A stretch of DNA of 64,000 bases, taken from the NCBI RefSeq assembly GCF_024521635.1, contig NW_026250410.1:806001-870000 (forward strand), read 5' to 3'. Below are positions 1 through 64,000 of this stretch, piece after piece. The DNA is from Tricharina praecox (Eukaryota). The translations under genes and the position numbers were made by a program. Below the pieces are notes generated by a model that worked only from the letters and a program-made list of their open reading frames with translations, was not told the DNA's origin and did not search any database. Position 1 is the first letter of the stretch; each line of letters opens with the position of its first letter.

Positions 1-904
1 GGTGGCGCGGATTCTACACGGACTCAGTCGACTTCGACATCTCGACGGCGCTCGCCTCGACCACCAACGCCAACTACACGCTGCTGATCCGCGACATCGA
101 CGCCATCGCCGTGCAGCTCAAGCGTCTTCAAGCCGCCAACGTCCCGATCCTCTGGCGCCCCCTCCACGAGGCCGAGGGAGGCTGGTTCTGGTGGGGCGCA
201 AAGGGCGCCGAGCCGGCCAAGAAGCTCTACGGAATCGTCTACGACCGCTTGACCAACTACCACGGGCTGAACAACCTGATCTGGGTGTGGAACAGCGTGG
301 CGTCGGACTGGTACCCGGGCGCCTCGACCGTCGACATCCTATCATACGACAGCTACCCGGCGACCGTCGGCGACCACGGGCCCGTCTCAGCGCAATACAA
401 CGCGCTGTACGCTCTCGGCGGCGACAAGAAGCTGATCGGACTCAGCGAGAACGGCGCGATCCCCGACCCCGACCAGCTGCAGCTCTACGACTCCGACTGG
501 AGCTGGTTCGTCACCTGGACCGGCGAGTTCCTGACCGCGGGCACACACAACACCCTCGACTTCCTCAAGAAGGTCTACGCGAGCAGCTACGTCAAGAACT
601 TGAGCGACATCAAGGGCTGGAAGACCGGCACTGCTGCCGTCAGCAGCAGCACTACTACCCCCACCACCGTGGTCTCGTCCTCGAAGATCTCGAGCGCGGC
701 GCCGTCGGCGTCGACTACTGCCGCCAGCGGAACTGTGCCGAAGTATGGACAGTGGTAAGTTCCCCGACTGAATGACTGAGCGTATCAGACTGGACACGGG
801 CTAATGAGAGTAGTGGCGGAACTTCGTACACCGGACCGACAACGTGCGTGAGTGGAAGTACGTGCACCGCCGTCTCGCCGCCGTACTACTACCAGTGCTT
901 GTAG
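1..904 (+). CDS. GH26 endo-beta-1,4-mannanase with Ser/Thr linker and C-terminal CBM1 (5' end outside the window)
   Basis: GH26 motifs ILWRPLHEAEGGWFWWG, VDILSYDSY and IGLSENG, then an S/T-rich linker. Removing intron 755-813 (GTAAGT..CTAAT..TAG) gives the CBM1 sequence [33 protein letters not shown], with TAG at 902-904. Confidence 0.93.
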
Positions 905-2476
905 GGGAGGTGACTGAATGATATCCGGTAATTTGTGATTTGATATCGGGGGAGGTGGTGGTGGAATATGTACGAGTATGATCTAGGATGGGGGATGGGA
1001 TGGGGGGAGATTTATTTGATATGATATGCGGATTCAATGGATGCTGGTGGACCTACCGAGATCTGGGCCGGTCGAGTGATCTAAGCTTCTACTGTATTCC
1101 ACGTCTCATTCTCCAAGTGATACCTAAGAAAACCGACGTACGCACTTTCCTTTGGCAGTCCAGACTCCAAACGGAGAATTATACCTACATTTGGTATGGC
1201 AGGATAGGGCCGATCCAGCGGTGGGGTTGGGATCCAGCGGTGGTGTTGGGATCCGGGGTGCCTGGTACCTGGTGCCTGCAACAGTTACATACATCTTACA
1301 TGCCTACCGTACACAGGGAACTGTAATTGTAGGGCACACTACACACTGCACAGAGCACAGAGCATGGCTTTGTTCACACGCCGTCGTTCCAGAATCCAGA
1401 CCACGGGGAGATGGGCGGGCGCTGGTGGTTGCGGCACCGACGGGCATCGACGGTAGAGTAAGGGCCCGTTTGGATGGCCTCAGTTTTCAGTTCCAGTTTT
1501 AGAGCGAAATTCAGTTCCCCGACGGGACACCGAATTCTGTCCAGTTTCAGTTTCCGGAGAACTGTGAGGTGAACAGAGTGTTTGGCAATTCTCAGATCAC
1601 TCAGCCATAAGTTGTTTGTTTTGTTTTGTTTGGCTGTTTTTGGGTGTTGTTTGGTTGTTGTTTCATCATTCGCAGAATCGCAGGAGCCTGCACCTGGCTG
1701 GAGATATTCCGAAACGCACTGGCTGGGCTCCGGACTCCGGGTAGGTGGTTACCCATGTAAGCACTATTCCTGTCTGCGGTCCAAACAGCTGGCTCCATCA
1801 TGATGTACTGCCTACCCAAGTATCAAGCTACCAGATAGGTATACTGTTGCAGTGTAGTGTAGTGTAGGGTCCATGGCCATTGGCAACCCAACTTCCCGCC
1901 GCCCTCCGCCCTCCGCCTCCTCCTCTGCCGCCGGCCCGCTCCCAGCAGATCTAGATCTAGAACTCACATGTTCCCGGGGAGCCACTATTCTCCCCGTCGT
2001 CAGCCGCCGCTGTCGTCGGTATTGCGGAAACCCCAAGATTGCCGCGGTGCACTTGTGTCTGACAATCGCGCGGTTGCGCTTTAGTATCGGTCAGTCGGGC
2101 GGCTTCAGGCGGCTTCGATTGGGCGCTCGAGCTCGAGCTCCAGCCGCCACCTTGGCACTTCCCGGTCCGCAGCCCTTCCCGATCCGCACCACCCAATGCT
2201 GGAGGTTATGCGCGGCCGCATGTACGGTATGCACACATCAGTACCTCAACGCCACCCCATAGCCCACAGGTGCATAAAAGAGTATTAATTCCGGCTGTCG
2301 CTGACTCGCCCCATCAAATTCTCCAGCTCTGAGATGACAAACATGTTCGTGTATCGTTTCACCAATCGTCCTGCGCCATCCATATAGAGAAGACTAAGGA
2401 AGTATGCAGGTATCGTATCCAGACACCCATTAAGAGAGACCCTTTCCCCCACCGCCACCCCGCACTGATCCTCTCC

Positions 2477-2479
<3 letters not shown>

Positions 2480-2508
<29 letters not shown>
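2480..2508. repeat. poly-C tract, 29 nt
   Basis: Uninterrupted C run about 210 bp downstream of the mannosyltransferase stop. Confidence 0.95.
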
Positions 2509-2721
2509 ACCGCACGCATGCACGCAATCAATCCCAAAAACGAACTATACAAGACGAGACAAGACAAGTGGCATCGGACGCAAAAGCGAAGCGAAAACGA
2601 ACGAAACAAAACAGAAAGAAAGAAAGAAAGACGAAAGAAGAAAAACTCCAACCCTATAATCAAAACAAGAACCCAATTTTGTGTTGTGGGGTGGGGGGGT
2701 GGTGGGGGAGTGGGGAGGAGA

Positions 2722-4076
2722 CTAGTTCATATGCGCCATCTCGAACCAATTGGCGCGACAGTCCTCCTCGTCCAGCTCCGAGCTGCCGTCGGTGAACATT
2801 CCCGGCTTGCAGCGCTTCTTGCATTTAGGACTGCTGGGACAGTTGAAGTACGGGATGTGTTGGTAGCCGATGTCGCGGAACCTGTGGTGTGTGTTAGTGG
2901 GGGTTGCGAGGAGGGGTGGTGAAGGATGTGGAAAGATGAGCTGCGTACCAATGGATCTTGTCCTTATCCGCGAACAAGCCGAGTCCTATGCTGTGAACCG
3001 GAGCGTCGCCCCAGCGCTCGTAGAAGAACCCGCCGGCTCTGTCCAAGTGCTCAAAGTAGTCCTCGTACGGCTTGGACCTCCAGAAGTTCATGTCTCCGAT
3101 CTCGAAGTTGCTCCAGAAGTGGCACGTAGAGTACCCGTTCGCCTTGCGATTGTGCTCGGGGCGGTTCTTGGCGTCGGTAAGCCAACTCATGGCGCTGTTG
3201 GGATGGATATACTCGGGATGCTCGGCGAGGAACTCGAGGGTCTGCGGCCAGAGGGTTTCGATCGACTCCGGCGAGTCGTACAGGTTGATCACGAAGCCGT
3301 AGAGCTTGTCGTTGTCCTCCATATAGCGGAACACGTCGTAGTCCACGTCGCAGAAGAAGTGCACGCCCGGCTCGACGCGCCAGTACCAGCGGAGGTCCTT
3401 GAGTGCTGGGTGGTGGTAGAATTTGCCCGAGTTCCAGCGGCACATCTGGTGGTACGAGCCCATCTTCGCGTATTGCACGCCGTTTTCGGTCAGTAGGTCG
3501 GCGGACTCCTTCATCAGGTCGTTGTTGATCCACGACGGGATCTCCCAGTGGTCTTTCGGCACGATCTCTGCGACGGATATCAATAACTATACGCGGACAT
3601 GCCTCCAATCATCGAACAGGGGAGAGAGAGAGAGACAAACCGTATCGAACCTCGCCACTCGCCACCTTCGCGGTCGCCTCCTTGAATTCCTTCGAGAACT
3701 CCTCATCGTTGATGAAGGTCCACGGATAATTGAACTTATGATTCCAGGTCTCCTCGAGATCCCTCATGCTCTGTAGCATTCCCTGGAGCTCCGAGTTCCT
3801 GACGAGCGAGAGGAGCGTGGCGGACGTGCGGTTGACCTCTCCGGGCCCGTAGAGCTTTCCCGGCGGGCCCATCTCCGGCTGGAGGAGCGGATCGATGCCC
3901 TTGAGAGATCCGCCCTTTCTCGGGCGTTGGAAGCGGGAGTGTCCTGTTACATCCTCGAGAGACTTGGGCATCCGCGAGCTGATCGCCGAGAAGTTGTAGA
4001 TGATCAGGAGAAACGATGAGAGTAGTAGCACCGCGAATATCAGGCGTACCACGCCGTTGGGTCGCGCGAGCGCCAT
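2722..4076 (-). CDS. KRE2/KTR-family alpha-1,2-mannosyltransferase (GT15), type II membrane protein
   Basis: N-terminal TM helix; motifs SYHQMCRWNSG, YWRVEP, CHFWSNFEI and GGFFYERWGDAPVH. Introns 3640-3568 and 2948-2882. Last exon FRDIGYQH...AHMN, stop at 2724-2722. Confidence 0.93.
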
Positions 4077-4458
4077 GGTGATGATGGTCGTGGAGTTGGG
4101 TTGGAGTTGAAGGCAAAACGTGTTGAATGGCTGAGGTGGAATTGAGTTATTCGGTCCGTACCATAAGGGGCGCTGCGAAGGAGCCTCAAAGTTTTAGCTC
4201 CGGAGAGTTACGAGTCTTAGCAGTGCTTATCACTTTTGATCCCAGCTTGCACAAGGATGTGTGACGTGGTCCCTTGGAGAAGGCACTCAGTCTACTCTAG
4301 TATCTATCAAGTGTTACGTCCTCACCGAAGTTTGTGGTTTCATGTTTTTGCACTCGAGTTTCTGTTTTGCACATGCTGTGTTCAAGACCTTGCACTCTTG
4401 AACGAGGAGCGAACGATCACTACCTATATGAGAATCCAAAGGCCCGCTCAATTGAACC

Positions 4459-7400
4459 TCACGCCGGCCCGTTCCAGCCAGCACCATACCCCTCCAAAGC
4501 CTCTGCCAACATCTCCAAATGCGGCATGACACCCGCTCTCGCGACTCCACGCAAGCCCTCCTTGACGAACCCGACCAGTCCGCGAACCTCCTCGTGTATG
4601 GCGCCCAGTCTCTTCATATACCTCGCTTGCTCATCATCGTCCTCATCCTCATCGTCTTCGTCGAGCTCGCGTCCAAGGATGGTAGTCATTCCGGTGCTGC
4701 TCGGACTACCGGGCGCCGACCCTTCATACCCAACGTCTTCATCGTCCTCGTCGGAGCTGTCCTGGCCCTTGTGTCTCCTCCTCATCCTACCGCCTTTGCC
4801 GGGTGCCGAAGTTTCCTCACTGCTCTGACTGTGGAAAGCGGAGTGGACGCGGCTGAACTTGACGGCCAGATTGAGGATGCTGATGATTCCCTTGTGGATC
4901 GGCGCCAGCTTTGTTCCGAGGAGACAGTGCTCCTTGATCTTATCGATGAAGGCTGCGTGTGTAGCCACCATCCCGTCGACGTCATCCGCCTTCCCCAGAT
5001 CCTGCTTCAATAGTGCCGTGAGCGGGCGGAGAACAAGGTCTGTGATGTACCCAACGATCACTCCGGAGAACCACAGCAGCCTCTGCTTCAGCGCATAAAA
5101 TACTTTCGCTTCCGCATCTGCCGGCCGACGCCGGAGGCTCAGTCGCTCGAGGAGGTACCGTGCGCGTCGCAGCTGTAGCAGAAACGTAAACACGCGGCGA
5201 TACGTGACGAAAGAGTCCTGCCGGACTATGTTGAGGACCGGCCACGGGAGGCGATATTCCACCTCCACGTTTTCGAGAGAGTTGACGGTCTTTCTGCCCG
5301 TCGTATCTTTGTGGGTGGAACGGGAGAAGAGGTTTTCCTTTCTGACCACCATGCGAAGACGATGCGACTCGATCTGTGGCGCAGATGAAAACACGCTCTG
5401 GACCTGTTCGGTCAAGAGGAAGCGGTCGTTCCAAGTCGCTGCCTTGCGGTCGAGCTTTTCAAATATCCCCTGAGCGAGGGATTCGAACAGAAATCCATTG
5501 CGAGCAAAGAAGATGAGGTCAAGAGCGTCGAGTGATTTCCATAGGCCGCAATTCTCGAATAGATGCCTTCTTAATCGGGAAGAGATGCTATGGTGCCTTG
5601 CCGTGATCCAGCGGTTAAAAGCGGCGAGAAATAGCGAAGAGAACGGGGCCAGCTCGGTACCTGGGTAGCACACATCCTCAAATGTGATCTCAAGATTGTA
5701 ATTGGCAGTTGGAGCATCCTCTGCTGTGGGTAGAAGCAGCTTCAGAAAGACAACGGATTTACCGGTCGTGAGGATACGCTGTGCCACAGGATGTACGAAC
5801 GAGGGAGCATTGAGACTGCCATGAGGTTTGCGGCGGAGGTGAAATTGTGAGTGCCAGAAATTTCCAAGCTCCACCTCGGCAGTGGGCTCGATCTGCGCGA
5901 TCAGGAAATCACTTGCCGGCGGGATCAATCCTTCCTCCATCCAGAGACGGATCGGGCGGAGATAGGTCCGGAGGCAAGAGAAGAATATGGTTGCTATGAA
6001 ATTATAGGCCGGCATGTTTCCAGTGGATTGGAGTGCACAGGCTGCAAGGTATAGTTGTTCTAGATGAGACGAATTGTTCAAGTTTGTGATGATGCGACAC
6101 AGGCTCGCAAACGGTCGTATCAATGGCTCCAGTTGGGATTGGAGTGCGAGTAGGGAGACGACCTGTGATTCACCTAAACAGCATAACATCAGTGGATAGT
6201 CCGCCAGGGTAAAGGCATCAATCAACTCACTTTTACCGACATACTTCTCCTCAATGGCTATCAGCTCTTTGTCCAAAGCAATGACCTTCTCTTCCACAGC
6301 AGCTACGAACGATTGCCGTTCAGGAGAATCCTCCTTGTTCCGGGTGAATTCTCGGATTCTATTCAGGTTTGTGCCTTGAACGGCAAACCACTCCAGCACC
6401 GCTTCAAATCCTTTTAAAGATGCATGGCGTAGCGCAAACCGTTTCTCAAGTACCTCAAGATCTATCCGAACGATGAATGCATCGTCTCCATCGCCCCTTT
6501 TCAGAAGAGCGCAAGGATGGCCGAGCAACATGAATATCACCTCACGCAGCGCCTGGAGTTCCGATACTATCCAAACTTGGTTCACTGTGCCAGGTATGTT
6601 AGCCAGCGTATAGTCTATTAGGTGGTTGCAGATGCACATACAGTCCGTAGCGCCCCCCAGGGCCACATCCACCTCGTTCTCGGTCGGTTCGACCCCTCTT
6701 ACCCAGTACTGGGCAGTCTTGAGCGTCTCCAACCCAGCGCGGTCCCCATCGACGAGAAGTCCCTCTACTCTAGACGTCCTGTACTCCTCTTCGTCATCGC
6801 TCTCTTCATCCCCCCTCCGCTTCTTCCTCCGCTTGGCATTATTGGTGCTGTCGAACTCTTCGCCTACCCTCCGTAACCGTTCTCGTATAGGAAGAACCGC
6901 AGTCTCGTCTCCGGACCATGCGTCGCTACTCTCTGCAGCAAAGTCGACATCATCCCAAATTTCGCCTTCTAGAGGATCATCGGCAATGATATCCGCCCAG
7001 GTCAGCTCTTTCGGCGGCGAAGGAGGTATCAGTCGCTCGAGATCGGAGAGATGTGTGTTTTTGAGAGGTTCGTTCGAGAGTTCGAGCAGCAGGTGGAGAG
7101 ACTCCGGAACGCTATTCTTGGAGCTTCCGATGTCGATGAGGGCTTTGAGTTCAGCAATTCGGGACTGGAGTGCGTCGGCGAGCGCTTCGCCGTTAAGGAT
7201 TCGAAATTTCTCTTCCAATCTACAAAACGTGAGAATCTCGGCAGATGTCTACGAGATGGGTGATTCGCTCATACCCTTCGAGTCGCGAGATCACGTCGAA
7301 CTGGTTTGTGCGTCCGAATTTGTGGTGTTTGAACTTGCCCAGCGCATAATCCTTTTTGTGCGGCGAACGGAAGTGTCAGGCGAAGTTCTGCACAATGCAG

Positions 7401-7634
7401 CCATCATCTGGCTAGCGAGAGGCTTAGGAGGGACGACGCACTCGAGCGATTGTAAAGTTCTCTGCGTCATTCTGCGATGCGTGATGTCGGCAGTTAGCTT
7501 TCTCCGAAGCCATGAACGTGAGGCTACCCCTCCCTTGCTCCGATCGGTTGGTACGATACCTCGATTGTGAGGCCCGTCTCGCGTTGGATCAGTTCTCCGA
7601 GCACAGCCTTGATCTTGAGCTGCGTCGATGTCAT
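4459..7634 (-). CDS. GCP5: Gamma-tubulin complex component, GCP5-type (Spc97/Spc98 family)
   Basis: ATG at 7634 (MTSTQLKIKAVLGELI). N-terminal TNQFDV...EEKFRILN...ADAL and LHLLLELS segments resemble fungal GCP5; GRIP-type motifs YLRPIRLWM, EYRLPWPVLNIV and YRRVFTFLLQ. Four predicted introns, including 6641-6585 and 6230-6174. Confidence 0.82.
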
Positions 7635-9688
7635 GCTTCGTTCGTCGGTTAATGTTGGTTGGTGTGGTTGTCCTGTCGTGTCGTTCATTCCGGCGTGGGG
7701 ACGTCGGTAGGCATGTGAGTAGGCGGGACGACGCGACTGGAGGAGGCCAAGGCAAGGATGCGTGCAGAGCCAACGGCATGTGATGTTACACGAGAGTTCT
7801 CCGAGCTCCCCCTCGCTTAGATAAGCTGGTTCCAGAGAAGAAACCGAACGAATGTGCCGAATGGCGGCGCTCTTTTTCAAGTCTGCCACGCAGTACCAAC
7901 TGCCAGCTTCCGTTATGATCGTCTGTCTTAATGGCGACGGACACAGCCTCCCCGGACAGAATCGCAGCTGGGGGCTTCGTGAGGATGACCAGCGGCCTGT
8001 TGATGGGGTTCTGCGTCGGCATTTCAACAGGCGGATATGCCGACTATTTTTCTGTTCTGGGTTTATTTTTCGCCCGATTCGGACACGACGAGTGAGATTA
8101 TGAGCGGCCCAGTAGTTGGCCGAAACGGATAGAATTTGAGCCGCTCCATCGTCTGTTAGTTGAAACTGTGAGGCCGTCTGCCATTTCCGAGATTGAGTGT
8201 CCCAAAATGGACCAGTAACCAAGAGTAGATCATTCCGCGTAAGAGATCAAACAAAGCTGGGAGCTGCAACCCGTTCTGCTGTGATTGTTCGCTCATCCTC
8301 TTCACTTCGGGCCTCAGTACGGATGGAGGTTTCAGGTGATGGCCACTGGACAACGGGACGTCATCAGAAGGACCTTACGTTCCGAAGCTAGTTGAAGCCT
8401 GGCGGCTACACATATAACTATTGCATCCATATATACATGGTAGTGCTTCCCCACAGACCGACCTGGCTGGGCAGGGTTCTTTCGTCTCTACCTCCCCGGC
8501 TGGCTGCGCAGCTCCCCCACTGCCGCACAAAGCCGGTCGCACACGACGTTACTTTATAAGCACATCTACTCACAGTATAGACATGTGTGGGTGTGGGCGT
8601 GTCTATAGGGAACGTATAGGTATGGCGGAGGAGAAGAAGCAGAAGAAGGAGAAGCAGCAGCAGCAGAACTGCCATAGCCGACCCAACCATGCCGCCGTAG
8701 TACTGCGCCGGGCGGCTGCTTGCTCGCTAACCACTCCACTGAGAAGACACGACATGCGGTGGCGGTGATGCGCTCGGCGGTGCGGAGTGTTCTGCTTGAT
8801 GTAGGTAGTGGTATTGGCGGCGGTTCGTGGCGATGTTTCGGACGATTAGTTACCAGCCAACTGCTGGCGATGTCGATGTCCATGTTCTGCCGATCCGTCG
8901 ACCGCAGACTCTAGAGGACTGCTGTCGCTCTCTATGCGCCGCAATACATCCCATGTCCTCCTTCTTAGCCTGCCTTGGGGATATATCCAGACCCGTTAGC
9001 TGAAATGACAGGGCATCGCCAGACGTTTCACAGTTTCGGATAGGCAGCCGATGAGCATGCGAATAACAACTTGAGGACTAGGTAGGGTTGCTGGATCTGC
9101 TGCTGCTTATTCCCAGTGGCTATCCGAGAGGGAATGTCCCTTCACCCCCTCCCCGCCGCCGCCGCCGCCGTCGCACAGTTGCCGACAAAACGAGCAAGAC
9201 AAGGAATCGGTTGGTTGGGATCGGTTTGTCGTACTCTAAATACCTGGCTGGCCTTGGACAAGAACCTGCTCCCTTTCCTCCCATCTGTGCCTCACGAACA
9301 ATCGCCGACGACGACCGCGACGACCGCTTGCCATCGCGAGACCATCCACGACTGCGACGGCCGACATTGCCTCTATATGATACCTGCCTCTTCCGTCATT
9401 GCTTCATCAATCTTCTCGCTACCGCTGCTCTACTCGAAGCACATACCTCTCGAGGTGCCTTCACTCACATCGACATTATCCAAAGCGCCATTTGGTTGCT
9501 TACCTTACCGTTGGTCGTTGCAATAAAACAAAAACATACGACGTCGACGTCGACGACCAGCTACCTATCGTGAAAGCAACAATACCAGACGCATCTCGAC
9601 TCAAAAAGCCCTCCTTCCTACGATTCTGACTGAGTCCGCCAAACACCTCCCTCTGCTCGACGACGGCCTCGTAAATAATTAATTCATC

Positions 9689-11563
9689 ATGAACTTCTTC
9701 CGAAAGGTCTTTCGCTCTAAAAAGCGGTCGAGAGCACGCACGAACCCCCAACTCGACGAATACAGTAATGGCCACGCCACTGGCGACTATCGCGCCTCTA
9801 GGGACGATAGCTACCTGCAGCCCCCGCGGTTCCCAGATGCGAATCTGAACCGTCCCATGAGCGCGCCGTCATCGCCAGCTGACTACTCGCACTACCCACA
9901 ATTCAACTTCCGCAACGGCCAGTTCCCAGCGCCGCAACTTCCAGACCAAATACTCGAGCGCATCTTCTCCTACGTTTGCCCGCATGCAGTCGACCAGACC
10001 TACCTCTCGGCGGAGGAATCGACGACCGAGGCTGGCTGCATGCTCTGCGACATGCGAGACCTCGCGCGGTGCGGATCGGTTTGTCGGAGCTGGCACGAAG
10101 TGGCCGAGCGATTGCAGTACACTTCGATACGACTGGACTCGGTACACTATTGCGGTCTGGAGGACGAGCTGCAGACCCGGCGCAAGCGCGGGAGTATCTT
10201 CCAGAAGAAACACGAGCCGCCCATGGAGGTGCCCGAGATGCGCATGCGGCTGCTGTACCGCACGTTCCAGGAAAACGAGCGCGTGGCCTATCTGGTGCAG
10301 TTCGTCAAGATGCCATACATGACGCGGGAAACGTGCAAAGCCGACCTTGCGCGGTTGGTGTCGCTGACTCCTGAGCTGCGGTATTGCGACGTTCCCGAGG
10401 GCGTGTATTCGGATGACGCGTCGTGTGCCAGTCTGAAGGCGATCCTGTACGCTCGCTGTCCGGAGCTCCGGAAAATGGCCTGGAATACCGGCAGCGAAAA
10501 GAACTTTGTCGACCTCTGGGCGCAAACTCCATGGCGCAACCTTGAGGTTGTCAATCTCTCAGCTCTCCGGGTCGAAAACGTGGACCTCGTTCGCGTGCTC
10601 AACTCCCTTCCCGCCCTTCAGGACTTGACCCTGAAAGGGCTCCCTTGGATCTCGGACGCGGTCTTCGACGCCACTCCGAATCCCGCTGGCCTCTTCCCCG
10701 CGCTTGCCAAATTGGCCGTTGAAGATGTCACCGCCGCCCTCACTCTCGAAGGCTTCAAGATGTACCTCAGCCGGCCCATGATCGCTGCCTCCCTCACCGA
10801 ACTCTCCCTAACCAACACCACCATCGCCCCGCAATCCCTCCACGAGCTGCTCTCTTGGTGTCCATCCCTCGAATCCCTCACCTTCCGTGGCACCGTTGCT
10901 CGAACGCTTCCAGCTCCGGAACCGCCGCACCTCAGATCCCGAACCCTAACAACCCTCCGCTACGAAATCACCTCTGACGCTTCATCCAAATCGCTCGCGA
11001 AGCCCACGCCCAGCTACTACTCGTACCTTGCGTCCTCGCTCCTCTCCAGCTCCCTCCCCAACCTCACCTCCCTCTACGTCCGCGAGTCCGAATTCGCCGA
11101 GCGGCTAGCCGGGCACTCCTCGACTCTCTCGCACCCGCTCACGATCCACACCAAGTCCGCGGAGCAAGACCACCTTGACTGGAGCAAGTTCCTGATACTG
11201 CCGCCGATCACATCGCGGACCCCTGGGGGCCGCGCCGGCGGCCTCGAAGTGCACGCGCTGTGGGAGATGCCGCGGAACTCGCTGGTCGCAGACTTCTCGG
11301 ATCCGCGCATGAGCGGCTTCCTGAAGGCTATGGAGTGGGGCGGCGACGCCGGCGGCGGCGGTGATATGCTCGTGCCCCCCAGTCCTGGCTTTGCGGCCGC
11401 ACAGGATCGCCCAAGGAGCAGGAGCGTAGACGCTCCCTTCGCTAAGGGACATAGCAGGGGCGAGAGTTACTCCTCCATCTCTGGGGGAGGAGGGCTTGCA
11501 CCACCGAGTCCCGGGTTTGCGAAGAAGGAGAGGAGGAATTCGAGACATGATATCTGGCGGTGA
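9689..11563 (+). CDS. F-box-like / RNI-LRR-like protein (624 aa)
   Basis: F-box-like LPDQILERIFSYV...DLARCGSVCRSW, followed by leucine-rich repeats (LPALQDLTL, LTELSL, CPSLESLTF, LPNLTSLYV); single long ORF. Confidence 0.75.
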   Translation: MNFFRKVFRSKKRSRARTNPQLDEYSNGHATGDYRASRDDSYLQPPRFPDANLNRPMSAPSSPADYSHYPQFNFRNGQFPAPQLPDQILERIFSYVCPHAVDQTYLSAEESTTEAGCMLCDMRDLARCGSVCRSWHEVAERLQYTSIRLDSVHYCGLEDELQTRRKRGSIFQKKHEPPMEVPEMRMRLLYRTFQENERVAYLVQFVKMPYMTRETCKADLARLVSLTPELRYCDVPEGVYSDDASCASLKAILYARCPELRKMAWNTGSEKNFVDLWAQTPWRNLEVVNLSALRVENVDLVRVLNSLPALQDLTLKGLPWISDAVFDATPNPAGLFPALAKLAVEDVTAALTLEGFKMYLSRPMIAASLTELSLTNTTIAPQSLHELLSWCPSLESLTFRGTVARTLPAPEPPHLRSRTLTTLRYEITSDASSKSLAKPTPSYYSYLASSLLSSSLPNLTSLYVRESEFAERLAGHSSTLSHPLTIHTKSAEQDHLDWSKFLILPPITSRTPGGRAGGLEVHALWEMPRNSLVADFSDPRMSGFLKAMEWGGDAGGGGDMLVPPSPGFAAAQDRPRSRSVDAPFAKGHSRGESYSSISGGGGLAPPSPGFAKKERRNSRHDIWR

Positions 11564-12476
11564 TTGTACGTGGTAGCCGGCGCTGATTGGTTATGTACTT
11601 GCTTATGTACCTACGGGATTTGATTTGGCGCGTGCACTTACTACTTAACTACTATTTACTTATCTACTTGTTCCTGTGCATGCCGTCCATTGCTGGGCGG
11701 CTGTTTGTGCTCTGCTGTTGTTTCTACACAAGTACTGTGCATCATGAGATTGAGATCGGGGATACCACTGTGCGACTAGCGGATCGATGCGCGAGCGAGT
11801 TTCTGTGATTGTGTCTACCATCTGAACAGGTGTAACTACTCTAGAGTAGCACCTCTGCACTCGGGCAGCAGGTAATAGTTACTCCAGTCTCCAGACTCCA
11901 GACTCAATTGTATGTAGCAGTGGACGCCACAGTTCGTTTGTGCATGTATTGTACTCTACATATCTACATAGAAGATTGCACTTGCTTCTCAGTGCGTTTG
12001 TCAACGGTCAGTCAGCCGCACTTTACCATACACTTTACTTTTCACGAGCACTCCCATAGTTAGCAGAGGAATTGACGCGTTACCGTTACGTTGAACGCGT
12101 CAATCCCGACAAAAAAGCAAACGGGCGCTTCTTTCCTTTTCCCTTTCCTTTTCCGTCCGATCTGATCTGTCGTGTCGGTTGGGCTGGGGCCTGGGCACGC
12201 GCGGAAGGGCGCGCGGAAGGGCGTGAAAGTCCCGGAAGGGCGCGAAAGGTGAAACACTGCAACGTGGAAACTGCCGTGACCGCTGACCGTGAGCGGCTGC
12301 CGAATGTTGAGCGCTGGGGTGACGACTGAGGTGACGGCTGAGCGCTGAGGTGACGTAGGTGCTTGGATGGGTACTGCTGGGTACTGCTGGGTGCTGCTGG
12401 GGGGAGGTAGAGGAGGTAGGCCGGGAGTCCTCTTTCGATCGAATTGCAGCCCGCGTTTGCACCTAAGCCCGTGGAC

Positions 12477-12600
12477 ATGTACTTACTCATGTGCTTGCTC
12501 ATGTACTTGCTCATGTACCTATGGACGTACCTATGGATGTACATATCATGTACCTTTGTATGGACCAGGTACCTATGGATGTATGATCATGTATGTACCT
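12477..12600. repeat. Degenerate 12-bp tandem repeat (ATGTACTTGCTC / ATGTACCTATGG)
   Basis: Successive ATGTAC-containing units such as atgtacttactc atgtgcttgctc atgtacttgctc atgtacctatgg acgtacctatgg. Confidence 0.7.
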
Positions 12601-14710
12601 GTTCGCAACTGCGGGCTCGCGATAGGGGGCATGCATCGAACTGGACACGTCAAAAGCTCGCGGAATCTATGTATCGTGCCTATGTACCAGAGCAGAGCAA
12701 AAGGAAGTTCCCATTCCCGCCGACTTTTCCCCAGTCGGTGAGCGATCGGGTGTCCGTGGGACGTGGAGCGTGGGGCGTGGGGCGTGGGGCCGGCCACCGC
12801 CCTGCCAATGTAAGTATCGTCATCTGTCTCTCCTCAATTATGCTCCGGCCCGGCCCAGATAGGTTGGTGATCATAAGTGCTGCTCGCTATGATGGTCCCT
12901 TGGTGCTATGCTAGGTAGCTAGTAAGCAAGCAGTTATCTCTCATCTGGCGAGTTGGAGAACCGAGTCCGAGCACTGGCACTGACACTGGGACTCCCTAGT
13001 TCGATTGGTATTCGGTGCTTTTTTCTTTTTTGGAGGGGGAGGGAGGGGGCGTGTCTTCTGATCATATTTATTCCGACCAGCAAGCTCCCTCCCAGCTGCT
13101 AGATATCGTATACCTGAGGGTGATGACCACGAGTGGCCTGATCATTGATGGGAATGGCCCATGGGGAGCTTCACTCGCTCTGCGCAGGTAGGTAAGTTAG
13201 TCAAGTAGTATCATAGTAAATATCATAAGAAGCCAGCCAGCCAGCGAGCCAGCGAGCCAGCGCCGGTAGTCGGAGCGATTGAGGGCGAGAAATCCCCCCC
13301 TTTTTTATTAATTTTTATTGTTATTGTGGTTGTTATTGTTATTATTCGAGGGTTGTTGATGGCTGGTGTCTGGTGTCTCCATCCACATCGGTCCCGTTAG
13401 GAAGAGGTGGCTGGGCTGGGCTGCGAGGCCATAATAAGATGAGGAAAGGAGAGCCGGCGCGGCGCGGTGGACTGGGCTGGTGGACTGGTGGTCTGGCGGT
13501 CTACGGGCCTGCGGACTGGCTGCGAGCTGGGAGCTGCGGTCTGTGTGGACATATGCACTCGCCGTTCAAGTCCCTCGACCGTCTCTTTGCTTCTCTGCGC
13601 ATATGTAGAATGAAGGAAGGGAAGGGAAGGGGGAGGGAGGAGGGGAGGGGGAGGAGGGGGAAGGAGGACTGTCGTTTGGTGTTTTTATTTTGTTGCTATG
13701 GTGATGATGATGTTGATGATGTTCGGCGGCTGTCACTGTCTCTCGAATCCACTTTACTTTAGACCGCCATGCGGAAGCAGCAAAGGAAGACGGTTAGAAC
13801 CTTCTCCGAGTTCTCTCCGAACGGTTTGACGTTGTGTCTCTGGCGCGTGGTGTTGCACTTGTCTTGTCTTGTACTCTACTCTAGAGTCAAGTTGCCCACG
13901 GCCGCCCGGCCCCCATGCAAAGTTCATTCATACTGGGTCCTAACCAGAGTTGTCCTTCCCACTTTCCTCCCATCGTAGAAAGGGTAACAAAAAAAACTAA
14001 AAAAAAATTAAAAATTAAAAAAAAAGCCGAATTCGAAAGATGAAGAGAACTTGAGAAAATTATGTACGAGATCCAAGCAAGCGCAAGCTCGGACCAGGCA
14101 ACTGGCACTACGACCATTCTCTTCATTTTCCACTTCATTGCCGGACAACAAGACAGGTCAGAGGAAACCACAACTTCTCGTACTCCTCTCTTCTCCCTCT
14201 TCTCTCCATCTTTACTCCCCTCCCTAACCCCCCCTCCCCTCCTCCTCTCGCCCGCAAACCCCTCCGTCAACTCAAATCCACCACTTACTCTACCTCCACC
14301 ACCTCAACCTCAACTACCACCACCACACCCCCCATTCTTCCCCGTGGTCCCGACCCGCTCCACACAACCCCTTCTCATCCCGTCTCCATCCCTCCACTAC
14401 TCCCCGGCAATCTCAAACACATCGCCCGCCATCATTATCTGTTAACGGCCTCCTAACGACTTCCAGCCCTTTGTCCTTCTCATCGACTCCCTCGTCCAGT
14501 GCCGTCTCGTTCGAAAGGCACCGAGCATTTCTTGATCTCACTAGGGTCTACAGTCGCCAGCGAATCAACAACCCCCCCGCAAGACGTCCGTCCGAGCCAA
14601 CAGGTCACACTACCTACTACTACCTACGCCAGCCCTCACTCTACACCTCCTTCCACGGTGTTCACTTCGTTTTGCGGGAGAGAAGAGAAGAGATCGGTTG
14701 ATTCAACAAG

Positions 14711-16795
14711 ATGGATCGATATGTGGTTATTCACGTGGCAACCACTTGCGATGAGCACGGCGTCTACGTAACCAAAGATTCCGCGGAGGTCATTGAGATT
14801 GGATGGATCTTGCTGAACGCAAAGACACTGGAAGAGGTCGGTGCCTTCGATGTTGGATGCATGATGGATTGAAACTAAATCGCCAATCCCCCCTTGGCGA
14901 TCAGCCCCCATCCCCCGTATGCCTGAGATGCTAATGATTCTGTCGGACTGCAGCTTCACCGGGAAAGCATCCTCGTACGGCCCGTCAACACACCCATCAC
15001 TCCGCTATGCAGTATGTCTCCTCCGGTCGTTGAGATGATCCCCTAACCATGGCGGCCACGGCTACTTGGCGGAGCTATATTGCCCGGTTGGAAATGAATG
15101 GTGCTGATGATCGGCAGCGAGTCTCACGACCCTCACATGGGAACACGTTAGAACTGCGGGCTCTTTCAGGGACGCCGTGAACCGATTCGATGCATTCGCC
15201 CAGGAGATGCTTCTCTCTCAGAACCTCGACTTCACCTTTGTTACACTCGACGCCTGGGACCTCCGTGTCCAATTGCCTCGGGAGGCTCGGGACAAGGCGG
15301 TCGTGCTACCCCCGTACCTGCAGCATTCCCGCACCTTCGACCTCCGGACGGAATACACGCGCTGGCAGTCCCACCACCCTGAGTCCCTTCCATTTGGCCC
15401 CTCTTCGCTTGCCAACATCTGCGCTGCCCTCGAAGTCGAGCCCATTCAATCTTCGGCCCCGATCAAGCACAATCTCCCGTTCCACTTGCAGGCGTTGGCC
15501 CCCGCGTCACCGCGTAGAGCGTTGGACGAGGCCATCACCCTGGCACGGGTGCTCAGGGGTCTGATCAAGAAGTCGCAGCCCCCAGAGCAGCACCCGGATG
15601 TGTTGGCACGCCCGATGGACGCCCGTGCAGACGTCAGAGCATTCCTAAGCGAGAGAAGTAAGGTTCTTCACATGAATGGATTGCCCCATGACACCACACA
15701 GTCAGAGCTGGAAAGTTGGTTTACGCAGTACGGCGGAAGGCCCATCGCCTTTTGGACGCTCCGGACACCAGATCAACACAAGCCCACCGGAACCGGATTC
15801 GCCGTGTTTTCCTCACACGAGGAGGTAATTTTTTCACTCACCGGCGTGACGGATTGAATTGTCGGTTGGGACTGACACTATGCTTGTAGGCTGCCGAGAG
15901 TTTGTGTATGAACGGCCGCGCTCTGAACGAGAAGGCCATCGAAGTCTCACCGAGCAGCAGTCGCGTACTGGACCGTGCCTCCGAGATTCTGACTCCGTTC
16001 CCACCCAGCAAGAACCGACCGAGACCTGGAGACTGGACTTGCCCTTCTTGTGGATTCTCCAACTTCCAGCGGAGGACTGCCTGTTTCCGTTGCTCTTTCC
16101 CGGCGGTGGCTTCGGCGCCTAGCGCTGACCCCATGTTCGGGTACTCGCAGTACTCCCCGGCCTCGATGGTTCCTCCCCAGCCACCGTCGATGAGCCACGG
16201 AGGCGCCCACGGCATGCCTTCCCGGTCGATGCCGAACAGCGGTGGAATGGTGCCTTTCAGGGCCGGCGACTGGAAGTGCGGTTCCGACAACTGTGGCTAC
16301 CACAACTTTGCCAAGAACGTAAGCTGTTTGAGGTGTGGCGCCAGTAGGGCTGGTGCCGCAGTTGTGGCGGACACGGCTTTCCCTTCACCGGTCGACTCGC
16401 AGTCCGCATACGGTGGAGTTGGGCTAGGCGGACCCAGTCACGGGATGGGCGGACCTGGGCCGATCGGTGGTCAGTTTGGCGGCGGTGGCTTCCCCCAGCA
16501 ACATTTTGGAGGCCAGCCCAATAATAACTTTGGGTTGCCATCTGGACTCGGTGGAGGCGGCGGCGGTTTCCCTCAATTGAACACTTCGCTCGGCCAGGGT
16601 GTCGGCCCCAATTCGAGCGGCCCCTTCGATCACCGCACCGAGCAGGCGTTTTCGTCCGGACCCAACGGCAGTGGCCTGTACGCCGGACTACCGGATAATG
16701 AGGCGTTCTCATTCTTGTCTGGCGGACTTGGAAGCCTCGGTCTCGACGACAGGAGAAAGGATCTCAACGGCGGCGGTAAGTCGCCTGCCGCTTAG
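14711..16795 (+). CDS. NRP1: NRP1/ARP-like RNA-binding protein: exonuclease-like N-domain, RRM, two RanBP2-type zinc fingers
   Basis: ATG at 14711 (MDRYVVIHVATTCDEHGVYVTKDSAEVIEIGW). Introns 14837-14953, about 15013-15117 and about 15825-15889. RRM (VLHMNGLP..GTGFAVF); fingers GDWTCPSCGFSNFQRRTACFRC and GDWKCGSDNCGYHNFAKNVSCLRC; Gly-rich tail. Confidence 0.85.
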
Positions 16796-18658
16796 GTTCC
16801 CGCAGATTACGAGACGTAACCATTCGTTTGGTGGCGCTCGTTGTAGAAGGAGAGAAGCACAGAGCAATTGGGTTTCATCCATTGGTGATTAAGACGCAAT
16901 TTGTTTGTTGGTTCATATAGTGAGTTGTGTGCGCTTAATGGATTTGGAGTTGGGGCTGCTGTTGTTGGGTGTGCGGGCTTCTTTTCGGGTGGGGGTTTGC
17001 GTCGGGGTTTCTCTTTATGCTTGATTGGTTTGGGCGGGGGAGGGGGGTTTCTGCAACAGGGAAGAACAAGAAGAAAGCTGCTGCTCATCCATACAAAAGA
17101 ATGAGATGGTAGTAGTCTTTTTTACTCTTCTCTTCTCTGCCATGATACCTGCCTGCCGTTTTCAATTTGTATTCACGCGTGTCTTCTCCTTCTTCTTTCT
17201 CTCTCTCTCTCTCTGTTGTTTTGTTTTCTCCGGTAGCTGCCACGAGTACGGGACGGGAATGGATGGGGCTGGAGTCAGGGGATATGGGGGAATGGGATGG
17301 GAATGGGTCGGGGGGTTGAAATATTTCTCGTTTCTTTTCCTTTATTTTTCTTTTCTTCTTCTTCTCTCGTCTATGCGTGTGTGTCTGTGTGTGTGTCTGT
17401 GTGTGTGTTTTTGTTTCCTTTCAGTTCAGGGCTGCCGTTTGGTTGATTTGGTTAGGTTGCATCTGGGCGGGGCGGGGGGGCATTACATGGCTGGGTGCGG
17501 GTGCGGGTTTGCGGGGCTGGATTGGGTTTGCGGGGCTGGGTTGGGTGTGCGGGCTGGGTTGGCGTGCGGGCTTGATAGGGCTTGATAGGGCTTGATAGGG
17601 CTGGTGCAGGGCTGGGTGCGGGCTGGGTAAAGAAAAGTTGGTCTTCTTCTTCTGTTTCGCCTTCGTCTTCGTGTTTGGATTCGCATTTTGATTCCGGTGC
17701 CACGTTTAGTGAGATGATATGAGATGAGATGTGTGGCTCGGTCACTAGTGAATGAGCTTTGTACGGTTCTCGGGGGCATTGGGTTTGTAGGCGGGAGGAT
17801 ATGGGGATTGTGGGAGGGGGAGGTGTTGCGTATCGTATCGTAAAGGGATGAGATGGGTTTGCAAGTAGGCGTGATGGGCCAGGCTGTATCTGAATAATAT
17901 TTGTCGAATCTTGAAACTTTGACCATACCTAGTGCGGGCGAGCGGGCGGGCGGGCGGGCGGGCGGGTGGGTGGGCGGGTGCGGGTATCTACACGGCATAA
18001 GTGCTCCTGGTGATCCATATACCCTACCGGAGCCTGTGGAGTTCGCTAGGTACCACTCGGATACCGATACCGAGTACGGCTGGAGTCTGAACAGCGAGTG
18101 AGCCACTCGGAGCTGCGTTGCAAGAGCAGAGCCACGCGGAAGAGCTGGACGTCTGGATGTCTGGTGCCCCTGCCCCTGCTCCGCTCGTGAGTGCCGCCGT
18201 CTACGCCTTTTCCGGCCCATACATAGCCCAGCGGAGTCCAGCGGAGTACATATGCCGTCGAGTAGTTCGGGACCGCGAGGTTCGGGGCGGGGAGGTTCGG
18301 GACCGTCGCTCCGCAGTCCTCAACGCCCACGACTAATAGACGCAGTAGATCTCTAAGCGGGTATTTGTGACTTTGAGCTGTGAAGAAGCCGATGTAAATG
18401 GTGGGATAGTCTGAGTGACCATAAGTAGCTGTACGGCAGCCTGTAGAGTAGAGCAGAGTAGCGACATACGAGATGGAAAATGTAGCACAGATATTCACTC
18501 ACCCTCTTTACTCTATGTACCGTAGGTGATAACCATCACTCGGTAGCTTAGTCATGTATATAGTAGTAAGAGGGGTGGTCAAAAGCTGTGCTGAAGCAAG
18601 AATAGGTCACGTGAACGGCACAAGACTTAAGCTGAAGCCTTACTCATCAGCACATACC

Positions 18659-19550
18659 TCATACACCGACCATTACATCAATCATTACATTCAAGGGTTT
18701 CTGATAGCTTTTTCCGTTCGTTTTCCGCTTCGTATATCTTCCCATGTGCTGTATAACCTGAGCGAGGTTCTCCCAAACAGCATGTGCACGTGTGTGCGGG
18801 CTCTCGTGGCCGACAGTATTCACACATGTCTGCATGGCGGCCACTGCCAAATTTTCCGCCTGATCCCACTTGTTCTGTATCAAGCTGAATCTTGAAAGTA
18901 AGATGATCGCCACAGCAGTTGACGGGTGTTCGCGTCCAAATACCTTTTCCGAAGCAAGCTTGTAGTCCCAGCACATCTCTTCCGCCTCACCGGTCTTTTC
19001 CAGTAGATCCTTAATCGAAAGCGAACTCCTCGTGAGCTCGATCCCCAGCGCGTGATCTTTTCCCAATCTCTCCCGAAGATCTTTAATCTCTCTCTGCAGA
19101 TACACTTCTGCTTTCCGCAAACCTTCAAATCCACCATAATCCTTCCGAGGGTTGCTTACGCCGAGCACATGCATCATGAAATCCAAACCCCTTTTGTACA
19201 ACACCTGGATATCGGATCCAGTCGTATGTCTGAGGGAGTCGATTTCCTTTTCCAGCTCAGCAGCTTCAGGGCCGCTTCGTTTCAACCACGAATTGGCCAT
19301 CCCTTGGTCGGCGGGGACTCCAAATCCAATGGCACAACAAACTGCGAGCTCGAAGGCACTCTGTGTAGAGCATGAGCAACCTTGCTTGCCATCGAGATTC
19401 CATTTGTTTTCTAAACATTTTACGATGTGCACTCGGATGCGGTACCTATTCGATTAGACTGAGTGGAAGGAACATGGCCGTCACCTGGAGTAAAGAACTA
19501 ATCTTAGCATCCAGAAGGGTAACAATGGTATAGGTACCTACCTATGCCAT
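18659..19550 (-). pseudogene. 3' remnant of a TPR-like (kinesin-light-chain-type repeat) gene
   Basis: Frame reads YRIRVHIVKCLE...AFELAVCCAIGFGV, then repeats LGKDHALG, VFGREHPST, TVGHESPHT and ENLAQVIQHMGRY. An in-frame TAA lies just upstream, an orphan intron spans about 19541-19484, and there is no 5' part. Confidence 0.65.
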
Positions 19551-19559
19551 CCCGCGGAG

Positions 19560-19697
19560 TTGGATGGAGGCGCCGACGTCAACACCGTGAATAAGGATGG
19601 ATGCACCGCACTTGACTGGGCTGTGCAGAATGAAAACGAACAGATGAGAGAGCTACTGCAAAGCTATGCGAGTCGCATTTCGGCTCGCGTGGAGTGA
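19560..19697 (+). pseudogene. Orphan C-terminal ankyrin-repeat fragment (too short for the ORF track)
   Basis: Manual translation: LDGGADVNTVNKDGCTALDWAVQNENEQMRELLQSYASRISARVE*. It matches the ankyrin consensus GADVN..G.T.L..A. No upstream gene body. Confidence 0.75.
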
Positions 19698-19936
19698 TGG
19701 CCAAGAGAAGATCTCGAAGACCGCATGCTGCCCATTCTGAGCGATGAGATGGGCGAGTCTTTGCCAAACCTTAACCTAGGTATCTACTAACTTCTACATA
19801 CTTCACAGTCCCTGGAGCGCAAGGACTCCCGGCGCGGAAACCAGGCGGAGGTCTATCGGGAGTTCATCCTGGGTAGACCATGGAAAGTCACCGAGAGCCG
19901 AGTGAGAAGAAATGAGGCGACCATATTTCCATCGAG

Positions 19937-20025
19937 CAGTGTTCTCCATAGTCCAGTCCGTCCTGAGCCTCGGACTGGACTGTGTCTTGGCAGTCCGCCC
20001 GGGAGTTGTTTTCGGACGGACTAGT
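19937..20025 (+). mobile_element. Solo end of the hAT-like MITE family seen at 36988
   Basis: CAGTGTTCTCCATAGTCCAGTCC (23 bp) is identical to 36988-37010 and is followed by GTCC/GGAC motifs; no matching right TIR found. Confidence 0.65.
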
Positions 20026-20189
20026 TATGTACTTTACGACCATCACCATCACACTTTGTTCATGGACTATCTCTACCCACCTATTCGGGCGGATCTCTCT
20101 GAACTGCGGCGAGGACATTAATTCAACAGAAATTATGAAATTACTTGAGCTTGAGAATAAAGACAACAACAGAGTACGCATTACGATAT

Positions 20190-22260
20190 TTACTCCTCCA
20201 GACTGACTGCATACGCATTCCAATTGCGTTCCAATTCTGATACCACCTCCGTGTCAACTTTGCTCTTGAATTCATCATTGTCCAAGGATTTAACCGCGCT
20301 ATCCAGGCCACGGATACAACGCCTCACAGCACCTCCATATATCTCTCCAGCCTCCTCTTCTACGACCGCAACGAGTTGAAAAGTTGAGACCAAGTCGTTG
20401 ACATACTTATTGTCGGAAACTGCATCTTGGGGCTTGAAAAGGTTTTGAAGTCGTTTTCCGAACCAGAGCTCAATCAAGACAACGCCGAGCGAGAATAGGC
20501 TCTGGTTGCTCGTCAAGATGGAAACTTCTGCCGTCGCTTTCGATTTTTGCCGATAATGCCGATCAGGGTGGAAACTTCGCCGAACTACAGGTTTTCTCAA
20601 AACCGCCCCTAGGATCATGATCTCTTCACCGGAAACGCCCCGCGCCCGGGTGGCCTTCTGAGGAAAAAGAATATCGCACGCCCCCCAGCTCTCATCCAGC
20701 CAGTCTGTGGTGTGCAAATGCATCAGCGAGAACGCCAATTCTACGCCGAGTCTTAATCGATCACCGCGGTCGAGATCTTCTCTTTGTAAGAGTTGATCGA
20801 GTGAGACAAACTCGGCCGTGTAGCCTTCGCAGGACGTCGGGCTCGTCCGGATAATCCAGCTCTTATCGGAAGCGAGTACTCCTAGGTCGGGCGAGTTACC
20901 TTCGGCGCTCGCGATGAGTGCACAAAGGTCGGTTATCTCTCGTGCATTCGGTGGGGCTTGGATCGTCGCTTTTGGCAAAGTCTCTATGGCGAACGAAACG
21001 GCTTTCTTTGCCTGTTCACTGAAAGGGATCAGATAAACTTCAATCCAAACCGACACTCCAAGGCTACCTACCCCTGGGTCTTGACCGTTGGTAAACTGCT
21101 TGTGCCCCGCGGTACTGCGGAGACGTCTCGGTCGAAAGAAACGGCTTTCCTTATCTTTTTACTAACAGATAATTAGCTTAATACGACAATCATTTGATGC
21201 TATGTATGGCCGGTTTCTTACTCTCGAATCGGTGTCCGTGGGCTACTTCTACCTCTGAAGATCGACCGGAGGTAAATTTTTAAGCCTTCGAAAATGATAT
21301 CTCGCCGTCTTTCCACCGGCTTCACTATAGCCGGCGCCGGAGTGGGGGTCGCAGTGCGTCTGACTGGAGTAATGGGACGTATCTCGGTGTCTTTGCAGGC
21401 TGTTTCCAGGCCGTTGCGATCGCCGAGAGGCCGAAATTCGAATTCACGCCATGCCAACAGCAATTCGGATTGCATGTCCGAACAGACGTCAAACGACAAG
21501 AGCACACTGAATCGCGGGCTCGGAGTAGTTGACTTCTGGTTTGGTATTCTTTCTAGTCGTAAATTTGCATTGTGCGGTGCTGAGCAACGGCAGGTTTGCT
21601 GAGCGCGAAAAGTTTTCAACAGCGTATCATACAGGTCGATCGCGTTCTTTCGGAAGCGGCTGTAGATCTTTGTATTCTGTCGGGGTGGTTTCGTGACCGA
21701 GTTTGTTCTGCATTGTGCCAATCGCTCGAGAAGCCGGAGCGTTCTGGAGATGTCGTTCAGCGCGTCTTCCTTTCGAAGCACAACCTTCATACGGCCCCAG
21801 GTCTGGCGGTTGGGTTCCACAGACTGCACCAGGTCAGCATCGAGCACATCTATAGTTCGGCTGGAAATGTTTGGAATCACACCTCGTCGTGAATCCCAAG
21901 CTCGTCCCTAAGTTCCTTAAGCAGCTGATGCAGCTCCTTCATCAGTTCTGTGAACCTTGCGGTAGCCTCAGAACCTAACCGCTCCCGGAGCTTGCGTTGC
22001 AAATCGGGGTCATCCCAGGCGTTTCCATTCATGGGTTCCGTCGCGTCCCTCGATGATGCGATTCCCTCGAGAAGCTTGCTGCAAACATCTTCGAAGCAAA
22101 TGCATTCGACATCCAGTTCCCTGACGAGTCGCTTGAGGACACTCCTCCAACCCGCCAAGTCCTGGATCATTTGTGCGCCATCCAGGTAAACTTTCAGGCC
22201 TTTGAGGATTAGGGGAAACACCGCAAGAGCTAGCCCCGCCGCTTCGATACCGGTAACCAT
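20190..22260 (-). CDS. HeLo-like N-terminal domain plus degenerate kinase-C-lobe-like domain protein (about 630 aa, DUF7580-like from memory)
   Basis: ATG at 22260, MVTGIEAAGLALAVFPLILKGL (HeLo/HELL-type first helix). Three canonical introns (21882-21824, 21221-21162, about 21071-21019) join the track ORFs into one open frame. C-terminus RLRLGVELAFSLMHLHTTDWL..W..DILF, LFSLGVVLIELWFG and YGGAVRRCI; stop at 20190. Confidence 0.75.
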
Positions 22261-22459
22261 CGTCGTAAGGAGAAGTGCAGAGGACACGACTGCGGCTCAA
22301 GCCCTTGCAACCAACCTACGCTTATGTGATTGGGGTGCTGCCCTCTCATTGGATGAAGGTGCATGATGGTAACTTGGGCTGGCAGCGTTCCCCCGCACGA
22401 ACCGAGCGGCTGGGTTGAGTTGGGAAGAGGTGTCCTACATGCATAGGAACAGTAAAGTC

Positions 22460-25238
22460 ATGGCCGAACTCACCACTTTGCCGCTTTGCAACGAATCCCT
22501 GAATCTCTTCGTTCGACTTGTCCGGCTTTTGGGGAACTCAGAGGCCCTTTCCCCACTTGTGTCCAAGGATCGTGGTACTACGGCGATAGGCCCTGCCATC
22601 CGGGACGAGTGTGGACGATTCAGAGTTTGGGCCGAGAATGTTGGAGCCCACAGAAGAAATCATCGCCTATCGCTCGATCACCGTCTCAGGGAAGCAACAC
22701 GTGTGAAGAAACTGGTGATCGAACTATTGAAGGACTTGATCACTGCACTTCAAGATGGTTTGTTTCTTCACCGTTGCCGTCTCTCGAGCGAATCTGACGT
22801 TATTAGCGGGTGACATCATATCCGGCAATTATCATGATTCCTACCTACCTAAGTCCGATGCCATATCTTGGTATTCCTTGGAGGCCACAGAACTCGAGGA
22901 AGAACAGACGCTCCTGCGGACTCCATTTGAAGAATGTTTAACCGAAATATCCCATGTCATCACTTGTCTGTACAAGTTCTCGATTACCACCCAAAATCCA
23001 ACGCCTCGTGATAGGTTCGAAAAGTGTGCCGCTATCGACATGTCCCACTTCAAACACTTCGACATTTCTCATATCATGGAAAAGTTTCCAGAGATTGAAG
23101 GGAAAGATTACTTGATCCAGCGCCTTGGGAAGGCCAATACCAAGCGGCGACAACTGCTTCGCTACCACAAAAAGCATCATGAGAAAATTGTCGGCCATTG
23201 GCATACGACGAACGAAGCCGACCTCTTTGAAAAGACGACCTACAAAGCCGATCCCCTCCGTTTTGAGAGTGCATCTATAGTTCAGCCTAGTACTGAGTTT
23301 ACCCAGACCGCCACTACAGTATCAACCTTCGCACAGCCGACCATACAGGAGTATCACGAACCTAGCCCAATTGAATTTGAAGGAACTCCCTCCGAGGGTG
23401 GGCTTTCGCAGACTACTTACACATCTTCTTCTTCTTCTTCCGGAGGATCGGCAAGACAACTTCGTGTCCCTGATCCTCCCAAGGACGATCCATTCGACGG
23501 CGTGCCTTTCCAATGCCCATACTGTTTCACCTTGATCTCACTCACCAACCAGATGTCATGGATGTAAGTGCTGCTACTACCGCGCAGTAACACATGTCCT
23601 AACACTCAACCCAGGAGACATGTCTACAGGGACTTGCGACCATATATTTGCACCTTCGAGTTCTGCGTCCGATCCGAATACCTATTTGCCAGCCGCCAGG
23701 AATGGTTTGAACACGAGCGAGCCTTTCATAGACGGGAGTGGAACTGCAATGCTTGCAAAGAGTCATCTACTTCGAAAGAAATGTTCCGCCAGCATCTACA
23801 AACACGGCATCCAGACGAAGTACAGACCGAAGTGTTTGTCCAACGTGCCGAAGAAGCGATCGAAGCTGTACAAGAGTGCCCTCTGTGCAAGAAGACATAC
23901 TTCCCACGCCGACTCCAGAGTCACCTCGGACATCACATGCAACAGATAGCCTTGTTCATACTTCCCGGAGCCTCCAGCGACGATAATGAGAAAGAGTCTG
24001 TGGGAGAATTTTCGGAGTCGGATGCGGACGACTTTGAAAAGGAGCACGGTCCGGACTCGCCACCTGCGATTGACACCAGCGAAGAAGGCTTTCATGCCGC
24101 GATCAGAGACGGGAACCTTGCAGTTGTCCGGACCGGGTTATCGACCATGAAAAATTCTCCCGATGCCGACGGTTACCTGCCAATTCATCGCGCAGCACAG
24201 GCCGGTCATGCCAACATCGTCGAAGTGCTGTTACAAGCTGGAGTCGTTGTCAACGCGGAGGTCGGAACAGAAGAACGGACACCACTCTCCTGGGCGTCAG
24301 GGAATGGACACGCGGATGTAGTGGACCAACTGTTGGAGAAGGGGGCCGATGTCAACGCAAAACCAACAGGGATCCACGGAAGAACAGCCCTACAAGCAGC
24401 ATCGGACGGAGGCCACCTTGCGGTAGTGGACCGACTCTTGGAGAAGGGGGCCGATGTCAACGCAGAACCAGCACATTATGACGGAAGAACAGCCCTACAA
24501 GCAGCATCGGGAGGAGGCCACCTTGCGGCAGTGGACCGACTCTTGGAGAAGGGGGCCGATGTCAACGCAGAACCAGCACATTATGACGGAAGAACAGCCC
24601 TACAAGCAGCATCGGACGGAGGCCACCTTGCGGTAGTGGACCGACTCTTGGAGAAGGGGGCCGATGTCAACGCAGAACCAGCACATTATGACGGAAGAAC
24701 AGCCCTACAAGCAGCATCGGACGGAGGCCACCTTGCGGTAGTGGACCGACTCTTGGAGAAGGGGGCCGATGTCAACGCAGAACCAGCACATTATGACGGA
24801 AGAACAGCCCTACAAGCAGCATCGGACGGAGGCCACCTTGCGGTAGTGGACCGACTCTTGGAGAAGGGGGCCGATGTCAACGCAGAACCAGCAGGGATCC
24901 ACGGAAGAACAGCCCTACAAGCAGCATCGGACGGAGGCCACCTTGCGGTAGTGGACCGACTCTTGGAGAAGGGGGCCGATGTCAACGCAGAACCAGCACA
25001 TTATGACGGAAGAACAGCCCTACAAGCAGCATCGGACGGAGGCCACCTTGCGGTAGTGGACCGACTCTTGGAGAAGGGGGCCGATGTCAACGCAGAACCA
25101 GCACATTATGACGGAAGAACAGCCCTACAAGCAGCATCGGACGGAGGCTATCTTGCAGTGATGGAGCGGTTGCGAAGGGCCGGCGCGATTCATCAAGGTA
25201 AAATAAGGCTCAAGCTACTCCAAGAACTTCCTGACTGA
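22460..25238 (+). CDS. Helical N-domain + C2H2 zinc fingers + ankyrin-repeat protein (about 890 aa)
   Basis: ATG at 22460 (alternative 22439); introns 22758-22806 and 23564-23614. N-domain DECGRFRVWAENVGAH..SLDHRLREA and RLGKANTKRRQ; fingers FQCPYC..HVYRDLRPYICTFEFC, WNCNAC..HLQTRH and CPLC..HLGHH; about 10-11 ankyrin repeats. Confidence 0.88.
24351..25190 (+). repeat. Eight tandem 105-bp (35-aa) ankyrin units with very high internal identity
   Basis: GTCAAC unit starts at 24351, 24456, 24561, 24666, 24771, 24876, 24981 and 25086; consensus VNAEPAHYDGRTALQAASDGGHLAVVDRLLEKGAD. Confidence 0.97.
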
Positions 25239-26635
25239 TGCTCTGCGAAGTGTCTGATCGATAACCGACTGAAGTGTCCGATTAAGCTACACAAGTGATG
25301 GTGAATTTCGTTGATTCTTGACGAGGTACATGAAAGAGTGCGATGGTGTGTTTCTCAGTTATTCAAGTGGTTTTAGTGCATACTTACCTACGTGGTGAGC
25401 GTATTAGTTGCGGATTTGTTATGTACTGTTCGAGCGCGAGAGATTTCGATGTATGTATTGCCCGCAGAGAGAGAGAGAGATCTTCAGTTTCTTTCGCATG
25501 CGTAGTTTTGCCCGCAGGATTGCAAGGAAATCAGTCCGCGTTTGGTGAGCGAGTGATGGCTCCAGAACCAACAACCTCAGTCCGAAAGGGATATACTTGG
25601 TACCTCCAAGGCTTTGTGGGTTTGCCTTCAAACAACCAACATACAGTACGCTATATATTGCCACCCCATATTTATAAAAAAATCAAAGGGAGTAGATAAG
25701 TACTAGACTCCAGTGGTTCTTCTTCCGATCAACCGTATCCCATTATCGACCGATTGGCGTTTTGATCAGTGAACGAGCGCGGAGACTCGAGCTGGACTTG
25801 GACTCACGAAGCAGTCCGGAATCCAGTGTCCGGATCGGCGGCATCGCTCGTCGTGTAGATATACCATCTCTGTCGCTGAGCTCCGAGCTCCGATCCTGCA
25901 AGGCTGCAATAGTATTTACCTACCTCATACTTCGTACCATGGCGTTGCATTCCGCACCGCTCCCGATATTTCGTCTGCGGCCTCATCGTGCTCCGTGAGT
26001 TCGTGGCGCCCATGTGGATCGGTGTGGTCATCCGGTTTTAACTTCCAACTTCCACCTTCCAACTTTTGACTCTCGAGCTGTCAGTGATATTGCAGAATCG
26101 CAATTCTGGATTCTTGCGGAAAATCTCCGCCGCTCCGTGCGGGCGGGCTGGGTTTGCAATATTCATGTCTAACTAAGTAGGTAGCCAACGGACGGCAACC
26201 AAGGGCAAATTCTTGGTCTTGCGTCTCGACTCTCACGTCTTTTTCTTCTTCTTGCTTTCCCGTTTGTGTTCCCGTTCGGCTTCGGGATGCTACCTACATT
26301 GTAGTATGTATAGGCTAGATACCTGTATTTGTGGGGTATGGGTATGTAATATGCAGTAGGTAGTAGGTACATATCTTCCGAGTGAGAGTGAGAATTTCCG
26401 TCGCTGTCATGTGTGTTTGTATGTTTGTGTACTTTTGTATTTGCTCTCCGCCATTCCTTCATTCCATAATTCATTCCTTTCCGTAGATACCGTAGATACC
26501 ATATCTACCGGTATTCCCACCCGCTCTTTTACCTTTCCCTTTCCCTTCCCTTCCTTTCCCGCCTCCCCCATCCCTTTCCCTCGTGGAGTTACGGTATAGG
26601 TATACCGGCCACCATACCGCACAGAGGCACCCACG

Positions 26636-26713
26636 ATTCACAATTCACAATTCACAATTCACAATTCACAATTCACAATTCACAATTCACAATTCACAAT
26701 TCACAATTCACAA
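26636..26713. repeat. (ATTCACA)11 heptanucleotide microsatellite
   Basis: Perfect tandem 7-mer run read directly from the sequence. Confidence 0.95.
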
Positions 26714-27574
26714 ACATGCCCGAACGAAGGAAGGCATCACTGCCCCTCCAGCCCAGACAAGCCCAGACAAGCCCGCCCTTCTCCACGCCCTTCCCCACGC
26801 CCACACCCACACCCACACCCACGGTTCCTACATACATTAAGTCAGTAGTTACGGCAACAGCCGGGTGCTCATTCACATCACATACGGCATCTCCACCCCC
26901 GCCCCCCCGCCCCCCCGTACCCCCGAATCGTGCCGTTCAACTATTTCCCGCTATATAGTAGTTACGGCCGTGCCAGCTATGTAGTCGTGTCCGTGCCCGT
27001 GCCGATTCCCGCCCAGCGGCGCGGACGTCTACTACGGCAATATTGCAACAACAACAAAAAAAAAAGCCAGTCGAGGAAACGCAATAACAGACAACAAACA
27101 ACAGATCAATCCCGTCGATTGCCCCAGCTACCAATAGTATCTATGGCACCTACTTCCCACTTCCTAGTAACCACTCAAGTAGTCTGTATAGAGTACCTAT
27201 CATACAAAGCAAAAGCAAAAGAAACCGATTATAAATCCAGTACCAGGTACGTAGAGCAATGATAAAATACACTGAGTACCTACCTCATAAGTAACCCGCA
27301 AAACCAAACCAAGCCACCGTCATGCATGATTCATCGTTTCTATGATAGACTAGGTACCTAGGTAGGTAGAGTCCAGAAGTATCATACATACAAACAAACA
27401 AAAGTCCTCTGGCCGATATGGTAGAGTAGAGTAAAAGGCTCCTCCTGCCTAAGTACTGAAGAGTACTGAAGACAACTACCGAACCTGAAAGAAAAAGACA
27501 AAGAAAAAACAAGAAGAAAGCAAAAGCGTATGATAGGTATAATAGCAACGAACCCTCCGAACAATCCCCAGCGG

Positions 27575-27606
<32 letters not shown>

Positions 27607-27813
27607 AAACAAAGAAAGAAAAAAGAACCCCAGCCCAGCCACAAGCAGCAAGCAGGAAAGCAATAAAGCAAGTGTACCGACGCCAACCCCCATCCCCGAC
27701 TCCCATCCCCGCCCCATCCCCAAAACCGCAAGCAAAAAAAAAACATCAAAATCCAGAAAACAAGCAAGCAAAAAACAGAAGAATTGATAAAAAACGAAAG
27801 GGCGACGAAGTAC

Positions 27814-30203
27814 CTATCTGAACTCATCATCATCATCGGTACTATGGGGGTCCCTATCGATGACGGGCCTCAGGCTTGTGGGGCCCGTTTCCCTCTCTCT
27901 GCGCTCGAGCAGACTTCCGGGCGCAAAGATGCTCCTGGGGCCCACATCCACGAGCGGGCTGAGTTCGCCGTTCTTGGCCATCGCATCCCTCTGCGTTTTG
28001 ATACCGTGCCCAGTCGCTGCCGTACCGGCGCTGTGGAAGTTCATCGCCAGGAGCCCCGTGCCCGTGAAGGGACTGTATTCTTCCTCTGAGCTGTAGACTA
28101 GCGGTTTCTTCTTCCCGCCGGTAGTGGGTCGCCGTGCGAGCGGGGAGGTGGTGGCGGAGGCGGGGATGGGCGGGATGTCGGAGCTGGTGGCTAGGGAGAT
28201 CAAGCCGCCTTCGCGGTCGAGGGCAGTGTTGTCGCGTCGCCGGTGATGGGGGAGCGCTGTGGTGATTTCGTCGGCGCCGAAGCTGAGGAGCGTGCCGTGG
28301 TTGGCGGCTTCGCGGCTGCCGGCTGTGGAAGGTCGCTTGACGGTTCCCCGGCGCTGCAGCGCGGCGTTGGGTTCCGAGGTGTGAGAGTCGGAAGATTGCG
28401 GGCGATCCGTTGGTGGTGGCTTGCGCATTCCAGTCGTCTTGGAGCGGTGTAGGCCCTCCTTGGCTCTCTCCTCTTTGAAGGCCATCAAGGCCACTTTCCT
28501 CTTCTCTTCATATTCAGATCCCAGAAGACCACCGGGGGAGAACACCTCGCCCATCGGCAGTCCGGTCGGGATCACCGGAACTGATGGTGATCGGTCCCTT
28601 CTCGAGTGCTTCAAGGATTTACCGCGATGCAACGATTTGGAGCGTGCCATATCAGCCAATGGAGCAGGTGGTGCTGCCAGCTCCTCGGGAGAGATTAGAG
28701 GCTTCACGTGGTGTCGTCCGCGCTGGGGACTGGTCGGCGAGGCATCAGCGAAGGGATTGAGGCGTTCCTGGCCCGGAGACTGCACAGGCTCATCCTTGGA
28801 AGCGGTGATCCAATGGGCAATCCCCTTCTTCTCTGCGAGCAAGCGCGCCTTGAAATCCCGAACGATGGCATACCAACGAGCAAAGACGGACTTGTCATCT
28901 GTCGCAAAATAATACGCAAACACCGAGTTCTTGCTAAACAGACTCTGCTTGTGCTGCGATTTCAGCGCGAAACAGAACTTGGTGGGACACTTCAGCTGTT
29001 TGCTGGGTGCGAATGTCTCCGTGAACGCGTATACGTCAAAGTTGTCAAGGTTGATTGTCTGCAGGTAGTCCTTGTCGTATGGTCTGTCTTTTTTCAAGAT
29101 CCTCAACTGGCTACCGCCAATACTGACGGAACGTTTCGACCATTTCTTGTCCGCAGTAACGTAATAGTAGAACATAGTCTCGTCGATGGTCGGCTCGGCC
29201 TTTGGGAAATCCTCAAGTGTGGCCATGGTCTCTCCCCACACGTTCTTTGCCAACCGCAGGTGCGGTGTAGTACCGGCGTCCCATGTGTTGACAACATCCG
29301 ACACTTGCTCAAAGTAGCGAACCTGACGCTGGATGCCGAGGCTCGGCCACACTTCCATCAGACACCGCTGATGACCTGGCCGCACTTTCTGCAGAAGCGA
29401 TCCGGCATCGGTGCTGTAGAGTATCGGGTGAGTGGTTGGGACGTGCGCTTCATGGTGGAGTTGGATTTTGAGATCGTAGGCCTGAAAACAATGGGAACGA
29501 GACACGCAAAGTCGTCAGCAATGGTTTTTTTCACCAGATGGTTGTGATTATATTGTGTGCTACGGTAGTAGCTGCAGTACCCAGGGGAAACTTTCTCTCC
29601 CTCTTCCACTTCTTTTCTGCCCACAACACCACCAACAACACCGCGAAAATATAGGATATCAAATCTCACCGTATCATCCAACGGTCTCTTCGGTTTCGAA
29701 GGCCGTCTCTTCTTCCCTTCCAACGCCGCAATAGCATCCTCCCTTGCCTTCTGCCTCTCTTCATCCTCCACGCTCTCGGCTAACCGAACCTCTGATCTCT
29801 CCGGCGACTTAACCAGCTTCCTGTACTGGTCCCGGTCGCGGTGCTGCGCAGGAGTCGACAGCGTCGCAGTCGGCGCCGTGTGATCTTTCGTGGACGTGTT
29901 CAGACGCAGTATCTGCCTGAACTTCGATCTGTGTCTCTGCAATTGCTGTGGCTGGTCGTCCACGTGATGATGTTCCGAGTGGTCGGCCCGTGGCGACGAA
30001 GTCACCGAATCGATAAGCAGCCTCGGAGGAGCCGCCGCCGACACTGTCGGTCGCGTCTTTCTTTGGGGGCTGGACGGGGCTGATTGGACTGGTGCCGCGG
30101 CGACGGCGGCGACGGCGGCAGCAGCGGTAGTGGCCGCCGGTTTCCGACGGACTGTCTTGTAGCGTGATGGGGGTGCGTGTCGGGACGTTTCGGTTTCCAT
30201 CAT
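27814..30203 (-). CDS. RA-like/PH-domain protein
   Basis: Exon 1 starts MMETETSRHAPPSRYKTVRRK. Intron 29669-29482 joins DDT|AYDLK. RA-like segment LMEVW..LGIQRQVRYFEQVSDVVNTWD; PH domain KKWSKR..NLDNFDVY..CPTKFCFALKSQ..YFATDD..RWY. Confidence 0.78.
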
Positions 30204-32743
30204 TGCGGTTGCGGGTAGGGCTGGGCTGTTCTGGAACTGGTTGATATTGTCGGCTATAGTTTCGGTCGCGTGTGCGGTTTAACTGAATCGGAGTAATTCG
30301 ACAGGTTGGTACTGTTACTATCGATGGCTGATGTGATATGGTTCAGCGGGGAGAGGGAGGGACGGTGGACGCAGGGAAAGTGAGATCGGGATGGTGTTCT
30401 GCTCGAGTGGTTTCGTCTTCGACGTAACTACGGGGCGTGTGGAGATGGTATGGTATCTAAATCTAATTGTGGGGGATGCAGGTCGGTTTAAGAACCTGGG
30501 AAGAGACGGGCTTGTGCCTTCGACAACAGGGGTGGCAGTGGTTAGTCGGATGTAGCGCGGTGGGCCGTGAGAGATGGCGGGACGGGGATGGAGGGGAGAG
30601 ACGGGGGTGGGTGGGAAGGGGGGGCCTTCTCGCCTGCCGTGCACCGTTCGACGGGCTGTGGTCTTCCTCTCCATGGGAACGGACGGACGGCCACATGAAT
30701 TCCGACACAACAACCGCAACCGGCAGAACGACACAGAGCCAACCAAACCATCACCATCACCACCGCCGCCGCCGTGGTGCAACATGGCCACCACCACCGT
30801 GAGAGCACCCGCGCGCGCAGGAGATGGCGAGATGCATCTGGGGGGATACGTATGCCCACGATGGAAGTGTACATATGGGGATACGTACGCCCGCGATTGC
30901 AGTCCGAATGGAATACCTCCATCTGCGTGCGCCCATTGAAGCAAAGCCAAGTCCAGAGCACGAATGGGTGCTCTAGAGTGACTTAGCATCAGACTAGTAA
31001 TTCGTACACCGCCGGTGCGCATTCGGCCACTCTGCGGAGGCGGTTGGGGTTGGCAGGTATGTATCATCAGACACACCCGATGATCTAGCGGCTGTCAGCG
31101 GATCATGGTTCCCCACTGGATGTCATGGTGCATCGTGACATTCGACGATCTCTCGTCGGTGGCCAATCAACACGCAATACCCCCCGCCGTCTTCCAATGC
31201 ATTATCCTCCTTGGTCTGGGCGACATAGTTGCAATCATCCCCATCCAGTCACGATGGCGCAGGTGTGCGTGCGAAACACGAGCAAGCAGGATGTTTGGAC
31301 GCCTCACGGAGCATGAAACAATTGCCATCGAATAATTGCAGGAAAGAGAAGTAAAATAAGCATAAGCACACGATACGGTTACGATGCGATAGAGTAGAGA
31401 GGTGCCAGCCCACCCCATGTCCACCGCGTTTCGTGGGCCTGGCAGTTCCCAAAGTAGCCACCGGAGGATAACAGCCAATTGCGGCCCTCGTCGATAGTGT
31501 TGACCTGGCCTGTGGCTGTGCCTGCCAGCAGGGCTCTTCACCGTGGACAGACGCGAAGAAAGGAGATGCCTCGGAAGGGAAATTGGAGGCGTACAAGCGC
31601 CGTTTCAAGCCCGGGTACGCTTAGATGGATGTGCTTTCGTGCACGGCTCGAGGAGCCGTGCGAACCTACCGCGCCGTTGAATTGCATCGCGAAGGAAGCG
31701 TAGAGACGTAGGTAGAGCAGAGCAACGTATGATGCCGTAATATCTCACTCAAGAGGTGCTCCAATAGTGTAATATATCTGGCATCTTGGCCTCTGATATG
31801 AACAGAGATTCTGTACTGTTGCTTGTTTTACTTCCCGTTCAGGTAATAATCTGTGCGCCAACAGCAAAAAATGCCAGATCTGAGATATTGGCTACCTCGT
31901 AAGTGAGTGAATACAGTACTACTAGTAGTAGCAAGTAATACTCCAGAGCAAAGGTACAAAATGTCCAGTACTCCGTCAGTGGATCTATCTTGGTGCAAAC
32001 GTACGGCCAGCCGAGTGAGTACGAGTAAACGGGACGCCTTCTACCAAAACCCCAGCGCAGGTGTCCAAAGACTTTCGCCACTTGAGTACATACATCAGCG
32101 GAGCCGGTAGAGTATCCATGGCAACCAGCACATCTCGTTGTCCTCTTTGTTCCTCGATGACGAAAGTAAAGTACAGGCGAAGCGTACTAGCACACACGAA
32201 AGGCTTCGGCTGCGTCGGATGCAGGGCTACCCAGATCAACGATGTCGGAAAAACATGGCCGGAGCTTACGGTACTCCTCCCACCCAGTGATGGGACCGAT
32301 CGAATGGCTTGTCCGTCCGGCGGCGGTGGCAGACAACCTACTGTATGTATGACCCGCATCTGCGCAACGTGGTCGGCGAGCATGTCGTCATCCGGACCCA
32401 CCAGCTTCTTGTGTGCGCCGTTGAGGTGGCGCAGGGCTTCTTTCTGTCGGCGCCGGTTGCGATCATGACGAGTGTGGGGAACTACCGATATAGAAAGTGA
32501 CATACCCAATCGGATGCCAAGATTTGGCGCTGGAGCGCAGAATCGTCCTCAGGTCCGACCGATTCAACGGCAAAAACTAAATCAACGACTTGAGTTTCTG
32601 CACGCGGACAGAGCTGAATGCCGAATGCCTATATAACGTTTTTGTCAAAGTTGGTCGCCCGGAGATCTAGGCACGAGTTAAGGTTTGGCGGTGGAAGAGT
32701 CTCGACGGCCACGATGGACCATCGACGAGTCCATGGTTACGAG

Positions 32744-32836
32744 GCGGCGAACTCTGATGAGCGGGCCCGGCGAACTTTGATGAGCGGCGAACTTTGATGA
32801 GCGGCCAACATTGTTCGGCGGCCAACTTTGTTGGCC
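32744..32836. repeat. Five imperfect 17-bp direct repeats, consensus GCGGCSAACTTTGWTGA
   Basis: gcggcgaactctgatga, ccggcgaactttgatga, gcggcgaactttgatga, gcggccaacattgttcg, gcggccaactttgttgg. Confidence 0.8.
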
Positions 32837-34729
32837 TCTCAGTCTTAAATAGAGGTCTTCACCGTAGACGATAGGTTCTTCTTCTGTATCGAATAGAAGA
32901 TCATTATCTATATACCTGCCTATTTTCAACAGTTATAACTCTCTTCTCGGGCTCTGGGAGGATCGGACCGTGACAAAAACTGGTGTGAATGGTGTTGTCG
33001 AGACGTTCCGGTGCTTCTCGGACTGTCACTCTGGAACTCTACTTCATGCTGATCACGCCGCCAAGTTAGCGTGCACGCCAAGCCCTAGCTACCCCTTATA
33101 AACCACAGCTGTCCTTTCAACTCCCCTTTCCGCCCCTCCTCCTCCCTACCTTACATACCCCACCCAGCACTTTCCCCCTGACTTCCCCCACCCCCCTCCC
33201 CCCCAATATACCCAACGCAAACTATGTTTCGTTTCCCCGTCTCTTCCTTGCGGTACTTATACCTCACTATCGTGCCATCTTTTTGGCCCTGCTCATCCCT
33301 GCGCTGCGCTGTCCAGATTGGTCGTGAAAGCTAAGCTTTGAGGTTCACTGCTGACGCCACGACAGTAGGCTTCCAGGAAAGAACATATAGTTTCCTTGGT
33401 TATCCTCATCCGCGCCGATCGAGATGAGATTCGCTTCCCGAACGGTTTCTTTCGAGTAGGACATCGGCCAATGTCCTCGGAATCGAAACGTCGGGTCGAC
33501 ACTCTGAGCGATACTTAAAGCGATATGATAACAACAAAACAAGAGTCGGCTAGAGATTTATCTCCGCCGGACTAGATTTTGAATGTTAAGCTATGCTGCA
33601 AAGTATGTGGATGTCGCACCTGTCCGTCCTGTAAAGGATAGATGGGATTGTTGAACCGAATCTTCTTTTAAGAAGAGTTTTCGGATGGACCAGCCAGCTC
33701 GGCCTATAGAGCTTTGAAAAAAAAAAGAAGGGTGGTTCCGCAACGGTCGAGCGTTCCGGCTGTTCGAATACCCGCAAAAACCGGATCGATGTCCTCGGAG
33801 GTGTGGTCTCGTCGTCACTTCGGCGTTTGATCACCTCCACAGTCACTGGCAAGCCAAGCTAGCCAGCAGACCCCATCACCACACACCAGCAGAAGGAATT
33901 GTCCGAATGCTAAATCATGCCGCGAGGAGAATCACCGCTACGACGCCCTCCGGCCCGACGGTACGCACCTTTGATTCTGTCTCCTGTCCAATGTTGCGCT
34001 CTTACTAACTCGCAAACCCATCAATTTAGTATGAATGAGATACCCGTGCCAAGTCTACCTGTTTTATGTGTGGGCGAAAACACTGAACGGAGAGATGACT
34101 TGTCATTTGGGGTATGAACAATCGTATGTGGGCATAAGTGCTGAGAATCAGCCGGCATGTTTGAATGGTAGGTGTCATCATTTTCTTGAATCTCTGACCG
34201 ATCTTGCTTTTATTTGCTTTCCCTTTGATTTCGATTGTTCCCTGTGCTTGCTTTACTCGTTCCACACAGTGTCGGCGTTGGTCTGGGAGGTTGTTGCTGT
34301 GGGAGGAGGAGGAGGAGGAGGAGGTGGTGGTGGTGGTGGAGAATGAAACTTGCGGCGAGAAGAATTTGGGAGGGAGATAGCCGTATAATTGTACCAATAC
34401 GACATGGCTATTTGGTTCTGCCATTGATGAAAACATGATCCGCGAATGTGAATAAAATCTTCAACCGCGCCCTGCCAAGAAAAGTTGCCGTTCATGTGTA
34501 ATGAGAGCAGACAAGTGGGCTACTCGATGAGATCAGATAAGATTTAGCGAAGAGCATATGTTTATCGCCTAGGTATTACGCCGAACTCTTTTCCAAAAAA
34601 CTGCACGAGCAGAGTACCGTTTGCAGCACCCGATAACCCAAATAAACCCGTCTCCACCGTCACAATTCCCCATCACCACCGTCACCCATCCGCCACCACC
34701 ACCACTGTCCCCCCTCTCTCTACGAAAAG

Positions 34730-35984
34730 ATGTTTCGTCAAAGCATCCGCCGCTTCGCCACTGCAGCGGAGAGCGCCTCTCCATACGGCATTAAGGTCGG
34801 CAAGGTGCAAGGAAAGGTTAATGGCTTCGTCGGCGGTACGTTTTCTCCGCCCCGAGCAGCCAAACTTTACTGACGATAGTAAACCATAATAGCCATTGGA
34901 AACACGCCCCTCATCCGGCTCAACAAACTCTCGGACGAGACCGGTTGCGAAATCCTCGGAAAGGCCGAATTTATGAATCCCGGAGGCTCTGTGAAAGGTG
35001 CGTAGATAATTCTAACCCCACCCCCGCTGCTGCAGCGCTACCCCACCTCCCCCGCCACCACCTTCGCGACTAACAGAAAGAACAACCACAGACCGGGCCG
35101 CGCTCTACGTAATCAAAGACGCCGAGGAGCGCGGGCTGATCCAGCCTGGCGGGACGATCATCGAAGGCACAGCGGGCAACACGGGCATCGGACTGGCGCA
35201 CGTGTGCCGCGCCAAGGGCTACAAGTGTGTGATATACATGCCGGACTCGCAGTCGCAGGGGAAGATCGACCTGCTGCGGCTGCTGGGCGCTGAGGTCTTC
35301 CCCGTGCCTGCCGTCGCGTACGATAACCCCGAGAACTACAACCACCAGGCGAAGCGCCACGCCGAGCGCATGGAAAACGCCGTCTGGACAAACCAGTTCG
35401 ATAACACCGCAAACCGCAGGGCGCACATCGAAACCACCGGCCCGGAGATGTGGGCGCAGACCGGCGGGAAGCTCGATGCGTTCACGTGTGCCACTGGCAC
35501 GGGCGGGACGCTGGCGGGTGTGACGCGGTATCTGAAGGAGGTGTCAGACGGGCAGACGGAGTGCTGGCTTGCGGACCCGCCGGGGTCGGTGCTGTTCTCG
35601 TACATCCAGAGCGGCGGGAAGCTCAGCGAGCGCAGCGGCGGCAGCATCACCGAGGGAATCGGCCAGGGCCGCGTCACCGACAACCTCAAGCAGGAGATCA
35701 ATCTCATCACGGATGCGCTGAGCATCCCCGACGAGGAGTCGATCAAGATGGTCTACCGCCTGCTCGACGAGGAGGGTCTCTACATGGGCGCCTCCACCGC
35801 GCTGAACGTCGTCGCTGCGTACCAGCTCGCTCAGAAGATCGGCCCCGGAAAGACTGTGGCTACTATTCTCTGCGATGGCGCGTACAGATATGCAGACCGC
35901 TTGTTCAGCAAGAAGTGGCTCAGGGAGAAGGGGCTGGATAAAGCCATTCCGTCGCATCTCGAGAAGTACGCTGTTCTGGACTAG
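34730..35984 (+). CDS. cysB: Cysteine synthase (O-acetylserine sulfhydrylase, PLP-dependent)
   Basis: ATG at 34730, [13 protein letters not shown] (mitochondrial-presequence-like). [44 protein letters not shown] and EGIG; two introns. Confidence 0.93.
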
Positions 35985-36987
35985 AGAGTGGGTAGATCCG
36001 TGGGAGGGCTGGCTGGCTGTATATACCTGTATTACGGTTGCGTTGTGTTGCGTTGTGCTGTGTTGTGGTAATTTGTCTTTTTCAGTTCCAGTTCTCATTA
36101 CCTACCTACCCACCTTTCTTTCTTCCTCATCTGTTCCTTTTGTTGTTTCTAAATCCCCCCCACTCATGGCGTTTTTTTCTTCTCTCCCTTTCTTTCTTTT
36201 ATGTTTTTTTTCATGGTTGGTCCGTTGAGACGGTGTCGATTGATGGTTGATGGTTGATGGTTGATGGTTGGATGGTTGGATGGTTGATGGTGGGATGTGT
36301 ATGTACCATGGTGGGGCCGAGAGATCCCGGGTTAAACGAATGAAGCAGTGTTGGTTAGAGACCGATGCACCGTGTGTGCGTGTGTGTGTGTGCTTGCGTG
36401 CGCATGAAATGAACGGGGCAGACATTAACCCGCCGTCGCGATTGAAGATCGTCCCTTGGAATAGAACAAGGTAGGTACATAGCGGTGCCGCCTTCGTCCC
36501 GATGAAAGTGCTCCCAAATTCCCAAATTCCAAATCAAAAACACAGATGAGCTCCACCATGGTCCATCAATGATCAGTGGAAGTTGGAGTTCGCTACCTAC
36601 CTATACATAGGCTATTAGGTATCCAGACCTGGCAGACCGCGGTATGTAGAATAATTGCATGTATGTACGAACCAATACCTACCGGTAGGTATGTGCTTGC
36701 TTTGTGTGGAGAATGTGAGACCGTAAGATACCTACTGTACTAGAGCAGAGCAGAGCAGAGTGTTTGGTCGTTCATACGGTGGTAGGTAGCTTCGGTAGAT
36801 AGGTTAGGTAGGTACTTAATCACTCGCCGCCACCACCACCATCGGTAGGGACCAGTAACTCGACCGGTAGTTACTATGTAGTTAGTCCGGGTCGCCGAAT
36901 GTCTGTCCGGGACATCCATGTCCGAGATTTCGCAGTCCGGTCCGGTCCGGCAGCGGGACGATTCGGCGAGGTCATGGTATCACTAAC

Positions 36988-37326
36988 CAGTGTTCTCCAT
37001 AGTCCAGTCCAGTCCAGTCCAGTCGGTCCGGACCCTGGACGGGACTAGACTACATACATTCAGTCCGTCCAGAGGTGTCTGTCGGACGAACCAGTCCACC
37101 AGTAAGGTCGGATGGGGCGGGGTAAGTGCCGAAAAGAGTGGCACTTTGTTTCACCATCGGACTGCAATCGACTGCAGTCCAACCCGGACCAACAAATTGG
37201 CGGACGGGACGAACTAGGTACTTTCATCCCGTCCTCAAACAGGCACGGACGGACGGGACTGGATCAAGCTTGGCAATCCGTCTCGTCCTGACTGCAGTCT
37301 GGACCGGACTACCTATGGAGAACACG
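36988..37326. mobile_element. Non-autonomous hAT-like MITE (339 bp)
   Basis: TIRs CAGTGTTCTCCATAG and CTATGGAGAACAC(-)G; 8-bp flanks TCACTAAC (36980-36987) and TCACCAAC (37327-37334); interior rich in GTCC/GGAC repeats; non-coding. Confidence 0.85.
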
Positions 37327-39151
37327 TCACCAACCGGCTTTCAAGATCCACAGCTACCTAGTCCGAGATGTAGCATCAGCCTGCCTGCACTGCACCGAAC
37401 CGACGGAGCCGTGCGGCGGTGGGCGGGACGGGAGTAGCAACCCTGCAGTGGACACGGCACCGATCCCACGAGCGTACATAGGCAGAGTACATGCTACCCG
37501 AGCGCTGAAACCACAGCGGCCCACGCCCGTTGGCCGCCCACCCGCCCGCCCCGTCGCAGACAGTGCTCCACCCCGCTCCCGTCCACCGTCTCCGTCCACC
37601 GTCCACCGACCACCGTCCACCATCCACCGTCCACCGTCCACCGACTACCGACCCTCATTTTTTTTGTTTTTTTGTTTTTGAGTACTCATTATCACCTACC
37701 TAGTAACATAGTACATACTTCCTACGACCTATCCAGATCTTCGCAATATCCGCCCATACCGGTATATGGTGAGTACACACTCCATTTCTCCATAGCTGTC
37801 CAGACTCCAACCCGACTTTCGTCGAGCGGCCCGATGTACCTAGCTTCCCCTGGGTATGATGGGTACCGTCACGTCACGTGCCCGCCCGAGTGCTCGCCCG
37901 AGTGACCGAACCACCGAACCCCCGCCCATGACCCGCATCCCCGTATCCCCGAACCACCACCCATGACCCACATGACCCACATCCCCGAACCACCGCCCAT
38001 GACCCGCATCCGCGATCCCAGCCCATCCGCGATCCCGGCCCATCCCGGCGCGTCCCGGCCCCCATCGTTCAGCCCCCCCAACCCCGCTGTGCAAACAGAA
38101 CAGAACGTCAAATCTACATAGAGTACATGCGCGATAAAATCCCGGCGAAACCTAACATACCTAACATATGTAGACAGATGCACACCGCCTCCCTCCCCGA
38201 GTTTCTTATCCTATCCTTATCAGCCAGCCCCCCTCCCCTCCGCTTCAGGGCCCTGCATATGAAGTTCGCTCGCTCGTTTGGGGAAGCGGAGCGGGAATCG
38301 GGATGCGAGCCGCCACCACCACCCAGCACCCAGCACGCACCACCCGTCACTGCCGTCATGTCAGACCTAGAGTATTCATGTCATAGGATAAGGAAAAAAA
38401 GCCACCGAAAAAAAAAACGATTTTGAGCAAAATTCGCGCGCTTCACACTCGAAAGAGAAAAAAGGAGGTGCAGAAAGAAAAAAAGTTCGAATTCGCCACT
38501 GATATCGTTCGTTCCTCCACCTCATCCCCATCCCATTCCATCCATCCAGTCCATCCAGCCATCCATCCAGCCATCCCAAAGATTCCATCTGCCCCTAGAT
38601 CCATCGAATTTCCCGAAGGCCGAAGCCACCCATCCCACCCCATCCCATCCCATCGATATCTCCATCCCATATACACCCCCACCCTACCTCGTCATGATAC
38701 AAACGGGCACAAATCCGAAACAAACGTAGCAAGCAAAAGTACTGTCGAAGCACAATGCAGGCAGGGCATAAACGCGGCAAAAAAACAAAAAGCGACAACA
38801 GAAAAAACAAATCAACACACACAGAAGCGCACCCAGTCAGGATCAACATAGCCAAAAGTTACAAAGCTCATCCAGTAGACGGTCAGCAAGCAGATGCAAC
38901 CAGGGAAGGAGAAAAAAGAACCGAACAGAATGAGAGAAGCTACAGAAAAAAGAATCCCCTCTATCACATACGAAAAAGTTATCTGCCGAAACTCAAGAGA
39001 AAAATGCCCATCCATATCTCATGTCGAAAACCACCCCCCATCTATCCATTGGAGAGAAAGGAAAAAAGAAAAGGTAAAAAAATAGCCTCATTGCGTCATT
39101 GCGTCATTGAATAGCTCGAACTGTGAGCGCCGGATATTTTAGGCACAAAGC

Positions 39152-41771
39152 TTATGCAGGTACCGCGCCGTTGAGAACGTGGGTGCCGGTCGTCTTGGGT
39201 TGCCGAAGGGTCAAGGGGAAGGGGTAGTCATCGGTGTCCTCCTCCTCACTAATTGTACGTCAGTGCATGAAATCAATAAGGAATGTCGTGGGTTACGAAC
39301 GGCAATCTCCAGCCAACGTAATCGTCCGTGTCCAAGTTCTCCATACCCTCCTGCAATGACGGGAAGTCACCAGGAGTCATCATACCGGTGCGGTCCCGAG
39401 GGGAGCCGGGCACCGACAACGGACGGGCAACCTTCTGCTCGGTACCGTCGAAGAATGGGAAGGGCTCCTCGTTCTCGAACGCGGCCGGGTAGGCTAGTGA
39501 GGCGTTAGCTTCCGATGCAATCATCCAGACCGTCGTTGGATATGCTTACCTCTCCTCAGAGCCAGCTGTCTGGCCTTGACGTACTCCATTCCCATGCGCT
39601 TCCAGTCCAGGAGATCACTGAGTCTCTCAGTGCGGTTACGCTGGTTGATACGCTGCCGTCTGCTCTTCTGGGCAAAGTCGAACATGTAGTCGGCAAGCTG
39701 GTTGACACTATCATCCACACCCTTACTGCGGCGGTCCACAATGTAGATACCGTAGTCGGACGCGTTCTCGATCAGCTCCTCCATGTAGCAACCGAAGCCG
39801 GAAAGGTTGGTCGTGATGGACGGGACACCCATGACGGTGCACTCGGCGGGGGTGTAACCCTGAAGATTGTTAGCCAGACTCATCCATGAAAGCACGAGAC
39901 CGAACGACTCACCCAAGGTTCGTAGTACGAGGGGAAGACACCCAAGTGGGTACCGCGAACGAAATCATCGTAGTCGAGGGGAAGCACGGGGTTGGCCGAG
40001 TTCAAGAACTCGGGGTGGAAGATGACCTTGACACGGTCCGATGGGTGGTTGAAAAGCTGCACCCGTCGGATCTGGTTCAGGATGGGATCCGTCAGGTCGT
40101 CGGCCATGTTGTGCGTAACCACGGGGGGCAGTGCGTTCCTCTTGAGGGCAAAGATTCTGCGCTTAAGCATGATCTTCTCCTGGTTGCTCACGAGCTCCTT
40201 ATCGGTCGGGAGGTCCTCTCCGTCGTGCCACCTCAGTGCGCGCTCAAACAGACGCTTTCCGACACCCTGCTCAACAACTCCAACCGCATCTCTCAGCGCC
40301 TTGATGACCGCCTGTCCCTTCAAAGCCTCAACGGTCAAGGAGTGGGTCTGGGCGGGCATGATAATGAACGCCACAACTGTGGTCTTGCTTCCAGACGTCT
40401 TGAGACGGTGGTTCAGACGTGCAAGCGACTCGACGAACATGTCGACACCCTTATTCCGGTACTCGTAACGACCCGCAGTGAAGAAGTAGAGGGTGTCCTC
40501 CAAAGCAAAGTCGTTGTGGCCGTAGAAGTGCCCCCGCGCGAAATCGTGGATCTTCTCCTTCGCCTGGGCGTGGAGGTTCTGGAACTCGTGCATCGCCGAG
40601 AACTTGACAACGTTCAATCCGTTGGGCAGAACACCGTCGGGCTTGCGCTTTAGCAGATGCTCGGCCTCGTAAGCGGTGATGTGAGAGACGGTGGTGAAGA
40701 CATCGCAAGAATGCGTGGCGGCACGCTCGATGCAGTAACGGTGGTAAATTCCACGCTTGCCAGCTTCGGCATCCACGTCGAAATACTGGAGGTTATTGTA
40801 GAAATCGACGGATCCTGCGCACAGGTAACGTCCGAGAAGCGTGGCGTGGGTGGTGAAGATGGTTGTGACGTCGATACGGCGCTTGCGGCAAAGCGGAAGA
40901 GCTACACCTGCGAGCCACTCGTGGAAATGCGCGATGACGGCCTTCTCGGTTTCTTGGCTGACGAACTAATCACGACGGACCAGTCAATCCCCGCCCCCAC
41001 TTTTTTCCGGAGAATCCCCGTCCGGGGAAGAAAGAAAAAAAAAAAGCGGCTCACCTCCCCCAAGAACCAAGCGACCAGGTATCCGAACACAACGGCCTCG
41101 TTAGTCTCATCATCGCCGGGAGGGCAAGGAATCATGGCAGCGCTCCATAGATCTCCCTTCCACTCATCCAAGTGCTTGTAACCGGTCTTGGTGTCGAACA
41201 GGAGCACCCTCGGGGCACCCTCGATAAGCCAGCGTCCGTACACGTAAGTGATACCGCGCTCGGCCATGGAGGCGAGCGTCTTCTTGAGCGCCTCATCCTG
41301 AGGTTCGAGTTGTTCGACTTCCACCGCGGCCTGCCCAAGTAGATCGTAATCCGAGATTAGTGGTGTACTCGGAGGAAGAAGGGGATGCGCCAACGGATGA
41401 AAGTACGACTGAGAGGGATGGGGATGGATATAAGGTGGCGGGGGAGCCGGAGGAGGAGGAAATTGTGAGGGGAAAGGGGACATAGGACGAGAGGGGAGTT
41501 GATGAGCACGCACCGAATGGCGGTTCAGAGGACCAATGAGGCAGTACCGCTCGCCATACTCGGCAGTTGTGATGGCAGCTTTGGACTTGATAACCGAGTA
41601 GATACCACCGACTGCATGTCGCACACGATCCAGTCAGCAGCTGTTCCAGAGCCATCACCAAGAACCAATCAACGGGGTGGAATGGTATTGGAGATGCGCA
41701 CCTCGGTTGGCGACCTCAGTTGAGATCTCGAAGAGGAGATGGTTCTTGACGTCTCGTGATCCGGAAGCCAT
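39152..41771 (-). CDS. GSY1: Glycogen synthase (GT3)
   Basis: ATG at 41771, [34 protein letters not shown]. Motifs [28 protein letters not shown] and [15 protein letters not shown]. Last exon ends DYPFPLTL...AVPA, TAA at 39154-39152; multiple introns. Confidence 0.96.
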
Positions 41772-44700
41772 TGTGATTTTATTTATTTTCGTAGCGTGCT
41801 CAATCGACACTCAACCCTTCTGTGGGAGGAGGGAGTAGGAAGATCTGGAACAGCGGACGGGGTATCAGCAGCTGTGATACTTAAGTAGGTTTCCGGATTC
41901 TTAAAGCAGTGGGCAGATGTCAACGACGCAATGGGGGGAAGCCGATGCGGTGCAACGGACGAGGCACTGAGGGGGGTGTGCGGGGGGTGGGGGGGGTATG
42001 TGCGGGGGGGTGGGTAACGGGTGGATTGAGTTGCAATGACGAAAGCGGCGAAAGTTGCGGAGGCGCACCTGGAACTGGGGATGGGGATGGGAGGGTGAGG
42101 TTGTGAGACACGAGAAGTGCGTGCAGTTTTTCACAGCGAATGCGGTAAACTTGGATCGCAGATATTGGGGGGGGGGGAGGGGGGGTCTGAAGGAAAAGCC
42201 GTGCAGATGGGGAGGTTATATACGTTGTGGGAGTGGAGAGAGTGTGTAGGGTTGTATTCTTGAGGTGGGGTTCAAGAAGGTGGTGGGACGAACGGATGGA
42301 TTGGTGGAGGTGGTGAAGATGATGGTGGTAGTGGTGGTGGGCGTATGGAGCTGCTTTTGTTTCCCGCTGGAGGAGAAGGAGCTGGAGCTACTGGGCAAAG
42401 GGGTGCAATTGCGCAGTGGAGGTGGGGAGGAGGGAGGAGAAGCAGGAATAATGTACTGCGCCGTGAAGCTGGGCAACGTGGAGGGGTAGGGGGGGTGAGG
42501 TGTGTGTGTGGGGGGGTGGTGGGTGAGGGGCAGGAGGGGGAGGGTGAGGGGCAGGAATCAAGATGCCGGCAAAAGAGGATGAAGGCAGGCGCGAGTTCGA
42601 GGAGGAGGCCGGCCGCATGAACGCCAATAACTGTTACCGGAATCCCTCCCCTGCTATTGCTTCTTCCATCTTCCCTTCGCTTCAGTCCGGCGGCCAGGGG
42701 GGGTAATGCCTGCTAGCAGCAGTGTCGTCGTTGAGTACTTTCTACATCACCTAACCGTCTGCATAGAGTGGTGGCCACGGCGGCGGCGGAGGAGGGGGAC
42801 GAGGACGACAGATTGGTGGTGGTGGTGGTACTGGCGGTACTTGTGTTGGTGGCGGTGGTGCTGGTAGTACTGGTAGTACCAAGTAGTAGTGGTGGTAGTG
42901 GTGGTGAACTGGTGGAGATGGAGGAGGTGGTGGTGGTGCGCGAGAAATGTGAAAGCGGTGTAACAATGAAGTCAGTAGTGAGTTTCGTTTTGTTTAGTGC
43001 GAGTTCGGTGAGAGAGGCAAGTCGGCCAGCCCACCAGCCAGCCAGAGCCAGAGCCATCCAGCCAGCCCAGAAATCTGACCGGCCAGCCCAGCTATGGCCC
43101 AGTCGGCCAAACAGCTTTGGTCTGAGAACAAAAAAAAACAGCCACCACATCGACGGACGATATTGCCATCTGAAGGCGGGCCGTAATGTGCTCTACTCTA
43201 ACCCGTGAGGTGTCTGCGTGTCTGCGTGCGTGCGTTCGCTCGTGCGGTCATGTAGCGTGGAAGTACCTAACTTACATACTCTGCGTACTTAATCCCATTT
43301 GATTGTCTATCTATTTATCTACGTGCACCCGCATCATGCTCCATCATCAATTCACTTCAATCAAACTATCGATGTGCTTGCAATGAGTGAAGAGTGAAGT
43401 GGTGCATGCCGATAGAATCTTCCATACTCTACACCCAGCAGCCAACCCCCCTCTTCGACAACGAGGACATGTGTGTGGGCCAGCTCGACCGAAGCCGCAC
43501 GCGCGCTTCCCCTCAGTTCATCGCTGCGATGAGTTGAGTGAATACCGATTCACTCTAGAGCTGGTGCGGACTGAGCTAGGTATTCGGTGCGATGCCGGTT
43601 AGTTAGCTGGATGCACTAGGAGCCCAGGAGGCGGCGGTGGCGGTTTGTGAGCGTACTCATCTACATACGGAACGAAGTTATGGTCGGAGGAGTGGCGGTG
43701 GTGTGGTATGGCGATGGCAGTATCCAAGGCGGTGATGCCGATGGGCAGTGGTACTATTGAGTGGATGACCGGTGTGTGGTGTGGTGTTGATGTTGGTGTT
43801 TGTATTTGTGGTGGTGTTGATGTTGGTGGTGGTGGTGGTGGGGTTGATGGTAGTGGTGATGATGTTGGTGGTGGCCATGCGATGGTGTGTGGTAGGCGAC
43901 AATCCCGATTCCAGGTTCGCGCAAAGCAAAGAAAAGAAAAGAAAAGAAAAAAAGCATCGCACGCACGCAGTAGAATCAGCAAAACAAAATAAGACTTCTA
44001 TGTACCGGTATCGAAACGGCTTCGTTCCATCCATCCATCGCAGGCAGGCCATGTTACCGGTACCGTATCATACTCTGAAGCTAAAGCAGCCCCGAAAGAA
44101 GAAATTAAACCATCATCATTCCGCCCGTCTTTCCTTTGTCCGTCCGCGATGGCCTGCAGCGGTCCCGCGAGCACATCGCTTGAGCCTCCGTCCAACTGCT
44201 CTTGCTTCCCACCCCAAGCACGTAACTACTACCTGGAGTATGGTAGCTGATCCAATAATGCTGCCGACAGTTTTGTGGCTGGTGACGGTGGCGTAGTTCG
44301 CGGCATAGCTGGATGAGCTACTATTACTACAGGTAGTACTCACCCACGGAGCGACAGTTACGGGAGTGGCACACCTGGAGCACATCGCAACTTACAGCTA
44401 CCTCCTACCTTTACCTACACCTTCACACCTCTGCAAGATGCTTCAGCCAAGCGATGATGACATCATGTTTCATTAGACAAAGAGTCTCGAGCTGCGATGA
44501 AGATGATGATGATGCTGGAACACGAATAGTACTTCGAGCACGGTATGTATCACAAGAAGAAGAAAGCAGAGGAAGAAAAAGAAAAGAAAAAAAAAGAAAG
44601 AGAAAAAAAAGGAAGGAGGGAAAAAAAGAAGAAACTGCGATGGGACCGCATGAAGGAGGCACGAGAAGGAAGGAAGCGCGCGGGCGGGCATTCGATTCTG

Positions 44701-45277
44701 CAAACTTCGACTCGAATCTCTCCTCTCCTCTTCTCCGACTCCATCGAACAGTATCAATATCGTCAATCGCCTCATCATCCCTAATCGCGACGGTTCTTAG
44801 TGGCCGGCAGCCCGTGAGGAGCGTGAGTTGTTTCGTTCCCCCCTCACACCTCACACCTCACCTCTCTCGATTGATTGCCTTGCCTTCCCTCATCTCGTCG
44901 CCAGCACATAGCTACATCTTCTCACTTTACCTTACCTTACCTTACATGCAATGAAGGAAGTGTGAGCACTCACAGAAAAGCGGAAAAAATTCTTTTCGAT
45001 GCCGCCAGAAGAGCTGGGCTGAGTTTTTGAGGGAGATAGCAGATAGTACGGTAACTGCTGGGGCTGCTAGACTTGAAGCAGGTTACGCACGGAATTGATA
45101 AACGTTGTGTTTTGTCATGGGATCGGAAGCGGGCGCTCTCTGCTCTGCTCTGCTTGCTCTGGTTCTGGTTCTGGTGTGGTTGCGCGGCAGCGGGGCTGGT
45201 CGTTCGCTCGCTCGTTCGTTTTTGATTGACGAGCGAAAAACAAACTGTGGGGTAACTTAGGACGGTATGTAGCAGGC

Positions 45278-45308
<31 letters not shown>

Positions 45309-47170
45309 ACCGGCCATGCCAGCGACAACTCCTCAGTTCTCCCCCCGTCCCCCCGTTCGCTCGTTTCTCCGTTCGCTCGTCGCTCGTCGCTCGCTGGTTC
45401 GTCGACCCCGCACACCCACCACCACCTCCCCTCCACCTCGACCACCACTAGCACCCACCTTAGGACTCCTCTGCTCTCCATAGTCTCCATAGATGCATGC
45501 TCTATGTACTCTACTCTAACTGCTCTGCTCCACCCTACTCTACTCTAACTCCTGCTAACCAAGTAACCACCATCCACCACCCACCAACCCCAGCCCGTGC
45601 CCAGCCCGTGGTAGTCGATGGCCCTGGATGGATGTCCCCCCCTCCTCTGTGTCGCCGCCCCCGCTCGGCCACGAGTGGAATAAACCCTCTTTCTTCTGGC
45701 ACCCATCGATTCTCCCGGGCGTCACGCACTCACCCAGGACACACGCGTTTCGGTATGTTGCGGAACGTGGCGATGGCCTTCCGGAAACGAAGGGCGAAAG
45801 TCTCAGAAAAAAAATCCGAGCGAGAAGGTCTAGAGAAGATGACGTTGGACCAACATACGCCCCCGGATCTGACGAGACGCGACGAGCGTTTTGCCTCCCT
45901 CCCTTCCTCCTCCGCGTTTAGAGTGCACTGTGAAGTAGGTAGTTCGACGGCGGGCCCTGGCTGGCTGGGAGTCGGGACGAACGACCCACCCCCACCCCCC
46001 GCCCCCCCGCCCCCCGATCCGCTACCTATGATATGGTCGCTCTATGTAGAGTGCATACATGAGTTACATATTTCTCCTTCCGGAACACGCGTGCTCGGCA
46101 TGACATGGCATGGCTGGCAAATGCATGGTGTATGATGGAGGAGAGAGAGAATGGAGTCCACGATAATACTAGGTAGTAGTGAATTGCGGATTCTTGCCTT
46201 CGGCATCCGTCCATCGCCACCAGTAGGAGGTATACCTACAGTCAGCCTCGTAATGAATTAGCGCAACTACTGCTGGCTGAGGGCTCACTTGCATATGTCC
46301 CTCTCTTCTACTCTTCACACGCACACACAATCTATGTACCCACTGTACACCGCCGTTAGAGTATACTGTAGTAGAGTGGAGATGATATCGATATCTGCTC
46401 CCATATATTCGGTCTCAACTGATGACGGATTGGCCACTGGCGGCAGATGAGACAAGTAGAGTAGAGTATCCACTCTACCGTGTAGGCGATATTCCGACCG
46501 GCCGTGGGCAGTGGGCATTATTGGCCGTCGAGGAGATATCGCGCGCGCATCTCATACTCCACAGACGGTCCGTTTTTTGGCTTCCGAGTGCCGGCCAGGC
46601 TGCAGTAGAGTACCATGTAAGCCTACATGACTTGACCATCCATCCATCCATCCGCCGCATCCATCCATCGTGTGTATTTGCAGCATGGCAGCATGGCATG
46701 GTCCGGAGGGAAGAAACCTAACCTATGGATGGCATGTATCCTAAGTTCCCAAGTCCCAACCGCCTCAGCTCGCTCGGAAAGACATCCAGTCCGGCCGGCC
46801 AGGCCAGCCAGCCAGCCCAAATTAAGGTTATCGGTTATCTTAGATTTGGCTGATGGTATCATATCACTTGGCATCCATCTTGTCCCATCTGATAAAGATA
46901 ACGATAAGCTTGTGCCACGGCGGAGAAAAATCCTTATCGCGCCGTAGTGGGGTGTGAAACAAACCCCTCCATCCGCATCGGTCATCCATCGGAATCGTAA
47001 ATTTAGAGTCGGTCGTCGTCGTCGTTCGTGACCCCCCGCCAAATCCGGACCATCTCCCCACCTTAATCCGCACGCACGCAACGCAACGTCACGTCATTCA
47101 CTCTCCCCCCTCAATCTAAAAATTGAGGAAAACGTCCGAGCGTATCGTACCGTATCACTCACTCAATCAA

Positions 47171-49212
47171 ATGGACAACCGTACGATTGGAATTCTGGGA
47201 GGCGGTCAGGTACGATGACACTGTGACTTACAGCGAGCGCGAAACATTTTTTTTTGTCGGGGGGCCATGTTCGTTTCGTTACTGTAAGCTGATCTCGACC
47301 TCACCACACAGCTCGGGCGAATGCTGGTGGAGGCGGCGCACCGTCTCAATGTCAAAACACTCATCCTCGATGCGCCGGGCTCGCCCGCGAAACAGATCAA
47401 CGCGCTGCATGCGCACGTCGACGGCTCGTTCGCGTCCGCCGACTCGATCCGCGAGATCGCCGCGCGCTGCGACGTCCTCACTTACGAGATCGAACATATC
47501 GATACCAAGGTGCTCGAGGAGCTGGATGCCGCTGGGACTGTTGAGGTAAGAATGAAGTCCTCATGGGGAGGGGGAAAGGCGGGGACCAGGGAGGCTGATA
47601 GTGAGTGCGTGTGTGTGATAGCTACAACCGTCTTGGAAAACTGTTAGAGTCATCCAGGATAAATACCTCCAGAAGGCGCATCTGATCGAGGCGGGGGTTA
47701 ACACCGCCGAGTCCCTTCCCGTCACTGCCGCCACACCGGAAGGGCTCGTGGAAATTGGAGCCACTCTGGGGTACCCGTTCATGCTCAAGTCCCGCACGCT
47801 GGCTTACGACGGCCGTGGAAACTACGTGGTCAAGAACGCCGATGCGATCCCGGGTGCGCTCGAGGCGCTCAAGGACCGCCCGCTATACGCTGAGAAGTGG
47901 GCGGCGTTCACGAAGGAGTTGGCCGTGATGGTCGTGAGGACTAAGACCGGAGAGTGCATCAGCTACCCGACGGTCGAGACGGTCCATGAAGACAACATCT
48001 GCAAGCTCGTGTACGCACCTGCGAATGTTGGCGCCGGCACCAGGGAGAAGGCGAGGAGGCTGGCGGAGAAGGCGGTGGGAAGCTTCTGGGGTGCTGGTGT
48101 GTTTGGTGTCGAGATGTTCCTTCTCGCGGACGGTGAGTTGCCATGCCATCCCAACCGTGCGCCGTTTCTTTGCGGTGGTCACAGCGACTGATCTGAATAC
48201 AGGCTCGCTGCTCATCAACGAGCTCGCTCCTCGCCCCCACAACTCGGGGCACTACACCATCGAAGCGTGCGCGACCTCGCAATACGAAGCGCACATCCGG
48301 GCCATCACCGGGCTCCCGCTGCGAGCACACTCCACCGCGCTTTCCACGCCCAGCACGCACGCGATAATGCTGAACCTCCTCGGCCCCAGCACATTCGACA
48401 TCGCGCGCGCCGCACTGGACACCAAAGGCGCAACGATCCACCTGTACGGCAAGACGGAAGCCAAGGTCGGGCGCAAGATGGGGCACGTCACCGTGATCGC
48501 TGGCAGCATGAGCGAGGCCGAGTACCAGATCGCGCCGCTGGTCAAGATGTTCGACGACGAGAAGCAGGGCCGGTCCGTCGGCGTTGCGATCCCGCAGGAA
48601 GCTGCCGCCGCCGGTCCCGCCCCCAGGAACCCCGTCGTCGCTATCATCATGGGCTCCGACTCCGACCTGCCCGTCATGAAGGCTGGCGCCGAGATCTTGA
48701 AGATGTTCGGCGTCGACTTCGACGTAACTATCGTCTCCGCCCACAGAACCCCGGACAGGATGTGCACGTTCGCGAAGGAGGCGCGCGCACGAGGCCTCAA
48801 GGCGATCATTGCGGGTGCTGGAGGCGCCGCGCATCTGCCCGGTATGGTCGCCGCTATGTGCACGCTCCCGGTCATCGGTGTCCCCGTGAAGGGAAGCGTG
48901 CTGGATGGTGTCGACAGTCTGCACAGCATCGTCCAGATGCCGGTAAGTCCTTCCCTTGACACCTACGATTTCCTGAGCTGCAACCACTAACCCAATCCAC
49001 AGCGAGGCGTCCCCGTCGCCACCGTTGCCATCAATAACTCCACCAACGCCGCACTGTTGGCGCTGCGGATCATCTCGGCGGAGAACAGCGAGCTGGGACG
49101 TGAGCTGCGGACGAAGCTGCAGAAGTACGTTGAGGACATGGAGGCTGAGGTTAATGTCAAGATCGACAAGCTCGAGACCGGAGGTTGGGAGGACTACGTC
49201 GTCAAGAAGTAG
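47171..49212 (+). CDS. ADE2: Phosphoribosylaminoimidazole carboxylase (PurK-PurE fusion)
   Basis: [54 protein letters not shown] and [11 protein letters not shown]; stop TAG at 49210-49212; four introns. Confidence 0.96.
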
Positions 49213-49694
49213 TTTCTCTTGGGAGGGCTCCGGTGCGGTAAAAGTTTGGCGTGTACTTTGTATCTACCTAGATGTTCGTAAATTGTGTGAATGCTGCTTA
49301 GAGAAACGGTGGACTTGTACGCTTGTAGGTGGTTGTACAATACACACCGCACTTCGCCCAGTGTTTTTGAGATATCACTCGTTTCTCATAATGCCACCGC
49401 GATTCGCGTCATTAGCTTTAGCACGTTCCTCCATCCAGAATTTATGCTTTTCTCGGATACCAAACCTAGTCTCCTGCCGGAATTCTAATCGTTGTTCGTG
49501 CACGTTACTTACACTCAAGCTCTCTCTCAAGCGAGCGCATGTGTTACTAATGCCGCAGGTGTGGTACAACTTTAACCAACACAACCTTGTACCTGCCGTC
49601 CGCCGGCCGTTCATTGTTCGTTCGTCCGCGCGCGTCTTCCCCACCACCACGACCACAACACCCGCTACACTCACCACATCCACCAGCTACCACA

Positions 49695-52600
49695 ATGCCG
49701 CCGCGCGCCCCACGAGGCCGCCGCCCTCCCGCGCGAGCCTCACGCGAGCCCTCCGCCCCTCCTACCACCACCCCCGACACCCCCGCCGCCCCAGCTGCCG
49801 AGGCATACACGCCCCTGCAGCGCACGATCGCGACGATCTTCTCGCAGGCACAACGTACAACAGCCGGCCACCGGAAGCTGGTGGTGAACCTCCGCAGTTG
49901 CCTTGACCAGTGTCTCACCGGCACGGGCACGGTCGGCAGCACGATCGGCTGTCGCGATCGCGCGGGAGAGAAGATGTTTGCGCGCGACTTTTGTAGGTTT
50001 TTGAATAGAGTCTTGGTGGTTAAGAAGAGTGAGGTGGTTGGGGATAGGTGTTTGAGGCTGGCGGATCTGTTTGTGGCGAATTTGATGGGGGGCGGGGAGA
50101 AGAAGAAAGGGGAGGGGAAGGGAGGGAAGGAAGGGAAGGGGGTGGGGGGGAAGGGGAAGGTGAAAGCGCTGAAAGATGTGGATGGCGATGGTGATGTGGA
50201 GATGGACGCCCCCGAGGAGGTGGTGGAGCAGGAGGAGGAGATGGAGGAGGAGCCAAAACCGTTCGAAGAGACGTCGGCGACGCGGGTGGTGCTCCGCGTA
50301 CTGAACCATATCGTCACATTTCTTGGGTCGAAAGAGCGCGGAGTGCGGTACCGTACGGCCCAGTTCCTCGCGCTGGTGCTTTCGAACTCGCTCGCGAACT
50401 TTCCCACCGACTACAACAAGGTATCGCGCAGGATCTTTAAGCAAGTCCATGCGGGACTTACCCAGCGTCTTCACGACAAGGAGGCCATTGTGAGAGTACA
50501 GGCTGTGATTGGGTTGACGCGGCTGCTCGAGATGGGCGTCACCTCTGAGAGTGATAATGAATATGATGAGGATGAGGATGAGGAGCAGTCGGGCACTGTC
50601 GAGCTTCTCATCGAGATTATGCAGAACGATCCCAGCGCGTATGTGTGCCACGGTCCAGTCTTGTTTTACGGTTTCTGACATGCGAATACAGAGATGTCCG
50701 TCGAACTATCCTCTACAACCTCTCGCCGACGCCTAGCTCGATGCCTTACCTCCTCGAACGGTCCCGCGACGTTGATCCGGCAACGCGGCGCGCGGTGTTC
50801 AACCGTCTCCTCCCGTCGCTGGGCGACTTCCGCCACCTCTCGATCGGCATGCGTGAGAAACTGCTGCGATGGGGTCTGAACGACCGCGACGAATCGGTGC
50901 GGAAGGTGGCAAAGCACATGTTCAACTTCCGCTGGGTTGACGATGCTGGCGGCGATCTCCTGGAGGTCCTCGAGCGGCTCGACGTGGCCAACGAGAGCAT
51001 CGAGGGCGGTCCAAAGTACATGGCGCTCCGCGGCTTCTGGGAGAACCGGAAAGATGTCCTGGCAGACCTTACGTTCGACGATAGCTTCTGGGATAACCTT
51101 ACGGTCGAGGGAAGTTTTCTGGCTCGCAGCTTCAACGATTACTGCCGCACTACGTCGCCGCAGGAGGCTAAAAGTCTCGATGTGGATTCACGCATGCCCG
51201 AAGTCACGAAGTTGGCGACGTACATGCAGAAGTACATCAACAAACTGGTCATGGCGCTCAAGAACGAGGACAATGAGGCGTCGGATCTAGAGTTCATCGT
51301 TCAGCAGCTGCTGCTCATCGCCATGACTATGGACTACGGAGACGAAATTGGCCGCAGACGGATGTTTGCGCTTCTCCGGGAATGTCTAGGGATCATTGAG
51401 CTGTCGGAGCCGGTGACGAAGTTGATCGTCAAGGGAATCCGGAAGCTGTCGACCGGAGAGAGCGACTTCTGCTTGCTCATCCTCGAAGTCATCGCCTCGG
51501 TGCACGATATCATCGCCGAGGATGAGGACGACGAGGACGGAGCGCAGAGCTTCCACTCGGCGCACAGCGACCCCGACGGCGCAGTCGCAATCGAGGACTC
51601 TATGACTTCTCGCCCTGGCGCATCTCGTCCGGCACCCGCACCCGCAGCACCCGCACAAAAGTCAAAGAAGCGGAAGCTCGAGCGGTCCGAGGACGACGAC
51701 AATGTGGATGAGGTGGAGATGATGGATGTAGATGAGGACGCAGGAGAAGACGACGAGGCGGAGCTGGCCAAAACGATGAAGGAGCTCACCGTCAACTTGA
51801 AGTGTCTACACATCGCGCAGTGCATGCTGGAGAATGTCATCGGCGGCCTGAAGAGTAATACTCATCTCGTCACTATGCTTAACGGACTGGTCGTTCCGGC
51901 TGTGCGCTCGCATGAGGCGCCGGTCAGAGAGGGCGGTCTCAGGTGCTTGGGACTCAGCTGTCTTCTTGATAAGGTGTTTACATTTCCTTAGCTTCTCAAA
52001 GAGCTGGACTAATTCCTGTGGATAGACATTGGCAGAAGAGAACCTGACGCTCTTCGCACATTGCTTCAACAAAGGGCACGAAAAGCTGCAGATCGAAGCT
52101 CTTCACATCATCTCGGACATTCTCCTCACGCACGGGGCTGCACTCCTCACCAGCGAGAATTGTAGTGTGGAGCAACGGCAGTTATATAAGATGTTAGCTA
52201 AAGCCACGAAGATGGACGAGTACGAGGAAGTACAGGCCACCGCTGTCGAAGTCATCTGCAAACTGATGCTTGCGCAAGTCATCCGAGAAGAAGAAGTACG
52301 CTCCCCTCTCCCCGTGGTCCGACAGCTACTGACAGTGATCACAGCTCCTCAAAGTCCTGGTAACCTCGTACTTCGACCCGGCCACAGTCGGCAACCAGTC
52401 CCTCCGGCAAACGCTCTCCTACTTCCTGCCGGTATTCTGCCACTCGGCGAGCAGCAACGCGCTGATGATGGCGCGGATAACCGTAGCGGAGTTCCACCAC
52501 CTGCTCACGCTGCGCGCGACGCTCGACGACGGCGAAGACCAGGACATGGTGTCGCCGACGCTGATCGGCGCGCACTTCATCGACTGGACGGACCCGCGCA

Positions 52601-53142
52601 AGGCGTCGCCCGCCGTCAAGGAGCGCGAGTACACGCAGCACGCCATCGTCGCCTGCGACGCTCTGGAGCGCATCTGCTCGCAGGCCTGTCCGAAGGAGGA
52701 GCGCAAACTCCTCGTCCTCGCCCTCATCGCCAAGTGTCACATCCCTAAAGAGGCCGGGAAGGAGCTCCTGAAGGACGTCTATGAACGCGTCACGGAGGCT
52801 ATCGATGGGAAGGTGGTCGCTGAGGCTGCGGCTAGGAACGCGCTCGCGAAGGTGGAGTCTTCCGTGGGTAAGTTGCTGGCGGAGCTGCTGGAGGAAGAGG
52901 GCGGAGACCCGGATCAGACGGTCATTCATGGGCGTGGCGATGATGGGCACGAGGAGGAGGAGGAGGACGAGGAGCAGGAGGTGGATATGACGATCGTTCC
53001 CGAGCCCGTTAGGGGCGGCGAGGAGGATGAAGAGTTACCTATCGCCGACGAGGGCGTGCGGACGGCGGACGAGGACGAAGAGGAGCAGGAGGAGAGGGAG
53101 GCTACACCGGCCGTTACGGAGGATGAGGGCGACGACGAGTGA
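49695..53142 (+). CDS. YCG1: Condensin I non-SMC subunit G (Ycg1/Cnd3/CAP-G)
   Basis: IFSQAQRTTAGHRKL, KKSEVVGDR, VRYR, RLHDKEAIVRVQAV, LLERSRDVD, DYGDEIGRR and LRQTLSYFLPVFC; acidic tail; three introns. Confidence 0.92.
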
Positions 53143-54357
53143 TGCGTGCGTACGATATCCGTGAGAATGAATGGAGTGGTGATCTGATCTGTCTGTCTGT
53201 CTGGTTTACGATGATGGTTGTGGTTGTGGTTGGGGGCTTTCTTCTTGGGCAATGTTTGATTTTCGAATACGAATTGAGTTGGTCGGAATGAGATCACCCC
53301 TTTGATGTTTGGATGAAGTGATTTCTAACTTCCGAGAGTGATGTGACATATCGGATAACCTGGTACATGAGTACCTATCAGCCACCTGGAGATGGTGGGC
53401 AATGAATGAGATAGGAATTGTTTCTGTAGATTCAATTGACTTTCCAAGTGACGTTCCAAGTGATGTCGATTCAAGAGTGATCGCAGTAGTTCTCTAGCTG
53501 TGGTTAGCACATACATACGCCGATGGTGGCTGCCACACGCCGTGACGCCAATAGGGGAACTATATGGCATCTATGATGCATTACGTAGGTATTTAGTTTC
53601 CAGCATGTTGGAGAACATTCAACACATCGATGTCGAGATAGGTACCTAACTGGTATGTACGAAAATACAGATTTGACCCAACAGTGAACAGATCCGTCTC
53701 GGAGGCCCCTTCTATGTGCAAGTTCGATAGATACCGTCGTCGCCGATGTACCGTACTCGGCCAACACACGGAGTCACCGTAATCGAGAGTTTCCTCACTA
53801 CTAGGAAGCGTAGAATGTAGAAGTCTGATGCAATGGATCACTCGGGTGTGAGGGTATGGGGTGGTCTCCGTAGGTGCATAGTGTCTCGGACGCCTAGGTA
53901 TGGATTTTCAAAGAGCGGGCAGCTTGACTTTTTGTGAACGGGCATCACGCATGATTTATGCGTGTCATGTGGAATTGAAGAGCAAAAGTCGCAATCATGT
54001 TGCAGCGTGGGCCTCACCCACACGTTTGGATCGCTAGTAACAAAACAAGTCATTGATAAAATAAAACACATGGGCACGCATAGCCAGCGACGAATCCATA
54101 GAAGCATTGAAATTTGAAACATCAAAGAGTGAAGGAGCACTGTAAGAAATAGAAAAAGACAGGCCTTCTCCGTTGCTAGCATTTCAGAGCTCGAGAAGAT
54201 GGTTGGCAGTGGCGCCTAGGAGTGTGAACTGTCAAGCGGTAGGTGTGGAAGTTTGAGGCAGAATAGCGAACTTCTGTACGCTTTCGGATCACAGCCACAA
54301 GATTCGTTAGCTCAGGACGGGAAGACGAAGGATGCAGCGAGCGACCGACACACCTGT

Positions 54358-55736
54358 TTACAACCAATCCGTCACAGTCGAGGGTGTATGTGCTCCGTCG
54401 GTGAAGGAGCTCGCGGAACTCTGAAAAGCCTCGATCTTGGGCCACAGCACTTTTTGGATGGTATCAACAGCAGAAGCACACTGCGCTCGCTCGGGCTCCG
54501 AGATGTCAAATCGGAGAGAACGTGTTTCGAAATAACGTTGCCACGATATCAACTCGGTTTCGAGTTGCGTCTGGCGAACCCGCGCAACCGACGCCCGTGT
54601 GTTGGCACTGCTTAATGCCTCCGTGAGGCGATCATTCCTCGTTTGCAGCTGAGACACTGCTCTGGCCCAAGATTCGCACTCCAGTTCCCGCTCCTGTTCG
54701 GCCCCATTATCGCGCTCTCGCAGTGCAGCTTTCAATTCGCTGAGCTCGGCCTCGACGGCTTGGTGCTGGGTATGCTGTTCTGTCGCATCCCGTTTCAGCG
54801 ACTCGACCTCGGCCATGAGCGTGCTGCGTTCGGCACTGCATTCTGAATTTTCAGCCCTCAGCTTCTTGATCACCTCAATCCCTCTTAGGAGCTTTGCAGC
54901 GTAAGGCCCTATGGCTGCAGAGACCAGCAACTCTTCGGGGGTGGTAAGCTGTTGCTGCTCGGAAGTCGATCCGTTGTCTGGGGGATGCTGCAGCGGGCCC
55001 GTAATGTTCTCCGATTCCGTAGCCGCTGCAAGTGTCACCGCCTCATCCTCGCCATAAGTCCCTTCGTCCGAATTCGCCGGTGGGGAACTCTGGTCGGAGT
55101 GAGCGGTATTATCGTCGGATGTCGTCTCGGTTGGTTGATAATTTGCATACTCGTCTTCCTTCCTCTGAATAAGTTCCTTCGCCTCTTCTTGGATCTGCTT
55201 TCTGTGCTCTGATTTCTTCTTCAGCATCTTTGCTACTGCGCGCTTCCTTAGCTGCGCATACACTTCGTCCTCCACCTCGTCGTCTTCGATCACCTCCGTG
55301 TACCGCGGGTATTCGCCCTCGAACTCCTCATCGAGCCCCATGAGCCTGTCGTATTCGCTGGTGACCTCCTGATCGATCCCGATTGCAATACAGAGATCCT
55401 GGCGGGACTTATCTTCGAGCAGGGCTTCGGTCTGGTGCATCAACGCTAGGAGATGTTCGATCGCATACTTCGACGATATCGTGACCGAGACCAGAAAATC
55501 TTCCCAATACATGGATGCCGGATTCGCTGCATCCATGACGAATGCCATCGCCTCTGAACTGTCCGTCTCGCGTCGAATCGCAATAACGACCTCCTTGTCT
55601 GGATAGAGGATCTTGCAGTTTGCTGTCGGGCTTGAGTCAGACCTGGTTTCGCGAGAGTCGGGCGGTTACACTCACCCAGGATCTGCTGTCGGGTTCCCGA
55701 GATATCGGGTATCGAACTATTGGCCGGATAACACAT
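54358..55736 (-). CDS. Unknown coiled-coil protein, tandem paralog copy 1
   Basis: ATG at 55736 (MCYPANSS..QQIL), intron GTGAGT..CAG at about 55675-55624, then ANCKILYPDK in frame with the 396-aa ORF; shares long motif blocks with copies 2-4. Confidence 0.72.
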
Positions 55737-55788
55737 CGATAAGCGGCTTTGGAGGGGGTTATACGATAAGTGAGAGGGTTTGTGTGTT

Positions 55789-55822
<34 letters not shown>

Positions 55823-56155
55823 GGTTGATCGTGGGAGTTGGAAATGGGGTAACGCAGCCTCATGCAGTGTTACGATAGGATGTGACGCCTCCTCCCGCAA
55901 CTTGTGCATAGATGGGCGAACAATTCGAGTGCATAAACTGATCATCTTCTCCGCCTGGGTTGGTATGCAGACATATGACTGGACGGACATCGGCCGAACT
56001 CAGGAGCGGGCCGAGAGCTGGGCCGAGAGCTGGAGAGAGTGCGGGAGCTCCAGCGATTCGGGCGCCACCCCGCCGCGTGGTGATTGCTCTTCTCTGTTTC
56101 TTTGTGGAGTTTGGGTCGAGCCTCTTGACGATGATGGAGTTTCGGTTGTGAAGTA

Positions 56156-57194
56156 CTAGGGCGAAAAGGATTGGACAGTGCCCATTTTACACCAAAAATG
56201 GCCATTTTCAACCACCGATATAACCACAACGTATCGAAAAAGATCAGAGACCATCGGGAGACCTCTATAACTACACCGAAAACGATATGGAAACTCCTCA
56301 AGGAGTTCTGGATTGTTGTTGTGGAGCAATACCATATACGGGGGGAAAAGTTAATGGTTGCGAAGTAGCTTTTTGTATCGGAGCCCCATACAAAATGAAA
56401 TGTCACTTTTCAACTCCTGCACAATACAACGTCGTACAGCCCCAATACGTGATGAAAGTCGTCAAAGTTTTTATTGATGAAGAATCTTGTGATTCTAACG
56501 CTTATGTGAAAGAGACGATTTTTTTCGACCAGGTGGAGGAGCAGGGTTGTCAACCGTCCGTCCCGTCCGTCTTTCAGGTTGCCCGGCCCGGGACGGAATT
56601 AGTCGGGATGAGAAGATCAAGGACTACAGTCTTCCGGGCTGGAGAAATGAGGACGGATACCCTACAGGGCCCGGAAAGGACTCGGACACTAAGTAATTCC
56701 TTGGCAGCGGCCGGAGAAAAAAATATTTTACCCGTATCCCGCAAGCCCGGCCGAATCCCGTTCTCCTCCCACTGACAAGTTAACCCAGTACCGACAAACC
56801 CATTTTCCTCCCACCGGCAAACCCAGCCAAATCCCGTTCTCTTCCCGCCAACAAGTAAACCCACCACCGAGAAAAATTCTGCTCGGCGAAAACATCTGCT
56901 CGGTTGCCGGTGGCCGCCGGGCCATTGCTCTGTAGGCTAGTAGTCAGCATAGTACGCTAATGTTATCAGGTGCCTATAGGTACCTGGCGGGTATCCGGGC
57001 ATTTCATCCTCCGGACGGAATGGATCAGTCCTCTGGAAAGCCTGCCCGGGACGGGACGGGACTACAGTCCACTAGTGGACTGTAGTCCGGGCGGACGGTT
57101 GACTGCCCTGAGGTGGAGGGTAAGTATGTTTGGGTTGCATGAAAATGGGCATTTTTGGTGTAAAACGGGCTTTGTCCAATCCTTTTTGTCATGG
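56156..57194. mobile_element. Non-autonomous TA-flanked DNA transposon (Tc1/mariner-like) with about 55-bp imperfect TIRs
   Basis: Left end ctagggcgaaaaggattggacagtgcccattttacaccaaaaatggccattttca; reverse complement of right end ccatgacaaaaaggattggacaaagcccgttttacaccaaaaatgcccattttca. TA at 56154-55 and 57195-96. Confidence 0.82.
56542..57110. mobile_element. hAT-like MITE nested inside the TA-flanked element
   Basis: 19-bp TIRs CAGGGTTGTCAACCGTCCG and CGGACGGTTGACTGCCCTG (2 mismatches). AGGTGGAG occurs at 56531-38 and 57111-18. GTCC/GGAC subterminal motifs. Confidence 0.82.
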
Positions 57195-57717
57195 TACTTT
57201 ACCTATGGCAGGCACTACTAGGCACGTCGGATCGGCCCATTACTGCTTTGTAGGAACATGGCTCTCGGTCTATGGGCGCGCATGGATTCCAGCGGCGAGC
57301 GTGGTATTCTTCACAATGTGTGGGTAATTTACTTCTTGGTGTTCGTCACAGCTCGTGAGGTGTGCACAATCAATTTCCACGCGTGTGATGCATGATTCTC
57401 GAGTAAATACGATGCATAAAAAGGTTGCCTAAAGTATGTAGACCTGATTGCTAAAAATAATCAAAACGTAGATACAGCACCCAAACAGACCGACCAACGA
57501 CCGTCGACGAACCTAGAGAAGATCCAATAATGAAAAGCATAAACCAAGACATGCGAAGAAAGGACGCATTGTAGGAAACTTTCGAATAAATAAGACGAGC
57601 TGTTGTGATAGGTATATCCAAGTATACCCAGAAACGAATACCTAGAAACTAGAAGACTGTGGAGGATAGGAATGAAGGTACATATGAATATAGCAAGAGA
57701 CACCGCGAGACGAAGAG

Positions 57718-59278
57718 TCAAATCAGAACTTCCATGTGCGTCTGGAGCATAGCAACAGAATCTGTTAGCTCAGATGTTCTTGGGCGGAAGAGGAAGGAAA
57801 AACCGAGTGACAGACATACATATATTGTCGACAAATCTGTCGTCACAGTCGAGGGTGTGTGCGCCCCGTCAACCACAGAGCTCGTGGAACTTGGAACAGC
57901 CTCGGTTCCAGGCCACGGCGCTTTTTGAATGGCGTCAACGGCAGAAGCACCGTGTGCTCGTTCGGTACGGGAGATGTCGAATCTGAGAGAACGCATCTCG
58001 AAATAACGTTGCCATGATATCAACTCAGCTTCGAGTGTGGCCTGGCGAGCTAAAGCTTGAGCCTGTACGGCCGAGGCTCGTGTATTGGCATTATTCAATT
58101 CCTCTGCTAGGCGATCATTCCTCGTTTGTAGTTTAGACACTGCGCTTGCCCATTCCACTTCTCGCTCCCGTTCGGCATCCTTATAGCGCTCCTGTGGTAC
58201 AGCATCCAATCCCTCAAGCGCAGCTAGAACGGCTTGGTTCTGTGTACAATGTTCTGTCGCATCACGTTTCAGGGACTTGATTGAGTCGGCCATGAGCACA
58301 CTGCGCTCGGTGATGTACTCTGCGTTTGCAGCGCTCAACTTCTTGATCGACTCAATCCCTCCGAGGAGCTTTGCGGCGGAAGGCCCCACGGCCGCAGAGA
58401 CCAGCGCCTCTTCGGGGGTGGTAAGCTGTTGCTGCTCGGGAGTCGATCCGTTGCCTGGGGTATGCTGCAGCGGGCCCGTGATGTTCTCCGATTCCGTAGA
58501 CGCAACCACATCGTCACCGTCATCACTCATTTCGGACGAATCCGAAAACACAAGCACATCGTCACCGTCATCACTCATTTCGGCCGATTCCACCGGCGGG
58601 ACACTGTGGTCGGGGTGAGCGGTGTGATCGTCGGAGGCCGTTTCGTTCGTGTGGGCATTGGTATCCTTGTCTTCCAGCATCCGCACAAGCGCCTTCGCCT
58701 TGTCTTGGATCTCCTTCTGGCGCTCCACCCTCTCCTTCACGATTCTTGCTTCTTCACGTTTCCATAAAAAATTCAGACTCCACCTCTTTGTCATCGATAC
58801 CATCCGTGAGCGCCCAGCAGTTGTCATTTGTCGCACCAGAGACCATCTTTTCAATCCGATTACCCTCCTGGTACTCAATATTAAGCTGATATTCGGTCTT
58901 TCCCAACAGGTTTGCAAGACAGCTGTAGGTTGCGCTGCACCTCAAACCCTTATCCAGCACCGGATCGCTGGAGAAGATTACAGACGATACCCAAGACGGA
59001 GCCGTTAATCCTTTCTCGACGAGATGTGCCATGCAATAGTTCCAACAAGTACCCCTACGTGTATCGCGATCCCTACTGTGCCCAGATTTAACAATGAGCA
59101 TAGGCCTGTCCGGGTAGAGTATTTCGTAGTTTGCTATTGGGCTGGAGTTAGGTGCCTATGTCTGCGGGAGCTGGGGGCGGATGATGTAGTAGTATGTGCA
59201 CGCACCCATGAGTTACTTTCGGAGTTCTTTGTGTCCGTTCATTGAAATTTGCTCTTGGAGTTCCGCAATGTCGGCCAT
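57718..59278 (-). pseudogene. Tandem paralog copy 2, disrupted
   Basis: MADIAELQEQI.. from 59278 meets an in-frame TAA at 59215-59213. After the conserved intron it reads ANYEILYPDR. A frameshift near 58770 splits GIDDKEVESEF from LWKREEARIVKER (copy 3 reads DIDDEDVKAEVHAQLQKREEARVLKER). Confidence 0.78.
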
Positions 59279-60176
59279 CGTGATTTTGTAGGTTGAATGA
59301 TTTTCGGTGAGCGGTTGTGGAGAGGTTGTGGTGAGTTTGTGGTATGGAGGGTATGAGGTGTCGAGATGCAAGAGCTAGGTAGGATCGTCCCAAGTGTTGG
59401 AGACGCGGTGGCGGCTCATCTTCATGCTGTGTTACCAGCTTATCATAGTAGTTAAAGACACGAACTCGAAGTATAGAGGCCAGTGGGTGGATAATGGAAT
59501 ATATGAATAAATGATCTGTTTGCTGGAACCACCGTGAAAGGGCCGAGGGAAATAGAAGATGGAGCAAGTACATCTTAGTTGGTAGCGTGTACATTGTAAT
59601 CAGAGTAGGGAACTGGGCATTGGGACATTATATATCACTCGTTAGATTGCCTCCTACCTACCACCTTAACCGCGGCGTCAACAGCCACCATCTTTGAATG
59701 TGTCTCTTAGTATGTACCCGTCTTCAAACTCCTCCCGACCTAATCCATTCGATTAATGCGAGTGTATTCAATTTCTGCGGCACAGGCTCTCGGCGACCCG
59801 ACTGCCCGCCTCCCGACCTTTCATGTTTTTCCCGGGTGCACTTCGCAATCCCGTATCTATTCTTCTCCTCCATGGAACACATTTTGACCCCCTCTAGCGA
59901 TGGCTGAATAACTGGTGCTCGCCATTCCTACGGATGCCCCACGCGCGAGCGTGGGACGAACTCACGTTACCACTCGCATCCCTGATCCGTCCGGTCATAC
60001 CTACATAGAATCATGGACCATCGAATGAGACGCGCATAGTCTCACGATATAACTAAATCCACCTCACAGACTGAGAACAGGAAACGTGCTTCTTATGTTG
60101 CCATGATCCTCAATCATCAATAGAACACACTAATAACGACGCATAGTACTTAGAAGAGATAACCGACTGAAGCGTT

Positions 60177-60222
60177 CCGACAGGAACCGACAGTAACCGA
60201 CAGTAACCGACAGGAACCGACA
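60177..60222. repeat. 10-bp tandem repeat CCGACAGKAA, about 4.5 copies
   Basis: ccgacaggaa ccgacagtaa ccgacagtaa ccgacaggaa ccgaca. Confidence 0.9.
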
Positions 60223-60456
60223 AAGAAAGAAGCATTGGAGGATAACGGACAAAAACCAAGACAGGTCATCGTTACTTATGAAATGCTCCAAAACACTAAG
60301 ATCGTAGTTAATATGTAACATACGAGATGTAGAGAAATCCATTGGACCGACCCCTCTGCACGAGTCTAGAACATACCAACCAGATTCTTTAGCTCTGATG
60401 ACGATATGTGGGAAAGAAACGACGAACAAAAGAAAGAAATTACTTACACACGTCGT

Positions 60457-61747
60457 CTACCATGGCGAGACTGTGGTTTCAGTCGAAGGTGTGTGTGCAC
60501 CCTCAGTGTCCGAACTGGCGGAACTTGGAGCAGCCGTATCGAATTCGGGGGAAAGCACATCCTGAATGGAATCGGCAGCAGAAGCACATTGTGCTCGCTC
60601 AGATCCGGAGATGTCAATCCTGAGGGAACGTATCTCAAAATATCGTTGCCATGATTTTAACGCAGCTTCGAACTTGTCCTTCCAAGCTTGCGCGATTAAA
60701 GTCCGTGTGTTGGCTCTGGCTAATGCTTCGACGAGGCGATCATTCCTCGTTTGTAGCTGAGACACTGCTCTGGCCCAGGATTCGCATTCCAGTTCCCGTT
60801 CACGTTCGGTCTCATTCTCGTGCTCCCGTTGAGCCTCACCATCTTGCTCCCGTTGCGTGGCTTGCAATTCCAGGGATTCAATCTTGGTCCTCAGCATGCT
60901 GCGCTCGGCGTTGCATTCTGCGTTCTCCGCTCTCAGCTTCTCAATGACCTCTATCCCTCTCAGGAGCTTTGCGGCGTATGGCCCTACGGCCGCGGATACC
61001 ACCATCTCATCAGGTGTGGTAAGCTGTGGTTGCCCGGGAGCCGATCCGTCGCTTGGAGGATGCTGCATCGAACTCGCGAAGCTCTCTAATTCCATCTCCG
61101 ATGTTGGTGCCAACTCCTCGTGCTCACTGTCGACCCTTGTCTCAGCATCTGCCGGCATAGCACTCTCGGCACGGTCTTCGTCGGCTACCGTTCTGATTGT
61201 CTGCGCACCGTTATCCTCGCCTCCCAGCATCCGCACAAGCGCCTTCGCCTTGTCTTGTATCTCCTTCTTGCGATCTGCCCTCTCCTTCAACACCCTTGCT
61301 TCTTCACGTTTCTGTAGCTGCGCATGCACTTCGGCCTTCACATCTTCATCATCGATATCATACGTGAGCTCCTCGTAGTTGTCTACGATCGCCTCGTCGA
61401 TCATCTGTGAAATCTGTAGACTCTCCTGGTGCTCAGTAGCAAGCAGTTGTTCGGTCCTGTTCAACAGGCTTGCGAGAGTAACGGTTGTGCCTCCTTGGAG
61501 CGGGGGCACGGCCAGAGATTTCTCCTGAAATACGGATGCTGATCCTTCCTCGATGAGATATGCCGTCCATCCGTGGTGATGTCTGACCATTGTCCACGTA
61601 GTAGCAAGAATCAACTTCTTGTCTGGGTAGAGGATCTTGCAGTTTGCTGTCGTGCCCGAGTTAGGCGCCGTATTCTCGCGAGCTGGGCAGATGTTTGTAT
61701 GTGCACTCACCTAGGATTTGCTCTCGGTATCCTATGATATCGGCCAT
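60457..61747 (-). CDS. Unknown coiled-coil protein, tandem paralog copy 3
   Basis: ATG at 61747 (MADIIGYREQIL), intron GTGAGT..CTAAC..CAG at the same position as in copy 1, then ANCKILYPDKK; open to 60457. Confidence 0.75.

Positions 61748-64000: not shown

What the first reader, a model, noticed from the sequence alone, without database searches (positions are those of the whole stretch)
20190..25238. Head-to-head pair: MLKL-like HeLo/pseudokinase gene and a variable-ankyrin zinc-finger gene, a candidate NOD-less sensor-executioner system
Seen: two intact, spliceable genes diverge from a 200-bp interval (ATGs at 22260 and 22460). The left protein has a HeLo-type hydrophobic first helix and a C-terminal domain that looks like a kinase C-lobe without catalytic motifs. 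The right protein ends in eight near-identical ankyrin units, and I see no Walker A/NACHT/NB-ARC motif in it. Established: high-internal-conservation repeats mark fungal NLR sensors such as Podospora het-e/het-d/nwd2; HeLo/HELL domains (HET-S, HELLP) are membrane-disrupting death domains related to the MLKL four-helix bundle; sensor and effector are often adjacent (nwd2/het-S). Inference: this is a co-regulated two-gene non-self-recognition/cell-death module in which a C2H2-containing scaffold replaces the NOD domain. I do not recall a characterised system with this architecture.
Basis: partly seen in the sequence, partly recalled or inferred. Interest (0 to 1): 0.85.

Follow-up and report, generated by a model that had tools for sequence, protein, structure and literature searches.

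The report
Conserved fungal death-domain-like gene pair
Two back-to-back fungal genes, one resembling the animal cell-killing protein MLKL and one a zinc-finger protein ending in near-identical ankyrin repeats, form a conserved, many-times-copied unit that probably works as a danger-sensing and cell-death switch.

Summary
Two intact genes diverge from a 199-bp spacer (ATGs at 22260 and 22460). Contigs of two public runs skip all five GT..AG introns, so both genes are transcribed and spliced.

Left gene L (632 aa) has an N-terminal helical bundle and a DUF7580 domain (Pfam E 2e-21). DUF7580 folds like a protein kinase but has no G-loop, VAIK, HRD or APE motif.

An AcuF-type C2H2 cluster follows, then eight near-identical 35-aa ankyrin units. 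R has no Walker A or NACHT.

The pairing is real:
- 30 of 32 evaluable dereplicated metagenome loci carry an R-family gene head-to-head with an L-family gene (median gap 250 bp).
- 9 of 13 GenBank L-family proteins have an R-family protein at the next accession number.
- Fused forms exist.
- A complex model passes (ipSAE 0.71, best control 0.00).

R paralogs carry ANK, TPR, NACHT or kinase domains after the zinc fingers. The C2H2 module therefore precedes a NOD in some paralogs rather than replacing it.

A role in cell death or non-self recognition is inferred, not shown. I found no paper describing this pair. Verdict: new variant of a known kind, interest 0.72.

The parts
20190..22260 (-). 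Gene L, 632 aa. Exons 22260-21883, 21823-21222, 21161-21072 and 21018-20190 (stop included). Introns of 59, 60 and 53 nt.
   Evidence: ORFs. tblastn of homologues. All three introns are skipped by contigs of runs X1 and X2. The frame was checked.
21690..22260 (-). L N-terminal helical bundle, about residues 1-170. The first helix is hydrophobic (MVTGIEAAGLALAVFPLILKGL). The lower limit is approximate.
   Evidence: Model of homologue P0002: helices 6-31, 33-64, 70-77, 85-95, 97-120, 133-144 and 147-165. Fold matches include Rx-CC (Z 9.2) and the MLKL N-terminal domain (Z 7.4). The ESM Atlas neighbour cluster carries HeLo on 29% of its members, score 0.95. E6, A8, G9, L12 and P16 are nearly invariant.
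20217..21664 (-). L DUF7580 domain (PF24476): kinase-like fold without catalytic motifs, interrupted by a poorly conserved, probably disordered insert and by two introns.
   Evidence: Pfam E 3.3e-5 (N part) and 2.1e-21 (C part). All Foldseek rows shown are protein kinases, though none reaches E <= 0.001. VIA gives BRAF Z 8.9, TNNI3K Z 8.6 and RIP3 Z 7.3. No kinase motifs.
22261..22459 (.). 199-bp divergent spacer, presumed bidirectional promoter.
   Evidence: Sequence. One contig per run crosses it and joins both spliced genes. Homologous pairs have gaps of 104-452 bp, median 250.
22391..22396 (.). CCCCGC / GCGGGG element shared by the spacers of paralogous pairs.
   Evidence: Present in 26 of 29 spacers, against 84 of 735 control windows in the locus flanks and 141 of 916 in this 64-kb window.
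22460..25238 (+). Gene R, 892 aa. Exons 22460-22757, 22807-23563 and 23615-25238 (stop included). Introns of 49 and 51 nt.
   Evidence: Both introns are skipped by contigs of X1 and X2.
22460..23200 (+). R N-terminal helical module. It contains a HeLo-like four-helix bundle with the RFRVWAENVGAH motif, then further helices (ITCLYKF..., RLGKANTKRRQLLRYH). The upper limit is approximate.
   Evidence: Model of homologue P0176, pLDDT 82.4. Fold matches: Rx-CC Z 10.8, MLKL Z 9.7, NRG1 CC-R Z 8.5, HET-S Z 7.3. Pfam HeLo in 4 of 65 relatives, but none in the window's own exon 1.
23505..23970 (+). Cluster of C2H2 zinc fingers (AcuF type). The first finger is split by intron 2.
   Evidence: Regex finds fingers at residues 364, 396 and 440. 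The Cys and His columns are nearly invariant in 70-72 relatives. PF26082 is precomputed on homologues. Weak Foldseek rows are C2H2 arrays.
24108..25190 (+). Ankyrin domain. Two divergent units are followed by eight near-identical 35-aa units (array 24318-25156), then a cap.
   Evidence: Pfam Ank_2 E 5e-92. TRF. Unit-by-unit comparison.

Best explanation
This is one copy of a conserved, divergently transcribed two-gene module that occurs in many paralogous copies in Pezizomycete-like fungi.

Gene L encodes an N-terminal membrane-type helical bundle followed by DUF7580, a kinase-fold domain without catalytic motifs. That is the layout of MLKL.

Gene R encodes a HeLo-like bundle, a helical region, a conserved C2H2 cluster and a changeable C-terminal domain. 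Here that domain is a high-internal-conservation ankyrin array, which is the likely ligand sensor.

Proposed mechanism, all of it inferred: at rest the C-lobe of L's pseudokinase holds R's bundle, in trans. When the ankyrin array binds a trigger, this contact changes. One or both bundles are then freed to oligomerise, insert into membranes, and cause regulated cell death or a defence signal.

Shown here: gene structure, transcription, domain folds, conserved head-to-head linkage, fused forms.
Inferred: binding, direction of signalling, cell death.
For: Gene structure and expression:
- Contigs of two runs from two studies skip all five GT..AG introns and run across both genes.

Folds:
- DUF7580 Pfam E 2.1e-21.
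- The model of P0002 has pLDDT 80.6. All Foldseek rows shown are kinases, best E 0.024. 931 of Foldseek's top 1000 chains reach VIA Z >= 5, best kinase BRAF Z 8.9, rmsd 4.9, 165 aligned.
- Whole-chain alignments to MLKL 4btf (Z 7.6, 267 aligned) and AtMLKL3 (Z 7.3, 307 aligned).
- R bundle: MLKL Z 9.7 (rmsd 2.7, 100 aligned), Rx-CC Z 10.8, HET-S Z 7.3. Pfam HeLo in 4 of 65 relatives.

Linkage:
- 63 metagenome loci dereplicate to 42 groups: 30 head-to-head, 2 evaluable without a head-to-head partner, 4 not evaluable, 6 fragments.
- 9 of 13 L-family GenBank proteins have an R-family protein at the adjacent accession on a contig of the same length. These are in Wilcoxina (5), Trichophaea (2), Sphaerosporella (1) and Geopyxis (1).
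- The window pair is sister to the same two pairs in both trees, support 99.

Fusion:
- P0177 is an R module followed by DUF7580 at residues 724-965. The L023 locus group shows the same arrangement.

Binding:
- ipSAE 0.70, 0.71 and 0.71 in three runs, best of 3 controls 0.00. Contacts agree in at least 44%. Partner pLDDT is at least 63. The mark was reached by 51 of 78 solved complexes and 2 of 108 mismatched pairs.

Sensor:
- Near-identical repeat arrays recur in R genes of other pairs: L049 has 11.5 copies at 94% and L006 has 9.9 copies at 89%.

Co-regulation:
- CCCCGC occurs in 26 of 29 spacers against 11-15% of control windows.

Context:
- A 2025 review (PMC12881547, passages read) states that HeLo/HELL bundles target membranes. 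[quoted passage not shown]
Against: - No experiment or phenotype exists for either family.
- No structural match is decisive. Foldseek gave no hit at E <= 0.001 for either model. Helical-bundle Z values of 7-11 lie in the range the tool calls a common arrangement.
- The profile search against PDB sequences found MLKL only at E 0.47.
- Pfam HeLo does not hit the window's own exons. It hits only 1 of 61 L relatives and 4 of 65 R relatives.
- The L and R bundles show no profile-profile homology (probability under 1%).
- Predicted interface residues are not more conserved than background: R 0.55 against 0.47, p 0.07; L 0.40 against 0.42, p 0.61.
- The complex was folded for the Wilcoxina orthologues, not the window's proteins, and without alignments. 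In the tool's own test 7 of 44 blind neighbour pairs also passed.
- Deep co-phylogeny is not seen: r 0.40, p 0.054 without the window clade; r -0.31 among the five Wilcoxina paralogs.
- Two strains differ at only 4 bases over about 4 kb, so there is no sign of balanced alleles outside the repeats.
- The flanks are housekeeping genes.
Confidence: 0.5

Rival explanations
1. Regulatory pair without cell death. R is a DNA- or RNA-binding C2H2 factor whose ankyrin domain recruits partners. L is a pseudokinase scaffold that modulates it. The pair controls a stress or metabolic programme and may regulate its own promoter through the CCCCGC element.
For: The conserved C2H2 cluster resembles DNA-binding finger arrays weakly (CTCF, E 0.08). 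A GC-box element is shared by 26 of 29 spacers; from recall, this is the kind of site C2H2 factors bind. Family members are named after a biosynthetic-cluster protein, AcuF (names). The flanks are housekeeping genes.
Against: The R module is combined with NACHT, TPR, WD40 and high-internal-conservation ANK domains, as N-terminal domains of fungal NLRs are. Both proteins start with MLKL/CC/HeLo-class bundles. No nuclear localisation or DNA-binding evidence was sought or found.
Confidence: 0.2
2. Poison-antidote or selfish pair. One bundle is constitutively toxic and the partner's pseudokinase neutralises it. The unit spreads as dispersed copies, like killer/protector or drive elements.
For: There are many dispersed paralogous pairs, five on five contigs in one Wilcoxina genome. 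Linkage is tight. The predicted contact is between a bundle and the partner's C-lobe. Reverse-transcriptase ORFs lie beside two pairs, L052 and L036.
Against: No terminal repeats or transposase travel with the pairs. The window copy sits among housekeeping genes. Variable sensor-type C-termini fit recognition better than pure addiction. No segregation data exist.
Confidence: 0.1
3. Co-regulated but functionally independent neighbours that merely share a bidirectional promoter.
For: Deep paralogs show no significant co-phylogeny. The predicted interface is not conservation-enriched.
Against: 30 of 32 evaluable loci keep the arrangement across paralogs only 35-45% identical. Fused proteins exist. 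The complex model passes with controls at 0.00.
Confidence: 0.1

Closest known systems
MLKL (vertebrate necroptosis executioner) and plant MLKLs
   Same: An N-terminal four-helix-type bundle followed by a kinase-fold domain without catalytic motifs. The whole-chain structural alignments are to 4btf (Z 7.6) and 6ka4 (Z 7.3).
   Different: There is no significant sequence homology (E 0.47). DUF7580 has a nearly invariant C-x-C-x3-H plus Cys pattern and a long disordered insert. No active RIPK3-like kinase is encoded beside it. The partner is a HeLo-like/zinc-finger/repeat protein encoded head-to-head.
HET-S/NWD2, HELLP/PNT1 type fungal gene pairs (NLR plus HeLo/HELL effector, amyloid signalling)
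   Same: Adjacent genes, one carrying a HeLo-class bundle and one carrying high-internal-conservation repeats. Both are proposed to work as sensor and effector (review PMC12881547, passages read).
   Different: R here has no NOD. I recognised no amyloid motif, though I ran no dedicated search. Both partners carry a bundle. The predicted coupling is a globular contact between R's bundle and L's pseudokinase C-lobe.
Fungal gasdermin/protease clusters with NOD-less protease-repeat sensors
   Same: A two-gene cluster in which an effector-controlling domain is fused directly to ANK, TPR or WD40 repeats without a NOD (review PMC12881547, passage).
   Different: No gasdermin and no protease. The effector class is a helical bundle.
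Plant paired NLRs arranged head-to-head (RRS1/RPS4, RGA5/RGA4; recalled, no call)
   Same: Divergent promoter, sensor and helper logic, and pairs duplicated as units.
   Different: No NB-ARC in this copy, a different kingdom, and different domains.
AcuF-like C2H2 proteins (Pfam PF26082) and DUF7580 proteins (PF24476)
   Same: L is a DUF7580 member. R's relatives carry PF26082.
   Different: Both families are unstudied. 'DUF7580' occurs in 0 papers of the searchable library. Their pairing was found in none of my searches.

Membership tests
DUF7580 (PF24476) | Match to the Pfam profile above the gathering score | tested here: met
   Exon-4 ORF: E 2.1e-21, 77.3 bits against a cut-off of 27. N part: E 3.3e-5, 24.1 bits. 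60 of 61 relatives match.
MLKL-like proteins | C-terminal protein-kinase fold lacking catalytic motifs | tested here: met
   On the homologue P0002 model, all Foldseek rows shown are kinases, though none reaches E <= 0.001. BRAF Z 8.9, TNNI3K Z 8.6, RIP3 Z 7.3 and the PAN3 pseudokinase Z 7.4. The window protein has no G-loop, VAIK, HRD or APE. Z values are moderate and the domain was not folded alone.
MLKL-like proteins | N-terminal four-helix bundle of the MLKL/HeLo class | tested here: inconclusive
   MLKL N-terminal domain Z 7.4 (rmsd 3.1, 118 aligned) and Rx-CC Z 9.2, but generic helical proteins score as high or higher.
MLKL-like proteins | Sequence homology to MLKL | tested here: not met
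   The profile of 61 relatives against PDB sequences finds the mouse MLKL pseudokinase only at E 0.47.
HeLo domain (PF14479), left protein | Match to the Pfam HeLo profile | tested here: not met
   No hit at E <= 0.1 for exon 1. 1 of 61 relatives matches, at E 1.3e-3. The ESM Atlas lead is a neighbour cluster with HeLo on 29% of members, score 0.95.
HeLo domain (PF14479), right protein | Match to the Pfam HeLo profile, and a fold like the HET-S N-terminal domain | tested here: inconclusive
   The window's exon 1 has no hit. 4 of 65 relatives match; the best is P0171 residues 5-101, E 1e-5, 25.9 bits against a cut-off of 23.2. HET-S 2wvo: Z 7.3, rmsd 3.5, 115 aligned, 16% identity.
NLR / STAND receptors | Central NACHT or NB-ARC domain with Walker A | tested here: not met
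   No Pfam NACHT or NB-ARC in R's ORFs. No G....GK[ST] motif. The paralogs P0006, P0007 and P0248 do carry NPHP3_N/NACHT.
High-internal-conservation repeat sensors | Tandem repeats nearly identical at DNA level, with changes focused on a few surface positions | tested here: met
   8.0 copies of 105 nt at 95% matches. 22 of 24 differences are non-synonymous, and 18 of them fall at unit residues 17-20.
zf-C2H2_AcuF (PF26082) | Match to the profile | not testable with these tools
   The local Pfam copy gave no PF26082 row even for homologues that carry it in the precomputed table. The window's first finger is split by an intron. The Cys and His columns align with relatives.
Amyloid-signalling NLR/effector pairs | Shared prion-forming motif at the effector C-terminus and the sensor N-terminus | not tested
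   No dedicated motif search was run. L ends inside DUF7580 and R starts with the bundle.

The most novel reading that the evidence does not exclude
This is a NOD-independent and amyloid-independent fungal immune pair that works like an MLKL split in two. The pseudokinase of one protein clamps the HeLo-like bundle of its divergently encoded partner in trans. A hypervariable repeat array on the partner releases the clamp when it binds a ligand. Dozens of paralogous pairs, each with its own sensor, would then form a repertoire comparable to plant paired NLRs.
Probability: 0.3. Interest if true: 0.85.

Novelty: new variant of a known kind. Interest (0 to 1): 0.72.

Why it matters
Fungal regulated cell death is known mainly from a few NLR/HeLo amyloid pairs and gasdermin/protease pairs. 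What controls the many MLKL-like proteins of fungi is an open question.

This locus gives that question a concrete, testable partner. The pair is tightly linked, both genes are transcribed, and a defined interface is predicted. The unit is present in many copies whose sensor domains differ (ANK, TPR, NACHT).

It also assigns a working hypothesis to two unstudied Pfam families, DUF7580 and zf-C2H2_AcuF. It shows too that the C2H2 module belongs to the set of N-terminal modules found on fungal NLR-like proteins.

Tried and rejected
- **Whole genome:** none is held for this window, so paralogs in the same genome could not be counted.
- **My first left-gene model:** the 107-nt second intron was rejected by the spliced contigs.
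- **Foldseek against PDB:** no match at E <= 0.001 for either model.
- **Profile of the R family against PDB sequences:** swamped by ankyrin proteins and uninformative for the N-terminus.
- **Profile of the L family against PDB sequences:** nothing significant.
- **hhalign of the L bundle against the R bundle or R module:** probability under 1.2%, so no detectable homology.
- **Co-phylogeny beyond the window clade:** not significant.
- **Conservation at the predicted interface:** not enriched.
- **ESM Atlas for R exon 1:** no usable hit.
- **RNA runs:** no listed holder is on record as RNA. That the two runs are RNA is my inference from the skipped introns.
- **Ankyrin array in those contigs:** it is fragmented, and bin 24624-24797 has no cover. 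Repeat-number variation between strains therefore could not be read.
- **Other copies in the window:** tblastn of all fetched proteins found no second copy of either gene, only a weak TPR match at 18734-19306.
- **Earlier findings of this scan:** nothing by sequence, place or words.
- **Literature:** searches for DUF7580, acuF zinc fingers, HeLo with pseudokinase, and fungal MLKL found no description of this pair. Supplements were not opened.

Full report
**What is in the sequence**

The window is fungal. Its flanks carry housekeeping genes: an alpha-mannosyltransferase, GCP5, an F-box protein, glycogen synthase, an AIR carboxylase (ADE2-type) and condensin Cnd3. The closest relatives of the two genes are in Pyronemataceae: Wilcoxina, Trichophaea and Sphaerosporella.

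Two genes diverge from a 199-bp spacer, with ATGs at 22260 (- strand) and 22460 (+ strand).

Gene R has exons 22460-22757, 22807-23563 and 23615-25238, and encodes 892 aa.

For gene L I first modelled a 107-nt second intron. That model was wrong. One contig in each of two public runs, from two studies, covers 20176 or 20111 to 24359 or 24396. Each contig skips exactly five stretches with GT..AG ends: 21019-21071, 21162-21221, 21824-21882, the 49-nt R intron and the 51-nt R intron. L therefore has four exons and 632 aa.

The runs are not on record as RNA. I infer that they are transcript assemblies, because five canonical introns on two strands are removed. Both genes are then transcribed and spliced. 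Reads join the two genes across the spacer, which by itself does not show a single transcript. The second run differs at four bases over about 4 kb.

**Gene L**

Pfam places the C-terminal part in DUF7580 (E 2.1e-21). The family is large. A phmmer search with P0002 against 1.84 billion cluster representatives found 1988 proteins at E <= 0.001 and 655 at E <= 1e-10.

A model of the syntenic homologue P0002 was built with 61 relatives and reached pLDDT 80.6 and pTM 0.65. It shows:
- an N-terminal helical domain (residues 6-165);
- three strands;
- a disordered insert (280-365);
- an alpha/beta C-terminal part.

Evidence for a kinase fold:
- Foldseek gave no match at E <= 0.001. Every row it showed was a protein kinase: CLK1 at E 0.024, BRAF at probability 0.99, and the TYK2 JH2 and IRAK3 pseudokinases.
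- VIA-align gave BRAF Z 8.9 (rmsd 4.9, 165 aligned), TNNI3K Z 8.6, MLK1 Z 8.0, RIP3 Z 7.3 and the PAN3 pseudokinase Z 7.4.
- 931 of Foldseek's top 1000 chains reached Z >= 5.

The window protein has no G-loop, VAIK, HRD or APE motif. I read DUF7580 as a divergent kinase fold without catalysis. The Z values are only moderate, and the domain was not folded alone.

The family has a nearly invariant C-x-C-x3-H pattern plus one further Cys. I suspect these residues bind zinc, but that was not tested.

The N-terminal domain matches helical bundles: a designed repeat (Z 10.9), HIP1R THATCH (Z 10.5), Rx-CC (Z 9.2, rmsd 2.8, 103 of 107 residues) and the MLKL N-terminal domain (Z 7.4). Full MLKL and AtMLKL3 align over both domains (Z 7.6 and 7.3). 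The tool warns that such Z values are common for helical bundles.

By sequence, HeLo membership of L is not shown:
- Pfam HeLo does not hit the window's exon 1.
- It hits 1 of 61 relatives.
- The ESM Atlas puts exon 1 next to clusters that partly carry HeLo (29% of members, score 0.95), PigL_N (13%) or SesA (14%). This is a lead only.

**Gene R**

The C-terminus is an ankyrin domain. Two divergent units are followed by eight units of 35 aa (105 nt), at 24318-25156, with 95% matches. Units 4, 5 and 7 are identical. Of 24 differences from the consensus, 22 change the protein. Eighteen of the 24 lie at unit residues 17-20, where AHYD alternates with TGIH or AGIH.

There is no Walker A motif and no NACHT or NB-ARC domain.

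The first 480 or so residues form a module that is widespread in Pezizomycotina and strongly expanded in Pezizales. A search with P0004 residues 1-480 gave 103 hits.

After the zinc fingers, relatives carry different domains:
- ANK
- TPR
- NACHT (P0006, P0007, P0248)
- WD40 (P0259)
- an SNF2 helicase (P0174)
- a protein kinase (P0182)
- DUF7580 (P0177)

So the C2H2 module behaves like an N-terminal module of NLR-type proteins. The window's R is a NOD-less member of that family, not a case of a scaffold replacing the NOD.

- Pfam HeLo hits residues 5-101 of P0171 (E 1e-5, above the cut-off) and residues 17-128 of P0174.
- In all, HeLo hits 4 of 65 relatives, but not the window's own exon 1.
- A model of P0176 (pLDDT 82.4) has a bundle at residues 7-170. 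It matches Sw-5b SD (Z 11.0), Rx-CC (Z 10.8), MLKL (Z 9.7, rmsd 2.7), NRG1 CC-R (Z 8.5), MLA13 CC (Z 8.3) and the HET-S N-terminal domain (Z 7.3, 16% identity). Generic helical proteins score similarly.

The L and R bundles show no profile-profile similarity to each other.

**Linkage**

This is the strongest result.

*GenBank accessions.* I looked up 13 L-family proteins. Nine of them have an R-family protein at the next accession number on a contig of the same length. Five pairs are in Wilcoxina mikolae, on five contigs. Two are in Trichophaea hybrida, one in Sphaerosporella brunnea and one in Geopyxis carbonaria. The other four (P0001, P0014, P0022, P0026) have no known partner among the proteins I could look up. 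That consecutive accessions mean adjacent genes is my inference from how annotated assemblies are numbered.

*Metagenome loci.* This evidence is direct. A scan for the L family returned 63 loci. I located both families in them by tblastn and dereplicated them at 97% DNA identity into 42 groups:

| Outcome | Groups |
|---|---|
| R-family gene upstream on the opposite strand (head-to-head) | 30 |
| Evaluable, but not head-to-head (one with no R gene; one with an R gene on the same strand and a second L beyond it) | 2 |
| Too little upstream DNA to evaluate | 4 |
| L fragment only | 6 |

In 28 of the pairs both matches reach the first residues. The gap there is 104-452 bp, median 250. The window's gap is 199 bp. 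These loci come from a few related samples and probably a few genomes, so they are many paralogs rather than many species.

*Fusions.* One fragment group (L023) and the GenBank protein P0177 show an R module fused to a DUF7580 domain on one strand. In L023 the fusion is itself head-to-head with another L gene.

*Trees.* The window pair is sister to the Trichophaea and Wilcoxina pairs P0002/P0009 and P0013/P0004 in both trees, with support 99. Beyond that clade the paired distances do not correlate significantly: r 0.40, p 0.054, and r -0.31 among the five Wilcoxina paralogs. Co-duplication of the deep paralogs is therefore plausible but not shown.

**Other features of the pairs**

R genes of other pairs also carry near-identical repeat arrays. 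L049 has 11.5 copies of 99 nt at 94%, L006 has 9.9 copies at 89%, and L046 reaches 96%.

I scanned ORFs downstream of the R module in 27 loci. Ankyrin repeats follow in 7, TPR in 1, and GYF or ZZ domains in 2. In L014 the only hit was the DUF7580 of a neighbouring L-family gene. Nothing was recognised in most of the rest.

The spacers share a CCCCGC/GCGGGG element, extended WACCCCGCW. It occurs in 26 of 29 spacers, against 84 of 735 control windows in the locus flanks and 141 of 916 in this window. That fits common regulation. From recall, the element resembles the GC box bound by Mig1/CreA-type C2H2 factors. Whether R's own fingers bind it is open.

**Binding**

I tested the contact that the fused forms suggest: the R module (P0004 residues 1-490) against the DUF7580 part of its neighbour (P0013 residues 175-626).
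- The model supports binding. ipSAE was 0.70, 0.71 and 0.71 in three runs, and the best of three controls scored 0.00.
- The runs agree in at least 44% of contacts, and the partner's pLDDT is at least 63.
- The mark was reached by 51 of 78 solved complexes and 2 of 108 mismatched pairs. In the tool's own test 7 of 44 blind neighbour pairs also passed.
- The interface joins R residues 44-62 (the helix with the GRLRVWAEN motif) and 170-180 to L residues 431-435, 572-579 and 616-623 (C-lobe helices).
- It contains some nearly invariant residues: W59, R55 and N62 in R, and G576 and Y579 in L.
- As a whole the interface is not more conserved than its surroundings: R p 0.07, L p 0.61.
- The proteins folded were orthologues, not the window's own spliced proteins, and the alignments were not used.

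**Interpretation**

The facts fit a two-gene unit of the kind known in fungal regulated cell death. According to the 2025 review PMC12881547 (passages read):
- HeLo/HELL bundles target membranes through their first helix;
- some are fused to kinase or pseudokinase domains;
- sensors without a NOD exist.

I propose that L's pseudokinase holds R's bundle in trans, and in cis in the fused forms. Ligand binding by R's repeat array would change this contact and free one or both bundles to act on membranes. Every step after 'the two proteins probably touch' is inference.

The rivals are a regulatory C2H2/pseudokinase pair without death, a poison-antidote element, and mere co-regulation.

**Novelty**

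'DUF7580' occurs in none of the 8.4 million searchable papers. Searches on acuF zinc fingers, HeLo with pseudokinase, HeLo-like with kinase-like gene pairs, and fungal MLKL found no description of this pair.

Two papers on N-terminal domains of fungal NLRs were searched for passages only. One has no occurrence of 'zinc' or 'C2H2' (PMC9815663). The other lists C2H2 fingers in 34 Sordariales NLRs, mostly C-terminal (PMC12258605). Supplements were not opened.

The kind of system is known: a linked sensor and bundle effector. This combination of parts and the predicted trans pseudokinase-bundle contact are not. I rate it a new variant of a known kind.

Noticed in passing
window 18659-19453 (-) and 19494-19697 (+): Just beyond the 3' end of gene L lie an ORF with TPR_10/TPR_12 matches (E 6.6e-7) and a short ORF with an ankyrin match (E 1.6e-5). 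They may be remnants of sensor-type repeat genes or parts of an unannotated gene. A weak tblastn match to the TPR part of an R-family protein lies at 18734-19306.
   Followed up: partly
window 17000-17700: A low-complexity stretch whose six-frame translations show CV and TH dipeptide runs (GT/CA-type microsatellite) and proline-rich frames. No Pfam family was found.
   Followed up: no
L062:3-848 (-): An ORF directly downstream of the R gene of this pair matches Pfam HeLo strongly (E 5.9e-23, profile positions 4-180 of 205). It may be a third gene of that cluster.
   Followed up: no
L052:1423-2877 (-) and L036:1304-1684 (-): Reverse-transcriptase and RNase H ORFs of a retroelement lie next to the R genes of two pairs.
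   Followed up: no
L022, L023 and L028 (one dereplicated group); protein P0177: An R module is followed on the same strand by a DUF7580 domain, a natural fusion of the two families. In L023 and L028 the fusion gene is itself head-to-head with another L-family gene.
   Followed up: partly
proteins P0193, P0194, P0196, P0199, P0200, P0201: Six R-family proteins of Pyronema omphalodes, five of them with ankyrin repeats, sit on a contig of the same length (260,633 bp). This suggests a local array of this family.
   Followed up: no
protein P0014: An L-family protein 48% identical to the Trichophaea one is filed under the basidiomycete Lyophyllum atratum on a 7.2-kb contig. This could be contamination of that assembly or a transfer.
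   Followed up: no
window 24899-25102 in run X1: One contig 'goes back 204' bases inside the ankyrin array, and several loose ends carry other ankyrin-like sequence. This could reflect a different unit number or paralogous transcripts. Contigs cannot resolve it.
   Followed up: no
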